Positions 1-64,000 of a DNA stretch of 64,000 nucleotides are shown here, piece after piece. Numbering within the stretch: the stretch's first letter is position 1; each line of letters opens with the position of its first letter. Made by a program: the position numbers and the translations under genes. The notes below the pieces were generated by a model that was not told the DNA's origin, did not search any database, and saw nothing but the letters and a program-made list of their open reading frames with translations. Location: positions 1 to 64,000 of the forward strand of contig NIVC01003345.1 of NCBI GenBank assembly GCA_002269645.1. Direction: 5' to 3'. This DNA is from Macrostomum lignano (lineage: Eukaryota).

Positions 1-369
1 CTTCATCCATTATTTCGCGTAAAATGGCCATTTTGGTAATCCAAATGCTTTGCTAACAGCGATTAAAACTTGGGTCATTAAGACGCTGAGATTATGGCGG
101 GATTTTCGAGGAAGCTTTCTTTAATAAGTTTGTTCAGAGAAATTTAAATCTCCTTCATTTAAAAGTTTCATCAGACATTGTCAGGTAGCTATAATCAAGC
201 GTATAATTCCTGTAGTTATCATGAGGCGAAAAATTGAAAAACTTTGGAGTTTTCTATATCCGGGTCTTTGTACATGAACATCCGCGGTTGTTGTTCTACT
301 TCCTTGGTCTTGAAACATCCTGGTTTTTTCTACATTTGGGTATTTGTACGTCGCGGTTGATGATTTAAA

Positions 370-690
370 AGTATCTCATGGTCTTTCTACATCGTTTTCT
401 TTCTCATCCTGGTCTTTCTACATCCTGGCTTTTCTACATCATGGTCTTTCTACATCCTGTTCTTTTTACATCATGGTCTTTCTACATCCTGATCTTGCTA
501 CATCCTGGTCTTTTTAGATCCTGGTCTTTTACATCCTGATCTTTCTACATCCTGGTCTTTCTACATCCTGGTCTTTCTACATCCTGGTCTTGTTACATCC
601 TGGTCTTTCTACATCCTGGTCTTTCCACATCCTGGTCTTTCTACATCCTGGTCTTTTTACATCCTGATCTTGCTTCATCCTATCCTACAT
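370..690. repeat. 16-bp minisatellite (CTTTCTACATCCTGGT)
   Basis: Direct tandem units. Confidence 0.9.
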
Positions 691-1329
691 CCTAGGTCTT
701 TTTACCTTCGCGTCCTTCTACATTCGGGTCTTTCTTCTAACATTCCATTATATCCGGGTCGCAGTACACTTATTTTTTGTCTTCGACCTCTAAGTATATT
801 TTTAAAACCATTGTTTTTTTCTTTAGCCATTCTCGACCGGCACTTTCTGGTGAAAGTACAGTAGTTGTCCAGCCCTTGGAATTTAACCAATAATTTAGTG
901 CAAATTTCGTCTGCAGTCGAAAAAACAGTTGAAGCAAAAACTCTGTGCTCTGCCTGCTATGATTGACTAAAAGTTTTGTCAGGGAAGTCCCTCGAGACAC
1001 GCCCCAAGGCGGGTTCCACTAGAAGAAACCTCATTTTCCAAGGTTTCTGTCGAGCTAAAGAAGCTTTAGATTTCAACTTGACAAAGAAAGGGTCTGTGCT
1101 CTGCTGTGCGTGCGAAGGTGAGAGAGAGAGGGCCTGTAAGTTTTCAGTTTTATTAAGCTGACGGCCTTGCGAAATTGTGGGTTTTAGGAGAGAAAAAATG
1201 CTGTGCATTTCTTTGCTTTTAGCCGAGTGAAGTACTGCGATTGACAGCCGAGAAAGAGGGTAAATTAGTCGCGGGAAATCTTTCAATTAAAATTGGGAGT
1301 GCGATCAGGGGCCATGGAGTGACTTTGGG

Positions 1330-1780
1330 TGTTTAGGAGACGGCATGAGGTGTTTAGGAGGCGGCATGAGGTGTTTAGGAGGCGGCATGAGGTGTTTAGG
1401 GGACGACATGAGGTTTTTAGGGGACATGATGTATTTAGACGACATGAGGTGTTTAGGGGACGACATGAGGTGTTTAGGGGACATAATGTGTTTAGGGGAC
1501 ATAATGTGTTTAGGGGACGACATTAGGTGTTTAGGGGACGACATCAGGTGATTAGGGGACGACATGAGGTGTTTAGGGGACGACATCAGGTGATTAGGGG
1601 ACGACATCAGGTGTTTAGGGGACGACATCAGGTGATTAGGGGACGACATCAGGTGTTTAGGGGACGACATCAGGTGTTTAGAGGACGACATCAGGTGATT
1701 AGGGGACGACATCAGGTGTTTAGGGGACGACATGAGGTGTTTAGGAGGCGACGTGAGGTGTTTAGGGGACGATTTAAGAG
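1330..1780. repeat. 21-bp minisatellite (GTTTAGGGGACGACATGAGGT)
   Basis: Tandem units; source of the SSPKHLM ORF. Confidence 0.92.
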
Positions 1781-1849
1781 ATTTGGAAATGATATGATAT
1801 GCAGTGTTTATGAGACGACACGAAGTGTTTAGGCGCCATGAGACAGATG

Positions 1850-2581
1850 CATTGTACACTAGGAGCGCTATCGGGATGCAAAGGGCGACCATGGGCTGTT
1901 TTTGGGGGCTGCCAACGGCGCGTCGTGCGCTGTGGAGGCGTCTTAAGATACACCCTAAGACGCATGTGCAGCGTTATAAATTTCCGCTCACAATGATTCG
2001 GCCGTCAGCCACGGTGACGTCAAACAGCGGCCTGCCCGGATTTCCCGCTGTCGACAGCAGTGGAATCTCAGCAGCCCGTTCTGCCCTTCGTCGGCGTCCT
2101 TGGCTCGAATCTGCAGCACCGTCTGGCCGGCTCGTTCTTGATAAGAGACGCCAAACGACGCGCTATCGTTGCTATGGCCGGTTGTTAGGGACGCGGACGG
2201 AAACTGTACCGCCGGGGCGCAGTCGTTGACATCGATTAGATCGACGCGGACGTCGGCTGTGGCGGTGTGCTGCACCGAGGGACCGCGGCTGCTGCCCGAG
2301 TGCGAAGCCGGAAAGGCGCGATCGACCGCAAGGACTCGCAGCTCGTAGACCGCCTGGCGCTCGCGATCCAGCCGTGTCCGAGTGGTTAGGCGGCCGCTGT
2401 ACAAGTCCACGCTGAAGGAGTGCGCGTCGCGACTTGGCTGCAGTCTGTACCTGATGCCGCCCGTGTCCGGAATGTCGTCCGCGTCGACAGCTCGGACGCT
2501 TCCGAAGCCGGTGCCGGGAATGGCGTTCTCGGGCACACGGAACTGGTAGTAGGTCACGGGGACACCTGTAAGGGGGTTGAC
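1850..2581 (-). CDS. Protocadherin exon 4 (EC6 and EC7); frameshifted near 2065 and degenerate below about 1975 (lower boundary approximate)
   Basis: Acceptor TTTTCAG|GTC at 2581. Motifs VPENA, VDADD, LDRE, IDVNDCAP and KDADEGQNGLLRF are present. A shifted frame continues LLSTAGNPGRPLFDVTVADGRIIVSGNL. I could not identify TM or cytoplasmic exons. Confidence 0.75.
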
Positions 2582-2720
2582 CTGAAAAGTTTTCAGGGGA
2601 TTTTGGGTTAGTTTTTTGTACCGCATCTGTAAGGGAGAGGTGGAGACGAAAGAGCGAGAGGATAGAGGAAGAGAGTAAAAGAAATGTTGCACTAATTATT
2701 CGGGACACTAATTAACTCAC

Positions 2721-2961
2721 AAACTTCGGCAACTCGTCGTTCATGTTGAGAATGGTGACATTAACCGTGGTGAAATTGTGAAGGCCGCCCTGGTCCTCGC
2801 TTTGACCGTGATTAAATAGTTCTGTCGGCCTCTCTGTCGAAGCTGACCAGAGACTTGATCTCTCCCGTTAACGCGTCGATGCCGAAATGAATTTGCGACT
2901 CTTTATCGATGCTGTAAGTCACTCGGTTGTGCGGCTCGGAGTCTTTGTCTATGGCCCTAAC
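2721..2961 (-). CDS. Protocadherin exon 3 (EC5), with two apparent 1-bp deletions; not in the ORF track
   Basis: Acceptor TTACCAG|GTT at 2961. Reads VRAIDKDSEPHNRVTYSI...FDRE, then shifts frame to NYLITVKA, then shifts again to DQGGLHNFTTVNVTILNMNDELPKF. Donor TTT|GTGAGT at 2721/2720. Confidence 0.85.
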
Positions 2962-3490
2962 CTGGTAACGCGTTGGATTGGAGCATTTGATATTTTACAT
3001 GGTTGGCAGGTTGGAAGCAACCTGTCCAACGCTACCTTCCATGCGATTCTCTCCCATGCCAACGCTGCCTTCAGGCCCAGAGTTTGTACGATGCCCGACT
3101 ATAAGAAGTCAGGGCTGGTGTGCATGTGTGTGGTGTGCTCCGGGTTGCCATGCTGCCGTTTCCCTCTCCCGCCCTACGTAAGGCCCTGCTGGTACTCAGT
3201 TGCAGGGACCATTGGTAACCATTACTGTCGTTCATCTACTTTGGGCCAAACCCGGATCTCCGAAGTTTTCAGGCCTGAAGTATCTCTGACACCACGTCCG
3301 CTACTTAAAGGCCATCATCCACCTACTGGACTCTCCGGAGGGGGACCGCAACCACCCAATCTCTTTTGCGCGACACCGCAGCACCAGCTACCCGTGGTCG
3401 ACAAGGGTTGGTGGATTCAGCTGCGACGCCTCCCCGATGCATGAAATGGAAAAACAGCATCTGGACTGGAACGTCTTTCCCTGCACCAAC

Positions 3491-4502
3491 CTGAGCAACC
3501 CGAGCACCCGGATGCAGATTCTCCGGCAGGGCAGCTGAGTAGCCTTCGGGCGGCACCCTTTCAAACTGGGGCGCCTCGTCGTTGATGTCCAGCACCGGAA
3601 TGTCCAGTCTGCGGCAAGTCTGCAACCGCCTCGGCGTCCCGTTGTCATGGCAACAGAGTCGCAGACGCTCAACAGGCTGGCTCTCCCTGTCCAAACTGTC
3701 GTTGACTTGCAGCTTGTACACCTCAGCGCCGCCGTCAACCAGACGGAATCGAATCGCGGATGACGACGACAAGCTAGACGGGTCCTGCGCCGTCAGGCTA
3801 CAGGTGACTCGCCCGGCCTCGCCGGAGTCCGCATCGCTTGCCGTCACAATGGCCACCACAACGCCCTTCGAGTCGGGGCCTTCTATGATGCCGACACCGT
3901 GGCCAGCGTCGGACGATGCCGACGGCAGAAAATCGACAGAGACCCTAGGCTCGTTGTCGTTGACGTCGAGCACATCGACGAGGACTCGAGCGTCCTCGGC
4001 GGGCAGCGCCGGCGAGCCGCAATCGCTGACAGCGACGGCGAAGGCGAATCTGCGTCGACGCTCGAAGTCAAGGCCGGCCGAGCCGACGCTCAGCCAGCCG
4101 CTGTCGGCGTCGACGTTGAAAGCGGCGAGGGTCTCGACGTCAGCCCCGGCCGAGCTGATGCCGAAGCGCAGTCGCGCGTTCTCCCCGGAGTCGCCGTCGT
4201 GAGCTGTCAGCTGGAGCAGCCGCTGACCCGGCGGGGCGTCCTCCGAGACGTTGACAGAGTAGGTCGCGGGTTCGAACACTGGCCGATGATCGTTGACGTC
4301 GAGCACGACGACGGTGACGCTGAGGGTGCCGGTGTTGGCCAGTGGGGTGCCGCTGTCCACGGCCAGGAGCAGCAGGTCGTAGCCGGCCACGGACTCGCGG
4401 TCCAGCGGCGCCGTTTGGGTGAGGCGGGGAGGCGGCAGCTGGCCGGGGCCGCGGCGCGGTTGCTGCAATTCTAATGGCGCCTTGTTCGATCGCAGCTCGT
4501 AC
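3491..4502 (-). CDS. Protocadherin exon 2 (EC2 to start of EC5)
   Basis: Acceptor CCGCAG|G at 4502 completes the phase-2 codon and gives NGLLR-YEL. Motifs LDRE, LDVNDHRPVF, LDFE, LDVNDNEP and LDINDEAPQF are present. Donor CAG|GTTGGT at 3491/3490, phase 0. Intron 1 is 8302 bp. Confidence 0.92.
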
Positions 4503-4689
4503 CTGCGGTGCGGGGTGGAGATGCGAGCCGATGGAAGAATGCCGCCTCCCCAAATACCTGGCCAGCACAAATATCCCAATAAAGGTACCCCGGTCGAAGA
4601 TAATTTATCTGATTCAGAATATTCGATAAAAGATGTCTACAAAAATACCCGATCAAAGATTCCCGATCAAGAGGTACCTACTTGAACAA

Positions 4690-5135
4690 TAATACACCCA
4701 TAAAAAAGACACCCCAATCAAAGATACCCTGATCAAAAGATACCCTGATCAAAAGATACCCCGATCAAATGATACCCTGATCAAAAGATACCCTGATCAA
4801 AGATACCCCGTTCAAAAGATACCCCGATCAAAGATACCCCGATCAAAAGATCCCCCGATCAAATGATACCCTGATCAAAGATACACAGATCAAAGCTACT
4901 CCGCTCAAAAGATACCCTGATCAAAGATACCCTGATCAAAGATACCCTGATCAAAGAAACCCAGATCAAAGATACCCAGTTCAAAAGATACCCTGATCAA
5001 AGAAACCCAGATCAAAGATACCCAGTTCAAAAGATACCCTGATCAAAGATACCCCGTTCAAAAGATACCCTGATCAAAGATACACAGATCAAAGCTACCC
5101 CGCTCAAAAGATACCCTGATCAAAGATACCCCAAT
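4690..5135. repeat. 15-16-bp minisatellite (TCAAAGATACCCTGA)
   Basis: Tandem units in protocadherin intron 1. Confidence 0.9.
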
Positions 5136-5669
5136 AAAATTTCCCGGTGGCTGCATATAAAAGGCTCTTAAGCAAAAGCTCTTTGAATTATGAACTGGCC
5201 TTTAATTGAATCGGAGCTCTCGAAAAAATGACGAATGACCCATTGATTGCGAGAGAAGGCGACGGAGAAGAAGAGGATTGAATAGACGGGATTCTAATCC
5301 CTTTAAATCCCCATTTTGTCCTGAGGGTTTTGGGGCTGGTGTTGCCTTTCAGATTGAATGGCAGCCATAAAAAGGACGATTTTCTGCTCAGGCAAAATTT
5401 TCGAGGGGGATTAATTATTAATTAGCAGCAGAAGCCCATTGCCCGCCGCCGTCTGAAGATTTGAGAATCTGAGGCAAAAGGAAATCCTTCATAGTCAGCA
5501 CTGTCGTCATCCATGCAGACTGGAGCTTGCTAGTGTAAATTTCTAAAATAGAAGAAGATTGCAGGTTTAAATTGTTCTTTTCCGCCCCTTGTCTATCTCG
5601 AATCTATCTCGTCCCGCCCCCGCACCATCATCACCTCAAATTTAATTAACTCATTTCACCCGACGTATT

Positions 5670-6690
5670 AGCCCCCCAAATCCGCTGTCGACCATCCCCA
5701 CTCCGCCCCCCAAATCCGCTGTCGACCAGCCAGCCCCACTCCGCCCCCCAAATCCGCTGTCGACCAGCCCCACTCCGCCCCCCCCAAATCCGCTGTCGAC
5801 CAGCCCCACTCCCCCCCCAAATCCGCTGTCGACCAGCCCCACTCCGCCCCCCCAAATCCGCTGTCGACCAGCCCCACTCCGCCCCCAAATCCGCTGTCGA
5901 CCAGCCCCACTCCGCCCCCAAATCCGCTGTCGACCAGCCCCACTCCGCCCCCCAAATCCGCTGTCGACCAGCCCCACTCCGCCCCCAAATCCGCTGTCGA
6001 CCAGCCCCACTCCGCCCCCCAAATCCGCTGTCGACCATCCCCACTCCACCCCCCAAATCCGCTGTAGACCAGTCAGCCCAACTCCGCCACCCCAAATCCG
6101 ATGTCGACCAGCCCCACTCCGCCCCCCAAATCCGCTGACGACCAGTCCCACTCCGTTCCCAAATCCGTCTCACGATCAGCCCAGTTCCGCCCTCCAAAAT
6201 CCGCCCCAAAACCCGCCCCCGAAATCCGCCCCAAAACCCGCCCTCGAAATCCGCCCTCCAAAATTCCCAAAATCCGACCCTCGAAATCCGCCCTCCAAAA
6301 TCCGCCCCCAAAATCCGCCCCCTAAAATCCGCCCCCAAAATCCGCCTTCCAAAATCCGCCTCCCAAAATCCGCCCCCTAAAATCCACCCCCCAAAATCCG
6401 CCCTCGAAATCCGCCCTCCAAAATCCCCAAAATCCGCCCCCTAAAATCCGCCCCCAAAATCCGCCTTCCAAAATCCGCCTCCCAAAATCCGCCCCCTAAA
6501 ATCCACCCCCCAAAATCCGCCCTCGAAATCCGCCCTCCAAAATCCCCAAAATCCGACCCTCGAAATCCGCCCCCCAAAAATCCGACCCCCAAAATCCGCC
6601 CCCCAAAATCCGCCCTCAAAATCCGACCCTCAAAATCCGCCCCCCAAAATCCGCCCCCCAAAATCCGCCCCCAAAATCCGCCCCCAAAAT
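5670..6690. repeat. Compound C-rich array: ~32-bp unit then 12-13-bp unit, core AAATCCGC
   Basis: CCCCAAATCCGCTGTCGACCAGCCCCACTCCG repeats, followed by CCCCAAAATCCGC repeats. Confidence 0.9.
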
Positions 6691-7760
6691 CCCGCCTCCA
6701 TTCCTTTGAAAGTCTCAGCATCCAGTCCGCATCAAATCAGGGAACAAAGGAAGATAGGAGGCCGCGGCCGCACTTAATACCAACATTATCTAAGCTAAGA
6801 CGCGCGTCCACCCACCCCGCTGCCAGAGCTTGATTTATTGAACAGCGGCGGGTCCTCAACAGTTGCCGGGCAAGGGCTTTTTACCGAAAAGCGACTGTTG
6901 CTTAAAGATAGCAAAGTCTTTGTGAGGGAGTTTATTAATCATATTTTTATCCCAGTGAGCCAAGCCGCTGTCAGTGCTAGGAATGCAGATCGATGGCGGA
7001 GCGGTCATCCCTCAGCTCCGCTTTGTTCTCCGCTAGGATACACGCCCAGATTCGGGTCAATTTTGGTACATCCAGTATAGTTATAAAATAATATAGAGCC
7101 AATAATATATTGATTTGTGCTTCAGCATTGCCGACAATGTTTGACTGACAGATTCAATAGGGGGGCTTGGGTCCGACTTTCAGCAGCAATTTGTCTGTCT
7201 GTCTGCGTGTTTGCGCGCTTCCGAAAGAGGGCAAGGTGGATGGGGATCTCTGAGCACCAGCATTTGTCCTCCCTAAACCCCCCAACTCTGCCCTGTGTTT
7301 CCTTTTCCCCCAAGCTCTCACAGCCCCCCCCCCGCTTCCACTCCAATCTCTGAGGACCGCTAGGGGGTCTCCGAGGCTGAGTTTGTGTGTATTAATTAAT
7401 CCCACTTCCAGCACTCATTTATATTCGCTCCTCTCTCTCTCTACCCCCCCCCCTAACTAACTCTCTTCGACGAGGCCCTTCCATTCTCTCAATTTTTTCC
7501 TGGGGAAAAATCACACTCTCACACATTTCCACTTCTATGCCAAGTTTTTTATACGGGGGCCTCTACCCTCTCTCTCGCTGGCTCACTTATAATCTGCTGC
7601 CCAGCCTGAGTTGACACTTTCAGATCCAGTGAAGTGCGGAGCTGCTGCAGTGGCCCCGACCCACCTTCTGGGGCTTCTCTGACCTGCTCACTGGGGCGGA
7701 TAAAGAGCTGATTGAAGACGGGGATAGACTGACTCAACCGGGACTTTGGGGATAGACAGG

Positions 7761-8566
<806 letters not shown>

Positions 8567-8959
8567 GTCCCAAGACAGAAGGATAGCAAGGACAGTAAAG
8601 GTGGCCAAAAAGTCCGACAGTGAGTATCAGCACTGCCCCGACCCCCAGAGAGCTCGCAGGAAGGCATTTAACCGGAGAGTAAAATTAATTAAAAGCTTGA
8701 TTTGAAGCGAACTGTGAGAATGCGCTCGAGTATGAAAGGCTTCCGCCTCTGGAGCATGAGTGAGCACGCTTTAAAGTAAAATAATGGTTCCCCGACGCTT
8801 TGATGTGTAGCTGAATCTGTTGAAAAAAGGATGCGAGACCTCTGCCTGCCCTGTTGCTGTGCCTCTTCATTTAATAATTCACTGCATTAGCCCGCGTCTC
8901 GCTGACAGGATAAGAGAAACTTGTTGACAGGGATAGAAAAGACATTTTGAGGAAAAATG

Positions 8960-11900
8960 CGTTGAGAGAGACAAGAGCAAGAGACATGAAAGAGACAAGG
9001 GACAGAGAGGAGAGACACGGGAGAGACAGAGACAGAGAGAGAGAGACAACAGAGAGACAATACAGATAGGGGAGAGACAAATGAGAGACAAGAGAGACAA
9101 AGGAGACAAGAGAGAGACAAGAGAGACAAGAAAGAGACAAGAGAGAGGCAAGGGAAAGACAAGAGAGAGACACGAGAGAGGCAAGGGAGAGACAAGAGAG
9201 AGACAAGAGAGAGGCAAGGGAGAGACAAGAGAGAGACAAGAGAGAGACAAGAGAGAGGCAAGGAAGAGACAAGAGAGAGGCAAGGGAGAGACAAGAGAGA
9301 GATGCAAGGGAGAGAGAGACATGAGAGAGGCAAGGGAGAGACAAGAGAGCGACAAGAGAGAGACAAGAGAGAGGCAAGGAAGAGACAAAGAGAGAGGCAA
9401 AGAGGAGGACAAGAGAGAGACAGGAGAGAGACAAGAGAGAGGCAAGGGAGAGACAAGAGAGAGGCAAGGGAGAGACAAGAGAGAGACAAGAGAGAGACAA
9501 GAGAGAGGCAAGGAAGAGACAAGAGAGAGGCAAGGGAGAGACAAGAGAGAGGCAAGGGAGAGACAAGAGAGAGACAAGAGAGAGACAAGAGAGAGAAAAG
9601 AGAGAGGCAAGGGAGAGGCAAGGGAGAGACAAGAGAGAGACACGAGAGAGGCAAGGGAGAGACAAGAGAGAGATGCAAGGGAGAGAGAGACATGAGAGAG
9701 GCAAGGGAGAGACAAGAGAGAGACAAGAGAGAGACAAGAGAGAGGCAAGGAAGAGACAAGAGAGAGGCAAGGGAGAGACAAGAGAGAGACAAGAGAGAGA
9801 CAAGAGAGAGACAAGAGAGAGACAATAGAGAGACAAGAGAGAGGCAAGGGAAAGACAAGAGAGAGGCAAGGGAGAGACAAGAGAGGCAAGGGAGAGACAA
9901 GAGAGAGGCAAGGGAGAGACAAGAGAGAGGCAAGGGAGAGACAAGAGAGAGGCAAGGGAGAGACAAGAGAGAGGCAAGGGAGAGACAAGAGAGAGGCAAG
10001 GAAGAGACAAGAGAGAGGCAAGGGAGAGACAAGAGAGAGATGCAAGGGAGAGAGAGACATGAGAGAGGCAAGGGAGAGACAAGAGAGAGACAAGAGAGAG
10101 ACAAGAGAGAGGCAAGGAAGAGACAAGAGAGAGGCAAGGGAGAGACAAGAGAGAGACAGGAGAGAGACAAGAGAGAGGCAAGGGAGAGACAAGAGAGAGG
10201 CAAGGGAGAGACAAGAGAGAGACAAGAGAGAGGCAAGGAAGAGACAAGAGAGAGGCAAGGGAGAGACAAGAGAGAGGCAAGGGAGAGACAAGAGAGAGAC
10301 AAGAGAGAGACAAGAGAGAGGCAAGGAAGAGACAAGAGAGAGGCAAGGGAGAGACAAGAGAGAGGCAAGGAAGAGACAAGAGAGAGACAAGGGAGAGACA
10401 AGAGAGAGACAAGAGAGAGGCAAGAGAGAGACATGAGAGAGACAAGAGAGAGGCAAGGAAGAGACAAGAGAGAGGCAAGGGAGAGAGAGACATGAGAGAG
10501 GCAAGGGAGAGACAAGAGAGAGATGCAAGGGAGAGAGAGACATGAGAGAGGCAAGGGAGAGACAAGAGAGAGACAAGAGAGAGACAAGAGAGAGGCAAGG
10601 AAGAGACAAGAGAGAGGCAAGGGAGAGACAAGAGAGAGACAGGAGAGAGACAAGAGAGAGGCAAGGGAGAGACAAGAGAGAGGCAAGGGAGAGACAAGAG
10701 AGAGACAAGAGAGAGACAAGAGAGAGGCAAGGAAGAGACAAGAGAGAGGCAAGGGAGAGACAAGAGAGAGGCAAGGGAGAGACAAGAGAGAGGCAAGGGA
10801 GAGACAAGAGAGAGGCAAGGAAGAGACAAGAGAGAGGCAAGGGAGAGACAAGAGAGAGATGCAAGGGAGAGAGAGACATGAGAGAGGCAAGGGAGAGACA
10901 AGAGAGAGACAAGAGAGAGACAAGAGAGAGGCAAGGAAGAGACAAGAGAGAGGCAAGGGAGAGACAAGAGAGAGGCAAGGGAGAGACAAGAGAGAGACAA
11001 GAGAGAGACAAGAGAGAGGCAAGGAAGAGACAAGAGAGAGGCAAGGGAGAGACAAGAGAGAGATGCAAGAGAGAGAGAGAGACATGAGAGAGGCAAGGGA
11101 GAGACAAGAGAGAGATGCAAGGGAGGGAGAGACAAGAGAGAGATGCAAGGGAGAGAGAGACATGAGAGAGGCAAGGGAGAGACAAGAGAGAGATGCAAGG
11201 GAGAGAGAGACATGAGAGAGGCAAGGAAGAGACAAGAGAGAGGCAAGGGAGAGACAAGAGAGAGGCAAGGGAGAGACAAGAGAGAGGCAAGGGAGAGACA
11301 AGAGAGAGGCAAGGGAGAGGCAAGAGAGAGACAATAGAGAGACAAGAGAGAGGCAAGAGAGAGACAAGAGAGAGGCAAGGGAGAGACAAGAGAGAGACAA
11401 GGGAGAGAAAGAGACAATAGAGAGACAAGAGAGAGGCAAGGGAGAGACAAGAGAGAGACAATAGAGAGACAAGAGAGAGACAAGAGAGAGACAAGAGAGA
11501 GGCAAGGGAGAGACAAGAGAGAGACAAGAGAGAGACAAGAGAGAGACAATAGAGAGACAAGAGAGAGGCAAGGGAAAGACAAGAGAGAGGCAAGGGAGAG
11601 ACAAGAGAGGCAAGGGAGAGACAAGAGAGAGGCAAGGGAGAGACAAGAGAGAGGCAAGGGAGAGACAAGAGAGAGGCAAGGGAGAGACAAGAGAGAGGCA
11701 AGGGAGAGACAAGAGAGAGGCAAGGAAGAGACAAGAGAGAGGCAAGGGAGAGACAAGAGAGAGATGCAAGGGAGAGAGAGACATGAGAGAGGCAAGGGAG
11801 AGACAAGAGAGAGGCAAGGGAGAGACAAGAGAGAGGCAAAGGAGAGACAAGAGAGAGGCAAGGGAGAGGCAAGGGAGAGACAAGAGAGAGACAAGGGAGA

Positions 11901-12770
11901 GAGAGAGACAATAGAGAGACAAGGGAGAGACAAGAGAGAGACAAGGGAGAGAAAGAGACAAGAGAGAGACAAGAGAGAGGCAAGGGAAAGACAAGAGAGA
12001 GACAATAGAGAGACAAGAGAGAGGCAAGAGAGAGACAAGAGAGAGACAAGAGAGAGACAAGAGAGAGGCAAGGGAGAGACAAGAGAGAGGCAAGGGAGAG
12101 GCAAGAGAGAGGCAAGAGAGAGACAAGATAGAGACAAGAGAGAGGCAAGGGAGAGACAAGAGAAAGGCAAGGGAGAGACAAGAGAGAGGCAAGGGAGAGA
12201 CAATAGAGAGACAATAGAGAGACAAGAGAGAGGCAAGGGAGAGACAAGAGAGAGGCAAGGGAGAGACAAGAGAGAGACACGAGAGAGGCAAGGGAGAGAC
12301 AAGAGAAAGGCAAGGGAGAGACACGAGAGAGGCAAGGGAGAGACAAGAGAGAGGCAAGGGAGAGACAAGAGAGAGACAAGAGAGAGGCAAGGGAGAGACA
12401 AAAGAGAGACAAGAGAGAGGCAAGGGAGAGACAAGAGAGAGGCAAGGGAGAGACAAGAGAGAGGCAAGGGAGAGACAAGAGAAAGGCAAGGGAGAGACAA
12501 GAGAGAGGCAAGGGAGAGACAAGAGAGAGGCAAGGGAGAGACAAGAGAGAGGCAAGGGAGAGACAAGAGAAAGGCAAGGGAGAGACAAGAGAGAGACAAG
12601 AGAGAGGCAAGGGAGAGAGAGACAAGAGAGAGGCAAGGGAGAGACAAGAGAGAAACAAGAGAGAGGCAAGGGAGAGACAAGAGAGAGACAAGATAGAGGC
12701 AAGGGAGAGACAAGAGAGAGGCAAGGGAGAGAGAGACAAGACAGACAACGGAGACAGGGGAGAGACAACT
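8960..12770. repeat. 3.8-kb purine-rich compound array (GAGAGACAA / GAGAGGCAAGG)
   Basis: Direct reading; generates the spurious 1300-1500 aa ORFs. Confidence 0.95.
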
Positions 12771-12804
12771 GAGAGGCAAGCAGAGTGGAGCAGCAGCCAC
12801 TGAC

Positions 12805-13346
12805 CTGAGCAGGCCATTCGCAGTCGAGTCCGGGTCCGCTGCAGCTGGCAGCGGGAAGGTGGCTCCAATCTTGCTATTCTCGGCCACCTTCAGCGTGAAC
12901 ATTGGGATGGAGAACTTGGGCGGGTGGTCGTTCCTGTCGATCACTTCCACTCTTACCCGGGCGATGTCGCTGCCACCTTTGTCGTCGACAATTGCGACGC
13001 GCAATTCAATAACGGCGCAGTTGACGTCGGAGTCTCCGACTGAGCACAGCTGCTCGCGGTCGATTTCGCGACGCAGAGTCAACACGGTGTCGCGCCGGCG
13101 GATGTCGAAGTATTCGCCGGAAAGACCGCCGCCGCTGCCTCCGCCGCCGAGCACTTTGAAGGTGGCAGCGGAGGCCGACATATCAGAGAGTCGGCATTCA
13201 CCGCGGCCGTCTCGTCGGCGCAGAGCGGTGCCCGCCAGAGCGTCGTCCAGCACCTCGCAGTCCAACCGCGAGGATGGCGAATCGGCGAGAGTCTCTGCTA
13301 CTAGGAGAACAAGCAGCAGGCAAACTGTTCTCGAATGGTGACTCAT
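12805..13346 (-). CDS. Protocadherin (delta1-like, 7 EC repeats), exon 1: signal peptide, EC1 and start of EC2
   Basis: ATG at 13346 gives MSHHSRTVCLLLVLLVAETLA (signal-like). Cadherin motifs IDRE, VIDRNDHPPKF, AENSKIG and ADPDS follow. Donor AG|GTCAGT at 12805/12804, phase 2. Confidence 0.9.
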
Positions 13347-13459
13347 TTGAGCCTGGTGTGTCTGGTCTGGTCTGCAATTAATCATCAGAGTAATAGGTGG
13401 CACCTTTGAAAGCTTTGCGGGAGAATGTTTTTGAGTGGCATCAAATGGGGGACGAGAAC

Positions 13460-14085
13460 AGAGAAAAGGAGAGAGAGGTGAAAGGAGAGGAGAGAGGGTA
13501 GAGGAGAGGGAGATGAGAGGGGAGAGGGGAGAAGAGAATGGAGAGAGGAGAGGAGACAGACGAGAGAGGAGAAGAGAGGTGTTGTGTTTTAGTTAATTGA
13601 ATTGAATTCAGTCAGTTGGAGACACTTGGGTCTCGCTCAATATATTTATAGTCAAAGCATGCACGATGAACATTACTCAATCGTTAGCTAGCATTGGCAC
13701 GTTAAACTGAACACTGATTGTGCAATAACTTATCAATAGATTTCAAAGCAAACTATTCAATGAATCATCATGCAACTAAATCACGTTGCACTGTCACAAC
13801 AAGAGGGGAGAGAGGAGAGAGGAGAGGGGAGAGAGGAGAGGGGAGAGAGGAGAGGGGAGAGAGGAGAGGGGAGAGAGGAGAGGGGAGAGAGGAGAGGGGA
13901 GAGAGGAGAGGGGAGAGAGGAGAGGGGAGAAAGGAGAGAGGAGAAGAGAGGGGAGAGAGGAGAGGGGAGAGAGAGGAGAGGGGAGAGAGGAGAGGGGAGA
14001 GGCGAGAGGGGAGAGAGGAGAAAGGAGAGAGGAGAAGAGAGGGAGAGAGGAGAGGGGAGAGAGGAGAGGGGAGAGAGGAGAGGGG
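13460..14085. repeat. Two GA-rich tracts (13460-13580; 14-bp GAGAGGAGAGGGGA at 13800-14085) flanking the putative protocadherin promoter
   Basis: Direct reading. Confidence 0.85.
13643..13650 (-). promoter_or_regulatory. Candidate TATA box of the protocadherin gene
   Basis: TATAAATA on the minus strand about 300 nt upstream of the ATG, flanked on both sides by GA-rich tracts. Confidence 0.35.
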
Positions 14086-15140
14086 TGGACGACAAAGGAG
14101 ATGAAAGGGAAGAAGGAAAAAGCAAGAGGAAAATAGGGCAGATGCAGATGACTAAAAGAGGGGAAAATAGGAAGGCAAGGTCAAGAATGCATACGTGTAA
14201 AAATAGGGAATAAAAGGCCCTGCTGCGATGTTTTTAACGACTCATTTTTTATCCTTCGAGCTATCATTTGCCGCTGTCACATGAGCTCAAAGCGGTGATG
14301 GTGATTGACATCCAGCCTCCTTTGTTTGAATTGTAGAATAATATATGCTTCTGAAGTTTTTTATCATATTCGCTTCCCATAGTGATGATGACATCAAGGG
14401 TCATCAGAGGTAAATTCATCCTGGATGAATCCATTTTCCAAGATTATGGGAAGCAGAGTGGATATAAGGGGAATTTTTAACGGTATTAAGGATTTTTGGA
14501 GGGAAGAATGCGAAGATGAAGAGCATTGGAACAAGAAAAAAGCACTTCAACATTCAGTCTGTGATGCCGGGTGTTCCATCTGACCAGCGACTTCAACTAA
14601 AGGAGATCAGGATCCAAAACTTGGAGAGTTTGGAACTTGGAGTTAAACCCAGTTTTGAGGCAATTCTGCCCATTTCGCTGACTAGACGAGGATCACGACG
14701 CTTTTACGCCCTCTAGGCTGAACTGGCTAATATTCATGTCTCCCTGGAAACCACTATTGAGGTGTTGCTACTCCAGACTCCAGATCTAGATCGCCTTGAT
14801 TTGCGTACGTCCATGACTAAGTTCTGCTAATGTACTAGAGGAGCTGGGTTATAAAATAATAAAAAGGGGAACACTGCACGCCACCTGCTTGCCTTCAATA
14901 AACGTGTCCCTTCCTAACTATAGCCATTGTAAAGGTGTTTTCCTCAAAAAAAAAAGGTTCGAACACAGCAAACGCAATCAAGGAGCAACCACTCTAGAAG
15001 GAGAACTGGTGCTGCTGGTCTTAAAGGTCAGAGGTTGTGATGCGGTGAAATCTACCAGAATTATGTTTAAAGCGTCTTCTGTTAAAAGACTAATAAGTAA
15101 AGAATTTCTAAGCAAGTAATTCTGGTCACCGAACCTTCGT

Positions 15141-15700
15141 TGGCTTTATTGTCTATGGCCCGAGTGCAGTTCTGTGGCAGTGGCTTTATTGTCTATGGCC
15201 CGAGTGCAGTTCTGTGGCAGTGGCTTTATTGTCTATGGCCCGAGTGCAGTTCTATGGCAGTGGCTTTATTGTCTATGGCCCGAGTGCAGTTCTGTGGCAG
15301 TGGCTTTATTGTCTATGGCCCGAGTGCAGTTCTGTGGCAGTGGCTTTATTGTCTATGGCCCGAGTGCAGTTCTGTGGCATTGGCTTTATAGTCTATGGCC
15401 TGAGTGCAGTTCTGTGGCGGTGGCTTTATTGTCTATGGCCCGAGTGCAGTTCTGTGGCAGTGGCTTTATTGTCTATGGCCCGAGTGCAGTTCTGTGGCAG
15501 TGGCTTTATTGTCTATGGCCCGAGTGCAGTTCTGTGGCAGTGGCTTTATTGTCTATGGCCTGAGTGCAGTTCTGTGGCATTGGCTTTATTGTCTATGGCC
15601 CGAGTGCAGTTCTGTTGCAGTGGCTTTATTGTCTATGGCCCGAGTGCAGTTCTGTTGCAGTGGCTTTATTGTCTATGGCCCGAGTGCCGTTCTGTGGCAG
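15141..15700. repeat. 40-bp minisatellite, ~14 copies
   Basis: TGGCTTTATTGTCTATGGCCCGAGTGCAGTTCTGTGGCAG with no spacers. Confidence 0.95.
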
Positions 15701-16254
15701 TAACTTAGCTATCATCAATTTGACTTGTACTTTAAATTGTTTGTTTTTTACCAGGAGGTAATTCAAATTCAGTGAAGCTTTCTAAATGTAATGAATGTGG
15801 CTGGTCTATTGTCTGTTAAATTGGCCAGCCTGTCCCTTGTCCAGGTAGTTACAGTAAAAAAGGCCTTTGGTTGATCTCGGGAGCAGCTTAATGATCTTTC
15901 CTATTCAATCCGGGGCCCCTATTCAAACCATTCCCGTTTGGAGGACTCGTTCGTGTTTCGGGCTGCAGTAGTGTGTGCTTTTTTCGTTTGCTTGCATGCG
16001 GGGAACCGAGTGGCCGCGTCAACTGTAGCAATTAAGTAGCCAGGGGCTAAAAACACAGCCACGCACTTTCACTCTTTCCTTCATGGCTGGATAGCTTTGC
16101 TTTTTTTGTGCGCGAACTTTTGTGCATTCATCTGTTTGGAGTGTAGAGTATAAATTGCTTTGAGTGCAAAAATGAGTGCACAGTTATCGTAAAATTGCGT
16201 CGGAACTGGTAGCGTCACTTTTGATTCGTTATCTCACTGTCGTGGGTGCCATTC

Positions 16255-16450
16255 ATGGATGTAAAATACATCTCTTTGATTGTAAAATGTGCCACTTCGA
16301 TTGTAAAATGTGCCATTTAGACTGTAAAATGTGCCGCTTCGATTGTAAAATACATCTTTTTGACTGTAAAATGTGCCGCTTCGACTGTAAAATACATCTT
16401 TTTGACTGTAAAATGTGCCGCTTCGACTGTAAAATGTGCCATTTCGACTT
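16255..16450. repeat. 21-bp minisatellite (TTCGACTGTAAAATGTGCCGC)
   Basis: Tandem units. Confidence 0.85.
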
Positions 16451-17591
16451 TAAAAGACACCATGCTTTGACTGTAGAATGTGCTATTTCAACTGACAACC
16501 CATTTTTGAGATGTCTTACTTTTGTCTATTGGAAAGTTGCCAAGAAAGTTAATCATATTTCTGCACACTCGAAATCAATATGAATGGAGTGGAGAAGGAT
16601 ATTTCGAACACATTACACAACAATACGACTGGGTACGCAGGGGACCGCAGCGAAAGCCGAAATGAATCGACAACAGCTGTTGTTGGAACAGGGGGGGGGG
16701 ATTGCCTCATACACAAGGCCAGGAAACGAAGCCAAAAATCTATTAACACGACTTTGTCCAGGGATTTTTCTGGCTAACCTCCATCCCAATTCAGTAATGG
16801 AGTGGCGGGCAGTGAGGTTGCTATGCAAATTGTCAATGCAAATATATTCCAATGTATCAGAATGCTGGGTTCAAACAGATATTCCGAAATATTAAAGGGT
16901 TGGACTGACCGGCACCAGATATGCATCACAATGGCCGTGGCACGGGCCTGTTTTCCCTTAAGGCGGAAGAAAAAGAAGCACACACACACACACACACGAC
17001 TCCTTGCGGGCAGGGCGCGGGTCATATTGAATTTGTGCCTTTCGCGATCGTAAATTATCCAGGGAGGGGTTGGCAGTCGGGCGCAAGGAGGCCCGGCGAC
17101 ACAAACTGGCGGAGCAACTCCCCAGTTTCAGACACAACTGCAAATTGGCAAATCATCAGGCATGTACAGTCTCTGTGCCATGGGGACTGGACCTCGTGGG
17201 GTTTGTTAATTCTCGTGACCAAGCCTAATGGAACCAGGGCCCCATGAGTTGATGAAGCAATGTCACTGCAATTGCAAAAAGACTCTTCTTCTGCAACAGG
17301 CTGCAACAGGTGGTGAATCTATTTTCTTTGCTATTTACGCTTAGCTATGTTTATTGCTTAAGTTTTCTGCAATAAAATTCACACCTCTTTGTGAGCACTG
17401 TGTGAGCAGCTGATTGTTAAGCTTAGTAATAATAATATTCTAGAAGACCCCTTTAGTTTAGTTGCTGAAATAGGAATATTTCAACTGTTTTATTCTGGAG
17501 TGGAGTCTGGAACTGAGGGACATATTGCTAGCCTGAAAGAAATTTGAGGGTAGCCTGAAGGATTTTGGGAGGTCCCAAAGGATCATGTATG

Positions 17592-18420
17592 TCCTGAGGG
17601 AATCGGGTATGTCCTGAGGGAATCGGGTATGTCCTGAGGGAATCGGGTATGTCCTGAGGGAATCGGGTATGTCCTGAGGGAATCGGGTATGTCCTGAGGG
17701 AATCGGGTATGTCCTGAGGGAATCGGGTATGTCCTGAGGGAATCGGGTATGTCCTGAGGGAATCGGGTATGTCCTGAGGGAATCGGGTATGTCCTGAGGG
17801 AATCGGGTATGTCCTTATGGAATCGGGTATGTCCTGAGGGAATCGGGTATGTCCTGAGGGAATCGGGTATGTCCTGAGGGAATCAGGTATGTCCTGAGGG
17901 AATCGGGTATGTCCTGAGAAAATCGGGTATGTCCTGAGGGAATCGGGTATGTCCTGAGGGAATCGGGTATGTCCTGAGGGAATCGGGTATGTCCTGAGGG
18001 AATCGGGTATGTGCTGAGGGAATCGGGTATATCTTGAAAGATCGGGTATGTACTGAAGGATCGGGTAGTGTCCTGAACGATCGGGTAGTGTCCTGAAGGA
18101 TCGGGTAGTGTCCTGAAGGATCGGGTAGTGTCCTGAAGGATCGAGTAGTGTCCTGAAGGGTCGAGTAGTGTCCTGAAGGGTCGAGTAGTGTCCTGAAGGG
18201 TCGAGTAGTGTTCTGAAGGGTCGAGTAGTGTCCTGAAGGGTCGAGTAGTGTTCTGAAGGGTCGAGTAGTGTTCTGAAGGGTCGAGTAGTGTTCTGAAGGG
18301 TCGAGTAGTGTTCTGAAGGGTCGAGTAGTGTTCTGAAGGGTCGAGTAGTGTTCTGAAGGGTCGAGTAGTGTTCTGAAGGGTAGGGTAGTGTCCTGAAGGA
18401 TTGGGTGGTGTTTTGAGGGA
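17592..18420. repeat. 20-bp minisatellite with a polar sequence gradient
   Basis: GGGAATCGGGTATGTCCTGA grades into GGGTCGAGTAGTGTTCTGAA. Confidence 0.92.
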
Positions 18421-18724
18421 TTCGGAACGTTCATTTCAAGCCCGTTTACATCATAAGTAAAGTTGCAAAGGCGAAATTCTCAACTTAGCTTACTCAGATC
18501 AATTGATGCAACATCAAAGAGGGGGTTGATTTCTATCAGATGCCTGTTTGCCTGGGCGCATCGAATACTTTCTATCGCTGATTGACAGTGATGAAAAACA
18601 CAACTGATTCCGGATGTCCGTAGCGGCTAAATAGAAGCCCCACTGCCCAGATGACAGGATTATCAAATTTCAAGCGATATCAACCTTCATAATGTTGATA
18701 ATATTGATTCGTGAATGCGTTCAT

Positions 18725-19820
18725 AGGTGAGGTTATGAGTGAGTTCATGAGTGAGTTCATGAGTGAGTTCATGAGCAAGTTCATGAGTGAGTTTATGATG
18801 GATTTCATGAATGATTTTATGAGTGAGTTCATGAGTGAGTTCTTAAGTGAGTTTATGAAAGAGTTCATTAGCGAGTTCATGAGTGAGTTGGTGAGCGAGT
18901 TCATGAATGAGTTCATGAGTGAGTTCATGAGCGAGTTCATGAGTGAGTTCATGAGCGAGTTCATGAGTGAGTTCATGAGCGAGTTCATGAGCGAGTTCAT
19001 GAGTGAGTTGGTGAGCGAGTTCATGAATGAGTTCATGAGTGAGTTCATGAGCGAGTTCATGAGTGAGTTCATGAGCGAGTTCATGAGTGAGTTGGCGAGC
19101 GAGTTCATGAGCGAGTTCATGAGCGAGTTCATGAGTGAGTTCATGAGTGAGTTCATGAGCGAGTTCATGAGTGAGTTCATGAGCGAGTTCATGAGCGAGT
19201 TCATGAGCGAGTTCATGAGTGAGTTCATGAGTGAGTTCATGAGCGAGTTCATGAGTGAGTTGGTGAGCGAGTTCATGAGCGAGTTCATGAGCGAGTTTAT
19301 GAGTGAGTTCATGAGTGAGTTCATGAGCGAGTTCATGAGTGAGTTGGTGAGCGAGTTCATGAGCGAGTTCATGAGTGAGTTCATGAGCGAGTTCATGAGC
19401 GAGTTCATGAGTGAGTTCTTCAGTGAGTTTATGATGGAGTTCATGAGTGAGTTCATGAGTGAGTTTATGATGGAGTTCATGAGTGAGTTCATGAGCGAGT
19501 TCATGAGTGAGTTTATGAGCGAGTTCATGAGTGAGTTGGTGAGCGAGTTCATGGGTGAGTTAATGATCGAGTTCATGAGTGAGTTGGTGAGCGAGTTCAT
19601 GATTGAGTTCTTCAGTGAGTTTATGATGGAGTTCATGAGTGAGTTCATGAGCGAGTTCATGAGTGAGTTTATGATGGAGTTCATGAGTGAGTTCATGAGC
19701 GAGTTCATGAGTGAGTTGATGAGCGAGTTCATGGGTGAGTTAATGAGCGAGTTCATGAGTGAGTTGGTGAGCGAGTTCATGATTGTTTCTTCAGTGAGTT
19801 TATGATGGAGTTCATGAGTG
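18725..19820. repeat. 12-bp minisatellite (GAGTTCATGAGY)
   Basis: Tandem units; source of the MSEF and MNSL ORFs. Confidence 0.95.
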
Positions 19821-20342
19821 AAGTTCTACAAAACCAACAACCCAGAACAGTCGACTCACACGAATCGTAGAAGTCGGCAGATTATGTTTTAGACTCAGAC
19901 GGTCTTTTTCCTATCTTCTGTCTTCTGCAACAGCAGGTGGTGTCCAAAGCCAAGGAGAGAGCATGCAGCTACGACCCTACTGGCCCGTTGCTGGGCCGGA
20001 GCCCAAGGAGCATGCTTTATGCAACCCGCCATTCTGCAGTGGAGTTTTTATTGCCGCCAACCAATGAGAACTGCCACAGCCATTGTGCCTGCGCTATATT
20101 GGCCCAATGGTTGAATGCTTGGCTCCGGGTTCTTTATATCGACTCAAAGCTTGTATGGATACTACTGATGCGTTTGAATAGTCAGTAGTCAGATATGCAA
20201 ATTTGATACCTTAGAAAATTATGTTTAAAAATAAATGAAAGAAGCTTAAAAATGTGACAATATAGAAAATTTATTGGCATTATTTCGTTGAAGATTGATT
20301 TGAGTTGCTTTGGGACATGAATTCAAAAAGTTTCACATGCTC

Positions 20343-21020
20343 ACTTCTGTCAGTGCTCACTAATTGTGTCAGTGCTCACTAATGGTGTCAGTGCTCACAA
20401 TTTGTGTCAGTGCTCACTAATTGTGTCAGTGCTCACAATTTGTGTCAGTGCTCACTAATTGTGTCAGTGCTCACTAATTGTGTCAGTGCTCACTAATTGT
20501 GTCAGTGCTCACTAATTGTGTCAGTGCTCACTAATTGTGTCAGTGCTCACTAATTGTGTCAGTGCTCACTAATTGTGTCAGTGCTCACTAATTGTGTCAG
20601 TGCTCACTAATTGTGTCAGTGCTCACTAATTGTGTCAGTGCTCACTAATTGTCAGTGCTCACTAATTGTGTCAGTGCTCACTAATTGTGTCAGTGCTCAC
20701 TAATGGTGTCAGTGCTCACTAATTGTGTCAGTGCTCACTAATTGTGTCAGTGCTCACTAATTGTGTCAGTGCTCACTAATTGTGTCAGTGCTCACTAATT
20801 GTGTCAGTGCTCACTAATTGTGTCAGTGCTCACTAATTGTGTCAGTGCTCACTAATGGTGTCAGTGCTCACTAATTGTGTCAGTGCTCACTAATTGTGTC
20901 AGTGCTCACTAATTGTGTCAGTGCTCACTATTTGTGTCAGTGCTCACTAATTGTGTCAGTGCTCACTAATTGTGTCAGTGCTCACTAATTGTGTCAGTGC
21001 TCACTAATTGTGTCAGTGCT
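20343..21020. repeat. 19-bp minisatellite (GTGTCAGTGCTCACTAATT)
   Basis: Near-perfect tandem units. Confidence 0.95.
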
Positions 21021-21562
21021 CAAGTGTGCATAGCCATCCGATTTGCAAAATGGACTTCTAATTTTTTTAGAGAAAGATTCGTACCTATGAGGGCTGACCC
21101 TAAACTAACAATAAACAAACCACACTACTTTCAATACAGTACTAAGCATCCGAATTTTTCTATCGAAGACACTAGAAAGTAAAAGAGGCCATCTAACGAG
21201 ACAGAAATGGCTCAACTATTAGTAAAAGCAGCCGAAAATCTCCGAAATAAGGAAAGGAATACCTTTGATTTACTCTTGTCTATCCAAACCAACAGTCACC
21301 TACTTGCCTACATTTCATTTGGCTACAAGATCGGCAAAGCTCACAGACTTCTCTCTCTCTCTCTCTCCAGTTACCTTTGGCTATTTTAACACCGTGCGTG
21401 GCCTCACGAAAGTCATGCATGCTATTAAAAAAACTGCTGGCTGTGTGTATCGAGTCTTATCTGACATGCCAACCCCTGTCTCTCCGTGCGCACCCAGCAT
21501 AAATTCTAGCCCGTCTCGGCATAAGGCACTAAAATTCTCAGACTGGTGAACACCTGGAAACA

Positions 21563-21814
21563 ATGTCTTCGAATAGTTTAACAGGTGGCCAAGCCAACGA
21601 CAGCATATCGCTGGGTTCAAGCAGCTCAGATCAGAGCGGACGGCAAGATCAACAAGCCAACAGTCGGGTCAAGGAGCTGGTTATCGAGCGGCCAGCAGGC
21701 GGTCGGAAGTCCTACGGATTTGCAATTCGGACCTTTCGAATCCTGACTGTCCGGGGTCGCTGTGAGAGCCTGTCGTATGTGGACTACGTGGAGGATGGCA
21801 GCCCCGCTTGGCAG
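21563..21814 (+). CDS. Tamalin/GRASP/CYTIP-like PDZ scaffold, exon 1
   Basis: ELVIERPAGGRKSYGFAIRTF...VDYVEDGSPAWQ is the first half of a PDZ domain. Donor CAG|GTAGGG at 21814/21815, phase 0. Confidence 0.8.
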
Positions 21815-21816
21815 GT

Positions 21817-22443
21817 AGGGGCTCTGGAAATTGGAACTTCAGGAGAGCTGAGATTGGAACTTCAGGGGCTCTGGAAATTGGAACTTCAGGAGAGCTGAGA
21901 TTGGAACTTCAGGGGCTCTGGAAATTGGAACTTCAGGGGCTCTGAAAATTGGAACTTCAGGGGCTCTGGAAATTGGAACTTCAGGGGCTCTGGAAATTGG
22001 AACTTCAGGGCTCTGGAAATTGGAAATTCAGGGGCTCTGGAAATTGGAACTTCAGGGGCTCTGGAAATTGGAAATTCAGGGGCTCTGGAAATTGGAACTT
22101 CAGGGGCTCTGGAAATTGGAACTTCAGGGGCTCTGGAAATTGGAAATTCAGGGGCTCTGGCAATTGGAACTTCAGGGGCTCTTGAAATTGGAACTTCAGG
22201 GGCTCTGGCAATTGGAACTTCAGGGGCTCTTGAAATTGGAACTTCAGGGGCTCTGGAAATTGGAACTTCAGGGGCTCTGGAAATTGGAACTTCAAGGGCT
22301 CTGGAAATAGAAACTTCAGGGGATCTGGAAATTGGAACTTCAGGGGAGCTGAAATTGGAACTTCAGGGGCTCTGGAAATTGGAACTTCAGGGGAGCTGAA
22401 ATTGGAACTTCAGGGGAACTAAAACTAGACCTTCAGGGGAGCT
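21817..22443. repeat. 24-bp minisatellite (GGGGCTCTGGAAATTGGAACTTCA)
   Basis: Begins 2 nt after the PDZ-gene donor. Confidence 0.92.
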
Positions 22444-22675
22444 TGTTGTGGCGTGAGTACTAAGTACTAGTATTGAGTACTTCAGTTGCATCGTATTTAT
22501 GTTTCAACAATATTGTATTCAACTCAAGCATTGCGTACATGTAACATTTAGCCAATCGGCCAGGTGTTATACACCCAACGTGCACGGTTCACTAAAGCAG
22601 CGAAGTCAGTCGAGACTCTACAATTCTTATTCTCAATTCTCACTCGCATAAAACCCACGCGTTCAATACACAACA
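22444..22675. mobile_element. Solo LTR (232 bp) inserted in an intronic minisatellite
   Basis: Termini are TGTTGTG...CACAACA (TG..CA with a 7-bp inverted repeat). A perfect 5-bp duplication GAGCT lies at 22439-22443 and 22676-22680. The unique interior interrupts a tandem array. Confidence 0.8.
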
Positions 22676-23118
22676 GAGCTGAAACTAGACCTACAGGAAA
22701 CTGAAACTAGACCTTCAGGAAAACTGAACCTAAACCTTCAGGAAACTGAAACTAGACCTTCAGGAAACTGAAACTAGACCTTCAGGGAAACTGAAACTAG
22801 ACCTTCAGGAAAACTGAACCTATACCTTCAGGAAACTGAACCTAAACCTTCAGGAAACTGAAACTAGACCTTCAGGAAACTGAAACTAGACCTTCAGGAA
22901 AATGAAACTAGACCTTCAGGAAACTGAAACTAGACCTTCAGGAAAACTGAACCTAAACCTTCAGGAAACTGAAACTAGACCTTCAGGAAACTGAAACTAG
23001 ACCTTCAGGAAACTGAACCTAGACCTTCAGGAAACTGAAACTATACCTTCAAGAAACTGAAACTAGACCTTCAGGAAACTGAAACTAGACCTTCAGGGAA
23101 GCTGAAACTAGACCTTCG
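22676..23118. repeat. 22-bp minisatellite (GAAACTGAAACTAGACCTTCAG)
   Basis: Related to the 24-bp array on the other side of the solo LTR. Confidence 0.92.
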
Positions 23119-23179
23119 AGACAGCTTAAAGTAGACTTTGATTGAAGCTGAAATAATCAAATCCGTCATTATCCCGCAG

Positions 23180-23497
23180 GCGGGGCTGCTCCCAGGTCAC
23201 GTGCTCATCTCGGTGAACAATTTCTCAGTAGAAGCAGTCGAGCACCGTCTAATTGAGGACCGAATTCGCAGCTGCCACCAGCGGATGGTGCTTCGAGTTC
23301 GGTTCGAGAATGTTGCCGAGCGAGTGGAACTGGCCAGGCGAGCTCTGAGGCTGAGGCGCCTCATCAGGGAGAAGCTGTCCGCCCTGAAGCAGATCGAAGA
23401 CAGACAGAAGAAACTTGTAGAAGAAGCGTCAGAGTTGGTTGCAATTGCGAAACGAAAAGATAGTCGACAGACAGAAGAAGCTAAATCTGACATTTAG
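23180..23497 (+). CDS. Tamalin/GRASP/CYTIP-like PDZ scaffold, exon 2 (PDZ end, coiled coil, C-terminal SDI)
   Basis: Acceptor CCCGCAG|GCG at 23180, in frame. AGLLPGHVLISVNNFSVE...H completes the PDZ. ELARRALRLRRLIREKLSAL parallels the Tamalin/CYTIP leucine-zipper segment. The joined ORF is 189 aa. Confidence 0.8.
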   Translation, partial: AGLLPGHVLISVNNFSVEAVEHRLIEDRIRSCHQRMVLRVRFENVAERVELARRALRLRRLIREKLSALKQIEDRQKKLVEEASELVAIAKRKDSRQTEEAKSDI

Positions 23498-24319
23498 TTG
23501 ACTTGATTGGAGTTTTTAAAGGCTTAAAATCTCTTGCGTCTGTATTAAAGTTTTCGATTATGTACTGCTACATTCATTACATGTCCATTTTATTCCTTCA
23601 TCAGTGATGCCGGCTAGATTAGCAATCCATTCTAATCCTTGATCCATTATGGCGTTGGCTAGATTAGCAATCCTCTCTAATCCTTTGTTAAAGGTTTTGT
23701 TTGGAAAACAGGAATTTCGCATACGAAAATAAAATGCTGTAACGCTGGACAGAGAAGCGAGATTCAAGTAAGCGAAGCAAGATAATGGGAAAAATTTTTT
23801 GGAAATTGAGGGAAAGCAAAAGCCGCTAAAAGCAGAGCAGAAGCAGCTGCTTGGAAATTGAAGTAAACGCGTTTTTAAAGATTTTTACACTCGCACTATG
23901 AGAAGCGAGCCAGGAAAGATAGCACACAGATTTTGCAAAGCATTTTGGCTACTTAAAAAAGCAGGCAATCAGCCATTGGAAAAAGTGTTTTCCAGGAAAC
24001 GGGAGACAGTGTGAGCAGTTCAAGACGCGCCAAAGCAAAATACGATGGAAAACACTTTTTTCTATTAGTGGGGAAGAATTCCTGTCTGGCTCATTGCAAG
24101 CACGACATGGATATTGAATAATCGATTGCGGATGGGACGCACAGGCCTTTAAAAACTTCTTAGTGAATGTTTAGCATTCAAGCAGACTCTCTGTACGCGG
24201 TCTGCGAGGGAATTCTAATGGTTTTTTTAAACCTGATTAATGGCATCAGATCATGATTGGGAAGTTGTGTTTAAACAGATTCGCGAAATGCGATGCTTGG
24301 AGATGTGGCAGAAAACTGA

Positions 24320-24990
24320 GGAAGGGAGAGAGGAAGGGAGAGAGGAAGGGAGAGAGGAAGGGAGAGAGGAATGGAGAGATAAAAGGAGAGATGAATGGAG
24401 AGATAAAGGGAGAGAGGAATGGAGAGATAAAGGAAGAGATGAATGGAGAGATAAAGGGAGAGAGGAATGGAGAGAGGAAGGGAGAGAGGAATGGAGAGAT
24501 AAAGGAAGAGATGAATGGAGAGAAAAGGGAGAGATGAATAGAGAGATAAAGGGAGAGAGGAATGGAGATATAAAGGGAGAGAGGAAGGGAGAGAGGAAGG
24601 GAGAGATAAAGGGAGAGAGGAAGGGAGAGAGGAAGGGAGAGATAAAGGGAGAGAGGAAGGGAGAGAGGAAGGGAGAGATAAAGGGAGACAGGAAGGGATA
24701 GAGGAAGGGAGAGATAAAGGGAGAGAGGAAGGGAGAGAGGAAGGGAGAGAGGAAGGGAGAGAGGAAGGGAGAGAGGAAGGGAGAGATAAAGGGAGAGAGG
24801 AAGGGAGAGAGGAATGGAGAGATAAAGGGAGAGAGGAAGGGAGAGATAAAGGGAGAGAGGAAGGGAGAGAGGAAGGGAGAGAGGAAGGGAGAGAGGAAGG
24901 GAGAGAGGAAGGGAGAGAGGAAGGGAGAGAGGAAAGGAGAGAAAAAGGGAGAGAGGAAGGGAGAGAGGAAGGGAGAGATAGGGAGAGACA
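24320..24990. repeat. 12-bp purine array (GGGAGAGAGGAA)
   Basis: Direct reading. Confidence 0.92.
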
Positions 24991-25574
24991 GGGCAGACAA
25001 AAAGGCAGAGTCAGGGGATTTTGTAGCAGTCCGCAAACCGGGCCAGGTGCTGAGAGGCTGCTGTTTTTGAGGCGCCACTGTGCAGATGATCCCCTAAATA
25101 TGGGAGCTACTCGTTAATCCCTCGGGGGGTATTTGAACTGGCAGGCCTGATGTCTCACGCGCTCGCTCGCCCTAAGGGGGTATCGAAATCTGAAAGCTGT
25201 CACGGGGCTACAAATGGCGAAATAAAATCAGTGAACTGGGGAGAGCTCGATAAAACAGCTGCTGCACTGAATATTCAGTTTAAGTGATTTAACTTGTTGA
25301 AAATGAGCTTTGCTTGAGTGCTTTTTTTAATCGCCTCAAAGACTGATTAAGGCGATGGAGGTTGCCTCGTGTTCGAGTAATGGCTGTTCATTGACTCAGC
25401 TTCAGCTTAAATGAGGATCTTGGTGGGGGGGGGGACGAGAGGAGTGAGCGGTGATTGAGACTGACTAATTTTTGAGCAAACACAACTGCTCAGGAAGAGT
25501 TCAATTCTTGCTAAACTTTGTGGCATGGCTGTCTGCATTCTAGAGATCTGTCTTCAGCTCAAGCAGCTGTCTCA

Positions 25575-25783
25575 GATTCAATTTGATTCTGTCTCAGATT
25601 CAAATTGTGTCTCAGATTGTGTCTCATATTGTGTCTCAGATTGTGTCTCAGATTGTGTCTCAGATTGTGTCTCAGATTGTGTCTCAGATTGTGTCTCAGA
25701 TTGTGTCTCAGATTGTGTCTCAGATTGTGTCTCAGATTGTGTCTCAGATTGTGTCTCAGATTGTGTCTCAGATTCTGTCTCAG
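25575..25783. repeat. 12-bp minisatellite (ATTGTGTCTCAG)
   Basis: Tandem units. Confidence 0.92.
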
Positions 25784-26649
25784 GTTCACTATCAGCCTCA
25801 TCCTTATCGCTGCCGCTTCTTAAACGAATCAAAACTCGGAGAAGCTGCTGCAGCAGAACTGAGTCCCTGCAGTGATCAATTGAATGGCATAATTGAAAAT
25901 TTCGATCCATCTTGCTGCAGCCCTTGGCGGGCAGAAGGCTGAGAAACCGCAGAAGATGAAGCTCAGGAAAATATATGATCTGTAATCAGCATGGTTCCAT
26001 CATCACGGAACTGAAATTCCTGATGAAGGCGCTATGAGAGTTAGATAAATCAATTATTATCCTATTATATTGATATAAATTTCCCCCAATCCGGCACTTT
26101 GATGCGGGGCCGCAACTCTCGGTCGCTGCTTCTTCAAACTTCATCATTTCCTCATCCCGAATCTCCGGTGTCTCCGATTTCTACAACAAACAAATCAGAG
26201 AGAATCGCAAGGCTGTTTGCTGGGCGATTGGGAGGGGGCGCTGGGTTATTGAATTTTCCCCCAAGGAGAATAATTTTGATTAGTATTTTGATGACACAGG
26301 CAGGTGCAATCGAGATGAAGACGGTCCGGAGACTCCTAATTGATAGATAAACTGAAAACAATCCCCAGCATGCGGCTGGCTGTCCCGGACCCAAAGCAAA
26401 CCGAGCGTGGCCAATCGGCCAACCAACCTGATATCCCCTTAAATGCGGTCGAGTTTTGGGAATTCGCCAGCTGCCGGGAAACGAGTTGTTAAGAGGAAGG
26501 TGCAAGAAGACCCAGGCAAAGGAGGCAAAGAAGAAATTCGAGCACAAGGTTGAGAGCCGAGCACGATTCTGGTCTGCAGCTTTGAGACTCGAAAAAGTGA
26601 TTTTCGAAGATTTTCTAAGAAAGCTCAAATATTGGCCAGCGTGTGACCT

Positions 26650-27370
26650 ATTTAATATTTTCTAAGAAAACTAGAAATGTTGGTCAGCGTGTGCCCTATT
26701 TAAGATTTTCTAAGAAAGCTGGAAATGTTGGTCAGCGTGTGCCCTATTTAAGATTTTCTAAGAAAGCTGGAAGTGTTGGTCAGCGTGTGCCCTATTTAAG
26801 ATTTTCTAAGAAAGCTGGAAATGTTGGTCAGCGTGTGCCCTATTTAAGATTTTCTAAGAAAGCTGGAAATGTTGGTCAGCGTGTGCCCTATTTAAGATTT
26901 TCTAAGAAAGCTGGAAATGTTGGTCAGCGTGTGCCCTATTTAAGATTTTCTAAGAAAGCTGGAAATGTTGGTCAGCGTGTGGCCTATTTAAGATTTTCTA
27001 AGAAAGCTGGAAATGTTGGTCAGCGTGTGGCCTATTTAAGATTTTCTAAGAAAGCTGGAAATGTTGGTCAGCGTGTGCCCTATTTAAGATTTTCTAAGAA
27101 AGCTGGAAATGTTGGTCAGCGTGTGCCCTATTTAAGATTTTCTAAGAAAGCTGGAAATGTTGGTCAGCGTGTGCCCTATTTAAGATTTTCTAAGAAAGCT
27201 GGAAATGTTGGTCAGCGTGTGCCCTATTTAAGATTTTCTAAGAAAACTGGAAGTGTTGGTCAGCGTGTGCCCTATTTAAGATTTTCTAAGAGAATTGGAA
27301 ATGTTGGTCAGCGTGTGATCTACATGTATTTGATGTTTTCTAAGAAAACAGGGAATTTTGGTCAGCGTGT
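26650..27370. repeat. 48-bp minisatellite
   Basis: Unit translates as VPYLRFSKKAGNVGQR; no spacers. Confidence 0.93.
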
Positions 27371-27745
27371 GTGCGTTTGTTGGACGACAATAAGAGAAGT
27401 TTGCAATGCTCATCGGATACTGCAGTTTCAATAAATTAATAATCGTAAATTTCCTATTATTAATAGTAATACCAAATTCGGTTTTTTTCAACTGATAGAA
27501 CCGCTATGTCAATCTTGGCATCGAACGCTAAATCCTAACTAAATCTTGCTTTGAGGATGTGGCCCGAAAATCGCAGCCAATGACGAGAAACCACAGGCAA
27601 AGTTAAGAGAGAGCGGGCTGATGGCGTTGCTTAAAATGAGACTGAAAAAAAGCAGAAAAAGAAAATTCTGGATTGATAAAAAATCAGCGGCGATATCTAA
27701 GATCTATCAATTCCTCTATCATTCTATCAATCTATCAATCTGAGC

Positions 27746-28244
27746 ATGGACTCAAAGTTTAGATTCGGCATTGCTGACATACTGGGCGAGAATCTTCAAC
27801 GAAGTGGACGTCCAGAGTTCGAGTTCGCTGACCGACAGTCTGAAGCCTTCGATGCTCGAGGAGACCCTGACCGACAACGGGAGGGCCGTCCAGCTTCCGT
27901 TGATGAAGCCGAGGACAAAGCTGGGGTTGAAGGCGATGCCGCAGATGAAGACAGCGAAGATGACGACGGTTGCTATGGAGACGAAGCCGACGGGGAAGAG
28001 GATGAGCCGCTGACCGAGGAGCGACCGCCCGGAGCTGCCGGCTCATCTGCCGCCGCCGCCGCCGCCTGCGGCTTCCCGTTTCCTGGAATACCGACATCGT
28101 TTGCCGCTGCAGCAGCTGCGGCGGCGGCGGCGGCTGCTGCTGCTGCTGCGGCGTCGAGCTCGGGACCGCGGCTGGACCAGGCGAGCCAGCTGGCCTGGCT
28201 GTACCCGGGGCTGGTGAACCGGCAGGGCATGTTCGGACTGGGCG
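27746..28244 (+). CDS. NK-like (ANTP) homeobox gene, ceh-19/Abox-like, exon 1 with eh1 motif and poly-Ala
   Basis: MDSKFRFGIADILG contains FxIxxIL (eh1, 27764-27784), followed by acidic and poly-Ala tracts. Donor G|GTGAGC at 28244/28245, phase 1. Confidence 0.85.
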
Positions 28245-28399
28245 GTGAGCGAACCCGCGTCCGCGGGCTGGGCAATCGCAAGGGGAATTAGAGGGAATTG
28301 TTCGGAGAATCGCGCAGGGAATTGAAAAGGGATTTTGCCGGGAATCACGCGGTCAGGCAACGATAGCTCATGGGATCACTTGAAAAATTACGCAGTAAA

Positions 28400-29050
28400 T
28401 TACGTGGAGAATCATGCGGGAGATTACAGAGAGAACCGGCGGGGAATTACAAAGAAAACCGGTGGGGAATCAAAAATAAAACAGGCGGGGAATCACAAAG
28501 AGAACCGGCGGGGAATTACAAAGAGAACCGGCGGGGAATCTCATAGAGAATTGGTAGGGAATCACATAGAGAATTGGCGGGGAATCACAAAGAGAATTGG
28601 TGGGGAATCACATAGAGAATTGGTGGGGAATCACAAAGAGAATTGGTGGGGAATCACAAAGAGAATTGGTAGGGAATCACATAGAGAATTGGTGGGGAAT
28701 CACAAAGAGAATTGGTGGGGAATCACATAGAGAATCGGCGGGGAATCACAAAGAAAACCGGTGGGGAATCACAAATAAAACAGGCGGGGAATCACAAAGA
28801 GAACTGGCGGGGAATTACAAAGAGAACCGGCGGGGAATCTCAAAGAGAATTGGTGGAGAATCACAAAGAGAATCGCCGTGGAATCACAAAGATAATTGGC
28901 GGGGAATCACAAAGATAATTGGCGGGGAATCACATAGAGAATTGGTGGGGAATCACATAGAGAATTGGTGGGGAATCACATAGAGAATTGTTGGGGAATC
29001 GCACAGAGAACCAGCGGGGAATCACAAAGAAAACAGTCGGGTAATTAGAA
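28400..29050. repeat. Degenerate 23-bp minisatellite (GAGAATTGGTGGGGAATCACAAA)
   Basis: In homeobox intron 1. Confidence 0.88.
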
Positions 29051-29879
29051 AGAGAATCGCGTGGGGAATTACACAGAGAGTCATACGGGGAATTGCTAAA
29101 AATGTTCTGATTGTTAGAAGAGTGTTAGAAGAGAGTTTAATGATAAAATAGCATTATTTTTTTTAAACATTCTTGAAATGCACACGGCACAGCTGAATGG
29201 CTTAAACAAATATGAGACCCCAGTTCCGAATGAAAGCATTTGAGAACTGCTGAGTCCACCATTTTAGCATAATTGACCATTTTGCCAAATAGATTACCCA
29301 AAGCTCTCAGCACTGAGAGGCGAGTCTAAAGAGGAAAAGTCAGACGGGCCACTCTCAGCCCTCAACCCCCACTTTCCCACAAGCACCTGACCGAGTTCCC
29401 ACAGATGAAGGACTCCAGATTCTCTCTTGCCTCTCCCTACCATATCATAGCCGTATGGGTCGGTATTAATGAACAAAATTATGCGGATTGAATTGAGTTA
29501 ATCTCCTGATTAAGACGCTTGTCAGTGACAAATGGGCTGAGGCAGGACTCGAGAGGGGTCGAGAAGGGACAGGGAGGGGCAGAAGTTAGGGGCGGAGAAC
29601 ACGTGTGAAAGTGTGTTGTTTTCTCAGCAAACAAATCGACCCCAAAAAGCCATTTTCCTATATTTCCTCTTTGCCACTTTACATCACTTTAGAGTTCCTC
29701 GAAGGACTCAATGGACCGCCATTAATGGGACTGGATCAGTTAGTTGGGGCCCGTGCAGACTCGTTCATGCGATCCAACGAATGAATACCCGACCAATAAT
29801 GCTCTTGATCTGTTTTATTTCAAACTGTCTTTTACTATTTTTAGTTTCCCTTTCGCTTTTCTAGCCTTGCGATCTTTTT

Positions 29880-31530
29880 GTCTTCTCCATCTTCTCCATT
29901 TTCTTCGATTTCTTCTCCGTTTTCTTCTTCGCTTTCTTCTCCGTTTTCTTCTGCGTTTTCTTCTCCGTTTTCTTCTCCGTTTTCTTCTCCGTGTTCTTCT
30001 CCGTTTTCTTCTCCGTTTTCTTCTCCGTTTTCTTCTCCGTTTTCTTCTCCGTTTTCTTCTCCGTTTTCTTCTTCGTTTTCTTCCCCGTTTTCTTTTTAGT
30101 TTTCTTCTTCGTTTTCTTCTCCGTTTTCTTCTCCGTTTTCTTCTCCGTTTTCTTCTCCGTTTTCTTCTTCGTTTTTTTTCAGTTTTCTTCTCCGTTTTCT
30201 TCTCCGTTTTCTTCTCCGTTTTCTTCTTCGTTTTTTTTCCAGTATTCTTCTTCGTTTTCTTCTCCGTTTTCTTCTCCGTTTTCTTCTTCGTTTTTTTCAG
30301 TTTTCTTCTCCGTTTTCTTCTCCGTTTTCTTCTCCGTTTTCTTCCCCGTTTTCTTTTCAGTTTTCTTCTTCGTTTTCTTCTCCGTTTTCTTCTCCGTTTT
30401 CTTCTCCGTTTTCTTCTCCGTTTTCTTCCCCGTTTTCTTCTCCGTTTTATTCTCCGTTTTCTTCCCCGTTTTCCTCTCCGTTTTCTTCTCCGTTTTCTTC
30501 TCCGTTTTCTTCTCCGTTTTCTTCTCCGTTTTCATCCCCGTTTTCTTCTCCGTTTTCTTCTCCGTTTTCTTCTCCGTTTTCTTCTCCGTTTTCTTCTCCG
30601 TTTTCTTCTTTGTTTTCTTCTCCGTTTTCTTCTCCGTTTTCTTCTCCGTTTTCTTCCCCGTTTTCTTTTTAGTTTTCTTCTCCGTTTTCTTTTTCGTTTT
30701 TTTTCAGTTTTCTTCTCCGTTTTCTTCTCCGTTTTCTTCTCCGTTTTCTTCTCCGTTTTCTTCCCCGTTTTCTTCTCCGTTTTCTTTTCAGTTTTCTTCT
30801 TTGTTTTCTTCTCCGTTTTCTTCTCCGTTTTCTTCTTCGTTTTCTTCCCCGTTTTCTTTTCAGTTTTCTTTTCAGTTTTCTTCTTCGTTTTCTTCTCCGT
30901 TTTCTTCTCCGTTTTCTTCTCCGTTTTCTTCCCCGTTTTCTTCTCCGCTTTCTTCCCCGTTTTCTTCTCCGTTTTCTTTCCCGTTTTCTTTTCAGTTTTC
31001 TTCTTTGTTTTCTTCTCCGTTTTCTTCTCCGTTTTCTTCTTCGTTTTCTTCCCCGTTTTCTTTTCAGTTTTCTTTTCAGTTTTCTTCTTCGTTTTCTTCT
31101 CCGTTTTCTTCTCCGTTTTCTTCTCCGTTTTCTTCTCCGTTTTCTTCCCCGTTTTCTTTTCAGTTTTCTTCTCCGTTTTCTTCTCCGTTTTCTTCTCCGT
31201 TTTCTTCCCCGTTTTCTTTTCAGTTTTCTTCTTCGTTTTCTTCTCCGTTTTCTTCTCCGTTTTCTTCTCCGTTTTCTTCTCCGTTTTCTTCCCCGTTTTC
31301 TTCTCCGTTTTCTTCCCCGTTTTCTTCTTCGTTTTCTTCTCCGTTTTCTTTTCAGTTTTCTTCTCTGTTTTCTTTTCAGTTTTCTTCTCCGTGTTCTTCT
31401 CCGTTTTCTTCTCCGTTTTCTTCTCCGTTTTCTTCTTCGTGCTCTTCTCTGTTTTCTTTTCAGTTTTCTTCTACGTTTTATTTTTCATTTTATTTTCCGT
31501 TTTCTTTTCCGTTTTCTTCTCCGTTTTCTT
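29880..31530. repeat. 1.65-kb pyrimidine array (TTTTCTTCTCCG)
   Basis: In homeobox intron 1; source of the 650- and 513-aa ORFs. Confidence 0.95.
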
Positions 31531-31588
31531 AGAAAGTGGTTGCCATGGCAACTCCAACAGAGCCATTCCGCACTCTGCCAACTCGCAG

Positions 31589-31692
31589 CTCCGAAGCAGC
31601 AGGGCCGTCGGGCTCGCAAGCCGGGCATGGAGCGAAAGCCGAGACAGGCGTACTCTTCCAAGCAGCTGGAGAGGCTGGAGACCGAGTTCAAG
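31589..31692 (+). CDS. Homeobox exon 2 (N-terminal arm and helix 1)
   Basis: Acceptor CTCGCAG|CT at 31589 fits phase 1 and gives APKQQGRRARKPGMERKPRQAYSSKQLERLETEFK. Donor AAG|GTAATT at 31692/31693. Confidence 0.8.
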
Positions 31693-31729
31693 GTAATTCT
31701 CCCTGACAGTTCCTTGTGCTTCGGTGACT

Positions 31730-32661
<932 letters not shown>

Positions 32662-32739
32662 TTGTTGAAGAAAAGTTGAATGCTTTTTAGCTTTAGCATG
32701 ATACTGACTTCTACGAGCTAAGAGACTTGTCAATTTTAT

Positions 32740-33270
32740 AGGACACTATGTACTTTTGTATCGATGTATTAAACCCTACAGTCAATCGGAGGGCTCTGTT
32801 TACTTTACGGCTCGTAGTACTGATGTACTAAACCCTGCAGTCAATATAATTGAAGGACACTATGTACTTTTGTATCGATGTACTAAACCCTGCAGTCTAT
32901 TATTGAAGGACACTATGTACTTTTGTATCGATGTACTAAACCTGCAGGCTATAATTAAAGGACACTATCTACTTTAGTATGGATGTACTAAACCCTGCAG
33001 ACAATATAATTAAAGGACGCTATGTACTTTCGTATCAATGTAATAAACCCTGCAGAACCCTGCAGTCAATATAATTAGAGGACACTATGTACCTTTGCAT
33101 GGATGTACTAAACCCCGCAGTCAATATTATAACTAAAAGACACTGTGTACTTTTGTATCGATGTACTAAACCTGCAGTTTATGATTAAAGGACACTATGT
33201 ACTTTTGTATCGATGTACTAAACCCTGCAGTCAATGTAATTAAAAGACACTTTGTACTTTTGTATCTATG
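32740..33270. repeat. 52-55-bp minisatellite downstream of the homeobox stop
   Basis: GGACACTATGTACTTTTGTATCGATGTACTAAACCCTGCAGTCAATATAATTAAA-like units. Confidence 0.85.
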
Positions 33271-33776
33271 TACTATACCTCGAAGCAAATTCAATGATAG
33301 AGCACTGAGTGATTACGAGTTGGTATCCATGTACTAAGAATCTACATACTACTTGCTGAGTTTATGATTACCTTTAGTTATATTGATGATAAGTACATGC
33401 AACTATTTAATTCTGAGTAAGTACACAATATTTATGTATTCAATAGAATTTCTGTTGTTGTCATTGTACATATACTTTCCTTCAGACGCAATGAAGTTTA
33501 ATTTAGGCCATTGTTGACATTTCAGCTTGAAATAGTAAGCATCAGTCAAATTGCTTTTGTTATTCTGCATCAGTCCTTTATTCACTGTTGAAAAAACAGT
33601 TCTGCTCGACGAAGTCATTATCTTTTTATTTTTGTGTTGTCTTTCTTGTGGTAAATTTCATAGACAAATTTATTTGATACAAATAACTTTTTATGCACGG
33701 GCTCTGGAGGTATGAGCTGGAGGGATTTTGTCAGCTTGCATATGGTCCTCTTCCGGGTGATGTTTTATATTTATGA

Positions 33777-34990
33777 ATGGTTGTGGATGGTTGTGGATGG
33801 TTGTGGATGGTTGTGAATGGTTGTGGATGGTTGTAAATGGTTGTGGATGGTTGTGAATGGTTGTGGATGGTTGTGGATGGTTGTGGATGGTTGTGGATGG
33901 TTGTGGATGGTTGTGGATGGTTGTGAATGGTTGTGGATGGTTGTAAATGGTTGTGGATGGTTGTGGATGGTTGTGGATGGTTGTGGATGGTTGTGGATGG
34001 TTGTGGATGGTTGTGGATGGTTGTGGATTGATTGTGGATTGGTTGTGGGAGGCTGTGGATGGTTGTGGATGGTTGTGGATTGGTTGTGGATTGGTTGTGG
34101 ATGGTTGTGGGAGGCTGTGGATGGTTGTGGGAGGCTGTGGATGGTTGTGGATTGGTTGTGGATGATTGTGGATGTTTGTGGGAGGCTGTGGATGGTTGTG
34201 GATGATTGTGGATGTTTGTGGGAGGCTGTGGATGGTTGTGGATGATTGTGGATGTTTCTGGGAGGCTGTGGATGATTGTGGATGTTTGTGGGAGGCTGTG
34301 GATGGTTGTGGATGGTTGTGGATGGTTGTAGGAGGCTGTGGATGGTTGTGGATGGTTGTGGATGGTTGTGGATTGGTTGTGGATGGTTGTGGATGGTTGT
34401 GGATGGTTGTGGATGGTTGTGGATGGTTGTGGATTGGTCGAGGATGGTTGTGGATGGTTGTGGATTGTTTGAGGATGGTTGTGGATGGTTGTGGGAGGCT
34501 GTGGATGGTTGTGGATTGGTTGTGGATGATTGTGGATGTTTGTGGGAGGCTGTGGATGGTTGTGGATGATTGTGGATGTTTGTGGGAGGCTGTGGATGGT
34601 TGTGGATGATTGTGGATGTTTCTGGGAGGCTGTGGATGATTGTGGATGTTTGTGGGAGGCTGTGGATGGTTGTGGATGGTTGTGGATGGTTGTAGGAGGC
34701 TGTGGATGGTTGTGGATGGTTGTGGATGGTTGTGGATTGGTTGTGGATGGTTGTGGATGGTTGTGGATGGTTGTGGATGGTTGTGGATGGTTGTGGATTG
34801 GTTGAGGATGGTTGTGGATGGTTTTGGATTGGTTGAGGATGGTTGTGGATGTTTGTGGATTGGTTGAGGATGGTTGTGGATGGTTGTGGATTGGTTGTGG
34901 ATTGGTTGAGAATGGTTGTGAATGGTTGTGGATGATTGTGGATGTTTGTGGGAGGCTGTGGATGGTTGTTGATGGTTGTGGATGGTTGTA
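33777..34990. repeat. 10-bp array (TGGATGGTTG) with a 364-bp higher-order duplication
   Basis: Identical variant runs start at 34166 and 34530. Confidence 0.92.
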
Positions 34991-35279
34991 GGTAGCCTTG
35001 AATTTAAATAAACTGTTTAATATCCTGATTGGTCGGCCCGACTTTCTTTGTTATCGGCTTCGTCTTTCCAGCCATGCGTCGGGTTTCATGTCTCTTTATC
35101 TGACGCCCTGCAGTGACCAGCTGGACCTGCTGCTGGGCCCAGCCGAGACCCAGTTTGACTTTATAAATACAGCGACAAACTGCCTCAGCTAAAAGGTCTG
35201 AATTTTACTACTCTTAGTAAGCTAAAGGAAAGTAAAAATTTTTCTAGTTTTACCATTCAGGCAACCTCGCCTGATTCAA

Positions 35280-36450
35280 ATGTCTACCTCATTGTCTACC
35301 CAGTGTCTACTCCAGTGTCTACCTCCGTGTCTACTCCAGTGTCTACCTCAGTGTCTACTCCAGTGTCTACCTCAGTGTCTACTCCAGTGTCTACCCAGTG
35401 TCTACTCCAGTGTCTACCTCAGTGTCTACCCAGTGTCTACTCCAGTGTCTACTCCAGTGTCTACTCCAGTGTCTACTCCAGTGTCAACTCCAGTGTCAAC
35501 TCCAGTGTCTACTCCAGTGTCAACTCCAGTGTCAACTCCAGTGTCTACTCCAGTGTCTACTCCAGTGTCTACTCCAGTGTCTACCTCAGTGTCTAATCCA
35601 GTGTCTACCTCAGTGTCTACTCCAGTGTCTACCTCATTGTCTACCCAGTGTCAACTCCAGTGTCAACCTCAGTGTCTACTCCAGTGTCTACCTCATTGTC
35701 TACCCAGTGTCAACTCCAGTTTTTACTCCAATGTCTACTCCAATGTCTACTCCAGTGTCTACTCCAGTGTCTACTTCAGTGTCTACTCCAGTTTTTACTC
35801 CAATGCCTACTCCAGTTTTTACTCCAATGCCTACTCCAATGTCTACTCCAGTGTCTACTCCAGTTTTTACTCCAATGTCTACTCCAATGTCTACTCCAGT
35901 TTTTACTCCAATGCCTACTCCAGTGTCTACTCCAGTTTTTACTCCAATGTCTACTCCAGTGTCTACTCCAGTTTTTACTCCAATGTCTACTGAACAGTGT
36001 CTACTCCAGTTTTTACTCCAATGCCTACTCCAGTGTCTACTCCAGTGTCTACTCTAATGTCAACTCCAGTGTCTACTCCAATGTCTACTCCAGTGTCTAC
36101 TCCAGTTTTTACTCCAATGTCTACTCCAATGTCTACTCCAGTTTTTACTCCAATGTCTACTGAACAGTGTCTACTCCAGTTTTTACTCCAATGCCTACTC
36201 CAGTGTCTACTCCAGTGTCTACTCTAATGTCAACTCCAGTGTCTACTCCAATGTCTACTCCAGTGTCTACTCCAGTTTTTACTCCAATGTCTACTCCAAT
36301 GTCTACTCCAGTTTTTACTCCAATGTCTACTCCAGTGTCTACTCCAGTTTTTACTCCAATGCCTACTCCAGTTTTTACTCCAATGCCTACTCCAGTGTCT
36401 ACTCCAATGTCTACTCCAGTGTCTACTCCAGTGTCTACTCCAGTGTCAAC
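35280..36450. repeat. 12-bp array (GTCTACTCCAGT)
   Basis: Tandem units with a 170-bp internal duplication (35997 vs 36167). Confidence 0.92.
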
Positions 36451-36569
36451 TCCGTGTCTTTCCAGTGCCAATCCAATACTATCTACTTCACTGTCTACCC
36501 TACTGTCTATTGTCAATTATCTACTGTAGCTAATATGCAGTAGTCTTTATCACGAAAAATCACGATCAA

Positions 36570-36810
36570 TAGGGGGGGGGCGGATTTCTGAATAACAGAG
36601 GGGGAGGATTTCTGAATAAAAGGGGGCGGATTTCTGAGTATAGGGGCAGATATCTGAATATTAGGGGCGGATTTCTGATAAACAGGGGGGATTTCTGAAT
36701 AATAGGGGGGCGGATTTCTGATAAATAGGGGGGGGATTTCTGAATAAAAGGGGGGTGGATTTCTGAATTTTAGGGGCGGATTTCTGAATATTAGGGGCGG
36801 ATTTCGGGAT
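36570..36810. repeat. ~21-bp array (GGGGCGGATTTCTGAATA...)
   Basis: Tandem units. Confidence 0.85.
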
Positions 36811-37229
36811 AAAAGTATCGGATGCCGTGGGGCCTCTTTTAGGTTAATGAGATTACAGAAGATAAGATTTCTGAAACATATATCTAGCATCAGAAAAGAG
36901 TAAAAATGAAAAATCTGACTATTTACAGTTAATCAACTAGCTAATAAACATTGATAATTTTATAACTGATTTGTACTGGGTAGTTCTTGCATTAACCGAC
37001 AAAGTTGATAAAGAAATTGAATTGTTGATAGATGTAACAAAATGTAAACATGAGTGAGATTATTGCACAGAAGGGCGCCTTCTCAGTATTAACTACGAGC
37101 TAACTATTTATGGAGTGCATTGGAAAAGGATGGAAAAAAATTACATTGAAATAGTTTAAACATTTATGGACTGTGTATATTCGACAAATAAATGAACCTT
37201 ATAGAGCTGCATTGTTTTTGTAAATTAGA

Positions 37230-37835
37230 AGAGGGGCGGAAGGAGAATCCGTCAGGGGGCGGAAGGAGAATCCGTCAGGGGGCGGAAGGAGAATCTGATA
37301 GGGGGCGGAAGGAGAATCCGATGGGGGGCGGAAGGAGAATCCGTCAGGGGCGGAAGGAGAATCCGATAGGGGCGGAAGGAGAATCCGATAGGGGGCGGAA
37401 GGAGAATCCGATAGGGGGCGGAAGGAGAATCCGATAGGGGGCGGAAGGAGAATCCGTCAGGGGGCGGAAGGAGAATCCGTCAGGGGGCGGAAGGAGAATC
37501 CGATAGGGGGCGGAAGGAGAATCCGTCAGGGGGCGGAAGGAGAATCCGTCAGGGGGCGGAAGGAGAATCCGTCAGGGGCGAAGGAGAATCCGATGGGGGG
37601 CGGAAGGAGAATCCGTCAGGGGGCGGAAGGAGAATCCGTCAGGGGCGAAGGAGAATCCGATGGGGGGCGGAAGGAGAATCCGTCAGGGGGCGGAAGAAGA
37701 ATCCGATAGGGGGCGGAAGGAGAATCCGATGGGGGGCGGAAGGAGAATCCGTTAGGGGGCGGAAGGAGAATCCGTCAGGGGCGGAAGGAGAATCCGTCAG
37801 GGGCGGAAGGAGAATCCGTCAGGGGGCGGAAGGAG
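37230..37835. repeat. 23-bp array (GGGGGCGGAAGGAGAATCCGTCA) just 3' of the nAChR stop
   Basis: Tandem units. Confidence 0.92.
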
Positions 37836-37891
37836 AGCCTCATAGAAATAGTTTCAAAAGTGCTCGGCAAGCCCTCAGCTCAGTGGGGTGC

Positions 37892-38505
37892 CTAGGCGAC
37901 CTTCTTGAACAGCGGCATGATGACCAGGATGATGATGGTGGACATGCAGGCGGCCAGCAGGAACAGCCAGAACAGCAGGCGGTCGACAATGAAGGCCAGC
38001 ATCCGCCAGTCGCTGATGATCATCTGGACGGCCTCGTCCTCGGCCTGACGGCGGATCAGCATCCGCAGGTGCCGCTGCAGCTGGTCGTACTGGCGCAGCC
38101 GACGGCGGTACAGCGGCACTGCGGGGTCGCCGCTGGGGCCGACCGGCGACGTCCCGACGGTCGTCGAGAATCTCGTCGAAGCAGTTGGCGACTTCTCCGC
38201 TGATGCGCCGTTGCAGGCGTCGGTCTCAGCGGTGTCGGCGTCGTCCAAGGCGGTGTCAGAGTCGCCGGCGCCGTACGCCAGCCGGCTCTGCGTCTCCTCG
38301 AAGCGCTGGCGCCGCCGACGCGCCTTGCGCTCGTAGCGCGCCACGGAGGACATGCAGAGCAGCGGCGCCAGACTGCGGAACAAAATCCGCTTGATGGCTG
38401 CCGGCACCGGCCGGTCGTTCGGGCCGATGTGGTGCAGGTGGAGCACGAACACCGTCAGGACGATCGACAGCGAGGTGGTGGACATTGTGACAGTCAGGTA
38501 GATGC
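37892..38505 (-). CDS. nAChR last exon (M3, intracellular loop, M4)
   Basis: GCCGCAG|GIYLTVTMSTTSLSIVLTVFVLHLHH...DWRMLAFIVDRLLFWLF...PLFKKVA*. Isoform A is 507 aa and isoform B is 525 aa. Confidence 0.95.
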
Positions 38506-38569
38506 CTGCGGCCCGGAGTTCAGGGTTGGTTTTTGAATTGAAGATTGAGACGAACTCAACCGAATTTTT

Positions 38570-39660
38570 ATTTAGGTAGATTGGGGCGGATTTAGGTAGA
38601 TTGGGGCGGATTTAGGTATATTGTAGCAAATTTAGGTAGATTGGGGTGGATTTAGGTAGATTGTAGCAAATTTAGGTAGATTGGGGCGGATTTAGGTAGA
38701 TTGGGGCGGATTTAGGTAGATTGGGGCGGATTTAGGTAGATTGGGGCGGATTTAGGTAGATTGGGGCGGATTTAGGTAGATTGTAGCAAATTTAGGTAGA
38801 TTGGGGCGGATTTAGGTAGATTGGGGCGGATTTAGGTAGATTGGGGTGGATTTAGGTAGATTGGGGCGGATTTAGGTAGATTGGGGCGGATTTAGGTAGA
38901 TTGTAGCAAATTTAGGTAGATTGGGGCGGATTTAGGTAGATTGGGGCGGATTTAGGTAGATTGGGGCAAATTTAGGTAGATTGGGGCGGATTTAGGTAGA
39001 TTGGGGCGGATTTAGGTAGATTGGGGCGGATTTAGGTAGATTGGGGCGGATTTAGGTAGATTGGAGCAAATTTAGGTAGATTGGGGCGGATTTAGGTAGA
39101 TTGTAGCAAATTTAGGTAGATTGGGGTGGATTTAGGTAGATTGTAGCAAATTTAGGTAGATTGGGGCGGATTTAGGTAGATTGGGGCGGATTTAGGTAGA
39201 TTGGGGCGGATTTAGGTAGATTGGGGCGGATTTAGGTAGATTGTAGCAAATTTAGGTAGATTGGGGCGGATTTAGGTAGATTGGGGCGGATTTAGGTAGA
39301 TTGGGGCAAATTTAGGTAGATTGGGGCGGATTTAGGTAGATTGGGGCGGATTTAGGTAGATTGGGGCGGATTTAGGTAGATTGGGGCGGATTTAGGTAGA
39401 TTGGGCGGATTTAGGTAGATTGGGGTGGATTTAGGTAGATTGGGGCGGATTTAGGTAGATTGGAGCAGATTTAGGTAGATTGAGGCGGATTTGAGTAGAT
39501 TGGGGTGGATTTAAGTAGATTGGGGAGAATTTAGGTAGATTGGAGCAGATTTAGGTAGATTGGAGCAGATTTAGGTAGATTGGTGCGGATTTAGGTAGAT
39601 TGGAGCATATTTAGGTAGATTGGGGCGGATTTGAGTAGATTGGGGCGGATTTGAGTAGAT
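38570..39660. repeat. 20-bp array (ATTTAGGTAGATTGGGGCGG)
   Basis: Fills the last nAChR intron. Confidence 0.95.
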
Positions 39661-39780
39661 TTAACTGTAATGATTAGATACGAACTCCAATTTCAGATTG
39701 GTATTGAAACAATGGCTCCACGATGCTCTCAAAGACAGGAATAAAAAGCTTCAATAAACAGCGATGAGCTGAGCTCTCAC

Positions 39781-40039
39781 CAATGAGCGGAACGAATTCG
39801 CTAGTGGCTGGCATGTTCTCAGCAATGAGCAGCATGAACACTGAGAAGGCCAGCAGCACCGTGATGCCCAGGGTGATCTTCTCGCCCGAATCCGGCGGCA
39901 GCCAGAATCCCAGCAGGCTGAGAACGGTGAGCCACAGGCAGGGAAAGATGATGTTGAACAGGTAGTAAAGGGTTCGGCGTCTGATCACGATGTGGAACTT
40001 GATGTCCGGGTAGGGTACCGGACTGATTGGGTAGATGGT
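39781..40039 (-). CDS. nAChR common exon (loop C without vicinal Cys, M1, M2)
   Basis: CCGCAG|TIYPISPVPYPDIKFHIVIRRRTLYYLFNIIFPC...LPPDSGEKITLGITVLLAFSVFMLLIAENMPATSEFVPLI|GTGAGA. The GEK motif indicates cation selectivity. Confidence 0.95.
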
Positions 40040-40084
40040 CTGCGGGTTGAGCATGGCGCACATTATTGCGAGGGTGGTACACTT

Positions 40085-40820
40085 GGGAGAGAGATGAAAT
40101 GCCAAGATAGGGTGGAGGCTCAGAGTGTACATCCGGGGGAGAGAGATGAAATGCCAAGATAGGGTGGAGTGCTCAGAGTGTACATCCGGGGGAGAGAGAT
40201 GAAATGCGAAGATAAGGTGGAGGCTCAGAGTGTACATTCGGGGAGAGAGATGAAATGCGAAGATAGGGTGGAGGGCTCAGAGTGTACATCCGGGGGAGAG
40301 AGATGAAATGCCAAGATAGGGTGGAGTGCTCAGAGTGTACATTCGGGGAGAGAGATGAAATGCGAAGATAAGGTGGAGGGCTCAGAGTGTACGTTCGGGA
40401 GAGAGATGAAATGCGAAGATAGGGTGGAGGCTCAGAGTGTACGTTCGGGAGAGAGAGATGAAATGCCAAGATAGGGTGTAGGGCTCAGAGTGTACATTCG
40501 GGGAGAGAGATGAAATGCGAAGATAGGGTGGAGGCTCAGAGTGTACATTCGGGAGAGAGAGATGAAATGCCAAGATAGGGTGTAGGGCTCAGAGTGTACA
40601 TTCGGGGAGAGAGATAAAATGCCAAGATAGGGTGGAGGGCTCAGAGTGTACATCCGGGGGAGAGAGATGAAATGCGAAGATAGGGTGGAGGGCTCAGAGT
40701 GTACATCCGGGGGAGAGAGATAAATTGCCAAGAAAAGGTGGAGGGCTCAGAGTGTACGTTCGGGAGAGAGATGAAATGCCAAGATAGGGTGGAGGCTCAG
40801 AGTGTACGTTCGGGAGAGAC
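40085..40820. repeat. ~52-bp minisatellite
   Basis: Fills the nAChR intron before the loop C exon. Confidence 0.92.
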
Positions 40821-40949
40821 ACTTGCCCGTGCAAACGCATTGTTATTATTAGAAACTTAAAAATCAAAAGTTGATTGTTTCAAAAAGTTGATCAACCTAT
40901 AGAACTTGGAGACTAACACAATTATTTTATCATTAATTAATAGTCTCAC

Positions 40950-41028
40950 CTCCTGTCGCTCCACATCGATTCTAATCAGATTCCACTCTCCACTTTGAAC
41001 ATAATTTTGAAAGTCAACCTCATCCCGC
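40950..41028 (-). CDS. nAChR common exon (loop F)
   Basis: TTTCAG|G-RDEVDFQNYVQSGEWNLIRIDVERQE|GTGAGA. Confidence 0.9.
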
Positions 41029-41117
41029 CTGAAATTTTAGTTTTCGCGATTTACTCTGAGTAGCATGAATTGAGTTTTTCGTCTTTCCAATTGAAAAAGG
41101 CTAAAAAATCTTCTCAC

Positions 41118-41315
41118 TTCTTGGTGATGTTAACTTGAAATCCGTCGTAGGTCCACGAGCCGAATTTCATCGTGCACACCTGGTCGTCGAATGGGAAATA
41201 AGTGATGTCGATTTTGCAGGTCGATCTGAGCTTGGCCGGCGGCGGCCAGAACACGGTGCCGTTGGCATCGACCATCGCCTTGCTCTGCATGTAGCCCGTG
41301 GTGAAGTCATCGGCG
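41118..41315 (-). CDS. nAChR common exon (Cys-loop, loop B)
   Basis: [65 protein letters not shown], containing the C-x13-C loop. Donor GTGAGA. Confidence 0.95.
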
Positions 41316-41474
41316 CTAAAAAAAGTAAAAAAAATTGTAATTAAAATTCAGTAAATTGTCAAATCAGAAATTTTTTAAGCGATTTAAATCTTTTTCCGGC
41401 ACTTTTACAAAAAACGGCAACAAAATGCTCAACTTGTCTACTAATAGTCAGTAGCAAAACTCGGACAGGCTCAC

Positions 41475-41584
41475 CTATTATAAAGTACAATATCGGGCAG
41501 CCAAATCTTCTGACAGGGAATGCGCAAGATTTCCAATCCGTTGTACTCCTTGGGATCCCAGTGGAGTCGCTCGTCGTGCCATTC
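41475..41584 (-). CDS. nAChR common exon (110 nt, loop A)
   Basis: TTTCTAG|EWHDERLHWDPKEYNGLEILRIPCQKIWLPDIVLYN|GTGAGC, phase 2. Confidence 0.93.
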
Positions 41585-41809
41585 CTAGAAATAGGAGGGA
41601 ATCGGGGCTGCTCGCGATCGCTGCTAAACTGTTTAGCATAATTGTCCTAGAAATGCTATCCAGGCTTGTCAGCTAAGATCTAATTTGAATAGAATTTCAT
41701 TTGCAAAATCTTGAGTCTGTTGAAATACAAACTCTGTTCTACAATGCAAGGATCACTAGTAGTCCTTGATGGGGCAGGCTTGATATTGGTTTGACAACTT
41801 TGTCAACCG

Positions 41810-42320
41810 GAATCTTCACCAGCCCGAATCTTCACTAATCTGAATTTCACCAACCCAAATCTTCATCAACCCGAATTTTCACCAACCCGAATCGTCACCA
41901 ACCCGAATCTTCACCAACCCGAATCTTCACCAACCCAAATCTTCAATAACCTGAATCTTCACCAACCCGAACCTTCACTAATCCGAATCTTTACAAACCC
42001 GAATCTTCACCAACCCAAATCTTCAATCCGAACCTTCACTAACCCGAATCTTCACCAACCCGAATCTTCACCAACCCAAATCTTCAATAACCCGAACCTT
42101 CACTAATCCGAATCTTTACAAACCCGAATCTTCACCAACCCGAATCTTCAATAACCTGAATCTTCACCAACCCGAACCTTCACTAATCCGAATCTTTACA
42201 AACCCGAATCTTCACCAACCCGAATCTTCAATCCGAATATTCACTAATCCGAATCTTCACCAATCCGAATCTTTACTGACTAGAATCTTCACATACCCGA
42301 ATCTTCACCAACCTGAATAA
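41810..42320. repeat. ~16-bp array (ACCAACCCGAATCTTC)
   Basis: In an nAChR intron. Confidence 0.88.
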
Positions 42321-42714
42321 GCAGATTTTTACTATCCTATCCTTAAAGTCTTCTAACATCCTTTCGTACAAACCCGGCCATCGGATGCCGATAAAAAATC
42401 CCCAAAAAGTTTTACACTGCCAATCCCAAGTAGGTGGGAACGCAGGCAGTTGCCGTTGCGAGTCATAAACGAAAGTTATCGTTTATTTCAACACTCGACA
42501 CCTGTCAAGATATTGGCAGTTAAGCCAAGTGCAGCTGCACAGATATTTTTTCAATGCAGACACGGAGACTGTAAATGCCTGACGATTAGAAAGTCAAAGT
42601 ACACCCAGTGTGAGCATGTGTTTGAGTGCTGTGCCTGAGTACAGTATTGGCTCACTTGCATGCGCTCAGGAGCTAGCGGATAGATCCCAGGAAAACAAGC
42701 ACAGCTAGACTCAC

Positions 42715-42759
42715 CTGCTCCAGCCAGACATTGGTAGTCAGCACTTGGTTAACCTCATC
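42715..42759 (-). CDS. nAChR common exon (45 nt, loop D)
   Basis: TTTCAG|DEVNQVLTTNVWLEQ|GTGAGT. Confidence 0.92.
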
Positions 42760-43069
42760 CTGAAAGTTAATCATTTTTTCGTAAAGGATTCAGACAACTA
42801 GAAGACTATCAGAAGACAGTAAAAGCCAGGATTCAGTCACGACTATCCCTATGATTTCCCAGAAGACTTGATGCGGATGAAAAAATTCTTTTAATCTTTT
42901 AATCCTGAATTCTTTGATCTATCTTTCGAGACTAAATTAGCTACTGTACATGTGAATGCGGAGACTGCGAGGAATACCATGGACTCTTAATTATACTTGT
43001 AAATCTGGATTGGAAACTTTTATGATTCATTTAAAAGATTGGAAAACTGAATTTAGCAGACATGAGATG

Positions 43070-43390
43070 CAGAAGGAGATGCAGATGGAGATGCAGAGGG
43101 AGATAAAGAGGGAGACACAGGAGATGCAGAAGGAGATGCAGATGGAGATGCAGATGGAGATGCAGATGGAGACACAGGAGATGCAGGAGATGTAGAGGAT
43201 GCGGCAGAGGGAGATTCAGAGGATGCGGCAGAGGGAGATGCAGATGGAGACAGAGAGGGAGCTACAGGAGAGGCAGATGGAGACAGAGAGGGAGCTACAG
43301 GAGAGGCAGATGGAGACAGAGAGGGAGCTACAGGAGAGGCAGATGGAGACAGAGAGGGAGCTACAGGAGAGGCAGATGGAGACAGAGGAA
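43070..43390. repeat. Purine-rich 12-bp and 33-bp repeats
   Basis: GAGATGCAGATG units, then GAGACAGAGAGGGAGCTACAGGAGAGGCAGATG units. Confidence 0.85.
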
Positions 43391-43959
43391 GGACAGCCAG
43401 ACACAGTCGGTCCCCACTCCAGACCCAATATCGCAGGCCTCCATGACTGGCATCAAATCGATTCCAGCCACTGTTGAGTCCCTCAGATTTGCTGCACGAA
43501 CGGACACAACTAATTCAAGATAATAGATAAGAGGGTGAAGTGAGATTCCGCACTCAACCCTACTCTCGCTACACTGTCACACTGCTAGGACGCTAAATTA
43601 GACACCCGTCTATCTGCCCAGATCCCCACTGAGTAAGAGATGTAGAGTGGCTTGTGAGAGGAGGCAGAATCCTCGCATTGCAATTTCAGACTCCGCCGCA
43701 TCCCTACTTCATCTACTCTATCTTCCTTATCTATTCTAATAGTTTCTTGAGCTTGTTTTGCAGATAATCCAGTGGTTGCTGTTGTTGCACCGGGCATGCG
43801 GAGCCTTCTGCTCATCCGGTGTGAGGGCTGAGAGTTCGCGTCTTCAGCTCATTATTGTGAGCGCAGAAAAGACGCAGCCAAGTGGCATAATCCAGGATGA
43901 CTAGCTGAGAGGCTGAATGAGAAGCTGAGGGAGATGCAGAAGAGGTAGAGGGAAAGAGG

Positions 43960-44377
43960 GCAGGCAGAGGGCCGGAGGGGCAGGCAGAGGGGCGGAGGGG
44001 CAGGCAGAGGGGCGGAGGGGCAGGCAGAGGGGCGGAGGGGCAGGCAGAGGGGCGGAGGGCAGGCAGAGGGGCGGAGGGCAGGCAGAGGACGGAGGGGCAG
44101 GCAGAGGGGCGGAGGGCAGGCAGAGGGGCGGAGGGGCAGGCAGAGGGGCGGAGGGCAGGCAGAGGGGCGGAGGGCAGGCAGAGGGGCGGAGGGCAGTCAG
44201 AGGGGCGGAGGGCAGGCAGAGGGGCGGAGGGCAGGCAGAGGGGCGGAGGGCAGGCAGAGGGGCGGAGGGCAGGCAGAGGGGCGGAGGGCAGGCAGAGGGG
44301 CGGAGGGCAAGCAGAGGGGCGGAGGGCAGGCAGAGGGGCGGAGGGGCAGGCAGAGGGGCGGAGGGCAGGCAGAGGGG
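43960..44377. repeat. 19-20-bp G-rich array (GGCAGAGGGGCGGAGGGCA)
   Basis: Starts about 9 nt after the isoform B exon 2 donor. Confidence 0.92.
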
Positions 44378-44385
44378 ACACTGAC

Positions 44386-44543
44386 CATGTCTGTAATGAG
44401 GATGAGGGCGAACCCGAAGCGCACTGTGACCTGGTCGGAAGCGTTAATGACCGGCCTCACGGAGGGGTCATAGCGGATCATGAGGTTCTCCATGAGCTGC
44501 TGCTCGTCAGGTTTTTGTTTGCCCGTGCCGAGGCGCCTGTCGC
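44386..44543 (-). CDS. nAChR-like subunit, isoform B exon 2 (alpha1 helix + beta1)
   Basis: Acceptor CTCTTCAG|GC at 44543 (phase 1). Reads DEQQLMENLMIRYDPSVRPVINASDQVTVRFGFALILITDM. Donor ATG|GTCAGT at 44386/44385, phase 0. Confidence 0.88.
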
Positions 44544-44959
44544 CTGAAGAGCGAATGAGCATTTCTTGTTTTTTTGTTTGATTGACAGCCGATGTAGTCT
44601 GACTGTTTTCATTGCTTATTACCTTAATTAAAAGCCGAACATTACACCTTTTGCAGCCTATTTAACACTACAGGCATATTTATTAATTATTGATTAGAAA
44701 GTTTCCAGTGAACACTGAATCCTGAGCTGCCTTAGCTGAGTACAGTGACTGAATCCTGAGCTGCCTTCTACAAAACCAGTTCCGCCCAAGCTACAAGAGA
44801 ACCAATTAAGAGATTAAGGAAATTCCGCCAGGGTTTTTATGCAACCCCTGAATCCTTTATTCAATCAGCTTTTTAGTTTGATGCCCGAAAAGCAGAAATT
44901 CTGCAACTCGATGTCCAGACTCCCTGACGGCAGCGGCTTTGCCCAATGGCGATGCTCAC

Positions 44960-45178
44960 CAACTGGGATATCTGCACCATCGCAATCTGGAACCGGACTT
45001 CCAGCGTTGCCGACGCATCAATGGTGGGCCTGGATGCCGGCTCGTAGCCCGTGAGCAGGTGGGTGAGCAGCCGCTGCTCATCTGTGACCGCGGCCGACGG
45101 CTCTGCTGTCGAACAGGCCACCAAAGAGGACTCAAGAAGGCCAGCAAACAGACAGACTATGACGTTCAGATGTGGCAT
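44960..45178 (-). CDS. nAChR-like subunit, isoform A first exon (signal peptide + alpha1 helix + beta1)
   Basis: MPHLNVIVCLFAGLLESSLVA...DEQRLLTHLLTGYEPASRP...VRFQIAMVQISQL. Donor TTG|GTGAGC at 44960/44959, phase 0. Confidence 0.85.
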
Positions 45179-45236
45179 TCTTTAGCTTAGAGTGAAATTT
45201 CCCGACTTTCTTTTGCAACCTCTGTTTGTCCGCTCG

Positions 45237-45244
45237 TATATATA
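45237..45244 (-). promoter_or_regulatory. TATA-like element upstream of nAChR isoform A
   Basis: TATATATA lies 59-66 nt upstream of the ATG at 45178. Confidence 0.35.
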
Positions 45245-45609
45245 GAAGAAAATCTATTTAGACACATGCGTGCCAAGCTGGCTACTTATATGAGTAGAAG
45301 GCACTGTCTAGAGGTCATTTTTTCTTTGAAGAGGATAAATGGGAAAAATCAATGAATAAAATCTACGAAATCTCAAGTCCACTTGACTCGAAGCTGTAAT
45401 GTTCATGTCCAAAATCACTTGGCCGATGTCTGTCTGTCTTTTCTATTTGAACTGGCTATAGAGTCTTGAAGATATGAAAGCTGAACTTGAGTCTGTCAAT
45501 CATAATCTGATGGAATCACCGCTTTAGGAAATCTCCCTGCCTGATCTTCTGCAGAGCCATTCGTGACTTACTGGGGAAAATTATGGTAAGGGGGAAATGC
45601 GCACCCGAA

Positions 45610-46290
45610 ACTGCGCATCACAAACTGCACATCACAAACTGCACATCACAAACTGCACATCACAAACTGCACATCACAAGCTGCACGTCACAAGCTGCAC
45701 ATCACAAACTGCACATCTCAAACTGCATATCACAAGCTGCACATCTCAAACTGCACATCTCAAACTGCACATCTCAAACTGCATATCCCAAACTGCACAT
45801 CTCAAACTGCATATCACAAGCTGCACATCTCAAACTGCACATCTCAAACTGCACATCACAAACTGCACATCTCAAACTACACATCACAAACTGCACATCA
45901 CAAACTGCATATCACAAGCTGCACATCTCAAACTACACATCACAAACTGCACATCTCAAACTGCATATCACAAGCTGCACATCTCAAACTGCACATCTCA
46001 AACTGCACATCTCAAACTGCACATCTCAAACTGCACATCTCAAACTGCACATCTCAAACTGCATATCACAAGCTGCACATCTCAAACTGCACATCTCAAA
46101 CTGCACATCTCAAACTGCACATCTCAAACTGCATATCACAAACTGCATATCACAAACTGCATATCACAAGCTGCACATCTCAAACTGCACATCTCAAACT
46201 GCACATCTCAAACTGCACATCTCAAACTGCATATCACAAACTGCACATCTCAAACTGCACATCACAAACTGCACATCACAAACTACACAT
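45610..46290. repeat. 14-bp array (CACATCTCAAACTG)
   Basis: Lies between the two alternative first exons. Confidence 0.92.
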
Positions 46291-46446
46291 CACCTAAATT
46301 TGAATATCTAAATTAAAATTTTACATTGCATTGTTTTGTTTCGACTATATAATTTACTAAGCTATTATAGGATCTTTCTAGGAAAATACGCCTAATTTAA
46401 CAGGTATAAAAGTAAGAATTTGATAAAATACATTTGAATAACTCAC

Positions 46447-46561
46447 TAGAATTGGTAGTATCAGCAGTGGAGCAGAAGATCACATCGCAGAAAACAATAA
46501 TAATGGACAAATTAATTACTAAAAGTCTAGAGAACTTATTCAAGCACCAGTGAGGTACCAT
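46447..46561 (-). CDS. nAChR-like subunit, isoform B exon 1 (signal peptide)
   Basis: ATG at 46561 gives MVPHWCLNKFSRLLVINLSIIIVFCDVIFCSTADTTNS. Consensus donor A|GTGAGT at 46447/46446 is phase 1, matching the phase-1 acceptor at 44543. Confidence 0.7.
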
Positions 46562-47091
46562 GGTGCTCAGCCTTAGGCCATTGATTGCTCCAAAAAGTCT
46601 CCAGTCAAACCTGGCATTTCGCCTTGACTCTCGGGAGCTTGTAGAGCTATAAAAAAGGATTTTTTGGTCAGCCAATCAACAGACACACTGCCCGTGCAGA
46701 TTTGCGAGCTCTCTACCTTCAGTCAGTCAGTCTTATGAAATGAAAATCCAGATCTTAATCCCCCGGAAAAACCTGGGGCTAGAGGGCCAACTGGGCGCAC
46801 CTGTCAGCAAGTCCCCCGGCTTCCTTGAAGTCTTGAGCTATACGGGAAGTCTTGAATAAGTGCAACTCCTCAAGAGAAGTCTCGAACTCTCTGCTCTGAG
46901 AAAGATCCTGCTTAGTTAAGTTAGGTATTCTTCCTGAGTGTGGATTTTTGTCATGCTCTTCGTCTGAGTAATGTTTGCACACTTCTAAGCATTTCTCTTT
47001 CAGAGAAGACAGGTCATGCTATGCTACCTAAATGTACGAGTGTGAATTACAATGCACAGGTGCATAGTTAAGAAAGCACAAAAATGCAGAT

Positions 47092-47805
47092 TTGATTGTC
47101 TATGGCTTCGAAGTGATTGTCTATGGCTCTGATAGGATTGTCTATGGCTCCGAAATCATTGTCTATGGCTCTGATAGGATTGTCTATGGCTCCGAAATCA
47201 TTGTCTATGGCTCTGATATGATTGTCTATGGCTTCGAAATGATTGTCTATGGCTCTGAAATGATTGTCTATGGCTCTGAAATGATTGTCTATGGCTCTGG
47301 TATGATTGTCTATGGCTCTGATATGATTGTCTATGGCTCTGATATGATTGTCTATGGCTCCGATATGATTGTCTATGGCTCTGATATGATTGTCTATGGC
47401 TCTGATATGATTGTCTTTGGCTCAAAAATGTCTATGGCTCTGATATGATTGTCTTTGGCTCTGATATGATTGTCTATGGCTCTGATATGATTGTCTTTGG
47501 CTCAAAAATGTCTATGGCTCTGAAATGAATGTCTACAGCTTCGAAATGATTGTCTATGGCTCTGAAATGATTGTCTACGGCTTCGAAATGATTGTCTATG
47601 GCTCTGATATGATTGTCTATGGCTCTGATATGATTGTCTATGGCTCTGATATGATTATGGCTTTGGAATCATTGTCTATGGCTCTGAAATGACTGTCTAT
47701 GGCTCTGAAATCATTGTGTATGGCTCCGAAATCATTGTCTATGGCTCTGAAATCATTGTGTATGGCTCCGAAATCATTGTCTATGGCTCTGAAATCATTC
47801 TCTAT
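47092..47805. repeat. 21-bp array (GATTGTCTATGGCTCTGATAT)
   Basis: Tandem units. Confidence 0.92.
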
Positions 47806-48169
47806 GACGCCGAAACAACTTTTCTCACGTTAATAATATCAAGCTTAATTTCCCACTCGGCCAAAAACTATTTTTATAGCGACTTCGAACAGTTGAATTC
47901 AAGTGGTTCCATTTCTAATCCGCTTTCTCCCCCATTTCATCAAACCAAGTGCAGCTGAACACTCGACTCCAACCCGTTTCGAAAGGATCTAAAGCACAGC
48001 AAGCAGCGGTTAAGGCGAAAAGTACATTGAAGAAGAAGCGATGGCGGCTTTAATAGCAAAGTGCTTTCGCCCTCAGATGGACAGGTGCTATTTAATGGAA
48101 ATATACGAACGTACGTTCTTTGCACTTTAGTATAATGACCGAATGTCCGCTTCTGTAATCTCGTAGTGA

Positions 48170-48185
48170 CTGTCTTTGTCTGTCC

Positions 48186-48268
<83 letters not shown>

Positions 48269-48290
48269 AGTCAGTCTGTCTGCCTGCCTG
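48170..48290. repeat. (TGTC)n microsatellite
   Basis: Direct reading. Confidence 0.95.
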
Positions 48291-49162
48291 CCCATCTAAC
48301 TCAGGGATCACTCAGCCCAACTGTCAGCAATCAGAGCCAGTTCGGGCTGAATTCCCGGCAAAGTTTTGGCCGAGAGACTTAACGAACCGAGCACGCCACA
48401 GGCGGCCCCCAACTCCTGCTCGCTCTTGCATTTATCCCATTCTGTCGAGCCAAACTTTGCCGGTCAGCGCCCAGCTCCCCTCCCAGTCTCCCTTCATCTC
48501 TCCCCTCTTTAGCTGCAGTATTCGCCTTTGCCTTCTTGGGCTGCGCATGTCTGCCCCAGGTTGTGAGGTCTCTTGCCGCTTAACTAAGTAAGTAAGAAGT
48601 CGGAATTAAATAGTTTTATCCCATTCTCCCTCCTAAAGTAAATTGCGTTACGGCTTCTTTTCCGCCCTGTTAGCTACAGAAAAAACTAAACTAAAAGATA
48701 CAAAGAAGCGCGCCTTGGACTGCTCAGAGTTGCTTTTAGAAGACAAGATTAATTATGTATAGCGAAATGCTTTTTTTGCCTGGGTGCAAATGCATGAAAT
48801 GCTTTTAGTGCGGTTGCAATTTTACTGCTGATTGCAAAATCAAAAAAGGCTTGATCTAGATGACATTGGAATTTCGGGACTGTGTTATTATTGACCTGTC
48901 GATCAGCCTCTGCTGCGGGGGTCGAGTTTTGAATGGACTGAAGGGCATCACCCGATTAAAAAGCGTTGTAATAGTTCAACTTCATTGTCTACCAGTGTAT
49001 TACATTAGCATTTTTTATCTTTCATCATTCGTTAACAGCTTCCATTGTGTACATGTACGCTCGTATAATATCCTTCAGGGAGGGAGGTACATGAACAATG
49101 TCTGGATATTGATGTCATTATTAGCATCATCTTTCAAGAGGTACATGAACAACGTCTGGACT

Positions 49163-49790
49163 CAGGGGCGTCGCCATATGGATTTTATGGTAGAGGGACA
49201 AAGCCAAGAATTCTACATGTACATGACTAAATTCCTTCATGTACATTACTTTTACGACGTAGAATCGATGTTGTCAGCACTTATTTTTGGCGCCGCAGGC
49301 ACTCATTTTAGCGCAGCAGGCACTCATTTTAGCGCCGCAGACACTCATTTTAGCGCCACAGGCACTCATTTTAGCGCCGCAGGCACTCATTTTAGCGCAG
49401 CAGGCACTCATTTTAGCGCCGCAGGCACTCATTTTGGCGCTGCAGGCACTCATTTTAGCTCAGCAGGCACCCATTTTAGCGCCGCAGGCACTCATTTTAG
49501 CGCAGCAGGCACTCATTTTAGCGCCGCAGGCACTCATTTTAGCGCCGCAGGCACTCATTTTAGCGCCGCAGGCACTCATTTTAGCGCCGCAGGCACTCAT
49601 TTTAGCGCCGCAGGCACTCATTTTTCTACTAGTGCCGCAGGCGCTATATTTTGTCGCCCTGAAGCAAAATTATTGATTTTCATAACGGGTAACAAGGTGG
49701 GGTGGGGGGGACAAAGCATTGGCATGTCCCCCCATAGATTTTACTGGGGGGACATGTCCCACTGCCCCCCTCCCAGTGGCGACGCCCCTG
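49163..49790. mobile_element. Non-autonomous TIR element (MITE, hAT-like) carrying a 21-bp minisatellite
   Basis: Perfect 14-bp TIRs CAGGGGCGTCGCCA at 49163-49176 and 49777-49790. The 8-bp flanks TCTGGACT and TCTGCTCT match at 6/8 positions (degenerate TSD). Confidence 0.75.
49280..49640. repeat. 21-bp array (GCAGGCACTCATTTTAGCGCC) inside the MITE
   Basis: About 17 tandem units between the TIRs. Confidence 0.92.
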
Positions 49791-50464
49791 TCTGCTCTGA
49801 TGTTTGCATTCATAATGTGCTTGATATGAGCTGCAATGGTGTTATATCAGAGAAATTCAGAATGCAAAATGCAGTAGCAGTTCATTTCTGTATTCCACAC
49901 CTTTTTGAGCGGCCACAATCGCGCTTAAATAACTTATGGATTTGGAAGCAGTTCAAATAAAAGCGCTGACTTATATAGCGCATTATTAACTGCTCAGGTT
50001 AACAGGCAAGCAGGTCGGCCGAGGTTAATTTGGTATGCAATATTTGCGGTTGGCAAACGCATTTCATATTTTTCTTTTTATTATTTGCATGAACTGGAAA
50101 AACGATTTTGTATATATAATAATTGTTCAACCAACTATGAAAATCGGCGCAGTAAGGCATTTTAGTCAACCAGAAGCTTACGGTGCAACCCATATCTGAT
50201 ATAGTTATCAATATACATGCAATTTCTATATTACAAACCGACTGCTACATCATAAATCACTCACATCGTGAGGGCGTGCCGCAATAGACTGTGGGGAAAA
50301 TATTGTAATTATCTTGTCGTTTTCTGTCTCTCCACTCAAAAGCACTGCCTGCGCTTCTCTGGGCCTCTGCAATATCATTTTTGCTAATCTCGTGTCAGCG
50401 TGATATTATCTTTTTGTTTTATCAGATCAGGTCTTGCAGTTGTAACTCTATCACATTTGAGGCT

Positions 50465-51625
50465 CATCTACACCAAATCTAGTCCAAACACATCTAGTTT
50501 CATCTACACCACATCTAGTCTTATCTCCACCACATCTAGTCTTATCTCCATCACATCTAGTCTCATCTACACCACGTACATCGAGTCTTATCTCTAACAA
50601 ATCTAGTCTTATCTCCAGCACATCTAGTCTTATCTCCATTACATCTAGTCTTATCTCTATCACATCTAGTCTTATCTCTACCACATCTAGTCTTATCTCC
50701 ATCACATCTAGTCTCATCTACACCACGTACATCGAGTCTTATCTCTACCAAATCTAGTCTTACCTCCACCACATCTAGTCTTATCTCCATTACATCTAGT
50801 CTAATCTCTATCACATCTAGTCTTATCTCTACCACATCTAGTCTCATCTACACCAAATCTAGTCTTATCTCCAGCACATCTAGTCATCTACGCCACATCT
50901 AGTCTTATCTCCACCACATCTAGTCACATCTACACCACATCTATTCTTATCTACATCACATCTAGTCTTATCTCTATCACATCTAGTCCTATCTCCACCA
51001 CATCTAGTCTTATCACCACCATATCTAGTCTTATCACCACCATATCTAGTCTTATCTCCTTCACATCTAGTCCTATCTCCACCACATCTAGTCTTATCAC
51101 CACCACATCTAGTCTTATCTCCATCATATATAGTCTTATCTCCATCACATCTAGTCTCATCTACACCATATCTAGTTTCATCTACACCACATCTAGTCTT
51201 ATCTCCATTACATCTAGTCTTATCTCTATCACATCTAGTCTTATCTCTACCACATCTAGTCTCATCTACACCAAATCTAGTCTTATCTCCAGCACATCTA
51301 GTCATCTACGCCACATCTAGTCTTATCTCCACCACATCTAGTCTCATCTACACCACACCTATTCTTATCTACATCACATCTAGTCTTATCTCCATCACAT
51401 CTAGTCCTATCTCCACCACATCTAGTCTTATCACCACCATATCTAGTCTTATCTCCATCATATATAGTCTTATCTCCATCACATCTAGTCTCATCCTCAC
51501 CACATCCAGTCTCATTCTCATCACGTCAAGTCTCGTCCCCTTCGCGCCTATTCTCACTCCAATGACATCTACAGTTTCAACTCTAACCTACATCTAGTCT
51601 CATCTCCACCACATCTAGTCTCAGC
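50465..51625. repeat. 21-bp array (CATCTAGTCTTATCTCCACCA)
   Basis: Tandem degenerate units. Confidence 0.9.
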
Positions 51626-52269
51626 TTCATCCTGTATACTAAAATCACATTTATAATGATAGATTTCTCTGTATTACAACTAGATAGGCTGTCTCTTGTG
51701 AAGGTGGCATAAAGTACACCCTTCAATAACCGTATCAAAAGATTAAGCCAAAAAAACACAAGCAATAAATGCTTTGAGTCAATATTCAATGCACACTTTG
51801 CTCAATCTAAAGGTAGAATATATCACATTAGATCAAGAAATGCTATGACTATATTATTAAAAGTATAAAATGTTTATATATTAATAGTATAGCTACTAAA
51901 AGTAGACAATCACACAGGAGTATTATTGCATACAGTACATGGTGAACCCGAATGCTACATTGCTTAAAATCTAATGGCGGTGACCTTTTAAAGGCCTTAA
52001 AAGGCTAGAAAAATGCCCTAGATATGACCACTGTTGTGATACAGAAAATGTGTAATCTTATAACTGACTAGAAAATAGATTAATATATCATGTCAAAAAC
52101 TTACTTAATAATTTGCGCAGATTTTTTAAAAACGAATGGTCAATAAAAAACAGAACAGAGATAGAAAAAACGGCTCTTTCTACTTCAATGTCGGCTTGTG
52201 AATTTTTCTCTCTACTCTCGATGGAGGGCGAGGTAAAATGAAATCACTTCGCTTTCCAAGGATCTACAC

Positions 52270-52335
52270 CAGGGTTCGACAAACTTTTTCAACGTAAGGG
52301 CCAGATATAAAATCTAGCGCATGACTGCGGGCCAG
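52270..52335 (+). mobile_element. Orphan hAT-Charlie-like transposon terminus
   Basis: CAGGGTTCGACAAACTTTTTCAACGTAAGGGCCAGAT...TGCGGGCCA resembles Charlie/MER58-type ends from memory. It is preceded by ATCTACAC, similar to the nTCTAGAn target. No partner end found. Confidence 0.5.
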
Positions 52336-52560
52336 AGAGAGGAGAGGAGAGAAGAGAGGAGAGTAGAGATGAGAGGAGAGGGAAGAGAAGGGAGACGTGG
52401 GAGAGGGGAGAGAGGGAATGAGGGGAGAAAGGAGAGAATGAAGAGGAGAGTGGAGAGAGGGAGAGAGGAGGGAAGAGATAGGAGACGGGAGAGGTGGGGA
52501 GAGAGGAGAGAGGCGAGATGAGAGATGAGAGGATAGATGAGCGGAGAGAGGAGACCTGAG
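52330..52560. repeat. GA-rich low-complexity tract
   Basis: Direct reading. Confidence 0.8.
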
Positions 52561-52974
52561 AAGAGACAACCCTTGAGTGGGCCAGGTTGTTATTGTGAAG
52601 TTTCATGGACCTAAACAAAGAGCCACTGGAGCTGCGCGAACTCCAAGAAGGTTCAATTAAGTCTGCTTGCTGATTCGGAGTCTTCGTTGAAGTCAATCGA
52701 CGTTCAGTGGCACTACTGTTGCCCGTCAATAAGGACCAACCAAGGCAGTTCGAACAACTTTTTTCTTCAAAAATCTCGTAAAAATAAGAGCTACATGCAC
52801 GAACCACTGCTGGACAGCAAGTAGCTGACAGAATGTTAACTTGGAGTGAAGCATCTAGGGTAGATAGTATCTGCAGGTGTCCTACTTCATTTGTCCATGA
52901 AACAGAGGCACTGTAACGTTTGTCTCTTTATATTGTAAATTTAAGTACACAAGTACACAAGTACACACGTGTAG

Positions 52975-54129
52975 CTAACGCAGTCTCCGTCGCCATAGCA
53001 ACAGCACAACCCAGACGGCTGCGGCGGCTGCGGCAAAAGCGGCAAAAGCGTCCCACAAATCTGAGATCCGTCCGCCTCGCCTTCGACCAGCAACTGCAGA
53101 GCTTTGCTCTCGCCGTACCGCCGTATCCGTGGCCGACAACAGTCGTTGAAGATCGGCATGAAGGCGAACTAAAGCCTGCGTCGGACGTCGCCGCCACGCC
53201 GTCGTGGGCCAGGGAGGTCGCAGATTTGTACTTTCTGCATCAACAGAATCATCTTTATTTACGTTTGTATCTTCAACTTGTGAATTGAATTGTAGAACAT
53301 GGCGAATGCAATGACTTGTTTGTCCGTGATGGACTATTGAAGATTTATTGCTATTTGAGAAATGGTTTTTGCCATTCTCGATGCTTAAATCTTGGACCTC
53401 GTTGTTTACACTGCCTGGATTTTCTACCTCACCATCATTTTCATTCTCACCATCCGATTCATCGATCTCGCCATTCTCGCCATTCGAACCATCGACCTCG
53501 CCATTATCATCTTTGTCATTCTCGCCATCCGAACCATCGACCTCGCCATTATCATCTCTGCCATTCTCGCCATCCGAACCATCGACCTCGGCATTATCAT
53601 TTCTGCCATTCTCGCCATCCGAACCATCGACCTCGCCATTATCATCTCTGCCGATGCCCCCATCTGCCAGTTGCTCCTCATCCGAGCCGATGGGCTCGTC
53701 AATCGGATAAGTCGGCACCGGCTTCCTGCCCTCCCAGCTGCATCCATTCACTCCGTCGTCATCTTCGTCAATTCCATCGGCGACCAACTCCAGAAAACGC
53801 GTCAACTCCGGCGACGAAGTGTCCGCTGAGTCCAGGGCCAGCTGGTGCAGCTCAGCAACGTAGGCTCGCATGGCCGCTAATCGAGGCATTTCGCCCAGAG
53901 CGGACCAGGCGGACCATTTGGCCCGGCCGATCGGATCTCCAGGTGGGGGTGCAGCTACTCGACACGGGCCGGCTGTGGCCTGTCGGTACAGCGAGTAGAA
54001 AGTCAACAGTCCCCGACGGTCGGTCAGCGGCATCGGGTGCGGCTGCATCGGCCCGGGGCTGTCGCCGTTTTGGCTGCTCAAACAGCCGACTGCGCGCACT
54101 GCAGCTTCGAATTGGAGTCGGATTGACAT
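52975..54129 (-). CDS. Acyl-CoA-binding domain protein, ACBD4/ACBD5-like, tail-anchored (384 aa)
   Basis: QFEAAV...LLTFYSLYRQATAGPC...GRAKWSAWSALGEMPRLAAMRAYVAEL is the ACB domain. It is followed by an acidic repeat linker, a short coiled coil (LVRLHADLQRL) and a C-terminal hydrophobic helix with a WRRRLR tail. An internal intron is not excluded. Confidence 0.88.
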   Translation of the reverse strand: MSIRLQFEAAVRAVGCLSSQNGDSPGPMQPHPMPLTDRRGLLTFYSLYRQATAGPCRVAAPPPGDPIGRAKWSAWSALGEMPRLAAMRAYVAELHQLALDSADTSSPELTRFLELVADGIDEDDDGVNGCSWEGRKPVPTYPIDEPIGSDEEQLADGGIGRDDNGEVDGSDGENGRNDNAEVDGSDGENGRDDNGEVDGSDGENDKDDNGEVDGSNGENGEIDESDGENENDGEVENPGSVNNEVQDLSIENGKNHFSNSNKSSIVHHGQTSHCIRHVLQFNSQVEDTNVNKDDSVDAESTNLRPPWPTTAWRRRPTQALVRLHADLQRLLSATDTAVRREQSSAVAGRRRGGRISDLWDAFAAFAAAAAAVWVVLLLWRRRLR

Positions 54130-54224
54130 CAAATGCCAGCAGTGCTACTTGTAGTAGGAGAGAAACGGTCTGATTAGTAGAATATACTTCAAGCCAATTT
54201 TTATACAATTTGAACTGTTCAGTA

Positions 54225-55900
54225 TAGAGCACTGAGGGAGAGCGCAGAGGCAGATTCCCAACCACTGAGGGAGAATGGAGAGGCAGATTCTCAGGCACTG
54301 AGGGGGGGGCAGATTCTCAGGCACTGAGGGAGAGCGGAGAGGCAGATTCCCAACCACTGAGGGAGAGCGAAGGCAGATTCTCAGGCACTGAGGGAGAGCG
54401 GAGAGGCAGATTCTCAGGCACTGAGGGAGAGCGGAGGCAGATTCTCAGGCACTGAGGGAGAGCGGAGAGGCAGATTCTCAACCACTGAGGGAGAGCGAAG
54501 GCAGATTCTCAGGCACTGAGGGAGAGCGGAGAGGCAGATTCTCAGGCACTGAGGGAGAGCGGAGGCAGATTCTCAGGCACTGAGGGAGAGCGGAGAGGCA
54601 GATTCTCAGGCACTGAGGGAGAGCGGAGGCAGATTCTCAGGCACTGAGGGAGAGCGGAGAGGCAGATTCTCAACCACTGAGGGAGAGCGAAGGCAGATTC
54701 TCAGGCACTGAGGGAGAGCGGAGAGGCAGATTCTCAACCACTGAGGGAGAGCGAAGGCAGATTCTCAGGCACTGAGGGAGAGCGGAGGCAGATTCTCAGG
54801 CACTGAGGGAGAGCGGAGAGGCAGATTCTCAGGCACTGAGGGAGAGCGGAGAGGCAGATTCTCAACCACTGAGGGAGAGCGAAGGCAGATTCTCAGGCAC
54901 TGAGGGAGAGCGGAGAGGCAGATTCTCAGGCACTGAGGGAGAGCGGAGAGGCAGATTCTCAGGCTCTGAGGGAGAGCGGAGAGGCAGATTCTCAGGCACT
55001 GAGGGAGAGCGGAGAGGCAGATTCTCAGGCACTGAGGGAGAGCGGAGAGGCAGATTCCCAACCACTGAGGGAGAGCGAAGGCAGATTCTCAGGCACTGAG
55101 GGAGAGCGAAGGCAGATTCTCAGGCACTGAGGGAGAGCGGAGAGGCAGATTCTCAGGCTCTGAGGGAGAGCGGAGAGGCAGATTCTCAGGCTCTGAGGGA
55201 GAGCGGAGAGGCAGATTCTCAGGCACTGAGGGAGAGCGGAGAGGCAGATTCTCAGGCTCTGAGGGAGAGCGGAGAGGCAGATTCTCAGGCACTGAGGGAG
55301 AGCGGAGAGGCAGATTCTCAACCACTGAGGGAGAGCGAAGGCAGATTCTCAGGCACTGAGGGAGAGCGGAGGCAGATTCTCAGGCACTGAGGGAGAGCGG
55401 AGAGGCAGATTCTCAGGCACTGAGGGAGAGCGGAGAGGCAGATTCTCAACCACTGAGGGAGAGCGAAGGCAGATTCCCAGGCACTGAGGGAGAGCGGAGA
55501 GGCAGATTCTCAGGCACTGAGGGAGAGCGGAGAGGCAGATTCTCAGGCTCTGAGGGAGAGCGGAGAGGCAGATTCTCAGGCACTGAGGGAGAGCGGAGAG
55601 GCAGATTCTCAGGCACTGAGGGAGAGCGGAGAGGCAGATTCCCAACCACTGAGGGAGAGCGAAGGCAGATTCTCAGGCACTGAGGGAGAGCGAAGGCAGA
55701 TTCTCAGGCACTGAGGGAGAGCGGAGAGGCAGATTCTCAGGCACTGAGGGAGAGCGGAGAGGCAGATTCTCAGGCTCTGAGGGAGAGCGGAGAGGCAGAT
55801 TCTCAGGCACTGAGGGAGAGCGGAGAGGCAGATTCTCAGGCTCTGAGGGAGAGCGGAGAGGCAGATTCTCAGGCACTGAGGGAGAGCGGAGAGGCAGACT
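54225..55900. repeat. 33-bp array (CTGAGGGAGAGCGGAGAGGCAGATTCTCAGGCA) with a 584-bp higher-order duplication
   Basis: Identical variant runs start at 54765 and 55349. Confidence 0.95.
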
Positions 55901-56269
55901 AACTAAAACTTGTTAGGTAATGACAAATGAAGGACACAAACAAATACTAAGTATTTAACGGAAGAACAGAGAATCGAAAAAATGGTAAAAAAGCATTTTT
56001 ATTTTGCACAGAGCGGGAAGTGGTGAAGGCGGTTAAAAATGCTAAGCACGCTAAAGTTGGTAGTAATAAAAGCGAGTTAACAATCCTTTAGCACTTTATG
56101 AGCAGTTACGTTTCCAAAAAAGGTAAAAAATATTGACTTTAAAAACCTTCGTGAATAAGATTGCACGTACAAAAGCTTTGATAATTAGTCATGGACAACT
56201 GGAATAGAAGGACACTACACTCGAATTTCATCCAAATCAGCTGAAGGTTGGTGAGGAACGGAGGGAGCC

Positions 56270-56895
<626 letters not shown>

Positions 56896-57046
56896 TAGAT
56901 ATGAAAACAAAGGAAAAATCCACGCACACAGTTCGACTAGGTTTCTTGGAACTGATATTTCGGCCTAGGCTAGGCGGCCTTCGTCAGGGTTTTAACTATT
57001 TATTAACAACGAAAGATGCAAAAAAAGCTATTTAAAAAAATTCAAA

Positions 57047-57053
57047 GACAGCC

Positions 57054-57106
<53 letters not shown>

Positions 57107-57109
57107 GTC

Positions 57110-57158
<49 letters not shown>

Positions 57159-57161
57159 GTC

Positions 57162-57206
<45 letters not shown>

Positions 57207-57307
57207 CAAACATACATACAGACAGACAGACAGACACAAACATACATACAGACAGACAGACAGACACAAACATACATACAGACAGACAGACAGACACAAA
57301 CATACAT

Positions 57308-57342
<35 letters not shown>

Positions 57343-57353
57343 AACAGACAGAC

Positions 57354-57398
<45 letters not shown>

Positions 57399-57477
57399 CA
57401 CAGACACAAACATACATACAGACAGACAGACAGACACAAACATACATACAGACAGACAGACAGACACAAACATACAT

Positions 57478-57514
<37 letters not shown>

Positions 57515-57515
57515 T

Positions 57516-57574
<59 letters not shown>

Positions 57575-57609
57575 TAGACAGACAGACAGACAGACAGACA
57601 CAGACAGGC

Positions 57610-57658
<49 letters not shown>

Positions 57659-57677
57659 GTCAGACAGACAGACAGTC

Positions 57678-57770
<93 letters not shown>

Positions 57771-57772
57771 CA
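57047..57772. repeat. (GACA)n microsatellite with CACAAACATACATA inserts
   Basis: Direct reading; likely in the 3'UTR of the zinc-finger gene. Confidence 0.95.
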
Positions 57773-57830
57773 GAATGAGCAGAACAAGCAGTGAAGCAGT
57801 CAGCTGCACGCCAGCTAGCGGCCGCACTCG

Positions 57831-58965
57831 CTACTGAGGCTGACCATAATTGCTGCTGTTGGAACTCTGCAGCGCAGGATGAAACAATGAAATCGACTGC
57901 CGCTGCTGACCACAACTAACAACATCACTATTAGCAGTAGTAGCCGCAGAACTTCGTTGGCATAATACGATTGAGCTGACATTCGATCCTGAGTGTGACC
58001 TGGAATTCGGGAGACAAGCGGGCGGTGGCGGCGGCAGCCGAGGCAGCGCCAGAGAGGCGGAAGGCAACAGCAGCTGGCCATCCTGGCTGGGCGCTGCATT
58101 AACAATAAGAAATCCAGACGCTATGGACAGAGCCGGTAGACAGGAACTGCCGGCACTTTGCTCACGACTCCGATGATTCGGTAATTGAAGGAACTCGCAA
58201 ACGGCGGGACTGCTGCTACAGTGGATAAAGGCGGCTAGCAGCGAGGGAACTGACCGATGCTGCCGAATACGAAAGCGGCACTGCAGCAGCGATGGCTCGC
58301 AGCAGAGCAGAGAGTGCCTGGCGCACTCAGTCGGAGTAGGGAACGACTTGCGGCAGAGCAGGCAGGCCACCGGATCGGCAGCTTCACCGGGTCTGTTGCT
58401 ATGCAACCTGGCTGGCAAGCGCATTGGCAACACAATAACTGCGGCACTGTCCGGTACAATGTCCGTAGCTGCTGGACACCGGCAGGGCTGACGCTGCCCA
58501 GCTGGCATCAGGGCGTCGCTGGCCGGAACCAAGCTAGCGCAGACGCCGCAGGCCAGGAACAGAGCACAGGATAGCAGATTGCCCTCGCCAATATTGAACC
58601 CGCCTGAGCAGCACAGATCGCCGCGGCCTCCGGCCAACTGATTAAACGGTCGTTCGTAGATTTTCCTGACTGACAGCAACGGCGAACTGATGGACAGCTC
58701 GGAGTCTAATGGCGGCGAGATCAATGGGAATCGGTCCGCTAAGCAGAGCCTGTGCAGCCAGCAGAGGGACTCGGTGTTCACAACTTGCAGTACGGGTTTT
58801 GAGAAGTTGGTCTGACTGCGATCATGGCTAATGAAATAGCACAGGTCAAAGCTGGAGGAGGGAACCAGCGGGTGGCACTGGTCGCGACCTGCGCAGTGCA
58901 GCAGTAGGAAGTCGATTACGCGCGAGGCCGGCGCCGCAGGCGGCAGCGAGACCGACAGCTTGCAC
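57831..58965 (-). CDS. Zinc-finger gene, last exon with C2HC/C2H2-like fingers
   Basis: Acceptor GTCCAG|G at 58965 recreates C-V-R-C across the junction. VACLLCRKSFPTPTECARHSLLC is C-x2-C-x12-H-x3-C. AATAAA lies on the minus strand at 57004-56999. Confidence 0.65.
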
Positions 58966-59039
58966 CTGGACAGGACGGCCGTTGGGGCTGGCGTTAATAA
59001 ACAGACAACAGCAAAAATCCCCAATCAGACCAAAGAAAA

Positions 59040-59570
59040 ATCATCGCCCCGCCACATCAGACCCGAGAAAAATCATCGCCCCCCCCACATCAGACCCGAG
59101 AAAAATTATCGCCCCCCCCCCACATCAGACCCGAGAAAAATTATCGCCCCCCCCACATCAGACCCGAGAAAAATTATCGCCCCCCCCCACATCAGATCCT
59201 AGAAAAATCGCCCCCGTACATCAGACCCTAGAAAAATCGCCCCCGTACATCAGATCCTAGAAAAATCGCCCCCGTACATCAGACCCTGGAAAAATCGCCC
59301 CGGTACAACAGACCCGAGAAAAATCGCCCCCCCACATCAGACCCGAGAAAAATCGCCACCTCCAAATCAGACCCGAGAAAAATCGCCCCCCCCCCCACAT
59401 CAGACCCGAGAAAAATCGCCCCCTCCAAATCAGACCCGAGAAAAATCGCCCCTCCCCACATCAGACCCGAGAAAAATCGCCCCCCCCCCACATCAGACCC
59501 GAGAAAAATCGCCCCCCCCCACATCAGACCCGAGAAAAATCGCCCCCCCATATCAGACCGAAGAAAAATC
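59040..59570. repeat. ~27-30-bp array (CAGACCCGAGAAAAATCGCCCCC..ACAT)
   Basis: In a zinc-finger gene intron. Confidence 0.88.
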
Positions 59571-59606
59571 GCCCAGACTCGCCCACCACTCTAATTTCCA
59601 TACTAC

Positions 59607-59902
59607 CTGACGCATTGCAGGCCGATCCAGACCATATTGGTGACATTGGGCACGGGCAGACAGTAGTGTCCAGGCCGATCCAAGCCGCAATGCCTGGCTG
59701 CTGATTCAGCCCCGTTTGCATGCACGCCGTCTCTGAAGCTGCAGTGCAGGCAGGCGAAGCTCACCCCATTGTTGCCCGAGTAATTGGCCGGTATCTGGCA
59801 GTGAAGCAGTCGCTGGGTAAATGCACAAATTCGGTTTTTGTCGGCGTTAGCAGCTTCCAACATGGCCACGCCTTCGTCGTCCATCTGGGTGTTGGCCTGC
59901 AA
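59607..59902 (-). CDS. Zinc-finger gene, exon with first atypical finger (FACLHC...H)
   Basis: Tandem in-frame acceptors at 59902 and 59896. Donor AG|GTAGTA at 59607/59606, phase 2. Confidence 0.65.
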
Positions 59903-59964
59903 CTGCAGCAGCAGGGAGTGGGGATTTAAATATACATGTAGTTGTTATGCATGTGGCTGAGGGA

Positions 59965-60760
59965 TATTGGGGATTAGTAGCTATGGGATATTAGGGATTA
60001 GTAGCTATGGGATATGGGGGATTAGTAGCTATGGGATATTAGGGATTAGTAGCTATGGGATTTTTGGGATAAATACCTATGGTATATTGGGGATTAATAG
60101 CTATGGGGTATTTGGATTAGTAGCTATGGGGTATTTGGATTAGTAGCTATGGGATATTGATGATTAGTAGCTATGGGATATGGGGGGAGTAGTACTATGG
60201 GATATTGGGGATTAGTAGCTATGGGATATGGGGGGATTAGTAGCTATGGGATATTAGGGATTAGTAGCTATGGGATTTTTGGGATAAATACCTATGGTAT
60301 ATTGGGGATTAGTAGCTATGGGGTATTTGGATTAGTAGCTATGGGGTATTTGGATTAGTAGCTATGGGATATTAGGGATAAATACCTATGGTATATTGGG
60401 GATTAGTAGCTATGGGATATTGATGATTAGTAGCCATGGGATATTGGGGATTATTAGCTATGGGATATTTGGGATTAGTAGCTATGGGATATTTGGGATT
60501 AGTAGCTATGGGATATTTGGGATTAATACTTATGGTATATTAGGGATTAGTAGCTATGGGGTATTTGGATTAGTAGCTATGGGGTATTTGGATTAGTAGC
60601 TATGGGATATTAGGGATAAATACCTATGGTATATTGGGGATTAGTAGCTATGGGATATTGATGATTAGTAGCCATGGGATATTGGGGATTATTAGCTATG
60701 TGATATTTGGGATTAGTAGCTATGGGATATTGAGGATTTGCAGAGTCCCATAAGATATTG
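59965..60760. repeat. ~23-bp array (GGGATTAGTAGCTATGGGATATT)
   Basis: In a zinc-finger gene intron. Confidence 0.9.
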
Positions 60761-60819
60761 GGGATTCGCAGCTAGAAAAATGGGGATTTAAATAACTGTG
60801 AATCAAAACGGCAACTTAC

Positions 60820-61209
60820 ACCAATGCAGCCTAGATCGTCAGCGGACGAATCGCAATCCATGGGCATGGTTGTCTCGGATTTCATTGACGTGTTAAGAAC
60901 TAAATCTTCGCGAGATTCGGTTTCGGCAACTTCCGCCTCCGCATCCGGTTGGATATTGTCAGTCTCATCCGCATTGTTATTAAGCTCGGTCTCTAAGACG
61001 GAAAAACCATCCACGTCGATACAGATGGTGTCGCAAGTGGCCTCTAATCTAGCCTTATCGTCGACTTCATACTCGTTCACAGCTTCGCAATTATTATTCC
61101 TGTCATTATTGTCATCATTATCAATATCCTGTTGCGGTATCGATCTAGGAAAGGGCAAGTAACGGACCGTCACAGTGCTCGCCGCACCCTCTCTTCTAGG
61201 TCCATAGGC
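60820..61209 (-). CDS. Zinc-finger gene, acidic exon
   Basis: Acceptor TTTCCTCAG|GCC at 61209 and donor GGT|GTAAGT at 60820/60819, both phase 0. Confidence 0.65.
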
Positions 61210-61261
61210 CTGAGGAAAGGTGGGCATGGGCAAGATATTTAGAGATCTGAGAGATAATAAA

Positions 61262-61930
61262 ATGGATTGCTAATCTTAGCTTATGATGGATTGCTAATCT
61301 AGCTTATGATGGATTGCTAATCTTAGCTTATGATGGTTTGCTAATCTAGCTTATGATGGATTGCTAATCTAGCTTATTATGGATTGCTAATCTAGCTTAT
61401 TATGGATTGCTAATCTAGCTTATTATGGATTGCTAATCTAGCTTATGATGGATTGCTAATCTAGCTTATTATGGATTGCTAATCTAGCTTATTATGGATT
61501 GCTAATCTAGCTTATTATGGATTGCTAATCTAGCTTATGATGGATTGCTAATCTAGCTTATGATGGATTGCTAATCTAGCTTATGATGGATTGCTAATCT
61601 TAGCTTATGATGGATTGCTAATCTAGCTTATGATGGATTGCTAATCTAGCTTATGATGGTTTGCTAATCTAGCTTATGATGGATTGCTAATCTTAGCTTA
61701 TTATGGATTGCTAATCTAGCTTATGATGGATTGCTAATCTAGCTTATGATGGATTGCTAATCTAGCTTATGATGGATTGCTAATCTAGCTTATGATGGAT
61801 TGCTAATCTAGCTTATGATGGATTGCTAATCTTAGCTTATGATGGTTTGCTAATCTAGCTTATTATGGATTGCTAATCTAGCTTATGATGGATTGCTAAT
61901 CTAGCTTATGATGGATTGCTAATCTAGCTT
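61262..61930. repeat. 23-bp array (ATGGATTGCTAATCTAGCTTATG)
   Basis: In a zinc-finger gene intron. Confidence 0.93.
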
Positions 61931-62052
61931 AATCTAGTCATTTTCGACAGTCATCTGTGAAAATATTTCATTATTGCAACATCGATTCCAAATACTCTAA
62001 GTACATACAAGTACATACAATTACATACAAGTACAGTTCAGGCTCTTATTAC

Positions 62053-64000
62053 CTCAGTTAGACAATCTTCAAACTTAATTCTGCTAAGCGCCGCGAACTG
62101 TTCCTGAGCCTCCATGAACGTGAAGGCAAGCTTGTCCATGGTGGCCTTCAATCCTAAACAGGGAAACTCCGCCGCGACCATATTCTGAACAAAGGTACGG
62201 CCCAACTCTCTGTAACAAGTTTCCTCATCGTCACTGTTTGTTGGTGTACTAGCGCCACTATCTTCAGAGTGCTCTGATGCTGATTTGGTCAATTTGGAGA
62301 TAATGTCGGAGAGTTTCAGCAGAGCACTAGGCTCCTCGGTTGCTGGCGAGGCAAGACAGGTCACAATGGAAGAAGAATCATCAACGTCGTGATTGATCTC
62401 AATAGAGTTTATCTCAGCCACAGGCAAACTGGATTCACTTGAACCTAAGATTTTTTGTTTCAATCTTGCAAACAGAGGCAGACTAGAATAGGCGACGGAT
62501 TTGTCATTGGACAAATTCGGTAAGCAAGGCTTGGTTGACATTGCCTGGCCCTGGCTGATATGCTCCTCATGTTCTTCGTGCGCATTCTGCTCCTCATGTT
62601 CTTCGTGCGCATTCTGCTCCTGGTGTTCTTCGTGCGCATTCTGCTCCTGGTGTTCTTCGTCTGAGTTCTGCTCCTGGTGTTCTTCGTGCGCATTCTGCTC
62701 CTGGTGTTCTTCGTCTGAGTTCTGCTCCTGGTATTCTTCGTCTGCATTCTGCTCCTGGTGTTCTTCGTGCGCATTCTGCTCCTGGTGTTCTTCGTGCGCA
62801 TTCTGCTCCTGGTGTTCTTCGTGCGCATTCTGCTCCTGGTGTTCTTCGTGCGCATACTGCTCCTCATGTTCTTCGTCCGCATTCTGCTCCTGGTGTTCTT
62901 CTTCCGCATTCTGCTCCTGGTGTTCTTCGTCTGCATTCTGCTCCTGATGTTCTTCGTCTGCATTCTGCTCCTGGTGTTCTTCGTCTGCATTCTGCTCCTG
63001 ATGTTCTTCGTCCGCATTCTGCTCCTGGTGTTCTTCGTCCGCGTTCTGCTCCTGGTGTTCTTCGTCTGCATACTGCTCCTCATGTTCTTCGTCCGCATTC
63101 TGCTCCTGGTGGTCTTCTTCCGCATTCTGCTCCTGGTGTTCTTCGTCCGCATTCTGATCCTGGTGTTCTTCTTCCGCATTCTGCTCCTGGTGGTCTTCGT
63201 CTGCATTCTGCTCCTGTTGTTCTTCGTCTGCATTCTGCTCCTGATGTTCTTCGTCCGCATTCTGCTCCTGGTGTTCTTCGTCCGCATTCTTCTCCTGGTG
63301 TTCTTCGTCTGCATTCTGCTCCTGGTGTTCTTCGTGCGCATTCTGCTCCTGATGTTTTTCGTCTGCATTCTGCTCCTGATGTTCTTCGTCTGCATTCTGC
63401 TCCTGATGTTCTTCGTCTGCATTCTGCTCCTGATGCTCTTCGTGCACATTCTGCACCTTGTGTTCTTCGTGCGCAATCTGCTCCTGACGTTCTTCGTCCG
63501 CATTCTGCTCCTGGTGTTCTTCGTCTGCATTCTGCTCCTGGTGTTCTTCGTCTGCATTCTGCTCCTCATGTTCTTCGTCCGCATTCTGCTCCTGGTGTTC
63601 TTCTTCCGCATTCTGCTCCCGGTGTTCTTCGTCTGCATTCTGCTCCTGGTGTTCTTCGTCTGCATTCTGCTCCTGGTGTTCTTCGTCTGCATTCTGCTCC
63701 TGATGTTCTTCGTCCGCATTCTGCTCCTGGTGTTCTTCGTCCGCGTTCTGCTCCTGGTGTTCTTCGTCTGCATACTGCTCCTCATGTTCTTCGTCCGCAT
63801 TCTGCTCCTGGTGGTCTTCTTCCGCATTCTGCTCCTGGTGTTCTTCGTCCGCATTCTGCTCCTGGTGTTCTTCTTCCGCATTCTGCTCCTGGTGTTCTTC
63901 GTCTGCATTCTGCTCCTGTTGTTCTTCGTCTGCATTCTGCTCCTGATGTTCTTCGTCCGCATTCTGCTCCTGGTGTTCTTCGTCCGCATTCTGCTCCTGG
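62053..64000 (-). CDS. Zinc-finger gene, upstream exon (5' end beyond the window): (D/H/E)EEHQEQNA repeats followed by unique sequence
   Basis: The frame is open from the window edge to donor GAG|GTAATA at 62053/62052, phase 0. Common repeat variants GCA/GCG and CAC/CAT are synonymous in this frame. Confidence 0.6.
62570..64000 (-). repeat. 27-bp repeat, ~53 units, probably coding (D/H/E)EEHQEQNA
   Basis: Tandem units with a 702-bp (26-unit) higher-order duplication (63039 vs 63741). Confidence 0.9.

What the first reader, a model, noticed from the sequence alone, without database searches (positions are those of the whole stretch)
42715..46561. Nicotinic receptor gene with two phase-locked alternative N-termini (duplicated alpha1/beta1 module, two signal peptides)
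Seen: two paralogous modules lie upstream of the single 45-nt DEVNQ exon. Module A (45178-44960) is one exon carrying its own signal peptide, DEQRLLTHLLTGYEPASRP and VRFQIAMVQISQL. Module B is two exons: a signal exon (46561-46447, phase 1) and a second exon (44543-44386) with DEQQLMENLMIRYDPSVRP and VRFGFALILITDM. Module A is nested in the first intron of B. Both end in phase 0 before the shared exon. A-to-B splicing is phase 0 into phase 1, so the two are mutually exclusive. Only B has N-glycosylation sequons here: NAS (A has DAS) and NSS formed across its first junction. Established: the N-terminal helix affects pentamer assembly, and beta1 (loop G) contributes to the complementary ligand-binding face. 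Mutually exclusive exons are known in insect Cys-loop genes (Rdl, nAChR alpha6), but those are internal cassettes. Inference: one locus makes two subunits with different assembly and pharmacology from two promoters, an arrangement I do not know from a flatworm-type nAChR.
Basis: partly seen in the sequence, partly recalled or inferred. Interest (0 to 1): 0.8.

Follow-up and report, generated by a model that had tools for sequence, protein, structure and literature searches.

The report
Ancient dual N-termini of a nicotinic receptor
A flatworm nicotinic acetylcholine receptor gene really does encode two mutually exclusive front ends, but the same nested layout occurs in the same gene of nemerteans, brachiopods, molluscs and another flatworm, so it is an old, conserved and apparently undescribed design rather than a flatworm oddity.

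Summary
Exon A (45178-44960) has its own ATG and signal peptide. B1 (46561-46447, phase 1) and B2 (44543-44386) form the second module. Both modules end in phase 0 before the shared 45-nt DEVNQ exon (42759-42715). Splicing A to B2 shifts the frame and hits a stop. The gene is a complete eight-exon, non-alpha nAChR subunit of a macrostomid flatworm.

The arrangement is not flatworm-specific. Lineus, Lingula and Patella have the identical nested order and intron phases. Their RefSeq X1/X2 isoforms differ exactly in this N-terminal module. Haliotis, Octopus, Biomphalaria and Owenia show the same isoform pairs. A second flatworm contig and Macrostomum lignano protein models also keep both modules. 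Two trematode loci show only the A-like exon.

Both modules look constrained: 76% and 86% identity to M. lignano, against 27-36% in the intracellular loop.

Two promoters and functional differences between the isoforms remain inference. No transcript data for this species were available.

I also found a 14-nt inverted repeat that could loop out B2 in A-initiated transcripts. This is a hypothesis only.

I rate it a new variant of a known kind, of moderate interest.

The parts
46447..46561 (-). Exon B1. Type I signal-peptide exon: 115 nt, ATG in ACCATGG context, ends in phase 1, donor CTA|GTGAGT.
   Evidence: It is the only non-repeat ATG / hydrophobic / phase-1-donor candidate in 13.5 kb upstream of B2. 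Lineus, Lingula and Patella have a separate phase-1 signal exon in the same relative position. This is the weakest part: GC3 is only 0.45 and there is no cross-species sequence match.
45608..46291 (.). 14-bp minisatellite array filling most of the intron between B1 and exon A.
45237..45244 (-). TATATATA, 66 nt upstream of exon A's ATG. Candidate core element of an internal promoter (inference only).
   Evidence: Read from the sequence. No transcript data.
44960..45178 (-). Exon A. Type II first exon: own ATG and signal peptide, then helix alpha1, the alpha1-beta1 loop (DAS, no sequon) and strand beta1 ending QISQL. 219 nt, ends in phase 0, donor TTG|GTGAGC.
   Evidence: 76% identical to the M. 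lignano counterpart. GC3 is 0.71. Clusters with the trematode first exons at 82% bootstrap.
44745..44758 (-). Arm 1 of a 14-nt perfect inverted repeat (RNA CAGGAUUCAGUCAC), in the 416-nt spacer intron between A and B2.
44386..44543 (-). Exon B2. Type I module exon: starts in phase 1 and ends in phase 0. It encodes a basic linker (DRRLGTGKQK), helix alpha1, the NAS sequon and strand beta1 ending ITDM. Acceptor CTCTTCAG|, weak donor ATG|GTCAGT.
   Evidence: 86% identical to the M. lignano counterpart. GC3 is 0.81.
42827..42840 (-). Arm 2 of the inverted repeat (RNA GUGACUGAAUCCUG), ending 67 nt upstream of the acceptor of the shared exon.
42715..42759 (-). Shared 45-nt exon DEVNQVLTTNVWLEQ (beta1-beta2 loop and beta2), phase 0 at both ends.
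   Evidence: Identical peptide in Lineus and Lingula; the Patella peptide differs at one residue.
37892..41584 (-). Common body of the gene. Exons are 41584-41475, 41315-41118 (Cys-loop), 41028-40950, 40039-39781 (loop C without the vicinal cysteines, then TM1 to the start of TM3) and 38505-37892 (rest of TM3, intracellular loop, TM4, stop).

Best explanation
The window carries a macrostomid flatworm ortholog of a conserved spiralian nAChR subunit gene. RefSeq calls this gene 'alpha-10-like'. Its beta1-beta2 loop reads DEVNQ.

- a distal signal-peptide exon ending in phase 1 (B1);
- then, inside the first intron, a self-contained first exon with its own ATG, signal peptide, helix alpha1 and strand beta1 (A, 'type II');
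- then, after a short spacer, the homologous module exon that needs B1 (B2, 'type I');
- then the shared 45-nt exon.

How it most likely works:
- Transcripts starting upstream of B1 splice B1>B2>exon 3. Exon A has no usable in-frame acceptor, so it is removed with the intron.
- Transcripts starting just upstream of A splice A>exon 3 and skip B2.
- A>B2 products are frameshifted, carry an early stop, and would be degraded.

The result is two subunits that are identical from DEVNQ onward. They differ in the signal peptide, the pre-helix extension (longer, basic and glycosylated in B), helix alpha1, the alpha1-beta1 loop glycan (NAS in B, lost in A) and strand beta1.

Shown: the exon anatomy, the phases, the homology, the conservation of both modules, and the conservation of the architecture across phyla.

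Inferred: use of both 5' ends in this species, the internal promoter, and any functional difference.
For: Anatomy and phases.

Both modules look like constrained coding sequence:
- GC3 is 0.71 (A) and 0.81 (B2), against intron GC of 0.40-0.42.
- A versus B2 is saturated at synonymous sites (pS 0.75) but not at replacement sites (pN 0.38).
- Identity to the corresponding modules in M. lignano models P0023/P0157 is 76% for A and 86% for B2. The intracellular loop of the same proteins is only 27-36% identical.

The same nested order and the same phases occur in Lineus L004, Lingula L005 and Patella L006. Splicing those exons rebuilds both RefSeq isoforms exactly. The spacer between the two modules is 37, 191 and 60 nt there.

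Isoform pairs that differ only in this module also exist in Haliotis, Octopus, Biomphalaria and Owenia.

A second flatworm-like contig, L007, has both modules 29 nt apart.

Short Logan contigs of 1.5-2.7 kb encode full-length (P0016, P0024) or near-full-length (P0026) spliced proteins of each type. In molluscs each type is therefore joined to DEVNQ in real cDNA.

In no species do the two modules group as sisters. Window A groups with the trematode first exons at 82% bootstrap.
Against: - No RNA evidence for this species or for any Macrostomum was reachable. Use of both 5' ends here is inferred.
- B1 has weak coding statistics (GC3 0.45) and no sequence-level ortholog match.
- The 42-residue module tree does not resolve deep nodes, so 'one ancient duplication' rests mainly on the shared architecture.
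- I could not inspect the RNA-seq support behind the RefSeq models.
- With a 416-nt spacer there is no steric block here. How A-initiated transcripts avoid the good B2 acceptor is unexplained, apart from the candidate RNA duplex.
Confidence: 0.82

Rival explanations
1. Only one module is still used in this species. The other is a decaying relic of the ancestral pair, as appears to have happened to type I in the two trematodes examined.
For: Fasciola and Schistosoma loci show only the A-like first exon, so loss does happen in flatworms. B1 has weak coding statistics, and B2 has a non-consensus donor, GTCAGT.
Against: Both open reading frames, all splice sites and the phase logic are intact. Both modules are 76-86% identical to M. 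lignano, while the unconstrained loop is 27-36%. B2 has the higher GC3 of the two.
Confidence: 0.08
2. The duplicated N-terminus is a flatworm-specific innovation. This is the novelty the first reader implied.
For: A and its M. lignano and trematode counterparts share a derived QISQL/QINQL ending that is not seen outside flatworms.
Against: The same nested exon order, the same intron phases and the same two isoforms occur in Nemertea, Brachiopoda and Mollusca. An annelid has the same isoform pair.
Confidence: 0.02
3. Both modules are included in tandem in one protein, as several public gene models show (M. lignano P0023/P0157, Nucella P0025, L007 P0179).
For: Those models exist.
Against: In the window, A>B2 gives a frameshift and a stop. 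In L007 the model needs a non-canonical join across a 29-nt spacer that has normal GTGAGT...CAG ends. RefSeq models never include both modules. Two stacked alpha1/beta1 modules have no counterpart in the solved receptors that matched.
Confidence: 0.02
4. One promoter, upstream of B1, serves both isoforms. Exon A gets its 5' end by spliced-leader trans-splicing inside intron 1, in competition with B1>B2 cis-splicing.
For: About 30% of M. lignano genes are SL trans-spliced (PMC8629364). AG dinucleotides lie 1 and 7 nt upstream of A's ATG.
Against: Those AGs (CTAAG, TAAAG) do not fit the YTNCAG trans-splice motif. The M. lignano leader ends in ATG, which would be out of frame at the next candidate acceptor, ACAAACAG. 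A TATATATA sits 66 nt upstream of A's ATG.
Confidence: 0.12
5. Add-on mechanism: in this species the spacer has grown to 416 nt, so a 14-bp RNA duplex loops out B2 in A-initiated transcripts. One arm lies in the spacer (44758-44745). The other lies 67 nt upstream of exon 3 (42840-42827). In B1-initiated transcripts the first arm would be removed with intron 1.
For: It is the only inverted repeat of 14 nt or more in 42600-45300. The motif occurs only at these two sites in the 64 kb. A complement of 14 nt or more between the two introns appeared in 2 of 500 dinucleotide shuffles. The two arms, joined artificially, fold at -29.5 kcal/mol. B2 has a weak donor.
Against: It was found post hoc, in a single species. 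Lingula, with a 191-nt spacer, has no analogous complement. Conservation in other Macrostomum genomes could not be checked.
Confidence: 0.22

Closest known systems
RefSeq X1/X2 isoforms of the orthologous 'alpha-10-like' nAChR gene in Lineus longissimus, Lingula anatina, Patella vulgata, Haliotis, Octopus and Biomphalaria
   Same: Same orthogroup, 75-79% identical in the ligand-binding core. In the three species whose loci I read (Lineus, Lingula, Patella) the exon order, the phases and the shared 45-nt exon are the same. Each has one isoform with a basic pre-helix linker built from two exons, and one built from a single self-contained first exon. For Haliotis, Octopus and Biomphalaria I compared the isoforms at the protein level only.
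   Different: The window's spacer is much longer: 416 nt against 37-191 nt. Its A module has lost the NAS sequon and ends in QL, not DM. The macrostomid protein has lost the loop-C cysteine pair that all those orthologs keep.
GABRB3 (GABA-A beta3) alternative first exons 1 and 1A
   Same: A Cys-loop receptor gene with two alternative first exons that encode dissimilar signal peptides and are differentially expressed (PMC1934366).
   Different: [quoted passage not shown] Here the alternatives are homologous copies of a structural module (alpha1, glycan loop, beta1), one of them is split by a phase-1 intron, and they are nested.
Mutually exclusive internal exons of insect Cys-loop genes (nAChR alpha6 exon 3a/3b, Rdl exons 3 and 6). 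From my own knowledge, not retrieved here.
   Same: Tandem homologous exons in the ligand-binding domain, with exactly one used per mRNA.
   Different: Those are equal-length internal cassettes with common exons on both sides and a single promoter. Here one alternative is itself a first exon with its own start codon, and exclusivity comes from a phase mismatch (plus a tiny intron in some species).
CHRFAM7A (dup-alpha7). Its sequence appears among the solved structures, entry 9qto.
   Same: A nicotinic subunit whose N-terminal exons are replaced while the rest of the subunit is kept.
   Different: That is a separate, human-specific fusion gene with non-homologous FAM7A exons, as the entry name shows. 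The rest of what I say about it is from my own knowledge. It is not an alternative 5' end within one locus.

Membership tests
Cys-loop (pentameric) ligand-gated channel, nicotinic receptor subunit | Neur_chan_LBD plus Neur_chan_memb domains | tested here: met
   ligand-binding domain E=6e-67 (A) and 1e-67 (B). Membrane domain E=1.5e-44.
Cys-loop (pentameric) ligand-gated channel, nicotinic receptor subunit | Cys-loop C-x13-C, and the cation-type GEK motif before M2 | tested here: met
   [15 protein letters not shown] and DSGEKITLGITVLL in the assembled protein. Best solved relatives are alpha7, alpha4 and alpha3 nAChRs, E about 1e-83.
alpha-type nAChR subunit | Vicinal cysteine pair in loop C (YxCC) | tested here: not met
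   The window has ERQETIYPISPVPYPD. Orthologs have, for example, VKYACCDEPYPD. M. lignano also lacks the pair.
Spiralian 'DEVNQ' nAChR orthogroup with dual N-terminal modules | Nested order: type I signal exon, type II first exon, type I module exon, 45-nt exon | tested here: met
   the window matches Lineus, Lingula and Patella.
Spiralian 'DEVNQ' nAChR orthogroup with dual N-terminal modules | Phases: signal exon ends in phase 1, both modules end in phase 0, and type II joined to the type I module gives a premature stop | tested here: met
   in all four species.
Spiralian 'DEVNQ' nAChR orthogroup with dual N-terminal modules | Both junctions to the 45-nt exon are used in mRNA | not testable with these tools
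   No transcript data for this species. In molluscs, short Logan cDNA-like contigs carry each type.
Alternative-promoter / alternative-first-exon gene | Two independent transcription start sites | not testable with these tools
   Only a TATATATA 66 nt upstream of A's ATG.
Classical mutually exclusive exon cassette (insect alpha6 or Rdl type) | Homologous alternative exons of equal length and phase, flanked by common exons on both sides | tested here: not met
   The exons are homologous. But A is a 219-nt first exon with its own ATG, B2 is a 158-nt internal exon that starts in phase 1, and there is no common upstream exon.

The most novel reading that the evidence does not exclude
A single nicotinic receptor gene has kept two alternative N-terminal helix/beta1 modules, each with its own signal peptide, since before flatworms, nemerteans, brachiopods, molluscs and annelids diverged. 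Exclusivity is hard-wired by a phase 0 / phase 1 clash plus, in several lineages, a spacer too short to be an intron. On this reading the two isoforms define functionally distinct receptor populations, for example different partners, tissues or synaptic anchoring. In this species, where the spacer has grown, a long-range RNA duplex has taken over the job of skipping B2. As far as my searches reached, none of this is described in the literature.
Probability: 0.35. Interest if true: 0.72.

Novelty: new variant of a known kind. Interest (0 to 1): 0.55.

Why it matters
The alpha1 helix, the alpha1-beta1 glycan loop and strand beta1 are implicated in subunit biogenesis and assembly and in the complementary face of the binding site. 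I checked only that the module aligns to this part of solved alpha7.

A gene that has held two versions of this module for hundreds of millions of years suggests that receptor diversity in spiralians is generated at this position, not only by gene duplication.

It also gives a clean natural experiment: two subunits identical from DEVNQ onward that can be expressed side by side.

On the practical side, several public gene models wrongly fuse the two modules into one protein (M. lignano, Nucella, the L007 contig). That would mislead phylogenies and any target analysis built on those models.

The trematode orthologs examined show only the A-like version. That is worth knowing for anyone comparing free-living and parasitic flatworm cholinergic receptors.

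Tried and rejected
The only B hit of note was an annelid-like gene, L001.
- M. lignano DNA is not on record. Intron sizes, dN/dS and the 14-nt arms therefore could not be compared within Macrostomum.
- The shorter RefSeq isoforms are not indexed, and the Haliotis locus is too long to fetch.
- A possible nAChR-homeobox microsynteny with L001 was rejected. L001 has a TALE-type homeobox gene, while the window gene has a standard homeodomain by Pfam and, on my reading, an ANTP-class recognition helix.
- The longer acceptor for exon 7 (40081) was rejected, because the M. lignano proteins match the short form.
- An RNA bridge analogous to the window's was looked for in Lingula and not found.
- No type I signal exon lies in the 2.5 kb available upstream in L007.
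- SL trans-splicing onto B2 was considered. The acceptor fits YTNCAG, but the leader's ATG would be out of frame and there would be no signal peptide.
- The paralogous 'DEKNQ' nAChR group was checked. Its RefSeq isoforms do not show dual modules.
- Literature searches found no description of this architecture.
Full report
**1. The observation**

Reading 42600-46800 on the minus strand and translating the stated intervals confirms every sequence detail.
- Exon A (45178-44960) is 219 nt. It starts at an ATG, encodes a hydrophobic signal-like stretch and then TDEQRLLTHLLTGYEPASRPTIDASATLEVRFQIAMVQISQL, and ends in phase 0 at TTG|GTGAGC.
- B1 (46561-46447) is 115 nt, with an ACCATGG start context and a phase-1 donor CTA|GTGAGT.
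- B2 (44543-44386) is 158 nt, with acceptor CTCTTCAG| and donor ATG|GTCAGT. B1+B2 is 273 nt, so B2 also ends in phase 0.
- The shared exon (42759-42715) is 45 nt, DEVNQVLTTNVWLEQ.
- A joined to B2 reads ...QISQLATGASARANKNLTSSSSWRTS*, a premature stop.

The modules are homologous beyond chance. In the whole 64-kb window each finds only itself and the other one (E=2e-8, 41% identity), and there is no third copy.

**2. The gene**

Downstream exons were located from open frames and assembled with canonical splice sites. They are 41584-41475 (110 nt), 41315-41118 (Cys-loop), 41028-40950, 40039-39781 (loop C, then TM1 to the start of TM3) and 38505-37892 (rest of TM3, intracellular loop, TM4, stop). 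The two isoforms are 507 aa (A) and 525 aa (B).

Pfam finds Neur_chan_LBD and Neur_chan_memb in both isoform queries. The closest solved structures are alpha7, alpha4 and alpha3 nAChRs. The alternative module aligns to mature alpha7 residues 3-43. On my reading of the solved structures, that span is helix alpha1, the N24 glycan site and strand beta1.

Loop C reads ERQETIYPISPVPYPD. It lacks the vicinal cysteines, so by definition this is a non-alpha subunit.

**3. The organism**

The best hits are Macrostomum lignano proteins.
- The exon 3-6 core is 96% identical to P0157.
- The intracellular loop is only 27-36% identical.
- No 100% match exists.

The window is therefore from a close relative of M. 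lignano, not from M. lignano as deposited.

**4. Both modules are conserved**

M. lignano models P0023 and P0157 contain an A-like and a B-like module one after the other.
- Window A is 76% identical to the A-like copy, and window B is 86% identical to the B-like copy. A and B are 41% identical to each other.
- The constrained TM4 is 67-79% identical between the species, and the loop 27-36%.
- Within the window, A and B2 are 53% identical at the nucleotide level and 31% at third positions. Synonymous sites are saturated (pS 0.75), while pN is 0.38.
- Both modules have the high GC3 of the other coding exons (0.71 and 0.81), against intron GC of 0.40-0.42.

This is an old duplication with both copies under protein-level constraint.

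B1 is the weakest part. Its GC3 is 0.45. However, it is the only non-repeat candidate of the right kind in the 13.5 kb upstream of B2.

**5. The key result: the architecture is ancient**

Listing the cluster members of the best non-flatworm orthologs shows RefSeq isoforms X1/X2 that differ exactly in the N-terminus and share the DEVNQ exon. This holds in Lineus, Haliotis, Patella, Lingula, Octopus and Biomphalaria, and the annelid Owenia has the same kind of pair.

The two types are:
- Type I: a basic linker before (I)PDEQ.
- Type II: the signal peptide running almost straight into (P)TDEQRL.

I fetched three loci and mapped the exons. Each has this order:
- a type I signal exon ending in phase 1;
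- a long intron;
- a type II exon with its own ATG, ending in phase 0;
- a short spacer;
- a type I module exon running from phase 1 to phase 0;
- a long intron;
- the 45-nt exon.

rebuilds both RefSeq isoforms from these exons in all three species and in the window. It also shows that type II spliced to the type I module gives a premature stop in every case. The spacer is 37 nt in Lineus, 60 nt in Patella, 191 nt in Lingula and 416 nt in the window.

A profile search of 1.84 billion representatives returned many ORFs or models from gastropods and a bivalve with the two modules side by side. It also returned P0179, whose locus L007 has both modules 29 nt apart and whose core is closest to the flatworm proteins.

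Fasciola and Schistosoma loci have only a single A-like first exon and no B-like exon at E<=1.

A neighbour-joining tree of the 42-residue modules is weak at depth.
- Window A, M. lignano A and the trematode exons group at 82% bootstrap.
- Window B and M. lignano B group at 100%.
- In no species are the two modules sisters.

The paralogous 'DEKNQ' group lacks such isoform pairs.

Short Logan contigs of 1.5-2.7 kb encode full-length (P0016, P0024) or near-full-length (P0026) spliced proteins of each type. In molluscs each type is therefore joined to DEVNQ in real cDNA.

**6. How it most likely works**
- Transcripts that begin upstream of B1 use B1's donor. Exon A has no in-frame acceptor: the AGs at -1 and -7 give immediate stops when joined to B1. 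The first productive acceptor is therefore B2's, and then exon 3 follows.
- Transcripts that begin just upstream of A use A's donor and must skip B2. A TATATATA lies 66 nt before A's ATG.
- With spacers of 29-37 nt (L007, Lineus), and probably 60 nt (Patella), the intron is likely too short to splice. That is my inference. The phase clash is a second lock in all species.

In the window the spacer is 416 nt, so skipping B2 needs another cause.
- B2's donor (GTCAGT) departs from the GT[G/A]AG that is typical of M. lignano (PMC8629364).
- I found one 14-nt perfect inverted repeat. One arm lies in the spacer (44758-44745). The other ends 67 nt upstream of exon 3 (42840-42827).
- The motif occurs nowhere else in the window.
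- A complement that long arose in 2 of 500 shuffles.
- The arms, joined artificially, fold at -29.5 kcal/mol.

Such a duplex would loop out B2. In B1-initiated transcripts the first arm would be removed with intron 1. This was found post hoc, in a single species, and Lingula has no analogue. I give it about 0.2.

Spliced-leader trans-splicing as the source of A's 5' end is possible in principle, because about 30% of M. lignano genes are trans-spliced. However, the local AGs do not fit the YTNCAG motif.

**7. What differs between the isoforms**
- The signal peptide.
- The pre-helix extension, which is longer, basic and carries the NSS sequon in B.
- Helix alpha1.
- The conserved NAS glycan site, kept in B and lost in A. 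It is also lost in M. lignano A (IHAG) and in Fasciola (YVAS).
- Strand beta1.

The functional consequences (assembly, trafficking, the complementary binding face) are inference from the position of these elements.

**8. Comparison with what is known, and novelty**

Alternative first exons encoding different signal peptides are known in a Cys-loop gene, GABRB3 exons 1 and 1A (PMC1934366). Mutually exclusive internal exons are known in insect receptors (my own knowledge).

This case is a hybrid. The alternatives are homologous structural modules, one of them is itself a first exon, they are nested, and they are phase-locked. The design is conserved across at least four phyla at the DNA level, and in a fifth, Annelida, at the isoform level.

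The isoforms are present in RefSeq. I found no paper describing the architecture. The large survey of lophotrochozoan nAChRs does not use the words isoform or alternative, and 'splic' occurs only in its reference list.

I therefore rate it a new variant of a known kind. The conserved architecture is the more interesting finding.

**9. Limits**
- There is no transcript evidence for this species.
- No Macrostomum DNA was available for comparison.
- I did not inspect the evidence behind the RefSeq models.
- The species behind L007 is unknown.

Noticed in passing
window 40004-40039 (-), start of exon 7: Loop C reads TIYPISPVPYPD. The vicinal cysteine pair (Y-x-C-C) present in the other orthologs I read (trematodes, nemerteans, molluscs, brachiopod, annelids) is replaced by I-S here and in M. 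lignano. An alpha-type subunit appears to have become non-alpha in macrostomids, while the loop A, B and C aromatic residues are kept.
   Followed up: partly
window 37233-37836, 38570-39661, 40085-40819, 41804-42318, 43060-43387, 43956-44377, 45608-46291: Most introns of the gene, and the stretch just past the stop codon, carry their own distinct minisatellite array (periods 14-57 bp, 79-99% matches). One array starts 9 nt after the B2 donor.
   Followed up: no
M. lignano P0023 and P0157, Nucella P0025, L007 P0179, P0176: Public gene models fuse the two alternative modules into one protein. In the locus I could read (L007, 29-nt spacer) this comes from forcing a join across the short spacer. 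These are annotation errors that add a second alpha1/beta1 module to the protein.
   Followed up: partly
L002 (Fasciola hepatica) and L003 (Schistosoma intercalatum): The trematode orthologs have one long first exon (signal, long linker, A-like module ending QINQL/QISQL). No B-like exon was detectable in the 20-30 kb before the 45-nt exon. Type I was apparently lost in these parasites.
   Followed up: partly
Type I isoforms P0124, P0010, P0022, P0019, P0149: The type I pre-helix linker is strongly basic in several phyla (KKKRRNK, RHRRKKLEKPHR, RRHRRHHVEHRR, HRSRRIRKGREIK, GRGRRSVKNAR). It resembles proprotein-convertase sites, so there may be a cleaved propeptide. The window's B linker (DRRLGTGKQK) is only weakly basic.
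   Followed up: no
P0180 and P0199: Two ORFs from other nAChR genes (beta1 ending IFDF/IFDV and ILDI/ILGV) also carry two alpha1/beta1 modules in tandem, each followed by a GT-like read-through. Duplication of this exon may have happened more than once in the family.
   Followed up: no
L005 (Lingula) 1233-1308 and 10001-10076: The type I signal exon and its flanks are present twice, 8.8 kb apart and nearly identical. This is either an assembly duplication or a real second copy of the distal first exon.
   Followed up: no
window 27701-28288 (+) and 31951-32658 (+): A homeobox gene lies convergent to the nAChR gene. The second ORF matches the Pfam Homeodomain at E=5e-15 (...[18 protein letters not shown]). 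The first ORF has an FGIADIL (eh1-like) motif and alanine runs.
   Followed up: partly
window 1991-2695 (-) and 8874-13592 (-): Cadherin-domain coding sequence (Pfam Cadherin, E=9e-25 at 1991-2695). The 1573-codon open frame at 13592-8874 begins cadherin-like and then runs through about 3.5 kb of a low-complexity LSLxS repeat without a stop.
   Followed up: partly
window 44543 acceptor: The B2 acceptor CTTCAG fits the M. lignano trans-splice acceptor motif YTNCAG. However, the leader's terminal ATG would be out of frame, so trans-splicing there would not give a productive mRNA.
   Followed up: yes
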